NCBI GenBank assembly: GCA_951406725.2 | Contig: OX597817.1 | Span: forward strand, 61,752,001-61,816,000 | Direction: 5' to 3' | Source of the DNA: Octopus vulgaris | Taxonomy: Eukaryota | Length of the DNA: 64,000 nucleotides | Shown: positions 1-64,000 of the stretch, piece after piece | Layout: every line of letters begins with the position of its first letter | Numbering within the stretch: the stretch's first letter is position 1 | Translations under genes and position numbers: made by a program | The notes under the pieces: generated by a model | The model's database searches: none | The model's input: only the letters and a program-made list of their open reading frames with translations | Told to the model about the DNA's origin: nothing

Positions 1-94
1 AAGTGATTTCCAATTTATTATTAAAAAATTGCTAATTAAATACATGGAACTCATTGGTATAATTCAGTAAAAGATTATTATTTTAGTATAAGAC

Positions 95-345
<251 letters not shown>

Positions 346-646
346 TAATGCATTTCAGTATTAAACCCACCTGTCATGATTAAAGCTCCAGAATGCATTA
401 AATGTAGAGACATGATAGCAGAATCATTTCTGCTTTCATGCTGTGTCATTACAGTGTGGAAAAAAGTGTGTGCACATGTGTGTGTGGCGCTCCGGTGATT
501 GAGCTTATTCTTTGGAGATTTTAAAAATTTATTGTCAGTATATAAAACAGTAATAACTAATAAATATATGTGCATGTGTGTATGAGCTTGTGTGTGTGTG
601 TGTATATAGATATATAAATTTGGTGTTTGTTGCATTCCATTACTTG

Positions 647-1434
647 ATAAATGAAAAAAATATATAAACAAATGACAAAAATGTATACTGAATGTAAAAA
701 TAAACATGAGATAAACAGAAAGTCCATAATTCTTCATCAGTTATCGACCAATGGTACTTTTTTTTAGTTTTGCATCCTTCAGCGATAAGACTGAATGCTT
801 CCCAAATGGCAGTGCTTGCAAAAAAAAAACAATTTTTCACATAGAATTAGGGATAAGAGCAAACAAAACGAAACAACACAGAATGTGATTTAGGATGGTG
901 AACGAGGGTGAACAGTTGAACGAAATACGGCCTTGGGGCTCAGAAGATGAGAACGGTGAATAACACTTAGAAAATATTTTGAATGAAGGAGAATGGAGAG
1001 ACAGAATTTGTGACTGGTCAGCTAAGAGACCAGTCTAAGAAAGGAAGAAAAAGAACTGGCTGCAGCAGGGAGAGAGATCGACAGAGAAAAGAAAGGGGAA
1101 GTGGATGAAGGGGAAAGAGAAAGGCTAGGAATCAAAGAGGGAGGGAGAGAAAGAGAGTAAGTAGAAAGGCCGTATTTTGTTCAACTGTTTGTCCTTGTCC
1201 ACCATCCTAAATCACACTGTGTTGTTTGCTCTTGTCCCTAATCCTACACAAAAAAAAACACAACTTTTTTTACAGGCCCCGCCAATTGGGAAGCATTCGG
1301 TCTTATCATTAAATGTGTGAAACTGAAAAAAGTACCATTGGTCGATAACTGATGAAGAATTATGGACTTTCTGTTTATCTCATGTTTATTTTCACATTCA
1401 GTATACATTTTTGTCATTTGTTTATATATTTTTC

Positions 1435-1440
<6 letters not shown>
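647..1440. repeat. Long inverted repeat (arms ~647-934 and ~1166-1440, purine-rich spacer) ending in (TA)n
   Basis: agtccataattcttcatcagttatcgaccaatggtac (721-757) is the reverse complement of gtaccattggtcgataactgatgaagaattatggact (1332-1368); similarity continues over both arms. Confidence 0.92.
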
Positions 1441-1474
<34 letters not shown>

Positions 1475-1485
1475 TAAAGGATGTA

Positions 1486-1530
<45 letters not shown>

Positions 1531-1736
1531 AATATTAGGGAATAAATCCAAACTTACAGGGAAAAATCAAATTTAGGATTGAATCCAATTTTATAGTAAA
1601 ATATTATATTATATTAAATTAGAGACAAAACCACTATTAGGCAAATCATACAATGAAAAACTGAAGCCAATACATAAGATTATTTAATTTATATTTAAAT
1701 ATATAACAAAATTATTAAAAAAATATAATTAATATA

Positions 1737-1802
1737 TCACTACGATCGTTTCATGGCTGTTAATTTCTTTAAATTTTCGAGTTACAGTCATTCATCAGGT
1801 GG
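1737..1802 (-). ncRNA. Putative minimal type I hammerhead ribozyme
   Basis: Minus strand: cac-CTGATGA-[atgactgt...acagccat, helix II]-GAAAC-gatc-GTA-gtg. Intact core, palindromic helix III loop, 3-bp helix I. Confidence 0.75.
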
Positions 1803-1875
1803 TTTAAATATTTATAGTGGCGAGGTTTCAACAATGGGTTCATTGTTTAAGCCTCGCCAAGATAAATATTTAAAC

Positions 1876-1940
1876 CACCTGATGAATGACTGTAACTCGA
1901 AAATTTAAAGAAATTAACAGCCATGAAATGATCGTAGTGA
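1876..1940 (+). ncRNA. Putative minimal hammerhead ribozyme (mirror copy)
   Basis: cac-CTGATGA(1879-1885)-helix II-GAAAT(1925-1929)-gatc-GTA-gtg; the C>T change leaves a U-G wobble in helix III. Confidence 0.65.
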
Positions 1941-2061
1941 TATATTAATTATATTTTTTAATAATTTTGTTATATATTTAAATATAAATTAAATAATCTT
2001 ATGTATTGGCTTAAGTTTTTCATTGTATGATTTGCCTAATAGTGGTTTTGTTTCTAATTTA

Positions 2062-2107
<46 letters not shown>

Positions 2108-3670
2108 AGAGCGTTTACACCAGTTTACATGATCCATTTGTTTACATAATATTTTAATTTCAAATGAGAGCCGATTGTTAAATTTTGCTGCGCACAGAAA
2201 AGAGACCAACACAGAAAAGTTTTTATGTTAATTAATGTTTCAATAGTGTCACACTTGAAATGACTTCACCCTACAGCACAAACATCGTTTAAAGTTCATT
2301 TGGTCCATAAATATTTTTCCAGTATGAATTAATTACCATGTAAAGATTTTTACTTCAATATTAAGTTTGGAAAATCAGTAAAGTTTATTTGCTATAATGA
2401 GGATCAGAAAATGCACTCGAGTAAGTGCCTTCTTAGGGCACTGGGGACCTCATTATTGAAGAACCCCAATACTGTGGTTGTGTATGTAGGGCACAGGGAT
2501 TTGCTCTTCCCATTAGCATATAACAATTTCAAAGTATGGCACAAGGTCAGCAATTTAAGGGGAAGGGATAAGCTGATTACATTGACCTCAGCGTTCAATC
2601 CTGAAAGGATAACGGGAAAAGTTGATGATGACAGGATTTGAACTCAGAATGTAAAGGGTTGGAAGAAATTCTGCCAAGCATCTTATCTGTTTATCTCACA
2701 CAATAACATTTCTGCCTGCTAGCCACTTTTCCAGGAGCATAGAAGGTTGCAAAGCCAGTTTGGCTTCATTTGTTTATATATGTGTGTAAATAGATATATA
2801 GTGTATAATAATTGTGCATTGTTTCTCCCCACCAAACTGAGCCCTCAGCTCTATTTTTGTTCCCAATACCCTCATTCATAGAAGTAGGACTATAGTGATA
2901 TCATAATATATTTTATAATGCTTATGGCAAAAAAAAAAGAAAAACTTTCATGATCTTCCATATTTAATATTGGTGTGTTGTTCCAAACGGGAAACCAGCA
3001 TTTTTTTTTTATTCTAAATTTTTTCTACTTTAATATTATATTCTATTAATTCAGCAATATCTTAATGATGCAATATTTAATTTTATTGCCAAATCTGGAA
3101 TAATATTTGGTAGCTTAGCACAAACCAGTTGCTAAATTTTTAGCAGTTAAATGAACCAGTTGATAAAATGCTGGCAACTTACCACAGTGAATGTGGAGGT
3201 AAAAGAGAAAGAGAGAAATAGCTGTCAATTTCTTTCTGTGGGCAGAAAAGTAAAGGGATATTAATCCCCTGAAGTGTGGCCAACCAGCCATGGATCATGT
3301 TAGAATAATCTCCATTTTGTCTTCAGTTTGAGAAGAGAATAATAAAATGAGTTTACCTTTGTTTACCTCCTATAGCACATAGATTTTAGAAGAAGAAGAA
3401 GAAGAATTAGTTTGCACAGTAGAAAAGCATCCAGCAATACCCAGCCAAATTATAAAACGCCATAGTAAATAAAAGCCTCATTTAAAATCATGACTGCATT
3501 TGTTATATATGTATCAATACATAACAATGATGATGATGAATATATTTCCCACTGAACCAGGCTCGTTTATGTGTCTATGAATATGTCTTTAAGAGTAGAA
3601 TGTGAAGCAGATAAATCTATAAATAATAGCAAATAAATATGGGTTTAAAAAGACGTCCTTGGATGGCAAA

Positions 3671-3743
3671 GGTTGTCTGTGGGACTTGAACCTACATCTT
3701 CTGTAAACATGATAGATGATCTACCATTGCACTAAAGCAATCC
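3671..3743 (-). pseudogene. Decayed tRNA-like sequence (A/B boxes)
   Basis: Minus strand: tagtgcaatggta (A box), T-arm gtagg-TTCAAGT-cccac, partial acceptor-stem pairing; the anticodon arm does not pair. Confidence 0.55.
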
Positions 3744-3799
3744 TTTGAATTTTTCCAGCCATTTTAGGAGCTTTGTTCTTACCAGCACAAATAAAAAGA

Positions 3800-4000
3800 G
3801 GGACAGTACAGGCAGAAACAAGGAACATGCCCCTTGTGTTTGAATACTATGTAAATATTCTTTTAAAATACTTTTCATTTAATCTTTCCAAAATTTAATT
3901 CTTTTCCATACTTACAGTTGAAAAAGTCTCAATGACTGAAACTGGTACTGAAATGTTTTTTATAAAATTATTTTAGCATTTTCTACTTTGACTTTTTTCC
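3800..4000 (+). mobile_element. (TA)n-tailed repeat with a decayed hammerhead motif; second copy at ~55315-55510
   Basis: Both copies share caggcagaaacaagga...ttttagcattttctactttgactt. Motif cag-TTGAAAA-agtc tcaat gact-GAAAC-tg-GTA-ctg at ~3915-3950. Confidence 0.7.
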
Positions 4001-4025
4001 ATATATATATATATATATATATATA

Positions 4026-4420
4026 CTAGCAGTATCGCCCGGCGTTGCTCGGGTTTGTAAGGGAAATAACTATATAAGCATTTTTAGAGATGTAAAGTAT
4101 AATAGCCATCTCAATATGGCTAACCACAAAGGGGGGTGTTACTGTAGCTTTTTACGTTCTGAGATTTAATAATACATTTTTAGAGAGTTACTTCCCATAT
4201 ATATGCCAAAAATGCATTAAAAATGGGAAAAAAATGATGGTAAAATTTTTTTAAATCGTAGACTCACCGTAGACGCATGCTAATACCGAGAAGGGCTCGA
4301 TATGAATCACGACTATAAGATACCCGCTTTTGGTTAAACTGCACCGCAAAATGTGGGAGTAGTTAGGAATCTAAATCGTAGGAGATAGACACCACACAAC
4401 CTCACTTTTATATATATAGA
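4026..4420 (-). mobile_element. Non-autonomous Helitron
   Basis: Minus strand begins TCTATATATATAAAA and ends with hairpin CCCGAGCAACGCCGGG followed by CTAG; inserted between A and T. Confidence 0.85.
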
Positions 4421-4679
4421 TATATATATATGATTGATTGATTCTAGTTTCAGCTCACGAGCTGTGGCCATATATATAAAAATAATAAATCTCTGAGTGA
4501 TATATAGTTCTTAAGTTACATTTGTCTCATAGTGATAGGGTATGTTGTTTGTAATCTATTTTGTTGATATCTGTATATATTTTCACACTGTACAAAGACA
4601 GTGTATATGAAGACATGGCTTTTTTTTTTTACAAATGTTGACTAAAATCTATGACTGGATTCTATAGTAGAGTGTAAGC

Positions 4680-4717
<38 letters not shown>

Positions 4718-5166
4718 TATATACATACATACATACTAAAGTAGTTAATCAGTTGCCTCTAACACATATACATCTTCCCATACTAATTCTGGCTATGTCA
4801 TGAGAAGTTTGCTTCTCAACTACATAATTCCAGGTTCAATCCCACTGTGTGTCTTCTACTGTAGGCTCAGACTAACCAAAGCCTTGTGAGTAGATTTGTG
4901 GGTGGATTTCAGTTACAGATGGAAACTGAAAGAAGCCCATCATGTATATGTGTATGTGATGTCTCTTAATACCCATGTTTGTCCTACACCACTAATTGAC
5001 AACCGGTGTTGGTATGTTTACATCGCTGTAACTTAACTCTACATAAAAAAAAATGATAGTAGTGGGGGGCCAGTTTCTTTGATTAAAACTTCTTCAAGAT
5101 GCTGCCCAACCATGGCTGCAGTCTAATGACCAAAACAAGTAAAAGATAAAAGCTTATGTCAATGTA

Positions 5167-5216
<50 letters not shown>

Positions 5217-5266
5217 TATATACATACATAGGTGAGAAAGTTGATGTGTGAAAGCACGTGGTTGAA

Positions 5267-5617
5267 TATATAGAAAATAGTAAAAAGTGAAAAAACTACA
5301 GAAGGCTTGTTTTAAAAGGTTAAAAAATATATATTTGAGTCAATATGTCTGAAGGATGTTATAAATTTTTTCCTACAATGACATAGTTTTTGAAGAAATG
5401 ACCGGTTTCGCGTTCAGCTTTTCAAATTTCTTACATCGTTCAAATTTCTTACAATGTAAGAAATTTGAAAAGCTGAACACGAAACGGTCATTTCTTCAAA
5501 AACTATGTCATTGTAGGAAAAAAATTTATAACATCCTTCAGACATATTGACTCAAATATATATTTTTTAACCTTTTAAAACAAGCCTTCTGTAGTTTTTT
5601 CACTTTTTACTATTTTC

Positions 5618-5623
<6 letters not shown>
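5267..5623. mobile_element. Fold-back element (~170-bp arms) between (TA)n tracts, carrying the 3' half of a hammerhead motif
   Basis: Arms 5267-5436 and 5454-5623 are nearly identical in reverse complement. GAAACCGGTC on minus (5400-5409), GAAACGGTC on plus (5481-5489). Confidence 0.85.
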
Positions 5624-5674
<51 letters not shown>

Positions 5675-5694
5675 ATATATATACATGTATATAT

Positions 5695-5732
<38 letters not shown>

Positions 5733-6266
5733 ATATATATATGTATATATATATATATGTATGTATGTAAGAACCACAACTGAAACAAAACACATTTTGT
5801 CACACTAACAATTATGGTTTAAGTGTTTATCCACTCTCACTTATTTTTGAGCCCTTTATTCTAAGTGACTGGACATAGCCCTCTTTAAAATTGTCCCCTC
5901 TGACACATACATATGTGTTTTTGCATATATACATATAATTTATTTCTTGTGAATATAATTTGGTGGATATATGTGTGTATCTAAGTGTAGCTGGTGTTAT
6001 TGTTTAGCGTTTGCTTAGCCTGATAGAACAAACCTATCATCGAACTCAATTCAAACATTATCCTCCCACTTTGTTTTCAGAAATAGGTCTTTGACCATAT
6101 TATCCAATATCTCACTTTTTCAGGATGCTGTATTATAGTCACCGTGTGATATGGCTGCTACTTTTAACATTTTGAGTACCCTGTAAAACAATCCGTGTAA
6201 GATCAGTGTATGTAAAGTTTTGTGTATATGTGCTTGGGTGTGTATGTATGTATGTGTGTGTGAATG

Positions 6267-6480
6267 ATGGGGTGCTGTAAAGTTCCTGGCTCTAAGGGTA
6301 TTGTGAAAGGCCTGGTTGGTGGCCCAGGCTTCGGAGTTCTTTTACAGGACTTAGAAAAACTGAAGAACCACTGCAATAAGTGTGTGACTCTGAGAAGTGA
6401 ATATGTTGACTAAAATCATAATTAACTGATCATCCTATATTTTCTTTTACCCAAAGCCAAGGAACATTGCAGTACCTCCT
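6267..6480 (+). mobile_element. Mariner-derived MITE
   Basis: Degenerate TIRs ggtgctgtaaagttcctggc / gccaaggaacattgcagtacc; internal remnant reading CNKCVTLRSEYVD*, like the mariner transposase C-terminus. Confidence 0.65.
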
Positions 6481-6509
6481 GCCTGTTTCTGTGTAAACAT
6501 CTATATATA

Positions 6510-6920
6510 GGCGTAGGAGTGGCTGTGTGGTAAGTAGCTTGCTTACGAACTACATGGTTCCGGGTTCAGTCCCACTGCGTGGCACCTTGGGTAAGTGTCT
6601 TTTACTATAGCCTCGGGCCGACCAAAGCCTTGTGAGTGGATTTGGTAGACGGAAACTGAAAGAAGCCTGTCGTATATATGTATATATAGATATGTATGTG
6701 CGTGTTTACGTGTCTGTGTTTGTCCCCCCAACATCGCTTGACAACCGATGCTGGTGTGTTTACGTCCCCGTAACTTAATGGTTCGGCAAAAAAGAGGCTG
6801 AAAAAATAAGTACTAGGCTTACAAAGAATAAGTCGTGGGGTCAATTTGATCGACTAAAGGCGGTGCTCCAGCATGGCCACAGTCACATGACTGAAACGAC
6901 TAAAAGAGTAAAGAGAGAGT
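6510..6920 (+). mobile_element. tRNA-derived SINE, near full length (related copies ~4790-5150 +, 15047-15200 +, 41100-41305 -, 56868-57020 -, 58130-58280 -)
   Basis: A box tggctgtgtggtaag, B box ggttcagtccc, shared body ccaaagccttgtgagtggatttggtagacggaaactgaaagaagcc. Confidence 0.88.
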
Positions 6921-7251
6921 ATAAAAAGAGATGATGCATAAAATATAACAAATATATAACCACGGTAACTGAACTTTTAATTACCAATGGATGTGTATTT
7001 TTTTATGTTTTATACATCATCACTTTGTATATACATTCACATCAATCACTTGCTGAATAACCTCCCTCCGATTTGCAGTTTGTATGGATCATACGTGTGG
7101 ATTTAACCAACACGGATTCTTATATTCCTTATTTGAAATTCTGTTAACCAGGTTTTTTTTGCAAGAAGTGCAGAGTTATTTGCCTGAATGTCTTAAATCC
7201 CTATTTTATATCACTGTGTGTAAGTGTGTGCGTGTCTCTCATTACCTTTGA

Positions 7252-7472
7252 CCCTTTAGCATTTAAACCGGCCATATCCGGCCAAAAGTATTCTGCTTGT
7301 TTTATGTTCAAACTGGCCGTATCTGGTCTCTTACACCAACCCTACAATATCGTTTTAAAAATTAACAGCTACCTCATCAAAATCTCATAGCTACAAGATA
7401 ATGCATGATTAGTTCAAAACAACATGGATAAAAAAGCATTGATTTTAGCAGAATGATGTGAACACTAAAGGG
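7252..7472. mobile_element. piggyBac-like MITE (copy 1)
   Basis: TIR CCCTTTAG...CTAAAGGG followed by TTAA; internal sequence shared with the 25070 and 62330 copies. Confidence 0.8.
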
Positions 7473-7911
7473 TTAAACAACAAAATCATCATATTACATT
7501 CATGTTTGAAAATGAAGATGTCATTTTTTTGTATAACTGCCCCTGAAACATATATATATATAGTAATGAATAAAATAAAAATAAAATCTTTGGATTAAAA
7601 ATAAACAGAAAATGCTTTGTTACAATTATTTGTTAACAACTAATAGTAAATTATTAGTTAGCAACTGTTAATTGAATTAGCAATTAGTTAATTATTGACA
7701 GTTAATGTGATGGTTGTCTTCTGTCAATTAGTTAATTATTGACAGTTAATGTGATGGTTGTCTTCTGTCAATTAGTTGTTGGTTTGTTCCTTGGTTTGTT
7801 GGTTGGTAAGTTTGCTAAATGGTTGTTTGGTTGGCTGGGTACATAGTTGGTTGGTTGGTTGGCTGGCTGGCTGGTTGGCCTGTTGTTTGTGTGTGTGTGT
7901 GTGTGCTATAC

Positions 7912-8144
7912 TCACATCATCACTTTAGACTTGATGACTGTTAAAGCTCGAGCAAGAAATATCCAAATAGCACATGTAGCGACGCAGAAAAACACACCGA
8001 TCCACATGAGAGTTATTGGATATCCATAAGTGATTTGTCGAGTATAGCACAATTGGGGCGGGATTGTCACAAAGTAGAAGCAGTCCTCGATTTCATAGGT
8101 CCGCTTTGTGTAGGTGATTACTAACGTGAACACTCCGAAGATAC
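7912..8144 (-). CDS. Probable last coding exon of the same gene (end of TM3, second loop, TM4, short tail)
   Basis: Acceptor cctcttcttacAG after a long pyrimidine tract; (G)IFGVFTLVITYTKRTYEIEDCFYFVTIPPQLCYTRQITYGYPITLMWIGVFFCVATCAIWIFLARALTVIKSKVMM*. YGYxxxLxW resembles the YGWSxxLAW motif before TM4 in claudin-like proteins. Confidence 0.85.
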
Positions 8145-9327
8145 CTGTAAGAAGAGGGGGAAGGAATTTGAGTAGGGATTGGATTGGAGGTAGGAGGGGT
8201 GGGGATGAAGGACAAGATGTAATGAGTATTTGTGTGTGAGAGAGTGTAGAGGGTAAAGTTAGGATAGTGATGGAAAGAGAGAGAGAGAGAGATTCGGGGG
8301 AGATTAATAAGGTAAACAGAAGAAAAGAAGATAAGTATAGAAAGGGAGAGTTTGTATGAGAAAGAGTAGGCAGTATGAGGAATAGAAAGAGGTGGAATGA
8401 GAGGAGGAGGAGAGAGGAGGAGGAGAAAGAGGAGGAGAGGAAAATAGGGAAGAGGCAGAGGTGAATAAGGGAAATGGGGAGGAGAAAAAGAAAAAGAGAA
8501 ATGTAAAAGATTATAAAGAATTAAACAAAAAAGTATAAAATAAGAAATGAAATCATAAAATGATTGGCTCATTAATTAAGATAAATGGATTTAATTAATT
8601 CACTAAATTAGTCCCGGTTTGGAGAGTAAGACTTGATCTGCAACTACAGTTTGTCTAAACTTTAAAACAGCAGTTTTCAGTTTGTGGTCTGCAGATCCTT
8701 GAGGTTCCATGAATTGAAAACTTGTTGAAGCCTGGGATCAGTAGGATGATTCATTTCAATAAAATGGGTTCGTCATGGTAGGAAGGCTGCAAACCACTGC
8801 TTTAAAGTGTCACCATAAGGTAATAAATGATCTTTTCTTTTTCAATGGTCAAGAGAAAGTGCCCCTGCCCATGGCCTTCTTGTGCCCTCTGGATTTGGTG
8901 AGGCCAGTCTCAAAGAAAGCAGTTTATGAATTAATTATGAGTAATTTTTTTAATAAAAGAACACAATTATTACAGTCTACACCAATTTAAATATATTTTT
9001 TTATAAAAAATGTGGTTTTTTAAATTCCTTTCATTATTGAAGATTTTTAACTTGTTTCAACCCTTCCCCCAGACTCATATCTAAAACTATGGGATTCAAC
9101 TTGCTCTTCCTTTTCCCTAAAAAATAATGATAAACATGGGAACACATGCATATATATATAGCAATTAAGGACAACTTCTTAATAAGGAATCTTAATAAGA
9201 AATTATCAGGTAGATAGCGTGAAAAACCTCATCAGAGAAAAATTTCGAAAATAATTCTTTCTTATTGAACATATTAATTTATATATAGATGCGTGTGGCA
9301 TCTTTGTATAATAATGCCCTCTATATA

Positions 9328-9366
<39 letters not shown>

Positions 9367-9719
9367 GCAGGTGTTCCCATGTTTATCATTATTTAAAAAA
9401 TGTTGGAAATGGTCAGAGTTTGAATGTCTTTGGTCAGAGATTTGTTCAATCAGATCTCACCCAATGTTAAACAACAACAACAACAATAGTTGCTTACAAC
9501 ATGATAAGTACAGAATTTATTCTTAAAAAAACAGTAGTTCAAATTCCATCAAGATCAACTTTGCTTTCGTCCCTTCAGGGATCAATAAATTAAGTACCAG
9601 TCAAGAATAAGGGTTGATGTAATCAACTGGCCACCACCACCACCCACTAAAACTCTTTCAGGCCTTATGCTCATAGAAGAAAAGATCAAGATTATTATTT
9701 CATGAAAATTCTCAGCTTA

Positions 9720-10000
9720 TTTTGCTGGACATGATGAAAATGGCAATTGCTTACAGCCATCAGACCAAGGTGACACTTGTTTACAGATCAGGCTTTAAGA
9801 AGCCTGGTGAGAACTCTTGCAGCTTCAAGCAATGGTGATTTTTTTGTAGCTGTTCTATCTTTACATTTGTAACAATCTTTTTTGAGCCACGCTGGTAGTT
9901 GAGTGCTGATACTTCCAAGTGCACAAGTCACTCTTGGTATCAAGCCCACTCTTTTCAACCTCTGTATTTCCCACTTCAATTCATCATAGTCATTTAATAA
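9720..10000 (-). mobile_element. R4/Dong-type LINE 3' fragment (degenerate)
   Basis: Minus-strand remnant KWEIQRL...IPRVTCALGSI resembles the restriction-like endonuclease tail of the other R4 copies; abuts a TAA/TTA tract. Confidence 0.55.
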
Positions 10001-10019
10001 TAATTATTATTATTATTAA

Positions 10020-10237
10020 GGTGGCAAGCTAGCAGAATGGTTAACATGCTGAGTGAAATGCTTAACAGTATTTTGTCTGCCGCTACGTTCTGAGTTCAAA
10101 TTCTACCAAGGTCGACTTTGCCTTTCATCCTTTTGGGGTCAATAAATTAAGTAGCAGTGAAACACTGAAGTCAATGTAATCGACTAGTCCCCTCTCCATA
10201 AATTTCTAGTAGAAAGGATTATTATTATTATTATTAT
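10020..10237 (+). mobile_element. Second tRNA-derived SINE family with a Nin/Deu-like core (other copies ~2520-2725 -, 9535-9690, 10860-11065, 15675-15790, 17900-18080 -, 18480-18820 -, 27550-27690, 29670-30130 -, 31640-32050 -, 36175-36390 -, 49155-49360 -)
   Basis: Recurring ctgagttcaaattc...gtcgactttgcctttcatcc...aaattaagta(c/g)cagt; usually bounded by (TTA)n. Confidence 0.85.
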
Positions 10238-10239
10238 AG

Positions 10240-10759
10240 ATGTTTTCGATCTAATTTGAATTCTTTGCAATCAAATTTGAATTTTTCAATTGGTGCTCAA
10301 GCCTTGAAAAAAACTAAGAGTTAAACTTCATCGGCCGTAAGGGAATACATGTCTATCTTATCTAACTCATCTAGTAGAGCCCACCAATTGATCTCTGAAG
10401 AGTTCGATGAAATAACTCATGAACACTGCAATAGCTTCTACCAAAAGATACTTCAACATATTTACGTCGTCGACTGGTCTGAATAAGGGGAGATAATAGA
10501 AAAAGAATCATTCGTTTATTATCTCCCCTTGTTCAGACCGGTCGACATTACAGAGCATCTGTTGGTAGAAGCTATCGTAGTGTTCATGAGTTATTTCATC
10601 GAACTTTTCAGATATCAATTGGTGGGCTCTACTAGATGAGTTAGATAAGATAGACATGTATTCCCTTACGGCAAGGCTTGAGCACCAATTGAAAAATTCA
10701 AATTTGATTGCAAAGAATTCAAATTTGATGGCAAAGAATCTAAACTAGATTGAAAACAT
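10240..10759. repeat. Fold-back element (~250-bp arms) between (TTA)n/(TAA)n tracts
   Basis: gccgtaagggaatacatgtctatcttatctaactcatctagtagagcccacc (~10335) is mirrored at ~10621-10672; loop ~10498-10516. Confidence 0.9.
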
Positions 10760-11289
10760 GATAATAATGAAATTATTGTATACAGTGCCCAGGTGCACCA
10801 CAACTTGTCAGAAAGTGCGTATAGAGTAACATCTATATTATTATTATTATTATTATTAAGCGATGAGATGGTAGAATTGTTAGTATGCCAGGTAAAATGC
10901 TTAGCGGTATTTTGTCTGAGTTCAAATTTCATGAAGATCGACTTTGCTTTCCATCCTTTCCAGGCCAATAAATTAAGTACCAGTCAAATACTGGGGTCGA
11001 TGTCATCGATTGCCCTCTCCACAAAAATCCAGGTCTTATGCCTATAGTAGAAAGGATTATTATTATTGGGATGAAGGCAGAAGAACCATGGGCCAGGAGG
11101 ATATGAAGCATTCAATGTTATCTGTTACCCAGTGGAAAACCATAGACATCATATGAACAGCAATGACAATATTTTAGGTTATTGCTTTGTTTATTATTTT
11201 ATTTATCTATTTATATTTTTATTGTTGTTGTTGCTGTAATTATCCTTATTATGATTATTGTTATTTTGTATTAGGTGTAGAGGCTTCAT

Positions 11290-14200
11290 CTGTTATTAAA
11301 GCCTGAGCAAATTCCATCTTCAGCACTCCCGAACCACCAGCCCGGCATCCAGACAGCCTTTCCTATAAGTGGCATCCATATGAACTGGAGTCTAGGATAT
11401 TTGGAGAAGACGGTGTGACGGTGTGACGGGTGACATGAGCCTGTACCACTTACAACAAATTCACTGTTGGGGTAATTTAAAAGCAAGCTGAAAGTCCTAT
11501 GGTGACAGGAATGTGTAAAGGATGTTGCTGAAAGTTCTTAGCCAGAGTCCCACATGACCATCTCATGACATTCCATATACCCAGAGGTAATTCCTCATCG
11601 AAACACACATTATCAGTGTATATGCACTTACATTATCAGCATCCAAGCAAAAACATAAAATCTTCTACTCTGAATTTCAGACATTTGGCATCATGTCCTG
11701 ACAAAGTCATATTGATGGGTGATTTTAATGCCAGAATAAGTCACAAACACACAGTGTTGTCAAAAGTGATAGGAAACCATTGAACAAGAATGAAGAATGC
11801 AAGAGGTTTGGTCTTTCTGTTAAAAGTTTGGTCTAACAATCACAAACACAGGCTTTCTGTAGGCAGATAAATACAAAAACACCTGGAAGCACCCCTGATA
11901 TGGTAACTGGAACCTGTCTGAGACTATGTCATCACTAAGAGCAAATATTGCAGTGATTTCAGATTAACCAAAACTCACAAAACTCCTGAGTGTTACTCAA
12001 ATCACAGAATAGTCTGTAGTAAGGTATTTGCTAAACCATATACAAAGAGACCACTGAGATCCAGTATACCTTTGAGAAAAAAATACTCCAGAAATAACAA
12101 AAGTTTTGAAATGCATCTAAAGTCAGAGCTTCAGAACATGGCAGAAAGCAATGATCCTCATATTTTGGGGCAAAATATTTGTGACGGCATCAAATCATCC
12201 ACTGAAGAAGTTCTAGGATTGAGCAAAGACAAGCATCAAAATTGGTTTGATGAGAATGATTCTCAAATGAAACTTCTCCTGAAAACTATGCACAAAAGAC
12301 ACAAGACATGAATCTCAAACAAAAGCTCACCATCACACATATCTCTATACATCTCTGAGAAAACTACTAAGAAAAAGCTGCATGAGAGGAAAGATTCTTG
12401 GTGGGTAAAAAAAAGCCCAAGAATTGGAACAGGCTGCTAACTCTTACACCATAAGAGCATTGTATGACAGTGTGAAAGGTGTATTTGGTCTAAAAAACGG
12501 GGTGGTACGGAATCAGTTCTTTCAAATGGCAGGTCAAAACCCTTAAGTAGGAAAGGTGAAATTCTGAAAAGATGGGCTGAATACTTTAAATCTATATTAA
12601 ATCAAGAATCCACTTCTGATCCTGAACTTATCAATGAAATCCTTCAAAGGCCTATAATTGAGGAACTTGCAGAAGATCCTTCTTTGGATCAAAAAGTATT
12701 CCAATGGTAAAGCTCCTGGACAAGACAGTATTCTCATTGAAGTGTACAATCATGGTAGTAGACTATTTGTAAGAAAGCTGCAGAAATTGATCTGTTTAAT
12801 CTGAGTAACTGAATCTATCCCCACCCCCCTATAATTCAGAGATGCATCCATAAGGCACCAGTACAACAACAAGGGGAAGAAGAGTGGATGTGATAATCAT
12901 AGGGGAATAAGTTTGTTGTGCATAGCTGCAAAAAACCTTACGAGGGTGATCCTTAACTGCATTAATAAGCAAGTAGTAAACAGCATAGATCTTGAACCCC
13001 AATGTGGATTTTGGGCTGGGAGAGGCACAACTGACATAATTTTTGTCTTTTGGCAAGTTCAAGAAAAGGCACATGAACAAAATACTGACTTGTGCATTGC
13101 CTGTGTCAATTTGACCAAGGCCTTTGATACTGTGAATTGTGAGATGCTCTGGAAAATTTTGTCAAAAGTTGGTCCTCTTGATAAAAGAATAAGGATAACA
13201 CAAAGGAATGATGGCCACAGTGAGATCTAACAGTCAATGTTCAGAGGCATTTTCTGGTGCCACTGGAAACAAATAGGGATGTATTTTAGCCCCTGTACTT
13301 TTTTCCATATTCTTTTCAATGATGCTCCAACATGCTTTTAGGGATAACCATGAAGGTGTAAAAAAGGAGGTCTACTAAAGGTAAAAGGGCAAAGTTTCAG
13401 ATCAAAGAAAACGACCAAGGGAGAGATTCTATGTAACTGACTTTCTGCTGATGATTGCGTTTTGGTTTCTCATACATTTCTGGGAATTCAGGAAACAGCT
13501 GACAGGTTTGCTGCGACAATTTGTGCATTTGGGCTGACTGTCTGGATTGAAAAGACTGAAGTTTTATTGCAACCAAGGCTTGGGGCAGAACATGGATCAA
13601 GATTAAAATGTTATGATTGATGGTAAACGAGTAGTCTTGATGATGAAACTAATATTAGAATATCTAAGGCTACAAATGCTTTTGAAAAACTTTCCCCTCA
13701 TTTATGGAATGACAACAGTGTGTGTCTGAGAACTAAAATAAGCAAATCTTGGATTTTGAGCAGACTGTTATATGGGGCAGAAGCATCGACTCCTTGCTAC
13801 AGACATATAAAGCAACTTGAAACCTTTCACATCTGCTGTCTGCAGAATATCTGCAACATAAAATGGCAAGATAAGATATGAAATATCAAAATCTTTAAAA
13901 AATATCATATCTCTAGTATCAGATGCATGCTGATGGGCATTCAGTGCAGATGGGCAGGACATGTTCAAATGAAAGATGACTGTATTCCAAAACTGCTTTT
14001 ATATGGTCAACAAACATAGGGATAACATGGTAAAGGAAGCCCAGTCCTTGGATATAATGGTAAGTTGAAGAAATCACCAAAGTCTCTACAACTTAATTTG
14101 TCATCTTGGGAAACTCATTGCCGAGATCAATCTGCATAACCTAAAATGTGTGATGATGCACCAAACAATTTGAATTGAAGAAACAGAACAAGAAAAAAGT

Positions 14201-14340
14201 TCTATTCCGCAATCAACAGACGCAGTTGGCCAATCTCAGGCAAAATCAAAATCACCAGTGTCCCCAGGGTGACTACAGAGCAAAGTCCATACCTGGACCC
14301 GAATTTAATTCACACATCCATTGAAGATAGATGCAGCTTC
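11290..14340 (+). mobile_element. Degenerate RTE-clade LINE (APE endonuclease + RT)
   Basis: ILMGDFNAR, KHQNWFDEND, EPQCGFWAGRGTTDIIF...DLCIACVNLTKAFDTV; many stops and frameshifts. Confidence 0.9.
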
Positions 14341-17300
14341 TTTTATATTTTATTTTAAAATTTTTTTTTCTTTGTCTCACATTTTTATTTTTTAAATCCA
14401 CTCTTTCAAACAGTAATACATTGAAATTGATGGGAGTGATGATCATTTACTTAATGGTGTCACTGTTTGTAGTTCATCTTACATGATGATAGTAATGACT
14501 GGGAAAAAATAAATATTGTGTTTAACATGTCATGAGAAAAACAAAGCATATCCCTGGTCAACCTTTTGAATCACAAAAACCAAAACTACAAGTCAGAAGC
14601 ATAGCTAGAATGTGTGCCACCAAGTACAGACTCTTGAGTTAATCCCCATCACATAAGGTCCCCCCACTCTACAAAGCATACATAGACTTATGCAGCAGAC
14701 CCAAAAGTGTTTCGCCGACCCCATTTTCTGCACCCTCCTCTCCAGGCTACAGCAACAGTGTTTTATTGTATCAGAGAAGTTTTGTGAAAGAGACTCCACA
14801 AATGAATGATGATCGAACCAGATGTAATATTAAACTTAATAATAAATGTAATATCAAATTAAATGTAGCTGTTATGATGGAAAGCTGTTATGATGGAAAG
14901 CCTATTGCCAGTGTTGACTCAGCATCCCTTACACTTTGGGCTACTCTTTTATATTAGATAAGAACAAGTGGAGGAGAGATTGGGTACCATTCTATCTCTG
15001 GATGCCCGCGTTTACCAATGGGAGTAGTTATACTCAACATTAGATAGGTGCAAGCATGGCTGTGTGGTAAGAAGTTTGTTTTCCAACCTCATAGTCTTGG
15101 GTTCAGTCCTATTGTGTGGTACCTTGGGCAAGTGTCTTCTACTCTAGCTAGATTTAGTAGATGGAAAGTGAAAGAAACACATTGTGTGTGTGTGTGCGTG
15201 CATGCATATGTGCATGTGTATATTACTATTTCATTGCCTTGACTTTGCAGGGGGAGCTGTAAGCAAGTGTCAGTGTCACGCAAGCTGTGTAGTTTGTTGT
15301 TAATCTTCCACGAAAACATGTCTACTCATGGCGGAAATCTTACTTGACTTGGAAAGAGAATTGGTAACAGGAAGGATATTCAGCCATAGTAACATCTGCC
15401 TCAACAAATTGCATCAGGCCCATGAAAAAGTTGACATTAAAATTTTCATGATTCTAAGAAGAACCCTTGAAATCACTTGTCAGTTTTATATTGTGATGTC
15501 AGGTTTCCAGAGGGTAAGTTTTATGTGAAATAAAGGTTAGATGCAACGGCAGGATATTCAATGATTTTAACTTTGCAGTTTATTTGAACCTGATATTATA
15601 TAGATATGTATAAGTAGCCTTCATTGATTATCCAAACATTGTAGGTATCTGTCTTTATTATTAGCATATTAGGTCAACTTTGCCTTTCATCCTTTTGGGG
15701 TTGATATAATGAAGTGCCAATCAAGTACTGGGGTCACTAGAATCAAATTGTCCTAATCCTCAAAACTGCTGGCTTTGGGCCAAAATTAGAAAGAATTATT
15801 AATTTATTAGCTTAGTCTTGTTCGCTTTCTGAGTGATACCTTGCACAGGTGTGTCTTCCACTACAGTCCCAGGTTGACAAAACCCTTATTGGTAGATTTG
15901 GCAGAGAGAAACTGAAACTAGACTATTGAATGTGTGTGTGTGTGTATATATATGTGTGTGTTTATATGTATGCGTGTGTGTGTAACCTTGTCTTGACATC
16001 ATTAGATAGTTGTAAATAAACATCATTGTCATCAAATTAATTTCAAGTCTTCAGTGAAAAAAAAAAAATCTGGCCATGAGAAAACTATTACCTAGTTTGA
16101 AAACAGGCAAGGGTTGGTGACCAGAAGGGTATCTAACTGTGGAAAATCTGTCTCAACAAATTTCGTCTTACACATGCAAATAGATGTATTATGATGATGA
16201 TAAATATATGTCTCAAAATCCTTTTGCGTTGAAGGCATTAGCTATACATAGTTTCAACATACACTAAAACTCCAAATAACTGATGGTTAGAGCATGTGTA
16301 TTCTAGTTTTTAGAATAGAACACTATCACTACACATCATAAGAAATGTGCTGAAGGTCTGACTTAAGGAAGGGCACCTGGCTATAGAACAATCAATGGAC
16401 CTTTTGGAAACCTTTCCTTAATTTTGACTATGGATGAGGTCTCTCATCCCAGCTTGGGAAAGCAGGCACAAAAATGGTGGTGGTGGTGGTGGTAGTGGAA
16501 GGTGGTGATGTTAGTGGTGGTGGAGGCAGCAGCAGTGGTGGAGGCAGCAGCAGTGGTGATGGTGGATGGTGTTGTTGATGCTGCTGCTGCTGATGATGAT
16601 GATCTTCTAAAGCCACTTCTGTAACAAAAATTTTTTAAAATCAAACAGAAAATATACAACAGTCTATATACATGAGTTTCTTTGTCTATCATATTCACTA
16701 CATCTGCAACCAGTAATATCACAAGCACCACCATCATCATCATCATCACCACCACCACCAACAACAACAACAACAACAACAGCCATCTTAGAAGATAATT
16801 ACAATAATTACTAGCAAATAAATTGTGCAGTGTTTCATGTTTACAAATGTCAGTTTTAAAGATTTATTTGCTCAACAACATTTACCCATATTTCCAATGC
16901 CTTCACCATCAATAACACCACTTAATAAGATCTCTATCTCAATCTCTATGACACAATTTCTACTTTGATGTGTCTATAACAATATGATTGTCGAGAAATA
17001 ATTATCCTGTTTCCTTTTCCTTTCCTTTTTTCCTTGTCTCACTCAATTGCGTTTCATAATTACATTGTATCAATTTGAGTTTCAAAAATTTCCTCTTCTT
17101 GTCAATTCTGATAAATGATGGATGATGAAGTAATTTTGGTCAGTTGATCAGAATATAATTTCAACTGTTGATCATCAGTCGTCCAGTAACACTACGTAGG
17201 AGGGTGTTGTGTTAATTGGCAGAAATATGAGAACACTAGACTAAAATGTTTTGCAGAAGTTGGTTTTGTTTTTCCTTTTACATTTCAAGAGGTCACCAAT

Positions 17301-18081
17301 TTGGGTCGTTATCCTTCTACAATCAATTGATCAAGCACTAGTAATAAATGGCTAATTATTTAATCGACTAATTCATATCCCACACTTATAAAAAAAAATG
17401 GCACAAGCGGAAATTGGAATTCGTAAATGTCATACTTATCATGGTGGAATATCAAATACAGGTGCAGGCATTGTTGTATAGTTAAAGAATTTACTTTGCA
17501 GCCTCATAGTTTAAGGTTCAATCCTTGGCCTTGTGCATTTGGCAGATGAAAACTATGCACAAGTCTATTCTATAGATTAATATACTCCAGGGTTTCCTTC
17601 ATCTCGCAAAAAGACAAGAAGGTTATGGATGAAATTCCTTTCATTATAGGTCTGCTCAATGACAAAAACAATGAAGGAACCTTATACTCCAAGAGAACCC
17701 ATCCCACAGCTAATTGCCACCTCTATCTTTCAAACCTCTAGTCCTAAAACAAAAAACTTCCCTTAATCTTCCATCCCAGATATGCCCTCCTCCCTCTAGA
17801 ACCTGTCATATCCAATCGCATTCATCTCACTCATCTGTGAATGGGATGCAGAGGTCATTGAGTGCTGTCTCTTTTTTCTGACAAAATGATTATTTTTAGT
17901 TTTTGGTACAAAGACAACAATTTTAAATTAATTAAATTAACTGCTTTGAACCCAGTGTTCAAATGGTACTTATTTTATTTTAGCCCCCAAAGGACGAAAG
18001 GTTAAAGTTAACATCAGCAGTATTTGAACTCCAAACATGGATTCGAAAGAAATAAAACTGAGGATTCTTCCAGCTTGCCAC

Positions 18082-18420
18082 ATGAACTAGCTTGCCGCCT
18101 GAACTAGCTTTCCACCTGCATTAACTTGCCACATGCATTAGCTTTCCACCTGAATTAACTTGCCACCTGCATTAGCTTTCCACCTGAATTAACTTGTCAC
18201 CTGAAATAACTTGCCACCTGCATTAGCTTTCCACCTGAATTAACTTGCCACCTGAACTAGCTTTCCACCTGAATTAACTTGCCACTTGAATTAGCTTTCC
18301 ACCTGAATTAACTTTCCACCTGAATTAACTTGCCACCTGAACTAGCTTTCCACCTGAACTAGCTTTCCACCTGAAATAACTTGCCACCTGCATTAGCTTG
18401 CCACCTGAACTAGTTTCGCA
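18082..18420. repeat. 17-bp minisatellite, about 20 units
   Basis: Units of the type ctgaattaacttgccac / ctgcattagctttccac. Confidence 0.95.
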
Positions 18421-19131
18421 CCCTACTGACAAAGTAATAATTTCTAATGAAGGCAGAAGTTCAGAAATTTTAAGAGCAATGTTTATTCGATAACGTTGAT
18501 CCCAATTATTGACTGATGCTTTATGAATTCTATTGACCCTGAAAGAGTGAAAGACAAAGTTAACCTTGGTGGGATTTGAACTCAAAACACAAGGACTGAA
18601 ACTACATATTGGTTTCAAATTTAGGTACAAGGCCAGCAATTTAAGAGGAGGGGTGGATAAGTTGAACATATTGACCCCCAGCACTCAACTGGAACTTATT
18701 TTATGAAGCCCAAAACGATGAAAGGTAAAGTTGGCCTTGGCAGGAATTGAACTCAGAATGTAAAGAGCCAGAATATATAGTGCAAGGGGTTTAGTCAATG
18801 CTCTAATGATTCTGCCAATGTATTATCTTTTTCTAACTAAATAACAAGAACTATCAATACTACCAACACAAGTTCCAATATGGCCACTGCCACCACCACC
18901 GATATTACAGTCGTTATCGATAGAACTACTTTCTTCAAACAGGGAACTTCTCATACATGGTTACTTAACTCATTGGATAAAGTAACCATTTCCTTCTTAA
19001 AAATGAAATGGACCCTTTGGATAGTGCAGCATCTGATATAGGAAACCTGGAAAAAAGTCAAGATTGCAACTGCTTGAATATATTTTATATCTACTCAATC
19101 AAAGCCTACCTGGGGCTGAAGCAACATCGTT

Positions 19132-19190
<59 letters not shown>

Positions 19191-20770
19191 GTGAGTCAGT
19201 GAGTGACTGTGTGTGTGTGTGTGTGTGTGTGAGTGAGTCAGTGAGTGTGTGTGCGTGAGTGATTGTGTGTGTGAGTGAATATGTGTGTAAGTGATCATCA
19301 TCACCACCACCATCATCATCATTTAATGTGTTTTCTGTGCCGGTGGCAAGGGCTTGATGATTGAACAGAAGCTAGCAAGCCAGCCAAAGGACTGCACCAA
19401 GCTGCTTTGACATGGTTTCTATGGCTGGATGCCCTTCCAAATGCCAGTTTACAAAGTGAACTGAGTTCAATCCCGAGTAACCCACAAGACCTCTCAACTG
19501 AGGGAGGTGGCTTTATGCTAGGAAATGAGAGGTTAAAGTATGTAGGGGAGGTACATGGTTATCCCAGTTGGAAAAGGGAGAAGATGGTGGTGAAGATATG
19601 TGAGGGAAGGTGAGAAAAGGTTCAGAGGATTGGATAGGGGTGAATGAGTAGGTAAGCATATTCACGAGCGTGTGGCAGATGAGGTTAGAAGTGAATGCAG
19701 TGAGTGATGAATATGGATGGAGGTGTAATTAATTGTGAATAAAAGCTGGAGGAAGCATGGATGAGGGAGGTGATTGGTAGCAGCACAGGTGATGAAGCAA
19801 AAATGAAGAGAGAGTCCTTCTGCAGAGCCTTTGACAGGCAACTACATGTTGATTTAGGCAAGCACCAAGATCAGTCCAAAACAGACATGATCATCAGTTC
19901 TGGGATAATAAAACAACTGGTTGTGCCGGAATTTACCGTAGTTTGGAAAATGAGTAAGAAATGTACAGATGAGGATAGAAATGCCAGAACAGAGACTGAA
20001 AAATGCACCTTAACCTAATAGAAGTGAGTGAGAAATTCTTATTCCAGGTATTCACTTTGCAAAAACATCAACCATTTGAGCATTTGCATTTTAGGATGAA
20101 TTAAGAAAAAAAAAAACAAAAACAAAGGTGGCCATTCAATCTGTGAGCAAAAACTAAGAGATAGCTACCATGTGAAACAGAATTAAAAGGGTTGATAAGT
20201 TGACAGGGGTTGCAGGGATGAAAGCTGGAGCCTGATAAATCTTGGCTAAGTCTCCTAGACAAGGGTATCTAATGTTAAATTATCCCAAAATACTTTACCT
20301 TCCTAGTCTACATCACTAAGAATGCATCTCAACTCATCCAGGAGATATAGCTTGCACATTGGGTATAGATATATTCATATGTTTATGCATATGTGCTTAC
20401 GCGTGTGTCTTGAAGCAAAGCAAGGGATTCATGTTAAAAGGCATAAACTTCCTAGATTACACGTTTCCATTCAAATTCTCCTCTGTTCATTTCTTAGTTT
20501 GATATCTTCTAAGCCAGGAGCCACAACAGCATACCACAAACCTGGTCTCTAGCTGCTTTCAGTAGAATTCATTCTATAGCAATCATTCAAACCAGTCTTT
20601 CAGCTCTCTCTACAAATTTTTTTTCCACTACACAAATAGACAAGGAAATGATTAATTCTAGCAATCTCACCTAGACTGTCACAGTCAAAGACCCTACCCC
20701 TTCTCTTCCATTGCCTTTTCTTTCTAATTTACAAAGAAAAATGAATAAAGACACAAGTATTTGTTCTTAC

Positions 20771-20908
20771 CAGCCATCATATATAGAGTTCCAGTTACCA
20801 TTACTAATGCAACTTGCTTCTTGAAAACAGCAATAATTCCAAGAGCTGAAGCTGTCATTAAATCTATCGTGCTAACAATTAAACACGATGCTGCAGATGT
20901 CTGCATTT
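20771..20908 (-). CDS. Internal exon of the same gene (two hydrophobic segments, putative TM2-TM3)
   Basis: Acceptor tctcttttccAG, 138-bp exon (K)MQTSAASCLIVSTIDLMTASALGIIAVFKKQVALVMVTGTLYMMA(G), donor GTAAGA. Phase 1/1. Confidence 0.9.
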
Positions 20909-20981
20909 CTGGAAAAGAGAAACAAAATCAATCACTAATGCTTACAATAATAAATATGAATATATATATATATATATATAG

Positions 20982-21855
20982 TAGTAACAGAAAAGAGGAA
21001 TTTCGATTATCCCCACAAGACAAATCGCTAAAGAGACTACTAACAAATGCAAAGCTTTACAAAACAACCACGAAACCAACGGCTGAAAAATGTGGACGCC
21101 CGAACTGTGGAACCTGCCCCAACCTGCTTGAAGGCTCGGATTTCCTTTTCAAACAAGGACAGAGGTTCACAATTAAAACTAGTTTCACCTGTGCCTCTGA
21201 GAACCTAATTTATGTAATAACCTGCTCGGGTTGCGGCCACAAGTATATTGTACAAACGAGTATGACCTTGAGAAAGAGAACCACTCTACATATGGAGCAA
21301 ATCCGTTTCCTGCAATACAGACAAATTCCTCTCAGTGAAGATATAGAAAAATGTGCAGGTAATATCAAACCAAATTTCACAGTCTTCCCTTTCTACCAGT
21401 GCAAAGACGCAATCTCTCAACTAGAACGTTTAAATAAAGAAACTTTTTTCATTGAAAAATACAAAACACGTCTTAACCAACTTTTATATTTTTACATATT
21501 TCAATTCACGATTACATCACTGTACATAAATCCCCTACTAAACAAGGTTTTTGAAACCTGTCTCTGTTCTGTACACATATATAATCCCCACCCGTTACCG
21601 AAAGCCCAACAGTTATCTCCCTTACCCACAACAATAACAATAATAACGTCAACCAATTACCTCCCTTCATTTATCTACTTGTGAAGTCATTCACTCGTGA
21701 ATTTCATCACACACAACATGGACCAAATTTCTTCTTAAGAAAAAATATATATTCAAATAAGTAAAACATAATATCATGAATAGCGATAGCGAAACCGGTC
21801 GATATATTAAAAATTATATTAAAACTTCGTAAGTGTGTGTATTTTCCTTTTTTAA
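20982..21855 (+). mobile_element. 5'-truncated Penelope-like element: Cys-rich linker, GIY-YIG endonuclease and 3' pLTR
   Basis: Starts after (TA)n. CGRPNCGTCP...SFTCASENLIYVITCSGCGHKYIVQTSMTLRKR...E is the PLE GIY-YIG pattern; a hammerhead-like motif lies downstream. Confidence 0.9.
21771..21805 (+). ncRNA. Decayed minimal hammerhead motif in the Penelope 3' pLTR
   Basis: atatc-ATGAATA-gc gata gc-GAAAC-cg-GTC-gatat: helices I, II and III pair; two core substitutions relative to CTGAAGA. Confidence 0.6.
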
Positions 21856-24740
21856 ATTTGGTGTTTGTGGTTAGTTTTCTGTTTTTGCAGACTCTCTTTG
21901 TGAGCCTGGCAAACGTGGAGGATGCTCATCCAATTTGTTTGCTGATCTCAGGGCCCAGGGACAGATTGTCAGAGATGGTAGAGCCAAGGTAGGTGAACAC
22001 ACTACCTCTAGCTTGTAGTTGTTGATGGTGATGAAGGGGGTCATGCTTCATACCTTGGCCCAATACTTTGGTCTTCTTCAGACTGATAGTCAGGCTGAAT
22101 TTCTGACTGGTCTTTGAGAGTTTGTCCACAAGGTGTTGTATTTGCACTTCCGAGTGCACTGTCAGAGCTGCATAGTCCATGAACAGTCTATCTCTGATAA
22201 GCATTCTGATGAACCCTGCAGTTTTGACGGACTAAACAGCTTACCATCTGATTTGGAGTGAAGGTAGACACCATCAACTGATGTTCCATATGTGAGTTTT
22301 AGCATGTCTGTGAAAAGATTCCAAACAGGGTGGGGGCAATCATACAGCCCTGCTTCACACTGTTACATATGTTGAATGCCTGCAAAAAAGAGCAAGCAAA
22401 TTGAACGACACCTTTCGTTTCCATATGAAAAAATTGGACATCCTGAAGAGTCTTGGCGGACAGCCAATCTTGGCAAGGAATTTGAACAAGCCATCTCTAT
22501 TAAGTCAAAAGCCTTTTTAAGATCGAAGGAGGTGATGAAGAGTGGTTACCTTTGCTCTCAGCACTTCTGAAGAGAGAAGACCATGTCGATGGTGGAGCAT
22601 TCTGATCTGAAATCATATTGAGATTCAGAGTATAATTTCTCAGTAATTTTCTGTAGTCTGTTTAGGACCACATGGGCAAAGACCTTCCCAACAATGCTTA
22701 ACAGTGAAATGCAGTTCCTTTGTTCTTATATAGGGTGACAATGTTGCAGTCTCTCATGTCTCGTGGGGCTGTTCCCTCCTCCTAACACTGACACAGTAGC
22801 TTCAGCAAGTAGCTGAGTAGAACTCTCCTTGTATACCTGATGATTTCTGGTGGAATACTGTCTAAACCCAGTGCTTTTCCAGTAGGCAAGCCACCAATGG
22901 CCCTGCTCAATTCTTCAGTAGTTGGCAGTGTGTCCAGCTCCTCCATGATGGGTAGGTGTGCCATGGTGTTGTTTTCCTTGATGTAGAGTTTGGAATAATG
23001 TTCCAGCCATCTCTCCATCTGCTCTCTTTTGCTCCTGATGATCTTTCCCTGTTTTGAATTTCAGTGAAGCTATCTTGCTCTGGGTTAGGTTGATGGCTTT
23101 CTTCATACCCTCATACATTTCACGAATGCTGCCCATGCCAAACAACAATTGGTTGTCTTCACATCATTGTAACCAGTCGTCACTTGCACAGCATCTCACT
23201 ATCTTCTGTATGCTGTACTTTGCTGATCTCAATGCTGCCCTGGTCAGTTTGTGTTTGTGCTTCAGCAGGGTAGCGTGCTTCTCCTCCACGAGTGTGCTTG
23301 CCTCAAAACAGTCTCGTGTCATTTTTCTCCTCCTCCCCAAATCTCCCAATGCAATGCTTTGGATGATGTCCCTGAGAGAGTCTCATCTCTGTTGAACATT
23401 GCCTTCTCATGTGTCTGCAAGGAGGATATCTTCCAGTAACTAGTGAAATGCTTGCCTGGAGGCTAGGCACAGTGCATCGTTTTTGGTTGGAGTTTGAGAT
23501 TGCTACTGACCAGGGAGTGGCCTGTGTCATAGTTAGCACTCTGAAAGGACTGATTCAGGAGCACATTCCTCAGGTGGTTGCATCTGGTGATGATCAGATC
23601 TACCTAGTGCCATTGCCCTGAGTGAGGGTGATGCCAGAAGACCCTGTGTAGAGCTTTGGCCTGGGAGTAGGTGTTGGTGACACATAATCCATGGAGAATA
23701 CAAAGCTCAAGCAGCCATTACCCATTTTCATTCATGTTGCCAACCCCATACCAGGAGTCATGATCATCTCTCCCTCTAGTGTTGAAGTCACCATGTAGCA
23801 CCAGCTGTTCTCCATTTGGGATTGCCCGTATTGTCCTAGAGAGCTGACTGTAGAACTTATCCTTGGTATCTTGTGTGAAATAGAGGGTTAGGGCATAAGC
23901 ACTGATAAGGTTAACAGGCCCATCAGAAGTGTGCAATCGGAGTAGGAGTATCTGCTCTGAACCATTGCTGCTGAGTTCTACCAACTTCAGCAGAAAGTTC
24001 CTCATAGCAAAGCCAACACCATGCTCTCTGGCTTCAGGAATGCCTTTCCCTTGCCAGAAAAAGGTATATTCTTTTTCACGAAGGGTCCTCAAATCTGGGA
24101 GCCTCATTTTCTGGAGTGTGTGCCACTGATCTTTTGAAGATCCTCTGACAGCCCTTATGTTCCAACATCCATGTGTGAATGCTCATTTCTTGCACTGTTT
24201 GTTTATTTTCCTTAATGCAGTGTTTACAGTCCACAATTCAGGATATGAGTTTTCCTAAGCCCCATGCACCTGGTGGAGTAGGTGGGCTGTGATGGGGTAG
24301 CACTTAACTGGCTGGGAACTGCTCAGCTTGAGGCAAGAAGTAGCTGTCCAGAGAGGCCTAATGGCCTCTCCCTCCATCGAAAGCAGCCCCTGGCACCTTG
24401 CTCTTACACCAATCATGGTGTGCAGGCTTGAAACTGGTAGACTGCTGCTTTCCATGTTTTACAACTGCAGTTAGATGGCACCAGAGTATCCTCTGCAGGA
24501 TGTAGACCCAGGCAGTCTTTTCATGGGAGATCAGCAGTTGCCCATGTGTTATCCAAGGGAAGGGTGGGGGCCAATACAACTTGGCACCAGTGTGGGTGCA
24601 GGAGTTGCCAGAATGAGGTTGTCTGCAGCACTGAACTGTCTTAGGGACTCCAGTTCCAGATTTATCCTTGGGGGTTTACTCTTAGGTGAGTATTGCCACA
24701 AAGCAGCAGAGTTATTGCTGAGTGTCTTATGCAGGTAAGG
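21856..24740 (-). mobile_element. Degenerate RTE-clade LINE retaining its 5' UTR, 3'-truncated
   Basis: YTFFWQGK...EHGVGFAM...HGDFNTR; ERWLEHYSKL...GKALGLDSIPPE; FTYLGSTISDNLSL. Confidence 0.9.
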
Positions 24741-25069
24741 GCTTAATAAGCAGCACAGCTAATAATGAGACTTGCTTATTTTGATGGCTGTTGACTCTTC
24801 AGAGTTTATTTACTTTTTGACAGTTCTTGTATTTAATCTTGCAGGGTGACCAAACAGCAAGAAAAATACCCTCTGCACAAAGTAAGCTGTGTGGAGTTGC
24901 TGGCTTAGACACTGACAGCCCAATACCTTTGATTGAGTGGTTGAAAAATAAAAGTAAAAAAGAGAGAGAGAGAGAGAAAAAGAGGGTGGGGTCTGCAAGA
25001 GAGGGGTACAGAGAGAGAACACAACAGACTTTAGTAGTAGTATACTGTTATAGAAGCTAAAAGGTTTAA

Positions 25070-25289
25070 CCCTTTAGTGTTCAGATTACTCTGTTAAATG
25101 TAATACTTTTTCACTCAAATTGTTTTGAATTAATCATGCATTATGTTATATCTTTGAGGTTTCAATGATGTGATTGTCTATTTTTAGAATGTCAAAGTAG
25201 GTTAGGTGTAAGAGGCTGGATATGGCCAGTTTGAATATAAAACATGTAGAATATCTGGGCCAGATATGGCCGGTTTAAACACTAAAGGG
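25070..25289. mobile_element. piggyBac-like MITE (copy 2, opposite orientation)
   Basis: TTAA-CCCTTTAG...CTAAAGGG-TTAA. Confidence 0.85.
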
Positions 25290-25344
25290 TTAAATATCTC
25301 GAAGGACAGTGTAGGAGTTGCTGTTGCTTATTACCAGTGTTGTT

Positions 25345-25705
25345 ATAAACTCTGCCTTAGCGAAGGTGGAGGTATTGTTTCCAGTCTTGTTTGTTTGTTT
25401 GTCTGTGACAAAATGTCTCAAGAACCACTGGATGGATTTGGATGAAACTTTAAGGGATGTTTGGCCTCATGATTGACATGAGCTGATTAGATTTTGGAAT
25501 AGATCTGGTACCAGACAAGGATTCTGGATTATTTTTCCTATTTTTTCACTTAATTTTTGAGAGTGGTCAGGTTCATTTGTAGTATTCTCATTTGTGCAAG
25601 CAGTCAAGTTTATTTCAGGTATTCTCGTTTTAAAAATCATCACCAGCTGATCATTGAGAGGACGTTGGTGTTGCCATGGCAGAGGTTTGTGCTCTCTGCC
25701 TTTGT
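25345..25705 (+). mobile_element. Helentron-associated (HINE/DINE-1-like) element
   Basis: Subterminal inverted repeats ctctgcc / ggcagag, (GTTT)n-GTCTGT tract, gatttggatgaaac core. Confidence 0.65.
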
Positions 25706-26310
25706 TTTATTTTTAGTTTTGAGCTATCGCCAAATGGGAAAACCTAACACCAAACAGCTAGTCACACAAGTTGTTTAGGTGGTCTGTTTAAGGGGTAGGT
25801 AGGAGGGGTTACAGGAAGAACAGGAGCAAGGTGGAACATATAGGGATATAGGCAATGAATTAAAAACCAGCATGGTTTTTTCAAAGATCACGCTGGGCTA
25901 GCTAGAACCAGCTTTAGATATGTATATATACAAATACATTGCTATATTAGAAACAGAATGAATCTGATGAAGGAAAAGAGCAAGCTTACTGTTCAAAGTT
26001 TAAAAATCCAGGAGTGAGTGACCACACCTGGCTGAAGAATGTCTTCTATGATGATGATGATGATGATGATGGTAGCAGTGAACCGCCACCGCCACCATCA
26101 TAGAAAACATCCTTCAGTCAGTCATGGCCACTCACTCACAGACTTTTAGACTTTCAACGGTAGGCTTGTTCTTTCCCTCTGTTAAATTCATTCTGGTTCC
26201 AATACAGCAATGTTTCCATTTGTTTCTCTTCTTGTTGTTTATGTTTTCAGCTCTTTTTTTTTCGTATTTCATTTTGTTTATGGTTTGTGACATCCTGTAC
26301 CCATATATGA

Positions 26311-26344
<34 letters not shown>

Positions 26345-26354
26345 TTGTGTGTAC

Positions 26355-26401
<47 letters not shown>

Positions 26402-27134
26402 AAGGGCATCCAGTTATAGAAACCATGCCCAATCAGACAGGAGCCTGGTACAGCTTGTCAGTTCTAGTCAAATTGTTCAACCCATGCCAGCATGGACAAC
26501 AGACGTTAAATGATGATGATGACCACACACACACACACACCGGTATATGAATAACAAAAGACAAATGCAAAATCACCAAAAGTCCAAGAGACATCCACAG
26601 TGAATGGTTTGATGCTCAATGGAAAAAGTTATGAAGTGAAAAGTTAAGGGTTTAGAGCATGATCTTTTGAACATTGCCCGTCATTGGGTATACAGACAAA
26701 AGTGTAGAGAAGAGGAGAAAGACGGAAGGAAGAGAGACAGGATAAGAGAGCCAGGGGAAAATACACCTGTGTAACATAAAAATCAACAGGTGAAAGCACT
26801 TGGAGAGTTTAGAATAGCCTTGAAGTCAAAACACCTGATAACAAAGCTATGAGCCACCAAGAGAACCTCTACATGGTTGTCTAACTAGATAGAAATAGTA
26901 ATTAATTCTTCCTCAAATCACAAGTGTTGTTTTTAATAGAAGTATACACTGGATAATGTAGTCTCGAGTACACTGTGCTTGAAAAAAATAAAACGAGCAT
27001 CTGAAGAAGACCAGAGGGTACAATGACGAAAGTATTGTAACTATAACAACCAAGATAAGAACACTGGTATTAATACAACAGTATATAATAATCTAGTATA
27101 CAATTGGGGCAGTATTAAATTAAAATAGTCAACT

Positions 27135-27244
27135 ATGTATCATACTTAAAGTATACACATTGTCAATAGGCCAGTTACTGCAGCCAGAATAAATACTGCA
27201 GTAACTGGTCTATTGACAGGGCATATACATTTAGTATGATACAT
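27135..27244. repeat. ~110-bp imperfect hairpin
   Basis: tgtcaataggccagttactgcag ... ctgcagtaactggtctattgaca, with outer arms atgtatcatact / agtatgatacat. Confidence 0.85.
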
Positions 27245-28749
27245 TGATAATATTTGTTCATGTGAAAACACCTTCCTTGATGGGTCATTTTGTGGTGCTA
27301 CACTATTACTCTTATGCGTTGCTCATTTTGTTGATCCAGTATATGTAGCACCACACTGGTATGTTAACCAGTAGACTACACTGGTTTCATATTGCCCCAC
27401 CACAGTCTGCTCTGTTGTGCTCTTTTCTAATTGGACAGCAACTAAGGTAGCTTGTACATTGCTTGTTGTTGCTATGGATACAGGTGCTGCATTGGTGGAA
27501 TCATTAGCCAACCAGACAAAGTGCTTAGCAGCAGTTCATCTTCTGTCTTTATATTTTGGGCTCAAATTCCACTGAGATCAACTTCACTTTTCATCCTTTT
27601 GGGGGTCAATAAAATAAGTTACCAGTTGAGCATTGGACTCAACGTAATCAACGAGCCCCAACCCTCAAGTTTCAAGCCTTGTGCGGATAGCAAAAACAGA
27701 TTATTATTTTTTGTTTTTTCTTCCTGCATGCACCTACAGACCAAAGAGTAACAGTTTAGGAAAACCACTGGCTTTGGTGGTGGCCAGAGTTGGTTGGATT
27801 TGTGGGAATTCTTGGACTGGCCCCTGTTGGATGCCTTCTTATATCAGGAGCACTGTATCATCCATATTTTTCTTTCTTTGTCATTCATTTACCTCGTCAA
27901 CTGATTTTATGGACCCCACCCTCACCACAATTTACTTAACCTTTGTGTTGTCCCCTTCTCTGATACTGTCCATGTGGCAAATAAAGAGATCATCATCATC
28001 ATTATCACCCTCAGCAATAGCAGTAGTGGTGATGGTAGTCATAGTAGTAGTAAAAGCAGTAATAGTAGCAATGGTAGTAGTAGTAGTAGTAGTATTCTCA
28101 GTTTCTTTTCAAACCTCCTCTAGTCAATATAATACATAACTCACTCCTCTGTGGGCAATTAAAATAAGCAATCAAGTGAAAATGATGCAAATGGCCAATT
28201 AAGCCCGAGAATTATATCTCATAAGAGAAAGCTAAACAAGCAAATTAACTGAGTACACATATAGATGTCTGTGTGTATGGGTGTGTACATTTGTATGTAT
28301 GTGCAAGCATGTGGCTGTGTGTATTGAATGTGTATATATATATATATATATACACATACATATATGTGTACACAGATTATACATACAGGTACGTGTGTGT
28401 GTGTGTGTGTATGTAAAAGCATTGTGTAAATTTATCTTTCTGTATGTATTTGCACAGTGACTGCTCTTTATTCAGTAAAGTACACATGTTGTTGACACCC
28501 TGCCCCTAACACCCACTGACCTCCTTTTCTCATTGTTTATCTTACGCAACTCTTCCCTACTCCACCCCAACTCATACACAACCCTCACACCCAGTTCAAC
28601 GAAGACAATACAGAAACAAGGTTCGTTACAATAAATAATAAGGTCCTCATAGAAGTTTCATGTCATCTTTGTTTCACATTCACATCTATGATAGAAGTGT
28701 GAAGAGAACCATAGCACTTCAAAGTCAACAGATGCAAACTTAGGGGTCC

Positions 28750-29300
28750 ACAGATCCCTGTGAGCCCACATACCAAACACGGGGTTTACAAAAAAGTACT
28801 GAGGATCCAAAGAGAAAGCATTAGGAATTTGTGAGGAAAGTACTGTGTTTCATAAAGACAGCACTGAGGATCTACAAAGAACATACAGGGATTGCAAAAA
28901 GAAAGTACTTGGGGCTCTGTCATGAAAGCATTAGGAGTTCACAAAGAATGTACTGGAGGTTGCCAAGAAAGCATTAGGGATTTGTGAAGAAAATACTAAG
29001 GTTGCAGAATTGCAAAGAAAGCATTAAGAATTTATGAGGAAAGTATTAGGGTCTACAAAAAAAGCATTGGAGATTAGTGAAGAAAATACTGGAGGTTATG
29101 AATTCAGCATCTGAGGGTTTGTGAAGAAAGTGCTGGGGTCCACAAATAATTTGGGGGTTTGTGATGAAAACAGTGTGGTCTACAAAAGAAGAAGTGCAAT
29201 GAAAGCATTGTGGATCCACAAGGAAAGTACCAGAGGTTTGCAAAGAAAGGGATCCAAAAATGTGTTGAGTAGAAGGGTCTTATAAAAGCTGTGGGTCCCA
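28750..29300. repeat. Degenerate ~20-bp tandem repeat
   Basis: Recurring (a)gaaag(c/t)a(c/t)t(a/g)g..g..t.... units, e.g. gaaagcattaggaatttgtga and gaaagtactgtgtttcataaa. Confidence 0.7.
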
Positions 29301-29860
29301 TGAGAAGAATTAATTTAGATGAAAGGAATCCTTAGTAGTGAAAAATTTGGGAACCACTGCTGTGTGTAGTTGCTCTACCTCCTACAAATAACACCAAATT
29401 CCCTTAACTTACATTCTACTGTCTTAGAAAAAAACATGTTAGATACTATAGCCATGTTTTCTATGCAAAGGAAAATGACAGGGTAGTCATGGCAAGAATT
29501 TCTTTGATCATAGGTCCACTCAGCTGGGAATGATTTGGAATTAAACAACATCAACTAAAACCTCTGAGTTTCTTACATAGTCATCTGACCAATCAGAAAT
29601 AGCAGCAACATCTCCCTCAAAGTACATCCAGCCATCTTAAATAGGGAAGGACATAGATCATTCTTTCTAATTTTGGTATAAACCCAGCAATTTTGAGGGA
29701 GGAGGCAAATCAATAACATCAACCCCAGTACATGACTGGTTGCTACTTTATTGACGCCAGAAGAACAAAAAGGCAAAGTTGACTTCAGCAGGATTCAAAC
29801 TCAGAACATAAAGAGTTAGAATAAATAATACAAAACATTTTGTCCAAACCTCCAATGAAC

Positions 29861-29903
<43 letters not shown>

Positions 29904-30139
29904 TAATAATAATAATGATAATAGTAATTTCCAAATTTTTCCACAAGGGCAGCTTAAGGGAGAGGATTAAGTTGATTACATTGACCCCAGTGCATAGCTG
30001 GCACTTATTTAATCGACCCCGAAAGGATGAAAGGCAAAGTTGACCTTGGCAGAATTTGAACTCGGGATGTAGTGGCAGGTAAAATACAGCTAAGCATTTC
30101 ACCCAGCGTGCTAATGATTCTGCCACCTCACCATTTTGA

Positions 30140-30615
30140 TGATGATAATGATACATCTGGGACTTTGACTTCCAGACAGACAAGGTGTTAGAGCACCGAA
30201 GGCCAGATATAGTAACCTATAGGAGGGATAAACAAGTGTGCCTAATAATCGACGTGGCAGTGCCAGAAGGTCAACATATGAAAGAAAGAGAAAAGGTTGA
30301 TAAACATGGAGATCTGAGAATTGAGATTGCCAAGACGTGGCAAACATAAATGTTGTCCTTGTTATCACAGGAGCATTGGGTTCAATACCAGCCAAGCCAA
30401 AGAAACATCTGGAAACTTTAAAAATACCCTACAATCTAGATGCATTGCAAAAATCAGCATTACTTGGAACAGGATGCATACTGGGTGAAGTATTGTCAAT
30501 CTGAGGTCCTTGTTGTGACTTGACAAACAGTACAAACCCTTGGCAGACACAATATCTTCAAACAACATCACAAAATTGGATACTGGGCAACGTCTTAAAT
30601 AATAATAATAAAATT

Positions 30616-30660
<45 letters not shown>

Positions 30661-31620
30661 ACATGCCGATACACACAGATAGAGAAATTAAGGCCAACAG
30701 ACCAGATATAGTTGTCAGAAATCATGAAGAAAAAAAAATGCTTTCTAATTGATGTATCAATACCGGCAGATGACAACGTGTCTCTAAAAGAAACGGAGAA
30801 ACTTTCAAAATACAAAGACCTGGAAATAGAGGTAACCAGAATGTGGAATCTAAAAACAGAAACAATCCCTATCATAGTAGGTGCATTAGGCATGATAAAA
30901 AAATATTCAGACAAATAGATAACAAAAACACCAGGACTTACAAACACATATAACATACAGAAAATTGCACTACTAGGCACTGCACACATCCTATGCAGAA
31001 CACTTTCTATACAATAACCATCAGAGCATCACAACAAATCACAGCACATACCCAAGGCATACAGAGCTGCGCTCAGTAGTGAAGTGAAAGCACGCTATAA
31101 AAATAAAACTACTGAATAATAATGATAATAATAATAATACCAGACATAATTATTAAAGACATGAAAGAAAATACTTGTAGACTAATAAATGTGTTTCCAT
31201 TGATAAAAATATATCTGTAAAGGAATTTGACAAACTTAGTAAATATAAGGACCTGGAAATTGAAATACAAAAGATGTGGCATCTTAAAATGAGAACTGTT
31301 CCTGCTTTTGTGGGTGTCCTAGGTATGATAAAAAAGGAATGTCAGAAACATCTACACAACATCCCAAGAGAACCATGTCTCAAAGAAATCTAAAAAAACT
31401 GTGCTAACAAGTACTGCCAATATCCCTAGACAAAACCCTATCAATTTAAATATTTGTGTTGTATTATATGAAGATATTTCTCTACTGCCCTTGCCACTTT
31501 TCATCCCCAAGCTTTCAGTTCTGGTTCAACATCTCTTAACCTTTGCTTGCTGTAGAGTGCTGGGTGTGTTGCGGCAAGTGATGCAACAAACATGCTAAAT
31601 TAAAAGTAAATAACAATGAT
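30140..31620 (+). mobile_element. Stack of three R4/Dong-type LINE 3' fragments separated by (TAA)n
   Basis: RPD...CFLIDVSIPADDNVSLKETEKLSKYKDLEIEVTRMWNLKTETIPIIVGALG (restriction-like endonuclease); related segments at ~30180-30560, 30660-31115 and 31140-31610. Confidence 0.85.
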
Positions 31621-32681
31621 AATAACTACAACGCTTTCTACCTTAGGCACAGAGCCTGAAATATTGTGGGGATGGGACCAGTTGATTACATCAACACCAA
31701 TCTGCAACTGGTACTAACCCTGAAAGGATGAAGAAAAAAATTAATCTTTGCAGAATTTGAATTCAGTATGTAAAACTGGAAGAAATGCTGCCAAGAGTTT
31801 TCTCTGGTGTGCTGACCATTCTGCCAGGTTGCTGCCTTTAATAAATGATAAAGGGATTGAATTTTTGCACAAGACCAGCAATTCTGAGAGAATAAGACAC
31901 TTACACTGACGCCCAGTGCTTGACTAGTATTTATTTTATCAATCCTAAAAGGATGGAAAGGCAAAGTTGATCTCGGCAACATTTGAACTCAGAATGTAAA
32001 GCCAGAAAAAATGCATTTTGTCTGACACAGTAATGATTCAGTCAGATTGTCATAAGGACATATTAGAATAATACAGTCCTATATACCCTTAAGAAAGACA
32101 GAGATGGTCACGTGTCTAATGCATTTGACAACATTAGGGCTAAATTAGAATTGACCCCCCAGGGTTAAGCAACAGCTACCAAGATATTCTTTCTTTCTGG
32201 TTTCCTTCTTTTCTTCATATTTCTAAAGATTCTTTTCCTTCTTACTCTCTTTTTCAATTCTTGACAATATTTGATTTGATGCAATTCTCAAACTGGTTTA
32301 ACCACTCTTCTCATTCTTTAGTGTTTGGGTAACGTATACAAACTTTGGCAGCTGCTCTGCACACAGTGAAGGATTATGCCATACCAGTTCATTGATCTAC
32401 TCTTGCGAATTGAGACATTGTTTGCTATATTTAGAAAGTAATCATAAAAGGTTTTAATGCCAATGATTCTTATTTATTTCCTCAGTAAATGTTTTATTTT
32501 TTAAATAAATCATGGCATAATGGACGACATATTTTTCTTTCCTTCTTTTTGATTTAAACTTATCTTATATGGGATTATTCCTTCCTGACGCTTCTGTCTT
32601 TGTCATTTACTTAACATTGTGGAGGAAGGAGGGGTAGAAGAATGAGAAAAAGTAACATAATAATAATAACAACAACAACAG

Positions 32682-35645
32682 ATGAACAAAAGGCAACCTA
32701 CTACAGAATAAAGGGAAGACTACAAGAGAACGATAGCAGCATTATTTCCAAAGTTAAGAAGGTTGATCGATAGAAATGGAACCAACAAACGAAAAATGTC
32801 AATGCAATTCTGAAATACATCAGAACAAACAACATCACAGAAACAAATAATTTGATCAAGGCAGCAAGTATTGTAGCAGAAAATGTGGTTGATGTCAAGA
32901 AAAAGAAATATAATGGGAGTGACGAAAGAAAAGATCCATGGTAGAAAAGAAGAATCCAGGCAGAGTTAGACATGCTCTCGAAGGATATCTCTGTGTTAGA
33001 CTGAAAAGAGAAAGGGGAGCTTAAAAGCGAACAAAAATATAGGGCGCTGAAAAGGAAGTATAATATTGAAAGAAAGGGCCAGAAAGTAGTAATGGAGGAA
33101 CTGAAACAGCACCTCGTTGCAAAGAAAGCGAAGATGGTAAGATACGACCAAAGAATGAAGGGTTACTACGAGAATAGGTTATTCAGAGTAGATCAGAAGA
33201 GATTCTATTAAGAAATAAATAGAGAGTGTACAGATGAAAAGTTGATATCAGATAACATTGAAAGACAAAGGTTTGGGAGTGACATCTGGAGCAAAGACAA
33301 GGAGCACAAGAAGGATGCTGAGTGGTTGCAAGAACTGAAACAAACAGTAGTCTGTCCAAAACAGGCAGAACTAGTCATTTCAGTTAGGGAAGTGAAAGAA
33401 ATCCGCAAAAAAATGAGCAACTGGAAGGCCTGAGACCAGATGGAGTTCAAGGCTACTGGATCACAAGATTTGGTGAATGTCATGCACGAATAGCTGCACA
33501 GCTCAACACCTTGTCAAATGCCGACCAAGTAACACCAGAGTGGTTGACATTGGGTAGGACAGTGCTATGCTTGAAAAACACCAAAAAAAGGCAATACGGT
33601 AAACAATTACAGGCTAATATCCTGCTTGCTACTTATGTGGAAATTACTGACTGGAATACTCGCAGAGTCAATGTACAAACATCTCCACATGAGCAGAAGG
33701 GTTGCAAGCGTAAGTGCAGAGGTACCAAGGATCAAATCCTGATAGACAAAACTGTACTCAGAGACTGCAAGAGGAGGAAAAGTAAATTAACCATGTCATG
33801 GATCGACTATCGTAAGGTGTACAATATGATCCCACATTCTTGAATTATGGAATGTATGAACCTATTTTGGTATTGCATCAAATGTTGTGCAATTGCTTGG
33901 AAAAAGTATGGCGAATTGGTGGACAGACCTGACAGCATAAGGAAGAAGTTTAGGGACAGTAGAAATTAGGAGGAGCATCTTCCAAGGGGACTGCCTGTCT
34001 CCACTGATATTTGTACTGTGTTTGATACCACTAACACTGATTCTGAGGAAAGCAAAAGCTGGGTATGTATTCAAAAGCTGCCAGCAAAAAGTCAACCATT
34101 TGTTATTCATGGATGACCTCAAACTTTATGGTAAAGATGAAGCCCAAGTGAGTTCCCTCGTTGATATGGTGTATACTTTCAGTGCTGATATCAGAATGGA
34201 GTTTGGACTGAGAAAGTGTGGTGTGTTAGTCTTGAAGAGAGGGAAAATCAAATGTATGGACGGGATAACGATACCTTCGGGGGGTGGGTAATGAAACAGA
34301 CAGAAGAGACGGGCTATAAGTACTTGAAGATATTGGAAATGGATAAATTGATGGAGAAAGAAATGACAGAAAAATTTGAGGTGGAGTACTTGCACAGACT
34401 GAGACTGATCCTTAAGTCGAAATTAAACGGACAGAATAAGATTGAAGCTATCAACACCTGGGCGGTTTCACTCCTTAGATATGGAGCAGGGGTAATTGCA
34501 TGGACAGTAGATGAACTAAACAGCTTAGACAGAAAGACAGGGAAGTTATTGACTAGATATGGGTCACTCCACCCAAAAAGTGACACAGAGAGACTGTATG
34601 TACCAAGAAAAAGAGGGGGAAGAGGACTTATTGGATGCGAACACAGTATTAAAGCAGAAGAAAACAACATAGCATGGTATGTAAAAATGCCATAGAACCG
34701 CTATTATTGGAAGTAAGAAAGTCAGACTTGTGTAGGATGGAAGATTGCAAAGATAAAGCACTGTACAAGCACTTGAGAATGAATGAAACTGAAAATAGGT
34801 GGATAAGGAAAAAAATGCATGGACAATTTCATAGGGATGTTGAAGATAAGACAGACAGAGAAAAAAGATGGCTGTGGATGACTAAAAATGATTTAAAACT
34901 GAAAACAGAGGCTCTAATCTGTGCTGCCCAAGAGTAAGCACTAAGAACATAATTCGTAAAGTACAGAATAGACAACACAGCAGAAAGTGATAAGTGCAGA
35001 ATCTGTGGACAAAACAGTGAAACCGTATGGCATATTACCAACGAATGTATGCCACTAGCCAAGAAGGAATATAGGAGATGCCACGACAATATAGCCAGAC
35101 TTGGCCATTAGACACTTTGCAACATGTATGGACTTGACAGAGCAAAAAATTGGTATGACCACAAACCCGAAGGCATCGTTGAAAATAAAAATGCAAAGAT
35201 CCTATAGGATTTTATGATTCAGTGCCCATGAGATAGAGAATAGGAAGCCAGACATAGCCTTAATTGAGAAAGAAAACAAACTATGCTGGATCATAGATAT
35301 AGCATGCCCAGCTGACAAGGTATGTAATAAGGAAGAAAGAAAAGTTGATAGACATAACAAGCTAGCTTAGGAGGTTAAGCTGTTGTGGTTGCTGAAAAAG
35401 GTGGTAGTAGTACTGATAACTGTCGGAGCCCTGAGAACAGTGAGTAAAAATCTTGAGAAGTACATGGAGCAAATAGGGGTTGCAATAAGGATGAAATACT
35501 TGCAGAAAACAGCACTGCTTGGAACCGCTCGAATACTCCAAATGGTGCTCGAAAAAATAAGGGGTGTTACCTTAGTTCACTGGTAGTGAAGAGCTGACAC
35601 CATAGTACATCTCCAGCATTAGAAGCTGTGCAAAGGCAATGCTAA
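32682..35645 (+). mobile_element. R4/Dong-clade LINE (RT, CCHC finger, restriction-like endonuclease), 5'-truncated and inactive
   Basis: [72 protein letters not shown]...C, LQKTALLGTARIL; starts in a (TAA)/(CAA) tract. Confidence 0.93.
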
Positions 35646-35649
35646 TTAT

Positions 35650-36160
35650 CCCTTCGATTACAGGCAAGACATGAGCACAAACTACAGACAGTCACAGAGT
35701 CAGAGACTTGAAAAATCCTCTGCAACTTCTCGTTCTAAACAAGGTGCCAGAGCATAACAGACTGGACCTAGGGGTGGTCAACAAGATGAACCATGTGTGC
35801 TATATAGTTGATGTTGCCTGCCCCTTCAACACATGAATAGTTGAGAAGGAAAACAAAAAAAAAATCAGATAAATACAAAATGGCCTGGCTGTAGAAAATG
35901 AAGAAGGTGAAGATAGTACCAGGTATTGTTGTGTCTTTTGGGGAGAGTATGAGAAGGTATCAAGAGACATATAAAATAGTTATAGAACAGCCAACAGAAC
36001 TGTTACAAAATGTTTGTCTCCTTGCATGACCAGAATAATCAGGAAAGTATTTGATAGTTGAAAAGAACAGATAGCATGGTGCCGTAGGCTGCAGGCACCA
36101 AGCACACTATGCATGCAAGACTCCAAGAGATCTAACAAAACCTGAGATAGAAAAAAAATA
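35650..36160 (+). mobile_element. Further degenerate R4-type 3' fragment
   Basis: Remnant reading like CYIVDVACPF, followed by a TAA-rich tail. Confidence 0.5.
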
Positions 36161-36901
36161 ATAAAAATAATCCTTTCTGCTATAGGTAGAAGGCCTGACA
36201 TTTTGAGGGGAAGGGCTTGTCAATTACACTGACCACCAGTGTTTAACTGTTGCTTATTTTATTAACCACTTTGCCACTCCACCCAATAAAGGATGAAAGG
36301 CAAAGTCGACATTAACAGGATTTGAACTCAGAATGCAAAACTGGGAGAAATGTTGCTAAGAATTTTATTGGGCATGCTAATTACTCTACCAGTAGTAGTA
36401 GTAGCAGTTGCAAAAGTAGTAGTAGTAGCAGTAGTAGTGGCAGTTGCAAAAGTAGTAGTAGTAGTAGCAGTAGTAGGAGTAGTAATTTATTTTATTGGCA
36501 AAGGTATTGACAACAATACAAGGAAACACCATCATTATCATTTTACCGTTTCATTACCAACCCGGCTGAAACCGGCTCTGGCTCTGAGTACAAATGTCTT
36601 GTTTTCATAAGTTTTGAACTAAAATCTTCCACCAAACCTTAGTCACAATTTATGTTCCTAACACTAACTGAATGATAACTAAGTTATTTTACTAAATTCT
36701 TTGTTATATTTAAAGTAATTGAAAGAAACACAGACGCTCCACTGGCTTCAGTGACATTCCACAAACATGCAAAGTGCACAGGAAACACTTTCTTGAGACG
36801 ATCAATGTCTCAGACTTTGCAACACTTGTTCTCATCTCCACAAATTAAACCATTTATAAAATTTCCATATTTGTTAATTGATCTCAACCAACATTTGACT
36901 G

Positions 36902-36944
<43 letters not shown>

Positions 36945-36989
36945 AGGGAGAGAGAGAGGGAGAAGAAAGATTATAGAAGGGTTACTTAC

Positions 36990-37109
36990 TTGCTAATATG
37001 TTACCTTTGGCATTCAATGTACTAGTTTCCTCATCATATTCCGTTACGAAATTATAACATGGGTGTTTCCACATGTCAGGTAAATGGTTGCATTTTGCTT
37101 TTGTTTCAG
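36990..37109 (-). CDS. Internal exon of a claudin/PMP22-superfamily membrane protein gene (putative extracellular loop 1)
   Basis: Minus strand: acceptor cttattcacAG, a 120-bp open exon (x)ETKAKCNHLPDMWKHPCYNFVTEYDEETSTLNAKGNILA, donor GTAAGT. Phase 1/1; joins in frame (A+AA=K) to the 20908 exon. Confidence 0.85.
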
Positions 37110-37240
37110 CTGTGAATAAGATTAAATAAAATGTTTAATCTATGTGCATGGTGCATGTATGTGTGTACATTATACAACAAACATAAACTAAGAGAAATAA
37201 CTGACTATGGCCAATGGCATGAATTTGGACAACATCAATG

Positions 37241-37242
<2 letters not shown>

Positions 37243-37272
<30 letters not shown>

Positions 37273-37506
37273 GAAATTATTGTATACAGTGCTCAGGTGC
37301 ACCACAACTTGTCAAAAGTGTGTATAAAGCATATGCAGTAATGTACAAATGTCTGGAAAGTGAACAGTGTATGAGTCAGATACATGCTTGCATGTGTATG
37401 GAGGGGAGAAAATCAGGTGTATTGTTGGCGAATCTCAGGAAGCATGGAAGTTTTGAAGGATGCAGTGCTTTGACAACTAACAACTGATGCCAGCAGTTTG
37501 TTCCAT
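37243..37506 (-). mobile_element. CR1/L2-type LINE 3' end with (TTA)n tail (short copy also at ~10768-10830)
   Basis: Minus strand reads WNKLLASVVSCQSTASFK (WNxLP-like terminal motif), then UTR and (TTA)n. Confidence 0.65.
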
Positions 37507-39812
37507 GTGAAGTTTCTGCAGAATTTTCTCACCACCATGCTGTAACAACTCCGCATGTATGCCATCCATACCCGGAGACTTCCCATTATTCAACCTTGAG
37601 ACAGCCATTGCAACTTCTTCCAACTTTGGTGGTTCTGCGAGTGCTGCCTTCACAGGCAATCCAGCGATGAGATTGAGAACATCCTCACTAACTACAGACT
37701 GCTGATTCAAAAGTTCATCAAAGTGTTCTTGCCACCTTTGCAGATTTCCTTGTGAATCACGAAGAAGTTCTTTACCATCCCTGCTTCGAATTGGTGTCAT
37801 CAGGGAAGATGTCGGTCCATAAACTTCTCGCAAGAGACCATACAACAACTTTGTGTTATTGGAATCTGATGCCGCCTGTATCTCGTCAGCCTTCTTACTC
37901 CACCACGTACCCCTCATCTGAGAGAGCTTTTGCCGCACACGTGATTTTACGTCCTTGAGTTCCCTATGCAACACTTCCCTTTCCTGTGACTTTGCTGACA
38001 AATAGCGTGACAAAGTACGTCTTTTATCAGCCAATAAATCATCTATATGTTCATCATTTTCTTTGAACCAATCTTGATGCTTTCTTTGTATCAATCCCAG
38101 AACTTTTTTGCCTATATCATAAACTGACTTTTTAAGGGTCGGCCAATCCTCCCCAATATCTGCAGCATTCATTTCCTCTCGTAAAGTTCTCTTCACACTA
38201 TTGTACCTAAGACGATCAACATTCAGTCTTTTAGGCAGGGTCATCCCTGCAGCTCGGGTTTTATGTTTTGTGACTAATTTCACTTTTGCACGTACTAGGC
38301 GGTGGTCAGTCCAACACTCAGCTCCACGAAGAACACAAACACACTGCACATCCTGTCTGTCACGCACCCTAACTAGGATGTAATCCAGAATATGCCATTC
38401 TTTAGATGCAGGGTGCATCCATGTAGTCTTAAGCTTATTCTTTTGTTGAAACATGGTATTGGTAACACACAGACTCAGCTCCTCACACATCTGCAGCAAA
38501 AGCATGCCCTTACTATTACACTTCCCCACCCCATGCTTTCCAATTACAGTCCATGTGTTAAAATCCCTACCCACTCTAGCATTAAAGTCACCCAGTACGA
38601 TGACTTTGTCTGCCCGAGGGATATTTCTTATAATGCCCTTCAAAGCATGGTAGAAAGAAAGTTTTTTCGCCATCAGTATAGCACATAGTTGGAGCATATA
38701 CACTCACCAAGGTCATATAATTTCCTTTAGCCAAAGGAATTCTCATGGATATAAGACGCTCATTAATTCCGATTGGGAATTCTTCCAACTTGTCCACAAG
38801 AGTAGTCTTAACAGCAAATGCCACTCCAGCTTCTCCTCTAAGCTCTTCATCTCTCCCTTTCCAAAAGAATGTATATTTTCCACAAGATTCTGTAAGATGA
38901 CCATCTCCAGGCAATCTTGTCTCAGATAAAGCAACGATGTCAAGATCATAGCGTTGAAGCTCCTTTGCAACAAGCGCAGTCCTTCTTTCAGGACATTCAG
39001 AGGACTTGTGGTCAAGCAGTGTCCGTACATTCCAACAGCCAATATTCATAATTTTCTTTGGTTCTATCACAGTAGCATGATGACGGCCGGGTTCAGATTG
39101 TGATGCTCTGGAGCCCCTGCCGGGCCAGCCTCTTTCAGCCAATGTGGTTCCAGAGTCCTTACTGCCATTTATTTTTATACTGTTTTGGTACATCATTGAT
39201 TTTTGCTTTTTAAGGCTACAGTCAGCCATTCAGTTGAGACCCACAGCACTATCAACATGCATGAATTAGTTAATCACTTTAATCAATCCAATGTAGTTAT
39301 CGTGCAATACCTGTGCAAAAAGATTTTTTTTAAAGTGAGGGAAGGCTGTGCACTGAGTCAATCCCACTCACTAAGCAACAGCAGCCATAATCCTAAAAGA
39401 AGAACAAGTCAACATCATCGGTAACCACTGAGCCGCAGGTTTTATGTCGGAGTTATCCCAGTTACCTGAGTTTCCTTCTCCTAGAAGGATGCCCTAACAA
39501 AGGCTAGGAGTCCTTCACTCCCAATGGTTTAACCGCGCAATCGGGTATTCAGTCCAATTATTTCTATGTCCCCGCGCATGATACAGCCTTAAGCCTTAAG
39601 AAGAGAAAAAAAACCACATTTATTGGATGGCCGTTGACTCTCAAGAGTTCATCCGTCCTTTGACGGGTTTTGTTTTTTATCCTGCAAGGTGTCCAATAAA
39701 CACCCTCCTCACCAAGCAAGCTTGGTGGGGTTACCGGTTTAGTCGCCGACGACCCGACCATGCAACAGGTTGTTCTGGGTTACATGTTACCAGTAGCACT
39801 CGAAAGTGACCT
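37507..39812 (-). mobile_element. Relatively young RTE-type LINE, 5' half (5' UTR, APE, linker, start of RT)
   Basis: IGCWNVRTL, DIVALSETRL, YTFFWKG, VYAPT, LGDFNARVG, WHILDYILV, TDHRLV, GKSPGMDGIHAELL; a single frameshift near 38660. Confidence 0.93.
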
Positions 39813-39814
39813 GC

Positions 39815-39865
<51 letters not shown>

Positions 39866-40029
39866 ACATACATATATACACACACACATACACATACATA
39901 CATATATACACACATACACATACATACATATATATACATACACACACACATATACATACACACACACACATATATACATACACACATATACATACACACA
40001 CACACATATATACATACACACATATACAT

Positions 40030-40060
<31 letters not shown>

Positions 40061-41996
40061 CATACACACACATATATATACATACACACACACACATATA
40101 TATACATACACACACACACATATATACATACACACACACACATATATATATATACACACACACATGTACACTCCCAGAACTCGGATCCACACTTCTCCAG
40201 TAGTGCCAAATTTTGGAACTGAGTTTGCACCCCCTAAGCAAATTTTGTTCCCGGGCCACTGCTTCTGTAGGAACTGACTGACTCTCCTCTGAAAGCTCTC
40301 GCCCACATATATTTAAACCTCAGAGGCCAAGAGGGATTAGAGACTCCAGTATTTCTCAGAAGAATTTGTGGAGGTACCATTTGATGATTAGGGTTTGCTT
40401 TTAGTTCTTTTCTCGTATGTTCCTGAATAATGTTAAATAGAGCAGAGCAATTTGAGTGTGGTTAAATAATTGTGTTGCAGAGTGGTTATATGCCATGAGT
40501 TTGATTTTTGTAAAGAGAAGATAGTATTGTCTCTGCTTTGAGTGATTTTAAAACTTGTTGTTAAGAACATATTGGTAATTAGTGGACACAAATGATAGCT
40601 GTTCCCAGAAAATATTTTGAAACAATTCCAACAAGGCCAATCATATCTTTTTTGCAATTGTTGTCTTTCCTTACAACTCTCACATTTGTTTATTCCACTA
40701 CATCAACAGTAGCAGGAGCAAGAGGGTATCTGTGTCTGTTTAAGACTATTTGAACATTAAAAACAACTAGCCAAAATCATCATAGCACATGCTATGAAGT
40801 TTCCTTCCCTTGTGAGTGATGGCTGCAGTCTTTTTGTATCTCGTGAAACTGAATGGGTGATCACTGAAAAGAGATATTCAAACTCAAGAACAAAATGGTG
40901 GTTCATTTGTCCATCAACTTTATAATAGCTTTAGAGGATCTATGACATCTTTTACTTGTTTTATCTGTAACTTTTACTTGTTTTAGTCCCTACATTACAG
41001 CCATGCAGGAGTAAGAGCTTGAAGGGTTTCCAGTCAACCAAACCAATGCCAGTACTTATTTTCTTAAAGTCTGATACTAATTTTATTAGTCACTTTTGCC
41101 AAAGTGCTATGTAACAACCAGATAAATAAACCTGTGGATGGGGATACACACAGACAAAAGATGGACTTCCACACAGTTTCAGCCTTCCAAATTCAGTCAT
41201 CAGGGCTATAGTTGAAGACACTTGCCCAAGGTGCTGTGCAGTGGGACTGAACCTGAAACCATGGTGTTGCAAAGCAAGCTTTCTAACCACACAGCCATGC
41301 TTGTGCCTCTTGTGAACAACTTCTAAACACTTACAAAAACCTAGAAGCAATGAAAAAAGTCACCATTGAAAGTTCAGTTATTGTTCTGGAGTTACACATA
41401 AAATAGTTATGATGTCAGCCACATTAGAAGTGGCCACCATTTACAAATGATGATGACTGCAATTTGGGAATCGGCATTTATTAATTACTCCCACAACAAT
41501 CTTTTAAGCTGTAATCTATATAACAAGTTTCACATTAAGCTTTGTAACTTGGCTAATGGATATGTTATCAATAAGGATTTACTTTATAATCCATATGGAT
41601 TACATTAGTTTTCACAACACAAAACTAAATTATTTTCTTATGGCTTCTATTTCCACATCCACATGGACGTACATCACCGAGGAAAACAATTTATACATTA
41701 CATGTCAAATATGATCATAACATGTCAAGTATGTACATATCTATACGATTACAAGTTTCCGCTTAAATCTCTTAGACAATGTCCTCTATATTTTTAATAA
41801 TAACATTACCCTGGTATAATTTATGTATAATGTATCTATGTAAGTATATTATTCTGACCTTGTCGGCAGCAGAAAATACTATGCACCAAAGTAGTTCAGT
41901 TCAGAGAACAGGTTACACAATGCTTCAGAGCAGATGGCTATATTCAGAACTAAGCAGATTTTCCAGTATCAATTTTCTCTCTCTTCATAAATACAT

Positions 41997-42033
<37 letters not shown>

Positions 42034-42288
42034 CAATCACGTATCTCTCTTTCTCTCTCTCTCTATATATATATATATACACACACAGAGAAAGAGAGAT
42101 ATATAAAAATATTACTAGTAAATATTATTAGTGGTGATCGAAGGCAGGAACCATGCAAGCAAGTTTATGAATATACATATATTTATATGTATATTCTATT
42201 CTATTCCTGAGCGTTATACTAATACATCTGTTTGTTTTGTACACCACCTGTCTTCATCTTTTGTTTTTTTCGTAAACTTTCCCTATGT

Positions 42289-42548
42289 ATAGAGTGTTAC
42301 GTGTGATGTACAGAATTGAATATTGAGAAAAAAAGTCATCAGAATTTTGGAAAAAAATCTTTTTATTTCTTCATTATTATTAGGGCTTTGGGTCCTCTCT
42401 AGAACTTGTCAAATACAATATATTTGACAAGTTCTAGAGAGGAATGAAAGCGCTAATAATAAAGAAGAAATAAAAGGATTTTTTTACAAAATTCTGACGA
42501 CTTTTTTTTCTCAATATCGAATTCTGTGCATCACACCTAACACTCTAT
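42289..42548. repeat. Palindromic (inverted) pLTR at the 5' end of a Penelope-like element
   Basis: ~125-bp arms around loop 42416-42420, immediately upstream of the PLE coding region. Confidence 0.85.
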
Positions 42549-42558
42549 TCATATCTCC

Positions 42559-44410
42559 TTGGATGTACAAGACACTAGAATGAAAGGAACGCAATCAAAC
42601 TCGCAGCTGAGAAACACCAAAAATACAGAACTTCTCACAGAAATATATAATAAGTTAAATTTAATCATTTCAAGACTGGAGGCAATCTTCACAAATATAG
42701 ATAGAACTGTGAATGATATCCATACAGAAGATGCTCCAACAACAAGATAGTAGTAAGAACAAACTCACTTGAAAGCACATCTCTGGAAGAAACTCCCGAA
42801 TCAAAGGAAACATGCATTTCAGAAGAGCATTTGATGCAACAATATAGCAAACACCTACCAGAATTGGCGAAGTAAAGAAAGCCCAATCCTGCCCAGAAAA
42901 TTTCTTATTCAAGAAATAAGAAATGGATCACGGGAAGAGATAAGGATATGTGCGAATTTAGCTCTGTGCTGACTGGAAACAGAAATCATTTTTCTATAAT
43001 TGGCAGAAACAAGACATGAAGAAAAAGTTTAAAATATTGACACAATTATGTTTGCTGAAATTGCTGAGCGGAGCGACAATCAATGTCAATGAAAACCTGC
43101 AAAAACTATGGAAAGAAAACAAAAAGCAGGAAGAAGAAAAATCCATAAAAATGTGGGAAAAACAACAAGAGTGGTTCAATGACTGAAAAAAACTATGGAG
43201 ACAAATCCATTATGAAAATGAAACCACAACAATGAAATACGAGGAAATGGAAAACAAACATGGACACTAACCCCAGAGGACCCGGACTGAGGTATCAAAC
43301 TTCCATACGTGGAGATGACCTCCATCTCACCCCAAGTACAGACTAGAAACCCATATTCGACGATAAATAACACTGCAAATAGCCAACAAATGAAATATAG
43401 AAGACAACCATCAACCCATAAGTCCAAACACCATAGATGGATAAATACAAGGGGAAAAGACATGAAAGACAAATAACATACAGACAACCACCGACCCGTA
43501 ATAACATGTACCCCGGATGGATGAATACATGGGAAGAAAGACAAGTAAAATACAGACAGCAGAGGTACTATAATAGGAATAATAATCATCATGATAACTC
43601 AAGCAACCCACGATTTACGACCAAAAATCCCATATATCCAGGATGGCGAAAAAAGCATGGAAGATGGGAAGAAAACGAAACTCGTATGGAATTCATATAA
43701 AAGACATGAACCATCCTCCTGCCTACATTGAAACTAGAATGCCAAGATCAGAAAATGGAGACATGGTAACACAATTCTTTTTTTTAGGGAGAAAATACCA
43801 AAACCATGCACCAGACCTGATAATACACAAAATTTAATTAAACACACACAACATATAGACTCAAAGATCATAGATTTGTCAAATAGGAGCCTCAACAAGA
43901 ATGAGATGAACCTCCTATTAAAAGGTTTCAAGTTTACCCCAACACCCACCCCTGATCTCATTGAGCTGAAATCTGATATTGAACACTTCAACCGCCACCT
44001 CCGACTTATAGAATTCTTCAGCAATAAAGATTTAAATGATGAATCAATAGTCAGAAATAAATCCCACTTTGCCCCCTACAAGGGAAAGGACAAATATTTA
44101 GACTCGTATATAGATATGATTTCAAACTTTCCCCTAAAAACCAACAGATGCAAACAAAACCTTCGTGAAGAAGAAAAGGAAGCCTTACAAACACTGAAGA
44201 ATGACAACTCAATCATCCTAAAAGAAGCTGATTAGGGAGGGGCGACAGTAACATGGACAAGGACTATAATAAGGATAAAATATTGGAAATGTTAACAAAC
44301 CAAACCTACTACAAGGAAGAACCAAGACACTCAGAAAAAACGATAATGAATAAAATCAGAAGACTAATCCATGAATTCCAAGATTTCTTCATAGACAAGG
44401 AGAAAGGGAT
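42559..44410 (+). mobile_element. Penelope-like element, N-terminal coding region (disrupted, truncated before the RT core)
   Basis: IIDLSNRSLNKNEMNLLLKGFKFTPTP...RHLRLIEFF...LKNDNSIILKEAD*GGA: the PLE N-terminal motif and a DKG motif with K replaced by stop. Confidence 0.88.
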
Positions 44411-44636
44411 CTTTTCACTTTGATCGGCAGATTTTTTAAATAGTTTCTTTGTAACTAAACACTTTTAAACTTCATATACTGGTAGAATGTGTTTATAAAA
44501 CATCTTTTTCTCTTGGCTTTCTTGAGAAAATTCTGTAGTTTGTAAGCTATTTGTTGTTTAATTTCTTGCATTTCGGCAATTTCATCCAATCAATGACTAT
44601 TGAGATGAATACAATTTCTGCGGTTGTTTGTCAATG

Positions 44637-45125
44637 CGGTGACATATCAGTTTGTCACTGTTATTTATGACATATTTCATATCAGTTACGTTCGTATGAA
44701 TAAAAGATTATCGTTATTAAACTTTTATTAATAAACACATATTCTAAGTTCACAACATATGCAGTTTAACTTCCCTCTCTGTTGCACAGATACACACATT
44801 ACATATTATATATTCGTTTAAGGAACAGATTGGGTCTATTTACATTTCTGAAGAAAATAGATACCCTAACCCTAAAACAGATTGAAATGCAATAGATTGA
44901 TACTAGGGTCATAATTATGGGTGAACACTAAATGAGGGAACGGTTTTGCTATCCAGCTCTGTTTACGAGTGACCCCTCAGTATATAGCAAAACACGTGTA
45001 TTTGTTTACATTTGAAGATCATCACTTTCCGTAAAATTTTTAATTTTTTTATATATGTGGGGTTAGGGTTAGGGGGAAGGGTATCTTTTTCTCATAAATA
45101 ACAGTGACAAACTGAGTAGACACCG
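44637..45125. mobile_element. TIR element with internal inverted telomere-like repeats
   Basis: Perfect 24-bp IR tcagtttgtcactgttatttatga (44647-44670) / tcataaataacagtgacaaactga (45092-45115); ccctaaccctaa at ~44864 and ttagggttaggg at ~45063. Confidence 0.7.
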
Positions 45126-45545
45126 CTACATGACCATACCAGCGCAGTCATCTCTCTTGCACACCACATCTGATGCTTCTTAGGTCCAACTTTTCTCTCA
45201 AGGTACTTACACTGTCAAGTATGCACACTGACATTACACATCCATCAGAGCATACTGGCTTCATTCCTTGCAAGCTTACACATGTCCTCAGCAGTCACAG
45301 CCCATGTTTCACTGCCATGTAGCATGGCTGTTCGTACACATGCATCATATAGTCTACCTTTTACTCTGAGTGAGAGGCCCTTTGTCACCAGCAGAGGTAA
45401 GAGCTCTCTGAACTTTGCCCAAGCTATTCTTATTCTAGCAGCTACACTTTCAGTGCACCCTCCCCCGCTACTGACTTGGTTACTTAGGTAACGAAAGCTA
45501 TCAACTACTTCTAGTTTTTCTCCCTGGAACGTGGCAGAAGTTGAC
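45126..45545 (-). mobile_element. RTE-clade LINE, RT C-terminal fragment
   Basis: GEKLEVVDSFRYL...RIRIAWAKFRELLPLL...LYDACVRTAMLHGSETW. Confidence 0.88.
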
Positions 45546-45891
45546 AAGGAACATGCTGCCTTCACTTCAGCTTAGAAGCTACTAAGGTATCAGGAAGAAA
45601 GACTTGTTACAGATTTTGCTTGTTACTGTTTTATGGGGTCAGTTTTCTGTTGACTCCCTCAGCCCTACCCCTAACAGACGCTGCCCCTTGTTCTCTCGGG
45701 CCTTAAATATACAAGGATTTGATAAAACTAGTCTATAAATTAAAACTGACCCACCCACCCTGTAAAACAGCGACAAGCAAAATCTGTAACAAGTCTTTCT
45801 TCCTGATACCTTAGTGTGTGTGACCGCGTGTGTACCGTTGGCGATTTTTTTTCCCTCTGTCTTCCCTTCTCTGGATCTTTTCTTCTCCTAT

Positions 45892-45926
45892 GTTTCCGAC
45901 GAAGAGCTCCATTCGAAACGTTAAAC
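45892..45926 (+). ncRNA. Ultra-minimal hammerhead-like motif in a (TA)n-tailed repeat (~45816-46017)
   Basis: gttt-CCGACGA-a gagc tcc attc-GAAAC-GTT-aaac; helix I gttt/aaac, helix III reduced to the palindrome ACGT. Confidence 0.5.
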
Positions 45927-46016
45927 CCTCCTTCTTCCCTGAGCGTCCAATAATACTATATTTGTTCCACGTCCTCGCGTTGTTGTGTTTTTTTGTGTTT
46001 TCTTGTTTGGATTAAC

Positions 46017-46054
<38 letters not shown>

Positions 46055-46269
46055 GGGGAGAGAGATTTTATTGTCAACAGAAGCAATAACTCTCAGCTAT
46101 TTCCACCCTATTCTTATTGAAGCAACTATACTTTCAGAACATCCTCCTCCACCACTAATTAGGTCACCTAGGTAACAGAAACAACCCACAACCTTTAAGG
46201 AACCTGTTGGGCATTTGAGAAAATCTATTTTCCCTCTGCCCTTAGTGTTTATTGCTGTTGCACATCTTC

Positions 46270-46610
46270 AAGATGCATGGCTCAGTGGTTAGAGCATCAA
46301 GCTTACAATCAAGAGGTCATAAGTTTGATTTCTGGACCAGGCTTTGTGTTGTGCCCTTGAGCAAGAATTTTTTTTCACGTTGCTCCAGTTCACTCAGTTG
46401 TAGAAATGAGTTGCAACATCACTGGTGCCAAGCTGTAGCAGCCTTTTCCTTTCCTTTGGTTAACATTAATGGTGTGGAGGAAGAGAGAGGCTGGTGTGAA
46501 TGTGCAGCTGCTGGTCTTCCATAAACAACCTTGCTCAGACTCGTGCCCTGGGGGGAGGGTAACTTTCTAGGGGCAATCCCATGTCATTTATAAGTGAAGG
46601 AGTCTTTACA
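46270..46610 (+). mobile_element. Third tRNA-derived SINE family
   Basis: A box tggctcagtggttagagc; body shared with the 61455 copy. Confidence 0.85.
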
Positions 46611-46689
46611 TCTTCCATACAGAAACACTACTTTCTCTTTTAGCATTCATCTGATTCCACAGTACCTTTTGTGTGCATAAGTAATGTTT

Positions 46690-48425
46690 AAGGCCCTTTA
46701 ATACCATGTTTTGCTTCCACACTTGGAATGTCTTTTCTAATTCTATTATCGATTACACTACAAGAATGAGGTCAACATACTGTAGTTCCTAGGAGCAGCC
46801 AGTCTTAAATTCTACCAGTTCTCTGAATTAATCACTGAATTCATGGCTAGCTTTCATGCTACAGACAGTATGTTTGTATATAGCCTGTATAACTTTCACA
46901 AGCCATTCATCTACCCTTAGCTTCCACAGAGACCACCAGATCATTGAGCAAATAACTCTGTCAAAGGATTTCACCAGGTCAATGAACACCACGTACAATG
47001 GTTTACTCATAGCTAAATACTTTTTCTGCAGGTGTCTAATTAAGATGGCATCAGTAGTACTTCTCCCTGGCACAAATTCAAACTGCATCTCAACTAGATT
47101 AATTCTCTTCTTAATTAATTAGGCTCTAACTCTCTCCATCATTTTCATGACCTGGCCCAGCAATTTCATACCTCTGTAATTATTTCTAAAGCATTTCCAT
47201 TACTCTTGTAGCAGCTAACTAGGATGCTGCTGCTACACCAATCACTGCTTATGACATCTCCTCCCTATTAATGATATAGGTGAACAGGCTGTATCCTACT
47301 CTGCAAGCATATTTGGAGCATTTCAACATAATACCTAATGAAGCAAGGTTTTACCCTGTCTTCATATCCTTAATTGCCTTATTTATTACACAGCTGTCAA
47401 TTAAGATGGCTAGTTTCTCTGCTGGATCCACATTCGTAAAACGCCCTTTCATCCTAACATTTTCCATGTTTAATATCCCTTCATAGTAACACTTCCATTT
47501 CTCTTTCTTTGCAGAATCCTTTAGAGCAAGCATACCATAAACAATCTGTACACACTTCTCTTTCACAGCATCTTCATTCTCTCTCACACACTCTCTTGCA
47601 AACACCTCATATCTCTGATCCTCACGCTGTATGACTTCTTCCTTTCTGCTTCAGTCCTTGCTAAATAAACCTGTCATCTAACTTCTCTTCTAGCTACTTA
47701 ACGTAGCTCTTTGTCAACTCCATTTTTCCAGCCTTTCCAACTATTCCTCTTTGATTTTATGACTGTCTAACTCAATGTTCCACCACTATATCACCCTGAG
47801 TCTGGTTGAAACTTTACCCTAACCACATATTTGATCTGTAGTCCTTGGTAGGTTGTCTCTGAGAAATTTCTAGTTGTCTACTATGCTAAGTGACTATCTC
47901 CTCTATCTTTTCCATCCAATGCTTCAACTAATATTTCTCTAAACTTCAAGGTTCCATATCTTCCATTTCAAAACTAGTTTGTCTCTCTGATTCGTTCTAA
48001 CCTAAGACTCAGAGCACTAACCACTACCCTGTGTTGAGTTGTGCATTTTTCACACAGGAAAGATTTTGCATTCACAAGTATCTGCTTATCCCTGTTTCTC
48101 ATGAGAATGTAGTTAATCTGGTTTATATGCTCACCATATTGAAAGGTGATTATGTGGCTGGCTGGTTGGTTTCCTGAGGATCAAGAAATTATGAGCACCA
48201 CAGAATACCTGCAACCTTGTTCCTGTCTCATTTTTAGAATCAAAGCCAAAACTTCCATGCCTTCCATGAAATCCATTGGAGTGTTGCTTCATGTGTCCAT
48301 TGAAGTCACCAGTCACAGTAACAGGTCATTGTGTCTACATCCCTTGAGTAGTCTAGCAGAGGCTCCCTTCCATGGTACCTCTTTCACCCAGTATACATCC
48401 ATATGTCTCCACTCTAGAATTTCAA
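46690..48425 (-). mobile_element. Degenerate RTE-clade LINE
   Basis: GDFNGH, QFEFVPGRSTTDAI...LYVVFIDLVKSFDRV. Confidence 0.85.
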
Positions 48426-48427
48426 CA

Positions 48428-48722
48428 ATCGAGCGTGACCGTCTGCCAGCCTCGCCTGGCACCTGTGTCGGTGGCACATAAAAAACACCATTCGAGCGTG
48501 ACCGTCTGCCAGCCTCGTCTGGCACCTGTGTCGGTGGCACATAAAATCACCCACTACACTCTCGGAGTGGTTGGCACTAGGAAGGGCATCCAGCTGTAGA
48601 AACACTGCCAGATCTGACTGGCCTGGTGCAGCCTTTGGGCTTGCCAGACCCCAGTTGAACCGTCCAACCCATGCTAGCATGGAAAGCGGACGTTAAACGA
48701 TGATGATGATGACGATGACGAT
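48428..48722 (+). mobile_element. (GAT)n-tailed repeat family with internal ~63-bp tandem units (copies ~26400-26522, 52360-52790, 53970-54560 -, 54620-55080, 55093-55255, 55548-55735, 55811-56040 -, 62714-63250 -)
   Basis: Shared 3' end ggagtggttggc..taggaagggcatccagctgtagaaac...ggacgttaaacgatgatgat; cgagcgtgaccgtctgccagcctcg is duplicated at 48430 and 48493. Confidence 0.88.
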
Positions 48723-50239
48723 CACCAGACCTACCTTTCATGGCAGTTCTAAGTTTATAGGCTTGGGAAGAGGGAGAAGGGGACTGTTTTCAGCATCTAG
48801 GAAAAAAAACAACTTTTGCAGGCATTTGTCTGGTGGCAGTGAGTTCTTGTACATGTCAATGAAATGATATTTGTTATTCCATGAATCACCATTTTCTTGA
48901 ATCCTACAAAACCTTCACGGACAAACACTATAAGTAGATATGTGGGGAACAGAGGGAAATGAGAAAGGGGAGGTCTGTTTAGACATTATGGACCCTGATG
49001 ATTGCAAGGTACAGTGCACACCTTAGTAATGTGTGTGTGTGTGTGCATAAATACATACATATAGACATGCACGACAACATATACACCCTCCCCCCACACA
49101 CACACACATAACAGCACATATCGCTTTATAGTTGTCAATGTATACCTATATAAATAATTTTGGTACAAGGCCAGCAATTTCAGAGGAGGGGGTAAGTCAA
49201 TTACATTGACTGCAGTACACAACTAGTACTTATTTTATCAACCCTGAAATGACAAAAGACATACTCAACATTGGCAGAATTTGAGCTCAGAGCCTGAAGA
49301 TTGATGAAAAGCCACTAAGAATGTTTCCCAGCAGGCTAACAGTTCTACCTGCTTGCTGCCTTTATACCTATATAAATATAGACACACATTTATTCCTATA
49401 TAAATATAGACACACATTCACTCCTATATAAATATAGACACACATTCACATATACCCCCTTCTGTCATAACTCCTGTGATTTTTTCCCCCTCTCACAAGT
49501 AACATAAACCATCTTCAAATACTATCTTCACAAGCTATTTCCTGTATCAATGGCCCACATTACTACAATTTCTGACATCCTATCTCTTCTACTGTCACTG
49601 TCCACTTCTGCTATCTGATCTCTTACTATCCTCATTAACCATTCAGCATAAATACAACTGCACAGTCCAGCACGTTCTGTCGGCAGATCAGATTACCTCA
49701 GTTATGTCTGCAACACATTCGGGAGAGAGTTTTAATTATTATTGATCAAAATGTCCTTTTATATGTAACCAGACAAGATGAACCATACTACATCACGACA
49801 ATAATACTATTGACAAGAAAAAAACAACATATCGCAGGTAAAGTTGATTCATCCGTCTTGTTCCTCTCTCTATCTGCTCTAGTTTGTATATACTATCTCT
49901 GACACACACACACACACACATATATATATGTATATATCAAAATCATCATCATCATCAATGTCTGTCTTCTATGCTGTCATGAGTTGGATTGTTTGAGAGG
50001 AGTTGGAAAGCCAGAGGACTGCACCAAGCTCCACTGCTTTGACATGGTTTTTACAGCTGGATGCTCTTCCGAATGTCAACCACTTTACAGAGTGGAGGGG
50101 GAAGGAGAGAGGATTAGGTTACAGGAGTGGGGAGGGAGAGATAGGCATGGGGCATAAAAATGAGGATCTATGAGGAAGAGAAGGGGAGTTTGGTTTGTTG
50201 GGGTAGGGTGAGTGAAAAATTCAATGTTACATGTTGGTG

Positions 50240-52140
50240 GGACACACAGCACTCCTACAACTTAGTTTCGCTGAAGTGGGCAGGTCTTCTCAGGAATCTC
50301 ATATCACCAGATGTCTCCATACAATGTCATCTCTTCCACGAGGTCCAACATCATGAGATTGATCTGCACTACTTCATCCCATGTCTCCCTGGGTTTCCCT
50401 GTTCTACTGGTGCCATCCACTTTATGCAATCAACACTTCTTTATACAACTGTCTACATCCATCTGCATCACATGTCCAAATCAACACAATCTTGTATGCT
50501 GCATCGGATTCCTCTTACGACTAACTTTTCTCTCAGCACATTTGCGATGTGTCGTACAGGTACCCTGATATTATGCATATCCATTAGAGTATACTAGCTT
50601 CATTCATCTCTAGTCTATGCATGTTTTCAGCATTCAAAGCCTATGTCTCACTACACTACCATGGAGTACAACAATTCGCATGCAAACATCATACAATCTG
50701 CCTTTCACTCTGATACAGAGGAAGTCCTTTTGTTGCCAAAAGAGGTAACAGCTCTCTGAACTTCTTCCATCTTATTCTTATTCTGGCAACAAAACTTTCA
50801 TAACATCTTCCACTGCTGCTAATTTGGCGTATCTATCATACTGCTGTCAACTGTGACATCTGGTCCCTCAGTTGGTTCTATATTTGAAAGACTCTACTTC
50901 TCCCATGCATTCTCCACATGTAGCAACCTTTCATACTGGCACTTCCATGCATCTTTCTTCTCTAAATAGCTATCGATTAACATACATTTCTCATGCATCA
51001 TATTTCTATTCTCTACTTTGCAATCCTGAACCCCTCACACCTCTGACCCTCAAACTGTAGAACATTGGCTCATCTCTTACTTTCTGCTTTTCCTTTTGCT
51101 ATGTAAACTTGCTGCCCTTCTGGTTACCTGATATACTTCTTCTCTGCTTCCACTGTTTTTCCACTCTTTCCAGACCTGTCTCTCTGCCTTAACAGGACTG
51201 TCTACCTCCTTGTTCTGCAACCATTTCACCCTCAGCCTGGCTGGGACTATGCAACAAATTTTGTCTGTAGCCCTAAAAAGGTTATCCTGCATCAACTTCC
51301 AATTATTCTCTAAGCTATGTGCCTTCAACTTCTCCTCTTTTGGTCAGAAGCTTCCATTAAAATATCTCTAAATTCATGTCATTTTGCTGGGTCCTTGAGC
51401 TTCCATAACCTTCTTTTCCAGACTGGTTTATTGCTCTGAGTCCTTCTAGCCCTAATTCTGAAATCACTAACTGGTAATCTATGTTGGTTTGCACATTCCT
51501 CACCTGGGGAAGACTTTGCATTTGTGAGAATCTCATTGCCTAGTGAAGGTGTAATTAATCTAGTTTATGTACCCACCAGGCCAATAGATTATCAGGTGAC
51601 TGGCTGGTTTCTTGAAGTTAGTGTTGCAGATTATGAGATCATTTGCATCACTGAACTCCAACAGCCTTGTACTATCCTATTTCTAAAGCCAAAACTGTAA
51701 CCTTCATGCACACCATGGAATTCATGGGAGGGCTGCTCAACATGTCCGTTGAAGTCACCAGCCACAATAACCAAGTCTCTGTTCTTTGTCATTGAGGGAG
51801 CCTGCAGAGGACCTCATAAAATCTGTCCTACTGACCAGCCAGCCCAGACTGTGAAGCAGAGGCAGAAACAAATACAACTGTTAATTTATCGAAAATTATT
51901 CTCAGTTTGACAACCCTGACTACTTCAATTACCCATTTTCTGCCAAAAGTATGCCTACACCACCTACCCAGAAAAATTCAAACCACTGTTTCTTACCCAT
52001 GAGGAATCTAGAGGAGGCTCTCCTATATCTTACTTTCTGCACACCACATATGCCTACATACTGTCACCCCAACATTTCACGCATCTCACCAGCGCCATTC
52101 CTTTCATTGTGCCAGTATTGGTGGCGGCAGCTTTGAGGTT
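50240..52140 (-). mobile_element. Degenerate, internally deleted RTE-clade LINE
   Basis: Minus-strand AGDFNGHV remnant at ~51740-51765; linker and C-terminal remnants resemble the 46690 and 45126 copies. Confidence 0.75.
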
Positions 52141-53219
52141 GTGGACAAGGGAAGAACAGTGGGGTGACAGTTGTGTAACTTTTGTCAACACCAAAAAGGA
52201 AAATTTGTTCTAACACTTGCTGCCTGGCTGAGGGCTTTGGTACATATTTTATTCAATTAATTAGCTTCCTCAGTCTTGTACAAAGATGGACACTGTCTTT
52301 AGAGTCTATGAGAATCTACAGTAGTGCCCTTGTCATTATTATACAGATGTAATAAAAGAATTAGACCTTTGGCAATATGCTGTGCTTCAGAAGACCTGTC
52401 AAGCCAAGGGAAATCGTAGTCATGGCCAATACCTGTCATGAAACTGGCACACCTGGTGGTGGCATGTAAAAGGCACCATTCGAACTTTGGGCTTCACAGA
52501 GGCTGTGACAAGTGACCAACACCTTTGGCAATATAGCCTGCTCGGGAAGACCTGTCAAGCCAAGTGAGATCGTAGTGATGGCTGATTCTGGTGTCTTGTG
52601 ACTGGCCCCTGGGCTGGTGGCACGTAAAAAAAACACCCACTACACTCTTGGAGTGATTGGCATTAAAAAGCATCAAGCTGTAGAAACCATGCCAAATCAG
52701 ATTGGAACCTGGTGCAGTTACCCAGCTTCATTTAACCATTCAACCATTGCCAGCATGGAAAACAGATGTTAAATGATGAAGATGATGGTGGTGGTGGTGG
52801 TGGTGACAACCTGGACCATATACTTACAAATTTAGCAATTCTTTACATTTATACAATATGAGTGATCTTTAACTAGATATGACCTGAACAAGATGGTGAT
52901 GAAGGAGAGGAAATGTCAAAAGTATTGACAGAGTCTCGTTTTACAATAAAACAAGAACTTAACTGTAGTTTCAGAGAACACACTTCTGGTTAAATGAATG
53001 ATATTAGGGAAGTTACAGCTTTATATACAGATGGATGCTATTTTTAGAATCATTTAACAATGACGATGATGTTAATATATGCTCCTAATAGTATAAACAA
53101 TAATTAAATATTAATAATTCTTTTAAGCCTGTATAATAACGAGGGTACTACAAAAGATTCTCATAGATCAATATATATATATATATACTTATAAACACAC
53201 ACACACACATATATATATA

Positions 53220-53460
53220 GTTAAAATTTGTACAAAAAACAAAAAAAAAAGAGAGGCAGGTGAGGAAACAACAACAAGATATATTAGTCTGATGCTCAGG
53301 AAAAATGAAAAAGCCTTTGACATTTTGAGCCTTGGCTCTTCAACAGAAAAGAATTAACAAACAATACACATGGAGAAAGGAAAAAACAAAAGGAGAGAAA
53401 AAAATTAAAACATGTCTGGATTAATGGTTGAAGCAATCTTCAGACCTGAAGATTGCTTAG
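53220..53460 (-). mobile_element. (TA)n-tailed repeat with a CpG-decayed ultra-minimal hammerhead motif
   Basis: Minus 53350-53314: ttt-CTGTTGA-a gagc caag gctc-AAAAT-GTC-aaag; terminal hairpin aagcaatcttcag-ac-ctgaagattgctt (53431-53458). Confidence 0.55.
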
Positions 53461-55505
53461 AGACACAAGGCACATTATGAAGACCTACCTAAGTACAAGA
53501 TGACAAGAAACTATTAGCAGTTTCTTATTTCAACATGCTGTACATTGGTGGATGGAGAACTTTTCTTGTTGCTCTTACCTTAACAGTGAACTATGCACAG
53601 ACACACAACAACGACAACCACAAAATTCCATCCCACTTGGCCTCTTTCTATCTCTTAGATGCTCATACATAAACTCTCTTCTCTTTCTCTCTAACACAAA
53701 CAACACACACACATAACTCATACAAATTAATGCATGCAGTATTAATCAACAATAACAAATATGTACTAATCACCTCAGTCACTGATACCTCGTTTAATCA
53801 CCAATATGTGTCCATGTACTGAATAACTGCAGCATTGTACTAACTTTAAGTGCTACAGAACCATATTGCAGTAGTAATAGTAGCAGTAGTAGTAGTAGTA
53901 GCAGCTTTTACAAAATCTCCTCTACATTAAACAACACTTTATCTTAAATAATATATCAGCTTAGTATATCATCATCATCATCATTTAACATCTGTTGTCC
54001 ATGCTTGCATGGGTTGGACAGTTTGACCAGGGCTGGTAAGCTGCACCAGACTCCAGTCTGTTTTGGTTTCTATGGCTGGATGCCCTTCCTAACACCAATG
54101 ACTCTGAAAGTGTAATAGGTGCTTTTATGTGCCACTGGCATGGGTGCCATTTGTGTGACACCGGTATCTGCCATGTCTGTGGTTTTACTTGGCTTGGTGG
54201 GTCTTCTTCTCAAGCATAACATAATGCCAAAGGGTCCGGTCATTGCCTCTGTGAGGCCCAATGCTTGATGCACGGCATAATACCAAACGGTCTTGGCCCT
54301 TGCCTCCATTAGGCCCAACACTGAAAAGGTCCTTTTATGGGCCACCAAAATGTGCTTTTACATGCCACCTTTTGCGTGACATCAGTATCTGCCACAACTG
54401 CGATCCTACTTGGCTGGTTGGGTCTTCTTCTCAAGCACAACATAAAGGCAAAGATCTCAGTCATTGTCTCTGTGAGGCCCAACATTCAAAAAGAGCTCAA
54501 ACAGTTTGCTTCTGTGAGGCTCAATGCCAGAAAAGCACTTTTTATGGGCCCCCTGCACAGGTGCTGGTTATGTGACACCTTAGATCGTAATAATTACAGA
54601 GGTATCTAGATGAGATGCTGTTTGGTTTTGTGCAGGGAGAAGCACTGCTGATGCAAAAGCACCTTTCAAACATTCCAACAAGCTGGTGGTATGTAAAAAG
54701 CTCCTTCCAAGTATTATGTCTCATGGAGGCAATATAGCTGATGCGAGTGTCACATAACTGGCATCTGTGCCAGTGGCATGTGTGAAGCACCGTTCAAGCA
54801 CTGGGCCTCACAGAAGCAATGACAAATGACTGACACCTTTGGACATATGCTGTACTTGAGTAGAAGACCCATCAATCCAAGTTGAAGATATGGGTCTCAC
54901 ACAACTGGCACCGATGCCAGTAGCACCTATTACATTCTTGGAGTGTTTGGCATTAGGAAGGGTATCCAGCCGTAGGAACCATACGAAATCAGACTGCAGC
55001 CCTTCAGCTTGCCAGCCCTGGTCAAACCGTCCAACCCATACCAGCATGGACAATGGATGTTAAATAAGGATGATGATGATAATATATATATCACGGAGTG
55101 GTTGGCGTTAGGAAGGGCATCCAGCTGTAGAAACACTGCCAGATCTGACTGGCCTGGTGCAGCCTTCGGGCTTCCCAGACCCCAGTTGAACCGTCCAACC
55201 CATGCTAGTATGGAAAGCGGACGTTAAACGATGATGATGATGATGATGATGAAGATAATATATGTATATATATCACAATGACCTCGCACCCACAAGAGTA
55301 AACAAGAGAGACAGAGACAGGCAGAAACAAGGAAAATGCCCCTTGTATTTGAATACTATGCAAATATTTTTTTTAAAAACTTTTTTTTAGATTTTTCCAA
55401 AATTTAATTGTTTTCTATATTTACGGTTGAAAAAGTCTCAATGACTGAAACTGGTTAAAGAAATGTTTTTTAGAAAATTATTTTAGCATTTTCTACTTTG
55501 ACTTG

Positions 55506-55554
<49 letters not shown>

Positions 55555-55733
55555 CACGTAAAAGCACCCACTACACTCACGGAGTGGTTGGCGTTAGGAA
55601 GGGCATGCAGCTGTAGAAACACTGCCAGATCAGACTGGAGCCTGGTGCAGCCGTCTGGCTTCCCAGACCCTAGTTGAACCATCCAAACCATGCTAGCATG
55701 GAAAGCAGACATTAAACGATGATGATGATGATG

Positions 55734-55794
<61 letters not shown>

Positions 55795-56459
55795 TTATAT
55801 TTATATATATATCATCATCATCGTTTAACATCCGTTTTCCGCGCTAGCACGGGTTGGACGGTTCGACCGGGGTCTGGGGAGCCAGGGGCTGCCCCAGGCT
55901 CCAGTCTGATCTGGCAGTGTTTCTACAGCTGGATGCCCTTCCTAACGCCAACCACTCCGCGAGTGTAGTGGGTGCTTTTTACGTGCCACCTGCACAGGAG
56001 CCAGAGGGGTCTGGCATCGGCCACGATCGGTTGGTGCTTTTTTATATTTATATATAATTACAAATTGAGATAGGGGTTGTGAGTGCAACCCACCATGGGA
56101 TAACATAAATCCAATATACTGCCAGTAAAGCACCCAACAAAGTTAATACATAAATGTTAAGAATTGCGATGCAATTAATTCATTTATTGTATTATATGGG
56201 CGAAGGTCAAATGTTTTACCACAAATTTATAATACAAAATAAGAAAATGGAAAAATACACCTTGATCAATAATCAACTACCAGATGATACCCAATCACCT
56301 AATTTATTAACCAACTACATATGAACATCAAAGTTAAACATAATAGTACAGAACAAAGCAATGCACATCAATGAGTAATATGATACAATAAGTACAATAT
56401 GTATAAATAAATATAAATATAAACTACATCTTACAGCTGTTTCAGCCATGTAGATATGA

Positions 56460-56790
56460 TTATCTCATTATGCAGGATTGTTGCAGCCTTTTTTCGATCT
56501 CCATCAGTGTTGTTTTTAGGCAGGACGTTTCGCTACTTTTGGGATGTTGGTTGAGACGATTTGCAACCTTTGTCCGTCGTCTCATGAGGATCTTCCTATC
56601 TCTTGGTATCTTGCTCCTATTTGTTTTGGCCTTGTGCTCTGGGACATATTTCTGGCATATGGCTTGCACAGAAGACATGAAACATTCTAGTTTCATGTCA
56701 ATGTCTGGTGTGGAGAGACATTCCGGCCAGTCCTCTCTGAGGATCTCTTTTTGGATCGATTTCCAATCTGCTTTGTGGCTTGATTGCATG
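56460..56790 (-). mobile_element. CR1/Jockey-group LINE linker fragment
   Basis: KADWKSIQKEILREDWPECL...FMSSVQAICQKYVP pattern. Confidence 0.7.
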
Positions 56791-57830
56791 CAGTAAGATC
56801 TCTCAGGAAAGAAATTTTGTTTCTATTTTGTTTTGTTTTGTTTTATATATATATATATATATGCATGCTTCTTTCAGTTTCAGTCTACGAAATCCACTAA
56901 CATGGCATTGGTCAGCCTGGGGCTAGGGCAGAAGACACCAAGTCAAGATACTACACAATGAACCTGGTAGTATTTGGTTGGGAAGCAAGCTTCTCACCAC
57001 CCAGCCACACCTGCACCTACAAGAGTTAGGAATCGTATACAAAGAGAAATGGCCCTATTCACAGCTTGTGACATAACAGTGATAATGTTTAGTACTTAAT
57101 ATCCTCCTTGGACACTTTTTCTATGTTGATTACTTTGGTTTTCCATAATTTGTTTCAGAACTGCAGTGACAGTTCCAAAAATAGAAGTGTGGTTCAGCAT
57201 TCAAAAGCGAAAAAGGTCAACATGGTAAAGACCAAAGTATTAATTTGTAAGAGGGAGCACAAAATCTTAATGTTATTTGATAAATGACATTGTTCAATAT
57301 GAAGGAAAGTTGTAGAATGGAACACGGTACTGTGATCTCATTGGAACAAAAAATGGATATAGAAAAGATGCTACAAGATCACAGACAAATTAGCAAGATA
57401 CAAGATCTTCAAATGCAGTAGATTGTAGTATTTTTACAAAGCACAGGGTCTATAAAGCCAGTGCTATGTTTTGCATTCAGATTGTCATTGTAGTCACCAC
57501 CTTCATTTTAACGTCCATTTTTCTGTCATCCCACAGTCCGGATGGAGTTTGCTGAGGCAGATTTTCAACAGCTGAGATGCTCTTCCTATTACCGACCCTC
57601 ACCTGTTTCCAAGCAAGGTAACATTTCCCCATGGCCAGACATATTTGCACAGAAGACTGGAAATGAAGGAAACCATTTGATTGATGGTGATGCTTGTTTA
57701 CAACTATCTCATGACATCTAGAGAAGAGAACACACATATAGCATAATTACAGAAATATACATACACACACATGCAGGCATAATGACAAACACATGCACAC
57801 ACACTTGCACACACACACGCACAGACACAG

Positions 57831-57866
<36 letters not shown>

Positions 57867-58613
57867 CATCATCGTTTTAATGTCCACTTCCATGTCCCTA
57901 TGGATTGGACAGAATTTGTTGAGACAGATTTTGTACAAGCAGATACCCTTCCTGTCACCAACTCACCAGTTTCCAGGTAAGGTAATATTTCATTATGGAC
58001 CAGAGATGGCTTTAGGAAAAACTGGAAATGAATGATTTTGCTTGTATGACAGTGATATTCACTTACAACAATCCTGAAAAGTCAAGGAAGTGGTCACATG
58101 CAAGCACACACACATACACACAAATATTATAGCCTTTCTTCCATTTCTGTCTACCAAATCCACTCACAAGGCTTTAATTGGTTTTGGGCTATAGTAGAAG
58201 ACACTAACCCAAGGTGCCACCCAGTGGGACTGAACCCAGAACCATGTGATTTGGAAGCAAACTTCTTAACCACACAGTAACAATACCAACACATGTTTCA
58301 GTAAATACACCTTATTTGGTAATGAAATGAAAAGGCAAAGACATAAAATATAATTTTGGTTTAAGTTTGGCTGAAAACATGTCTATAACATCCTATACAC
58401 CATATTGTCAGCAAAGGTACCTCTCTTGACGAACAGAGAGTTAAATGGCTAAATTGATTAAGTCGTAGTACCTAGCTTATGCTTATGCAATTGAATGCAT
58501 TATAGTTAATTAGTAATTGATTGTCTACTAATACATATGTAAGACTGGATTTGCATAAATAGATTTAATCTCTTCCTGCTACAGAAGCTGCTGCTACTAC
58601 AACAACAACAACA

Positions 58614-58645
<32 letters not shown>

Positions 58646-59081
58646 AGCTTCCACTACCACTACCACCTCTACCATACACTTATACTACTACTGCTGCTGC
58701 TGTTGTTGTTGCTGTTGTTGTTGTTGCACAGTGGCAACATCAATATATGACAACTATTGGGGTACGAATTAGAAAACAATGCATTGAGAACTGTCAATAC
58801 TATTTTCTTACCAAACATATCAATCAATGTATCAGAGATAGACCAGCACGAACATATTGTTTTGAAAATATTAGTGACACATGCTTTTTCATATTGGGAA
58901 ATGTGTGTGTGTGTGTAAGTAAGTATATATATATATATATATATATATCATCATCAACATCATCATGCTTGTGTATGCCTGCATATTATATATGTCAATA
59001 TGCTTGTATGTATGTGTCCATATAGATGTGTGTGTGTATCTTATATCTTTTGTTTCTGTCATTGGACTGTAGCCAAGTCAA

Positions 59082-59116
<35 letters not shown>

Positions 59117-59459
59117 TTATTTCAATCTATTATCTTTCATCCTCATTTAAGTCTGTTCTCTGTGCTGGCATGGGCTGGATGGTTTGACATGGTGCTGGCT
59201 GTTTCTTACATGCCACTGGCACTGGTGCGTTTATGCAGCCCCAGCATGAATGCTTTTTAAGTGGCTCCAGCACCTGAAAGAACAAGCCTGTATGTATGGA
59301 AGACAGTGATTTCACTTAGATTCGTGTGTCTTATCAAGTACAGCAAATTGTCACATCTCCCAGTCCCTTTCCATTTCCTCAGTGAGACCCAGTGTCCAAA
59401 GGTTCTTTATCACCACTTTGTCCCATGTCTTCTTGGGTCTACACACAAACACTATATTC

Positions 59460-59980
59460 TCTGTTAACCTTTCTGTGATACCGCTGTACCTCTTATCTTT
59501 CTAAAGCTTGCACTGAGTACAACGTATGGAGTTTCTATCAAGGCCCTTCTTATATATCGAGCAGGGACATCTCTCTGAAGGGATTTGTGTGACCAGAAGA
59601 GAATTAATGCATTCGAACTTTGGTGCTGGAGAAGACTTTTACGGATTCCATGGACAGCGAGGCTCACCAATGGAGAAGTTCTTAACCAGATCAAGCCGAA
59701 ATTGTCGCTAGAAGCTAGGATCACCAAGCATAGATTGACATATTTTGGTCATATTATGCGGAGAAGATCCCTGGAGAAGGACATCATGCTTGGAATGGTC
59801 AGTGGCAAGAGAGGAAGAGGCCGACCAAGAACCGCCTGGCTTGACACCATCAAGAGTGACACGGGAATGGCCATAGCTAATCTGAAAGAAGCGACCCAGG
59901 ATAGAACTGGCTGGAGGACACTGATCCATCGAGTAACCGAGAGTCAACTTCGACTGAACGGATAGATAGGTAGATAGGAC
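59460..59980 (+). mobile_element. RTE/BovB-like LINE 3' end
   Basis: RINAFELWCWRRLLRIPWTAR...LTYFGHIMRR...GKRGRGRPRTAWLDTI, then a short (GATA/GGTA) tail. Confidence 0.9.
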
Positions 59981-59984
59981 TTTG

Positions 59985-61230
59985 GTCTTTGCTAAATGAA
60001 CTCTAAGGCCCTTAAATTCCAGGTCTTGCTTCCAAACCTGAAATTTCTTCTCCAGGTCAGGCAGTAATTCAGCTATTAGAACAAGGTCATCAGCATAGAG
60101 GAGCTCCCTCTGTTATGGCCTGGGGGACTAAGAGAAGCCAGAGGGGACTGGAAACTGAGCTTTGGGGAACTCCTACCTGTACATTGAATACATTGCTATA
60201 CTCATTGCCAACCTTCACCTCCATGTTGACAAAGGCCAGATACTGAGGTTTAGTTTTAGCTAAATACTTCTCCTGTAGTTGCTTACCAGGAATATAGCAT
60301 CAGTTATGCTCCTACTAGCACAAATCCAAACTGAAACTTATCCACACTAACTCTCTTCCTAATTAATTGAACTATGACCCTATCTGTGACTTTCATCACC
60401 TGCTCCAGCAATTTGATGCCTCTGTAATTATTCTTGTCAAAGGCATCACCTTTGCCTTTGTAGCAGTTGACTATAAAGCTGCTACACCAATCATTGGACA
60501 ATCTGATTAACTAGATGAGTGACTAAGTCATATTCTACTCCACCAGATATTTTAAGCATCTCAGCAGTGTTCTTGATGGACCGGGGGCTTTCCTTGTTTC
60601 CCTACCCTTAATTGTGTTATCTACCAAGCTATTATCGATTCAGATAGCTGGTTCCACAGTAGGGTCTACATTTGGGAGACTCTCCTTCTCCTATTCTCGC
60701 CCTTCCTAACAAGAGTGTAGTGGGTGCTTTTACATGCCAATGGCATGGGGGCCAGTCAAGCAGCACTGGCATCAACCATACTCGAACGGTGCTTTTTACA
60801 TGCCACAGGCACTGCTGCCCATCAGGCATCACTGGCATTGGCCACGACTACGATTTCACTTGACTCAAAAGGTCTTCTCAAGCACAGCATATTGCCCAAT
60901 GATTGAAGGGTGCTTTTAAATAGGCGAGTTATGTGACACTGACATCAGCCATGGCTATGATCTCACTATAGGTCTCGGTTGCTTGTCATTGCTTCATGGT
61001 TGACTATATGAGTGACTAGACTATAGCCTACGCCACCAGATATTTTAAGCATCTTAGCAGTGATTCCTGATGGGTCAAGGGCTTTCCCTGTCTTCATACC
61101 CTTAAATTGCTCTATCTACCAAGGTACTGTCAATTCGAATAACTGGTCCCTCTGTGGGGTCGACATTTGACAGACTCTCTTTCTTGCATTCATTCTCTTC
61201 ATTTAGCAACTTTTCATAGTGTTGTCTCCA
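59985..61230 (-). mobile_element. RTE-clade RT fragments interrupted by a (GAT)-family repeat, with a duplicated segment
   Basis: YKGKGDAFDKNNYRGIKLL...QFGFV; 60520-60680 resembles 61010-61165. Confidence 0.75.
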
Positions 61231-61237
61231 AGTCATT

Positions 61238-61280
<43 letters not shown>

Positions 61281-61454
61281 GATGTTACAGTATATTTTTT
61301 GGCTACTTGGAGTGTAAAGTACAATATTGATAATAAGAAGAATGAAGAATTTGAACATTCAAACTTTATGCTTATTTCCAGTTAGTTTATGTCCGACATG
61401 TGTTTTGATTGCACTGACTGCATATTGTTGCATAATTATATGCAGCGATTTATG

Positions 61455-61780
61455 CATTAGTGGTTAGAGCGTCGAGCTTACGATCGTGAGGTTGTGAGCT
61501 CGAATCCCGGACTGGGCTGCGTGTTGTGTTCTTGAGCAAGGCACTTTATTTCACGTTGCTCCAGTTCACTCAGCTGTAGAAATGAGCTGCGACATCACTG
61601 GTGCCAAGCTGTATAGACCTTTGTCTTTCCCTTGGATAACACTGGTGGCGTGGAGAGGGGAGGCTGGTATGCATGGGCGACTGCTGGTCTTCCATAAACA
61701 ACCTCGCCCGGACTTGTGTCTAGGAGGGTAACTTTCTAGGTGCAATCCCATGGTCTGTGTCGTGACCGAAGGGGGTCTCC
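61455..61780 (+). mobile_element. tRNA-derived SINE (same family as 46270), well preserved
   Basis: agtggttagagc...gctcgaatccc head; 3' body similar to an RTE 5' UTR in this window. Confidence 0.85.
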
Positions 61781-62329
61781 GAGTGCTTCCCTAAGCTTGA
61801 ATAATTGCTTCAATGCACCTGGGAAGAGATGCATACAAATCCTTCAGCATCTTCTCAGGTTATGAGATGCTGAATAGAACCGGATGGTTGATTTGTAAAA
61901 TTGCACGGAAAAGTGAATGAGGGGTGGGGGGTAGGCAGACTGTCAAAATGAGTAGGGTTGAAGGGTAGCTGATACGAGAATCATGAACACAGAAAGATAG
62001 AGGGATGCAGAAAGTGGGGGTGGGGAGCAGCAGGAAAGATGATTGAGTCGGTGAGAGGGAAGACAAGAATGGAGGGGGGAAGAGACAGGTATAATGCATG
62101 ATGGGTGGGAGTCACTGTAACAGGTGGAGAATGCAAAGCTTTTGTTTATAACACATGACTTTCATTGAAAAAAACTTCAATAAGGTTGTGTTAGGCATCA
62201 CAAGTAAAATAACTACAAAATGCTTTGGGTAAAATATAGGATCCCTAATGCTTACTGCAATTGCAATCTCATTTCATGGACTTCGATTTATTACTAACTG
62301 CCAAATTTGGGTTTAAAAATCTTTATTAA

Positions 62330-62548
62330 CCCTTTAGTATTTAAACCGGCCATATCCAGCCAAAATAGTTAATCTGTTTTATGTTCAAACTGACCAGATC
62401 CAGGCTCTCACACCTACCCTACAATGTTATTCTACATTAGGTAATTACACCATCAATATCTTGAAGATATGAGATAATGCATGATTAATTCAAATCAATG
62501 GGAATCAATAAGCATTATGTTTGATAGAATAATCTGAACACTAAAGGG
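62330..62548. mobile_element. piggyBac-like MITE (copy 3)
   Basis: TTAA-CCCTTTAG...CTAAAGGG-TTAA. Confidence 0.85.
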
Positions 62549-63249
62549 TTAATTAATAGCATGTAATAACGAATTTTGTAATTATACATTTTACATTTAT
62601 CAACTTGAATTGACTTCTATTTGCAGGCTAATTCAACTTAAAGCATCCAAAGGAGTGCGCCATTATAATAAATTACACTGTCCAAAGGACGGGTGCGTTT
62701 GCTAGTATATATATCATCATCATCATCGTTTAACGTCCGTTTTCTGTGCTAGCACGGGTTGGACGGTTCGACCGGGGTCTGGGAAGCCAGGGACTGCACC
62801 AGGCTCCAGTCTGATCTGACAGTGTTTCAACAGCTGGATACGCCAACCACTCTGCGAGTGTAGTGGGTGCTTTTTACATGCCACCGGCACAGGTGCCAGG
62901 GGAGTCTGGCAGCAGCCATGATCGGTTGGTGCTTTTAACGTGCCACTGGCACGGAAGCCAGTCAAGGCGGCGCTGGCATCAGCCACGTTTGGATGGTGCT
63001 TTTTACATGCTACCGACACAGGTATCACAACTACTATTTCCATTGATATTTATTTTGATGTTCATGTACTTGACTCAATAGGTCTCCTCAAGCACAGCGA
63101 GATGTTCTGAAATCCAAGGTACTTTGAATGGGCAGGGGCTATGCGGAAGTGGTGCAGAAAGCAGCCCGGGTCTTTGCAGTCACAGCATATCTCCAGAGAT
63201 CTCAGTCCTTTGTCATTGCCTCTGTGAGGCCCAACGCTCTGAGGTCATG

Positions 63250-63298
<49 letters not shown>

Positions 63299-63317
63299 AC
63301 ACTAAGGGTATTATGCA

Positions 63318-63530
63318 AATCGTTAGCACGCTGGGCGAAATGCGTAGTGGTATTTTGTCTGCCGTTACGTTGTGAGTTAAAATTCCGCCGAGGTCGACTT
63401 TGCCTTTCATCCTTTCGGGTCGATAAATTAAGTACCAGTTACGCACTGGGGTCGATGTAATCGACTTAATACCTATGTCTGTCCTTGTTTGTCCCCTCTG
63501 TGTTTAGCCCCTTGTGGGTAATAAAGAAAT
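63318..63530 (+). mobile_element. SINE with Nin/Deu-like core, young copy
   Basis: CpG-rich copy: ccgccgaggtcgactttgcctttcatcctttcgggtcgataaattaagtaccagt. Confidence 0.85.
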
Positions 63531-64000
63531 AGGTATGTTTCTTTATTTGTTTGGGTTCCTTCACTGTTCTATAATTTGTTATTTCATTTCGAAATATTTT
63601 TTCAAATTCCATGAACAATATTTTGGTCCTATGCTTACATGATATGACCATCTCAGAGTGTCTATTTATCACATCTTCCCTAGATGTGATTATTTTCAGG
63701 GTTTCTTCAAGACATATATTGCATACCTCTCAAGTCCCATTCTATGATGCAGCAATCTTCATAATGGACCAGGGTGTTGTGTATTCTACTCCATTCTGTT
63801 TTAGTCTCCAGACAAGGTTTCTGGAGACTTTTTGTAAAGTGATAACTCATAAAGCAGAGCAATAATTTCTTATAGTAACTATGTTATAAACCATAATTCA
63901 TTCTCAGAAAAAATATTTTACCTATAAACTTCATAATACTCATAAATAAATAGCAATAACACAACAGTAGAATGTAAAGAATATTTTATGTAAAGTAAAA

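Follow-up and report, generated by a model that had tools for sequence, protein, structure and literature searches.

A palindrome in the genome of Octopus vulgaris is, as read from its sequence, a pair of head-to-head, intron-free copies of the hammerhead-bearing end of a Penelope-like element (PLE). It lies on contig C4 of the 2.8-Gb genome, in a stretch of 64,000 nucleotides (OX597817.1, positions 61,752,001 to 61,816,000 of the forward strand) that was analysed as a whole and is called the window here; coordinates without a locus label refer to it. That the palindrome originated from a PLE pLTR is close to certain. It is probably a dead-end insertion of a PLE with Hydra-type motifs, in which two intron-free pLTR copies were made from one spliced sense mRNA, likely read twice. 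The upstream promoter region, the intron and the ORF are all absent, and such an insertion would be inert.

An earlier, sequence-only reading had described a palindrome of about 460 bp with a 4-nt loop and no ORF, and this description stands: the arms (1606-1836, minus strand, and 1841-2070, plus strand) are 96.5% identical over 231 columns and flank a 4-nt loop, and the longest ORF within 1607-2070 is of 51 aa. The 8 of 231 columns in which the arms are unlike (3.5%) must be read as later mutation. The same reading had placed (TA)n on both sides of the palindrome; both runs are present, but the left run is separated from the palindrome by an 80-nt element-specific tail (1526-1605), which belongs to the insertion. 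The features of the locus are as follows.

About 1496-1525, no strand: left (TA)n, a target-type microsatellite (from the sequence; family tail ends are followed by TA repeats in 80/82 cases)
1526-1605, minus: PLE tail, a 3' extension of ~80 nt on the left arm only (one-arm tail in 40/48 family pairs)
1606-1836, minus: left arm, pLTR cDNA with an exon-1 remnant joined to exon 2 (alignment to the 5' pLTR of L108)
1738-1801, minus: type I minimal hammerhead motif, palindromic helix III intact, predicted cut 3' of 1741 (motif)
1811-1812, minus: exon-exon junction of the left arm, without the parental GT-AG intron (against unspliced copies L031-L039 and L040)
1812-1836, minus: exon-1 remnant, likely transcript 5' end (5' wall of spliced arms)
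1837-1840, no strand: head-to-head joint, the 4-nt loop, unique to the locus (1 exact genome match)
1841-2070, plus: right arm, pLTR cDNA without tail (rare 3-nt deletion in common with the left arm)
1865-1866, plus: exon-exon junction of the right arm, without the parental GT-AG intron (against unspliced copies)
1876-1939, plus: type I minimal hammerhead motif with C15.2 changed to U, predicted cut 3' of 1936 (motif)
2067-2102, no strand: right (TA)n, a target-type microsatellite (from the sequence; family short ends are followed by TA repeats in 64/70 cases)

The repeat family and its parent element

The sequence-only reading had proposed looking for further copies of an arm, for a shared palindrome centre and for a PLE ORF carrying the same pLTR; the first and the last were found, and the second was not. 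A search of the genome with an arm gave 63 matches from the best 40 of 1318 candidate places. The 170 distinct arms in the loci examined were used for analysis of ends and pairs. Of their 3' ends, 152 fall at one of two positions, a short end (70 arms) and a tail end (82 arms), and TA repeats follow 144 of these 152 ends overall. Among 48 head-to-head pairs the tail is carried by one arm in 40, by neither in 1 and by both in none, with 7 unclassifiable. This one-arm tail is the textbook shape of a PLE insertion; Craig et al. (2021, PMC8557442) describe an inverted copy that is truncated at its 5' end, together with a tail at a single end. Palindrome centres vary between loci, and the exact centre of the window palindrome occurs only once in 2.8 Gb; its 3-nt deletion is found in 8 arms at 5 loci, with different centres.

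The proposed PLE origin with inverted pLTRs was borne out by three near-full-length elements, L040, L108 and L110, which have the pLTR in common and consist of a pLTR, a 2.5-kb RT ORF, a 1.2-kb 3' UTR and a second pLTR; the ORF is broken in each of the three. The left arm and tail of the window (1814-1525, minus strand) align with the 5' pLTR of L108 with 283 identities, 7 mismatches and 4 gaps. L040, L108, L110 and L137 are partial tandems, with a pLTR in direct orientation on either side of the ORF. The layout of the parent comprises a short exon 1, a GT-AG intron of 700-850 nt and an exon 2 that holds the hammerhead and the tail, followed by an ORF with RT and nuclease motifs; in L108 the tail ends at ~1269 and the ATG is at 1328, which places the tail end ~59 nt before the start of the ORF. 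L108 and L110 (C20:10972466-11011114) are near-identical full-length partial tandems ~33 kb apart and are probably a local duplication, because they are truncated at the identical intron position. In one of the two the 5' pLTR is interrupted by an insert of 375 nt.

A protein search turned up a younger sister subfamily whose ORFs are open. Open frames of 821-862 codons occur in 12 of the 150 matches listed at >=90% identity, and four copies that were compared are 99.1-99.6% alike and ~90% identical to L108. No intact ORF accompanied the window's hammerhead variant in 39 long stretches examined, the best 150 of 10375 candidates having been scored, and three candidate spliced tandems on C12, C7 and C8 (L112, L115 and L116) hold no ORF of the element. 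The same genome also holds a more distant PLE family, at 53-56% identity, with open frames of up to 962 codons.

The predicted fold of the 837-aa protein of L131, an open member, has a mean pLDDT of 78.6, and its seven best Foldseek matches are telomerase RTs (best E 2.5e-10, TM-scores ~0.3). This protein carries DKT, KWK, a CxCx5C linker, and CxxC and CxH around a conserved E and N, and has no CCHH; the position of the RWK motif is KWK in this family and RWK or RWR in most relatives. A GIY-YIG-like pattern (VVY..YIG, R, E, N) is kept across 11 aligned proteins, and it is on such motifs that the assignment as a putative nuclease rests. By its motifs the element matches the description of the Hydra clade. 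Pfam gave nothing at the curated cut-off for 4 ORF fragments and 5 proteins, with no RT or GIY-YIG match, a sequence search of the PDB with the PLE protein gave 0 matches, and the protein homologs recovered are all entries without names (6 in one case, 2439 at E<=1e-10 in the other). The L131 ORF (L131:2909-5419) contains an Asn-rich, low-confidence linker of ~110 aa (residues 492-599) that is absent from 10 aligned relatives and resembles the N-rich inserts reported in rotifer Penelopes.

Precise removal of the parental intron

Both arms of the window palindrome lack the parental GT-AG intron, precisely, at 1865|1866 and at 1812|1811. Of the 9 loci from an upstream walk, 7 have GT..AG at the position of the join, and those 7 extend further upstream. 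The intron measures 700 nt in L040, ~850 nt in elements of the L108 type and 1816 nt in the sister element L137. Exact-pattern counts over the genome gave 172 spliced and 93 unspliced junctions for the window subfamily, and 597 spliced and 430 unspliced for the sister subfamily, whose join was predicted from the donor and acceptor of L137 before the search; these counts are lower bounds, and the spliced and unspliced patterns differ in sensitivity. Reversed-pattern controls gave 0.

At 18 places the same acceptor is joined to a second donor, which is situated in the 3' UTR. Among the first 100 spliced rows listed for the sister subfamily, 82 use the first donor and 6 a donor 4 nt further on (+4); of the remaining rows, 11 are from a variant subfamily and 1 is of another kind. 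Three donor positions and one acceptor are in use, and the exact joining of several donors to one acceptor indicates that the intron is lost by splicing rather than by deletion of DNA. Because splicing acts on sense RNA alone, a palindrome with both arms spliced must have had a sense template. That the arms were copied from spliced sense RNA is highly probable.

Both splice states occur in the genome, and the intron is still present in most full-length tandems. In L040 the 5' pLTR looks spliced, with only ~7 bases of exon 1, and the 3' pLTR is unspliced, as expected of a copy of a full mRNA. An ORF-bearing copy at L145:3446-5849 has its 3'-UTR donor joined to the hammerhead exon, with promoter region and intron gone. 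In assembled contigs from 4 of 24 listed runs, presumed to be RNA, the 851-nt GT..AG join was seen in 3/4 and the 3'-UTR join in 1/4; these joins are not counted as independent support, because spliced DNA copies exist. The acceptor lies ~10 nt upstream of helix I of the hammerhead, itself 3-4 bp long, and splicing thus leaves the hammerhead core unchanged.

A 5' wall in spliced arms

Among the first 30 spliced arms by position, all 30 have their 5' ends 15-31 nt above the junction, and all 56 distinct spliced arms end no more than 46 nt above it, three arms of the window subfamily lying at 41-46 nt. Of 30 unspliced arms, 27 extend past 46 nt, 6 of them beyond the donor. The 3'-UTR splice form served as an internal control: 9 of 12 copies extend for 72-565 nt, and 3 are without alignment. 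In the sister subfamily the wall is at 11-23 nt in 29 of 30 arms, the exception being L184, which is spliced yet runs upstream of the wall.

The transcript likely starts at this wall, which would place the start 20-45 nt 5' of the donor and downstream of a TATA-like box. A hexamer ~28 nt above the main wall is what we take to be that TATA-like element.

Probably one RNA for each insertion, and how it may be read

The two arms of an insertion agree in splice state. For the sister subfamily, pairs were taken from the top 100 rows of the spliced and of the unspliced list, which cover C1, C2 and part of C3. Of these pairs, 27 are spliced on both arms, 26 are unspliced on both and, within 15 kb, none is mixed, against ~53 mixed pairs expected if the arms came from independent RNAs. 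The zero amounts to a constraint of one RNA per insertion. The rare +4 donor occurs in two pairs, in each of them on both arms, and rare variants are held in common by 7 of 15 arm pairs, as compared with 3.8% of 1576 random pairs from the same subfamily. The template is likely to be one sense RNA.

A plausible course of events would have the mRNA read twice, from nicks on opposite strands of the target DNA. Reverse transcription would start inside the RNA at two sites, which would give the short end and the tail end, by analogy with an anole PLE in vitro; each cDNA would then extend across the hammerhead, left uncut, as far as the RNA 5' end, and the two cDNA ends would be joined head to head. 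Unspliced copies would arise from a read-through 3' pLTR, with the intron often kept, and would be those that seed new active tandems.

The second arm may instead be a copy of the first. The cDNA from spliced sense RNA would snap back at the RNA 5' end on a short palindrome and copy itself as far as the short end. Concordance of the arms in splice state and in common rare variants is explained equally well in this way, exon 1 does contain short palindromes, and in 27 of 40 pairs the short arm extends no further in the 5' direction than the tail arm does (nested 11, level 16). In the other 13 pairs, however, the tail arm is the more 5'-truncated, so that neither arm contains the other and the short arm is without a tail. 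Such pairs could also come from later one-sided deletion of a fold-back hairpin, which is what a self-copied arm would need in each of them, but in several of the 13 the 5' end of the short arm still falls at a wall-like position. The 13 non-nested pairs favour two RNA-templated cDNAs over folding back, and a self-copied arm is accordingly considered unlikely. Two RNA-templated strands are thus the preferred reading, one held with reasonable but less assurance than the spliced sense template itself.

Repeated splicing or intronless masters

If intronless arms descended from a few masters already without the intron, splicing would be an old event and not one that accompanies each insertion. The relationships among arms bear on this. 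A tree was built from 96 arms (61 spliced, 35 unspliced), with 61 truncated, 2 unclear and 11 short arms omitted. Spliced and unspliced arms interleave in both subfamilies. The splice label changes 18 times on the tree, at least 5 changes being forced by starred branches, and a single origin of the spliced state appeared in 0% of 200 bootstrap trees, a bootstrap that had not settled. The label is nevertheless clustered: the 18 changes compare with a mean of 28.8 in shuffled data, and 0 of 500 shuffles were as low. Some clades are all spliced (one, for example, of 9 rows), L184 is spliced but extends upstream, and L145 has ORF sequence with the long 3' intron removed, all as a master without an intron would have it. 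Some spliced lineages may accordingly have sources of their own. A lost intron would impose no 5' wall, though, nor account for three donor positions with one acceptor, and the first loss of the intron would still require a sense RNA. As a general account of the spliced arms, descent from intronless masters is improbable.

Hammerhead motifs and the fate of the hairpin

A hammerhead motif on each strand, with predicted cuts after 1936 (plus) and 1741 (minus), had been claimed at the outset, and the motifs are as claimed. Each strand reads CAC-CUGAUGA-helix II-GAAA-(C/U)-GAUC-G-UA-GUG, with the core CUGANGA / GAAA / UH and helices I-III of a type I minimal hammerhead, and the two motifs point outward from the centre of the palindrome. 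The accompanying claim of a palindromic helix III applies to the left copy, where it is intact; in the plus-strand copy the palindrome is broken by the change of C15.2 to U, with which the predicted dimer duplex is weakened to -8.4 kcal/mol vs -12.0. Palindromic helix III is kept in 107 of 129 pattern-selected motifs (loop GAUC in 97, AAUU in 10).

The call as a candidate ribozyme rests on motif, apparent covariation and position in the PLE pLTR. An Rfam search returned no hammerhead family in 11 matches at E<=10, only miRNA-type hairpin noise. In 18 variants chosen by hand out of 74, 86.8% of the alignment cells in the helices pair. Two-sided changes in these 18 are seen in helix II (A-U/U-A 10:4, U-A/C-G 6:4) and in the helix III palindrome (G-C/A-U 12:5), and none in helix I; the number of covarying hammerhead pairs among the same 18 chosen variants is not above that in shuffles (300 of 500). 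In isolation the motif favours another fold, at -5.9 kcal/mol vs -2.2 for the constrained hammerhead.

The full palindrome is predicted to fold as a hairpin at -314 to -327 kcal/mol. A transcript through the locus would form a long double-stranded hairpin with both ribozymes buried. The idea that the hairpin acts as a conformational switch found no support in these folding energies (-314 to -327 vs -2.2 kcal/mol, as predicted); on the same models the hairpin would be a sink. The 5' truncations do not pile up at the predicted cut, 2 of 61 lying within 3 nt of it in the window set and 0 of 3 in the sister set, and there is thus no sign of cut RNA as template. Function of the motif is likely confined to the parent RNA, in dimeric form or assisted by protein.

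The switch was part of a broader proposal in the sequence-only reading, in which the palindrome is a protein-free, retrozyme-like hairpin unit that moves as a whole in trans. The genome does hold many short palindromic copies, and pLTRs can be mobilised in trans in rotifers, according to the account in PMC3846280. A unit that moves whole would keep its centre, however, and here the centre is unique and the 3-nt deletion recurs at 5 loci that differ in their centres; in addition the tail is limited to one arm, the spliced arms are polyphyletic rather than one lineage, and the hairpin out-folds the ribozyme by >300 kcal/mol. Movement of the solo hairpin is therefore very improbable, and this part of the proposal is largely refuted. 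Least credible of all is an assembly fold-back artefact, or a MITE-type DNA transposon with long terminal inverted repeats in TA: a near-perfect palindrome between TA flanks is what either would give, but the arms are 3.5% apart, the flanks are unlike and the tail is one-sided, 48 pairs of this kind have centres that differ, elements that encode an RT carry the same sequence as their pLTR, and precise intron loss requires an RNA step.

Other repeats in and near the window

Several further repeats were observed. A palindrome with TA on both sides occupies 5236-5600. Its core, 5328-5562, matches itself at 94%, it is extended on one side by ~40-50 nt, and it has no hammerhead pattern; it resembles an insertion of a Penelope-like family unrelated to the present one. 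The region 640-1440 holds an inverted repeat pair, 722-934 and 1166-1367, of 76% identity, closer at its outer ends and with a purine-rich spacer. Palindromes at 10243-10735 and 42284-42553 appear older, with self-matches of 79% and 89%, and lie in AT-rich simple sequence; no convincing hammerhead was found in either. Broken ORF pieces of 213 and 408 aa at 37480-39229, on the minus strand, are presumably from the endonuclease region of a LINE. Outside the window, a different TA-flanked repeat with inverted copies adjoins several members of the family (L021:1290-1430 and L004:1130-1470), which suggests nested insertion of several TA-targeting families.

Relationship to known systems

The back-to-back hammerhead palindrome itself has already been described: Cervera and de la Pena (2014, PMC4209133) reported pairs of hammerheads on opposite strands, 100-700 bp apart, and linked them to truncated PLEs. 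What is new here is the splicing of pLTR copies. A literature search, incomplete in coverage (a 2003 paper on PLE introns, for example, lay outside it), found no report of spliced or intronless genomic PLE copies.

For head-to-head palindromes and for intron retention Arkhipova et al. (2013, PMC3846280) proposed antisense self-priming, the sense alternative being left open. The hundreds of palindromes spliced on both arms decide between a sense and an antisense template for these families. As likely as not, the commonest PLE product in the genome is a cDNA of the 5' end of spliced mRNA, made twice from one sense RNA by two-strand priming. If that is true, antisense self-priming is ruled out for these families. 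Intron retention in PLEs would then not be mechanistic, and would reflect which pLTR is copied together with selection for promoter-bearing copies. Palindrome centres would, moreover, map transcription start sites from DNA alone.

The closest likeness is to the Hydra clade as it is described in the available text of Craig et al. (PMC8557442). In common with it are DKT, an RWK-like motif, the CxCx5C linker, CxxC/CxH and the lack of CCHH, as well as a hammerhead in the pLTR, a (TA)n target and the same insertion shape, inverted and 5'-truncated with a one-ended tail. The differences are of size and detail. The unit here is ~5-6 kb, with a long 3' UTR and an intron of 0.7-1.8 kb, whereas members of the Hydra clade are generally <3 kb; the tail is ~80 nt, as against 30-40; the linker is Asn-rich, unlike that of the clade; and the hammerhead is unlike any Hydra one listed in that text, Hydra-1_oBim included. 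PLEs are there stated to retain introns, the cause being called unknown, whereas more than half of the junction-bearing arms here are spliced.

Penelope of D. virilis, as reported by Schostak et al. (2008, PMC2377424), also starts inside its pLTR and has an intron in its 5' UTR, with a first exon of 46 nt, compared with the 20-45 nt inferred here. Its 75-nt intron is described there as retained on transposition, whereas the intron of the octopus elements has been removed in hundreds of genomic copies. The end of the intron adjoins helix I in these elements, as it does in D. virilis (PMC4209133). The short palindromic helix III is that of the metazoan PLE minimal hammerheads described in the same source, unlike which helix I is here of only 3-4 bp.

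Non-LTR retrozymes (bioRxiv 10.64898/2026.07.22.740005) resemble the palindrome in being short and non-coding, with a type I hammerhead and an origin from a PLE pLTR. As that preprint describes them, they are head-to-tail tandems of two or more units, whereas the palindrome is a head-to-head pair that is remade at each insertion; the label retrozyme-like, which the sequence-only reading had used, does not fit an inverted arrangement of this kind.

The biochemistry nearest to the proposed mechanism is that of the Poseidon element PAc of Anolis. In the account of Frangieh et al. (2024, PMC11167929) the PLE protein nicks and extends both strands, reverse transcription starts at two internal sites that bound the tail, and the RNA is uncut. 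The octopus copies are alike in their two fixed 3' ends around the tail, in an AT-rich target and in cDNA that would run through an uncut hammerhead. The start sites of PAc lie inside the ORF, whereas here both ends fall in the 5' UTR, before the ATG.
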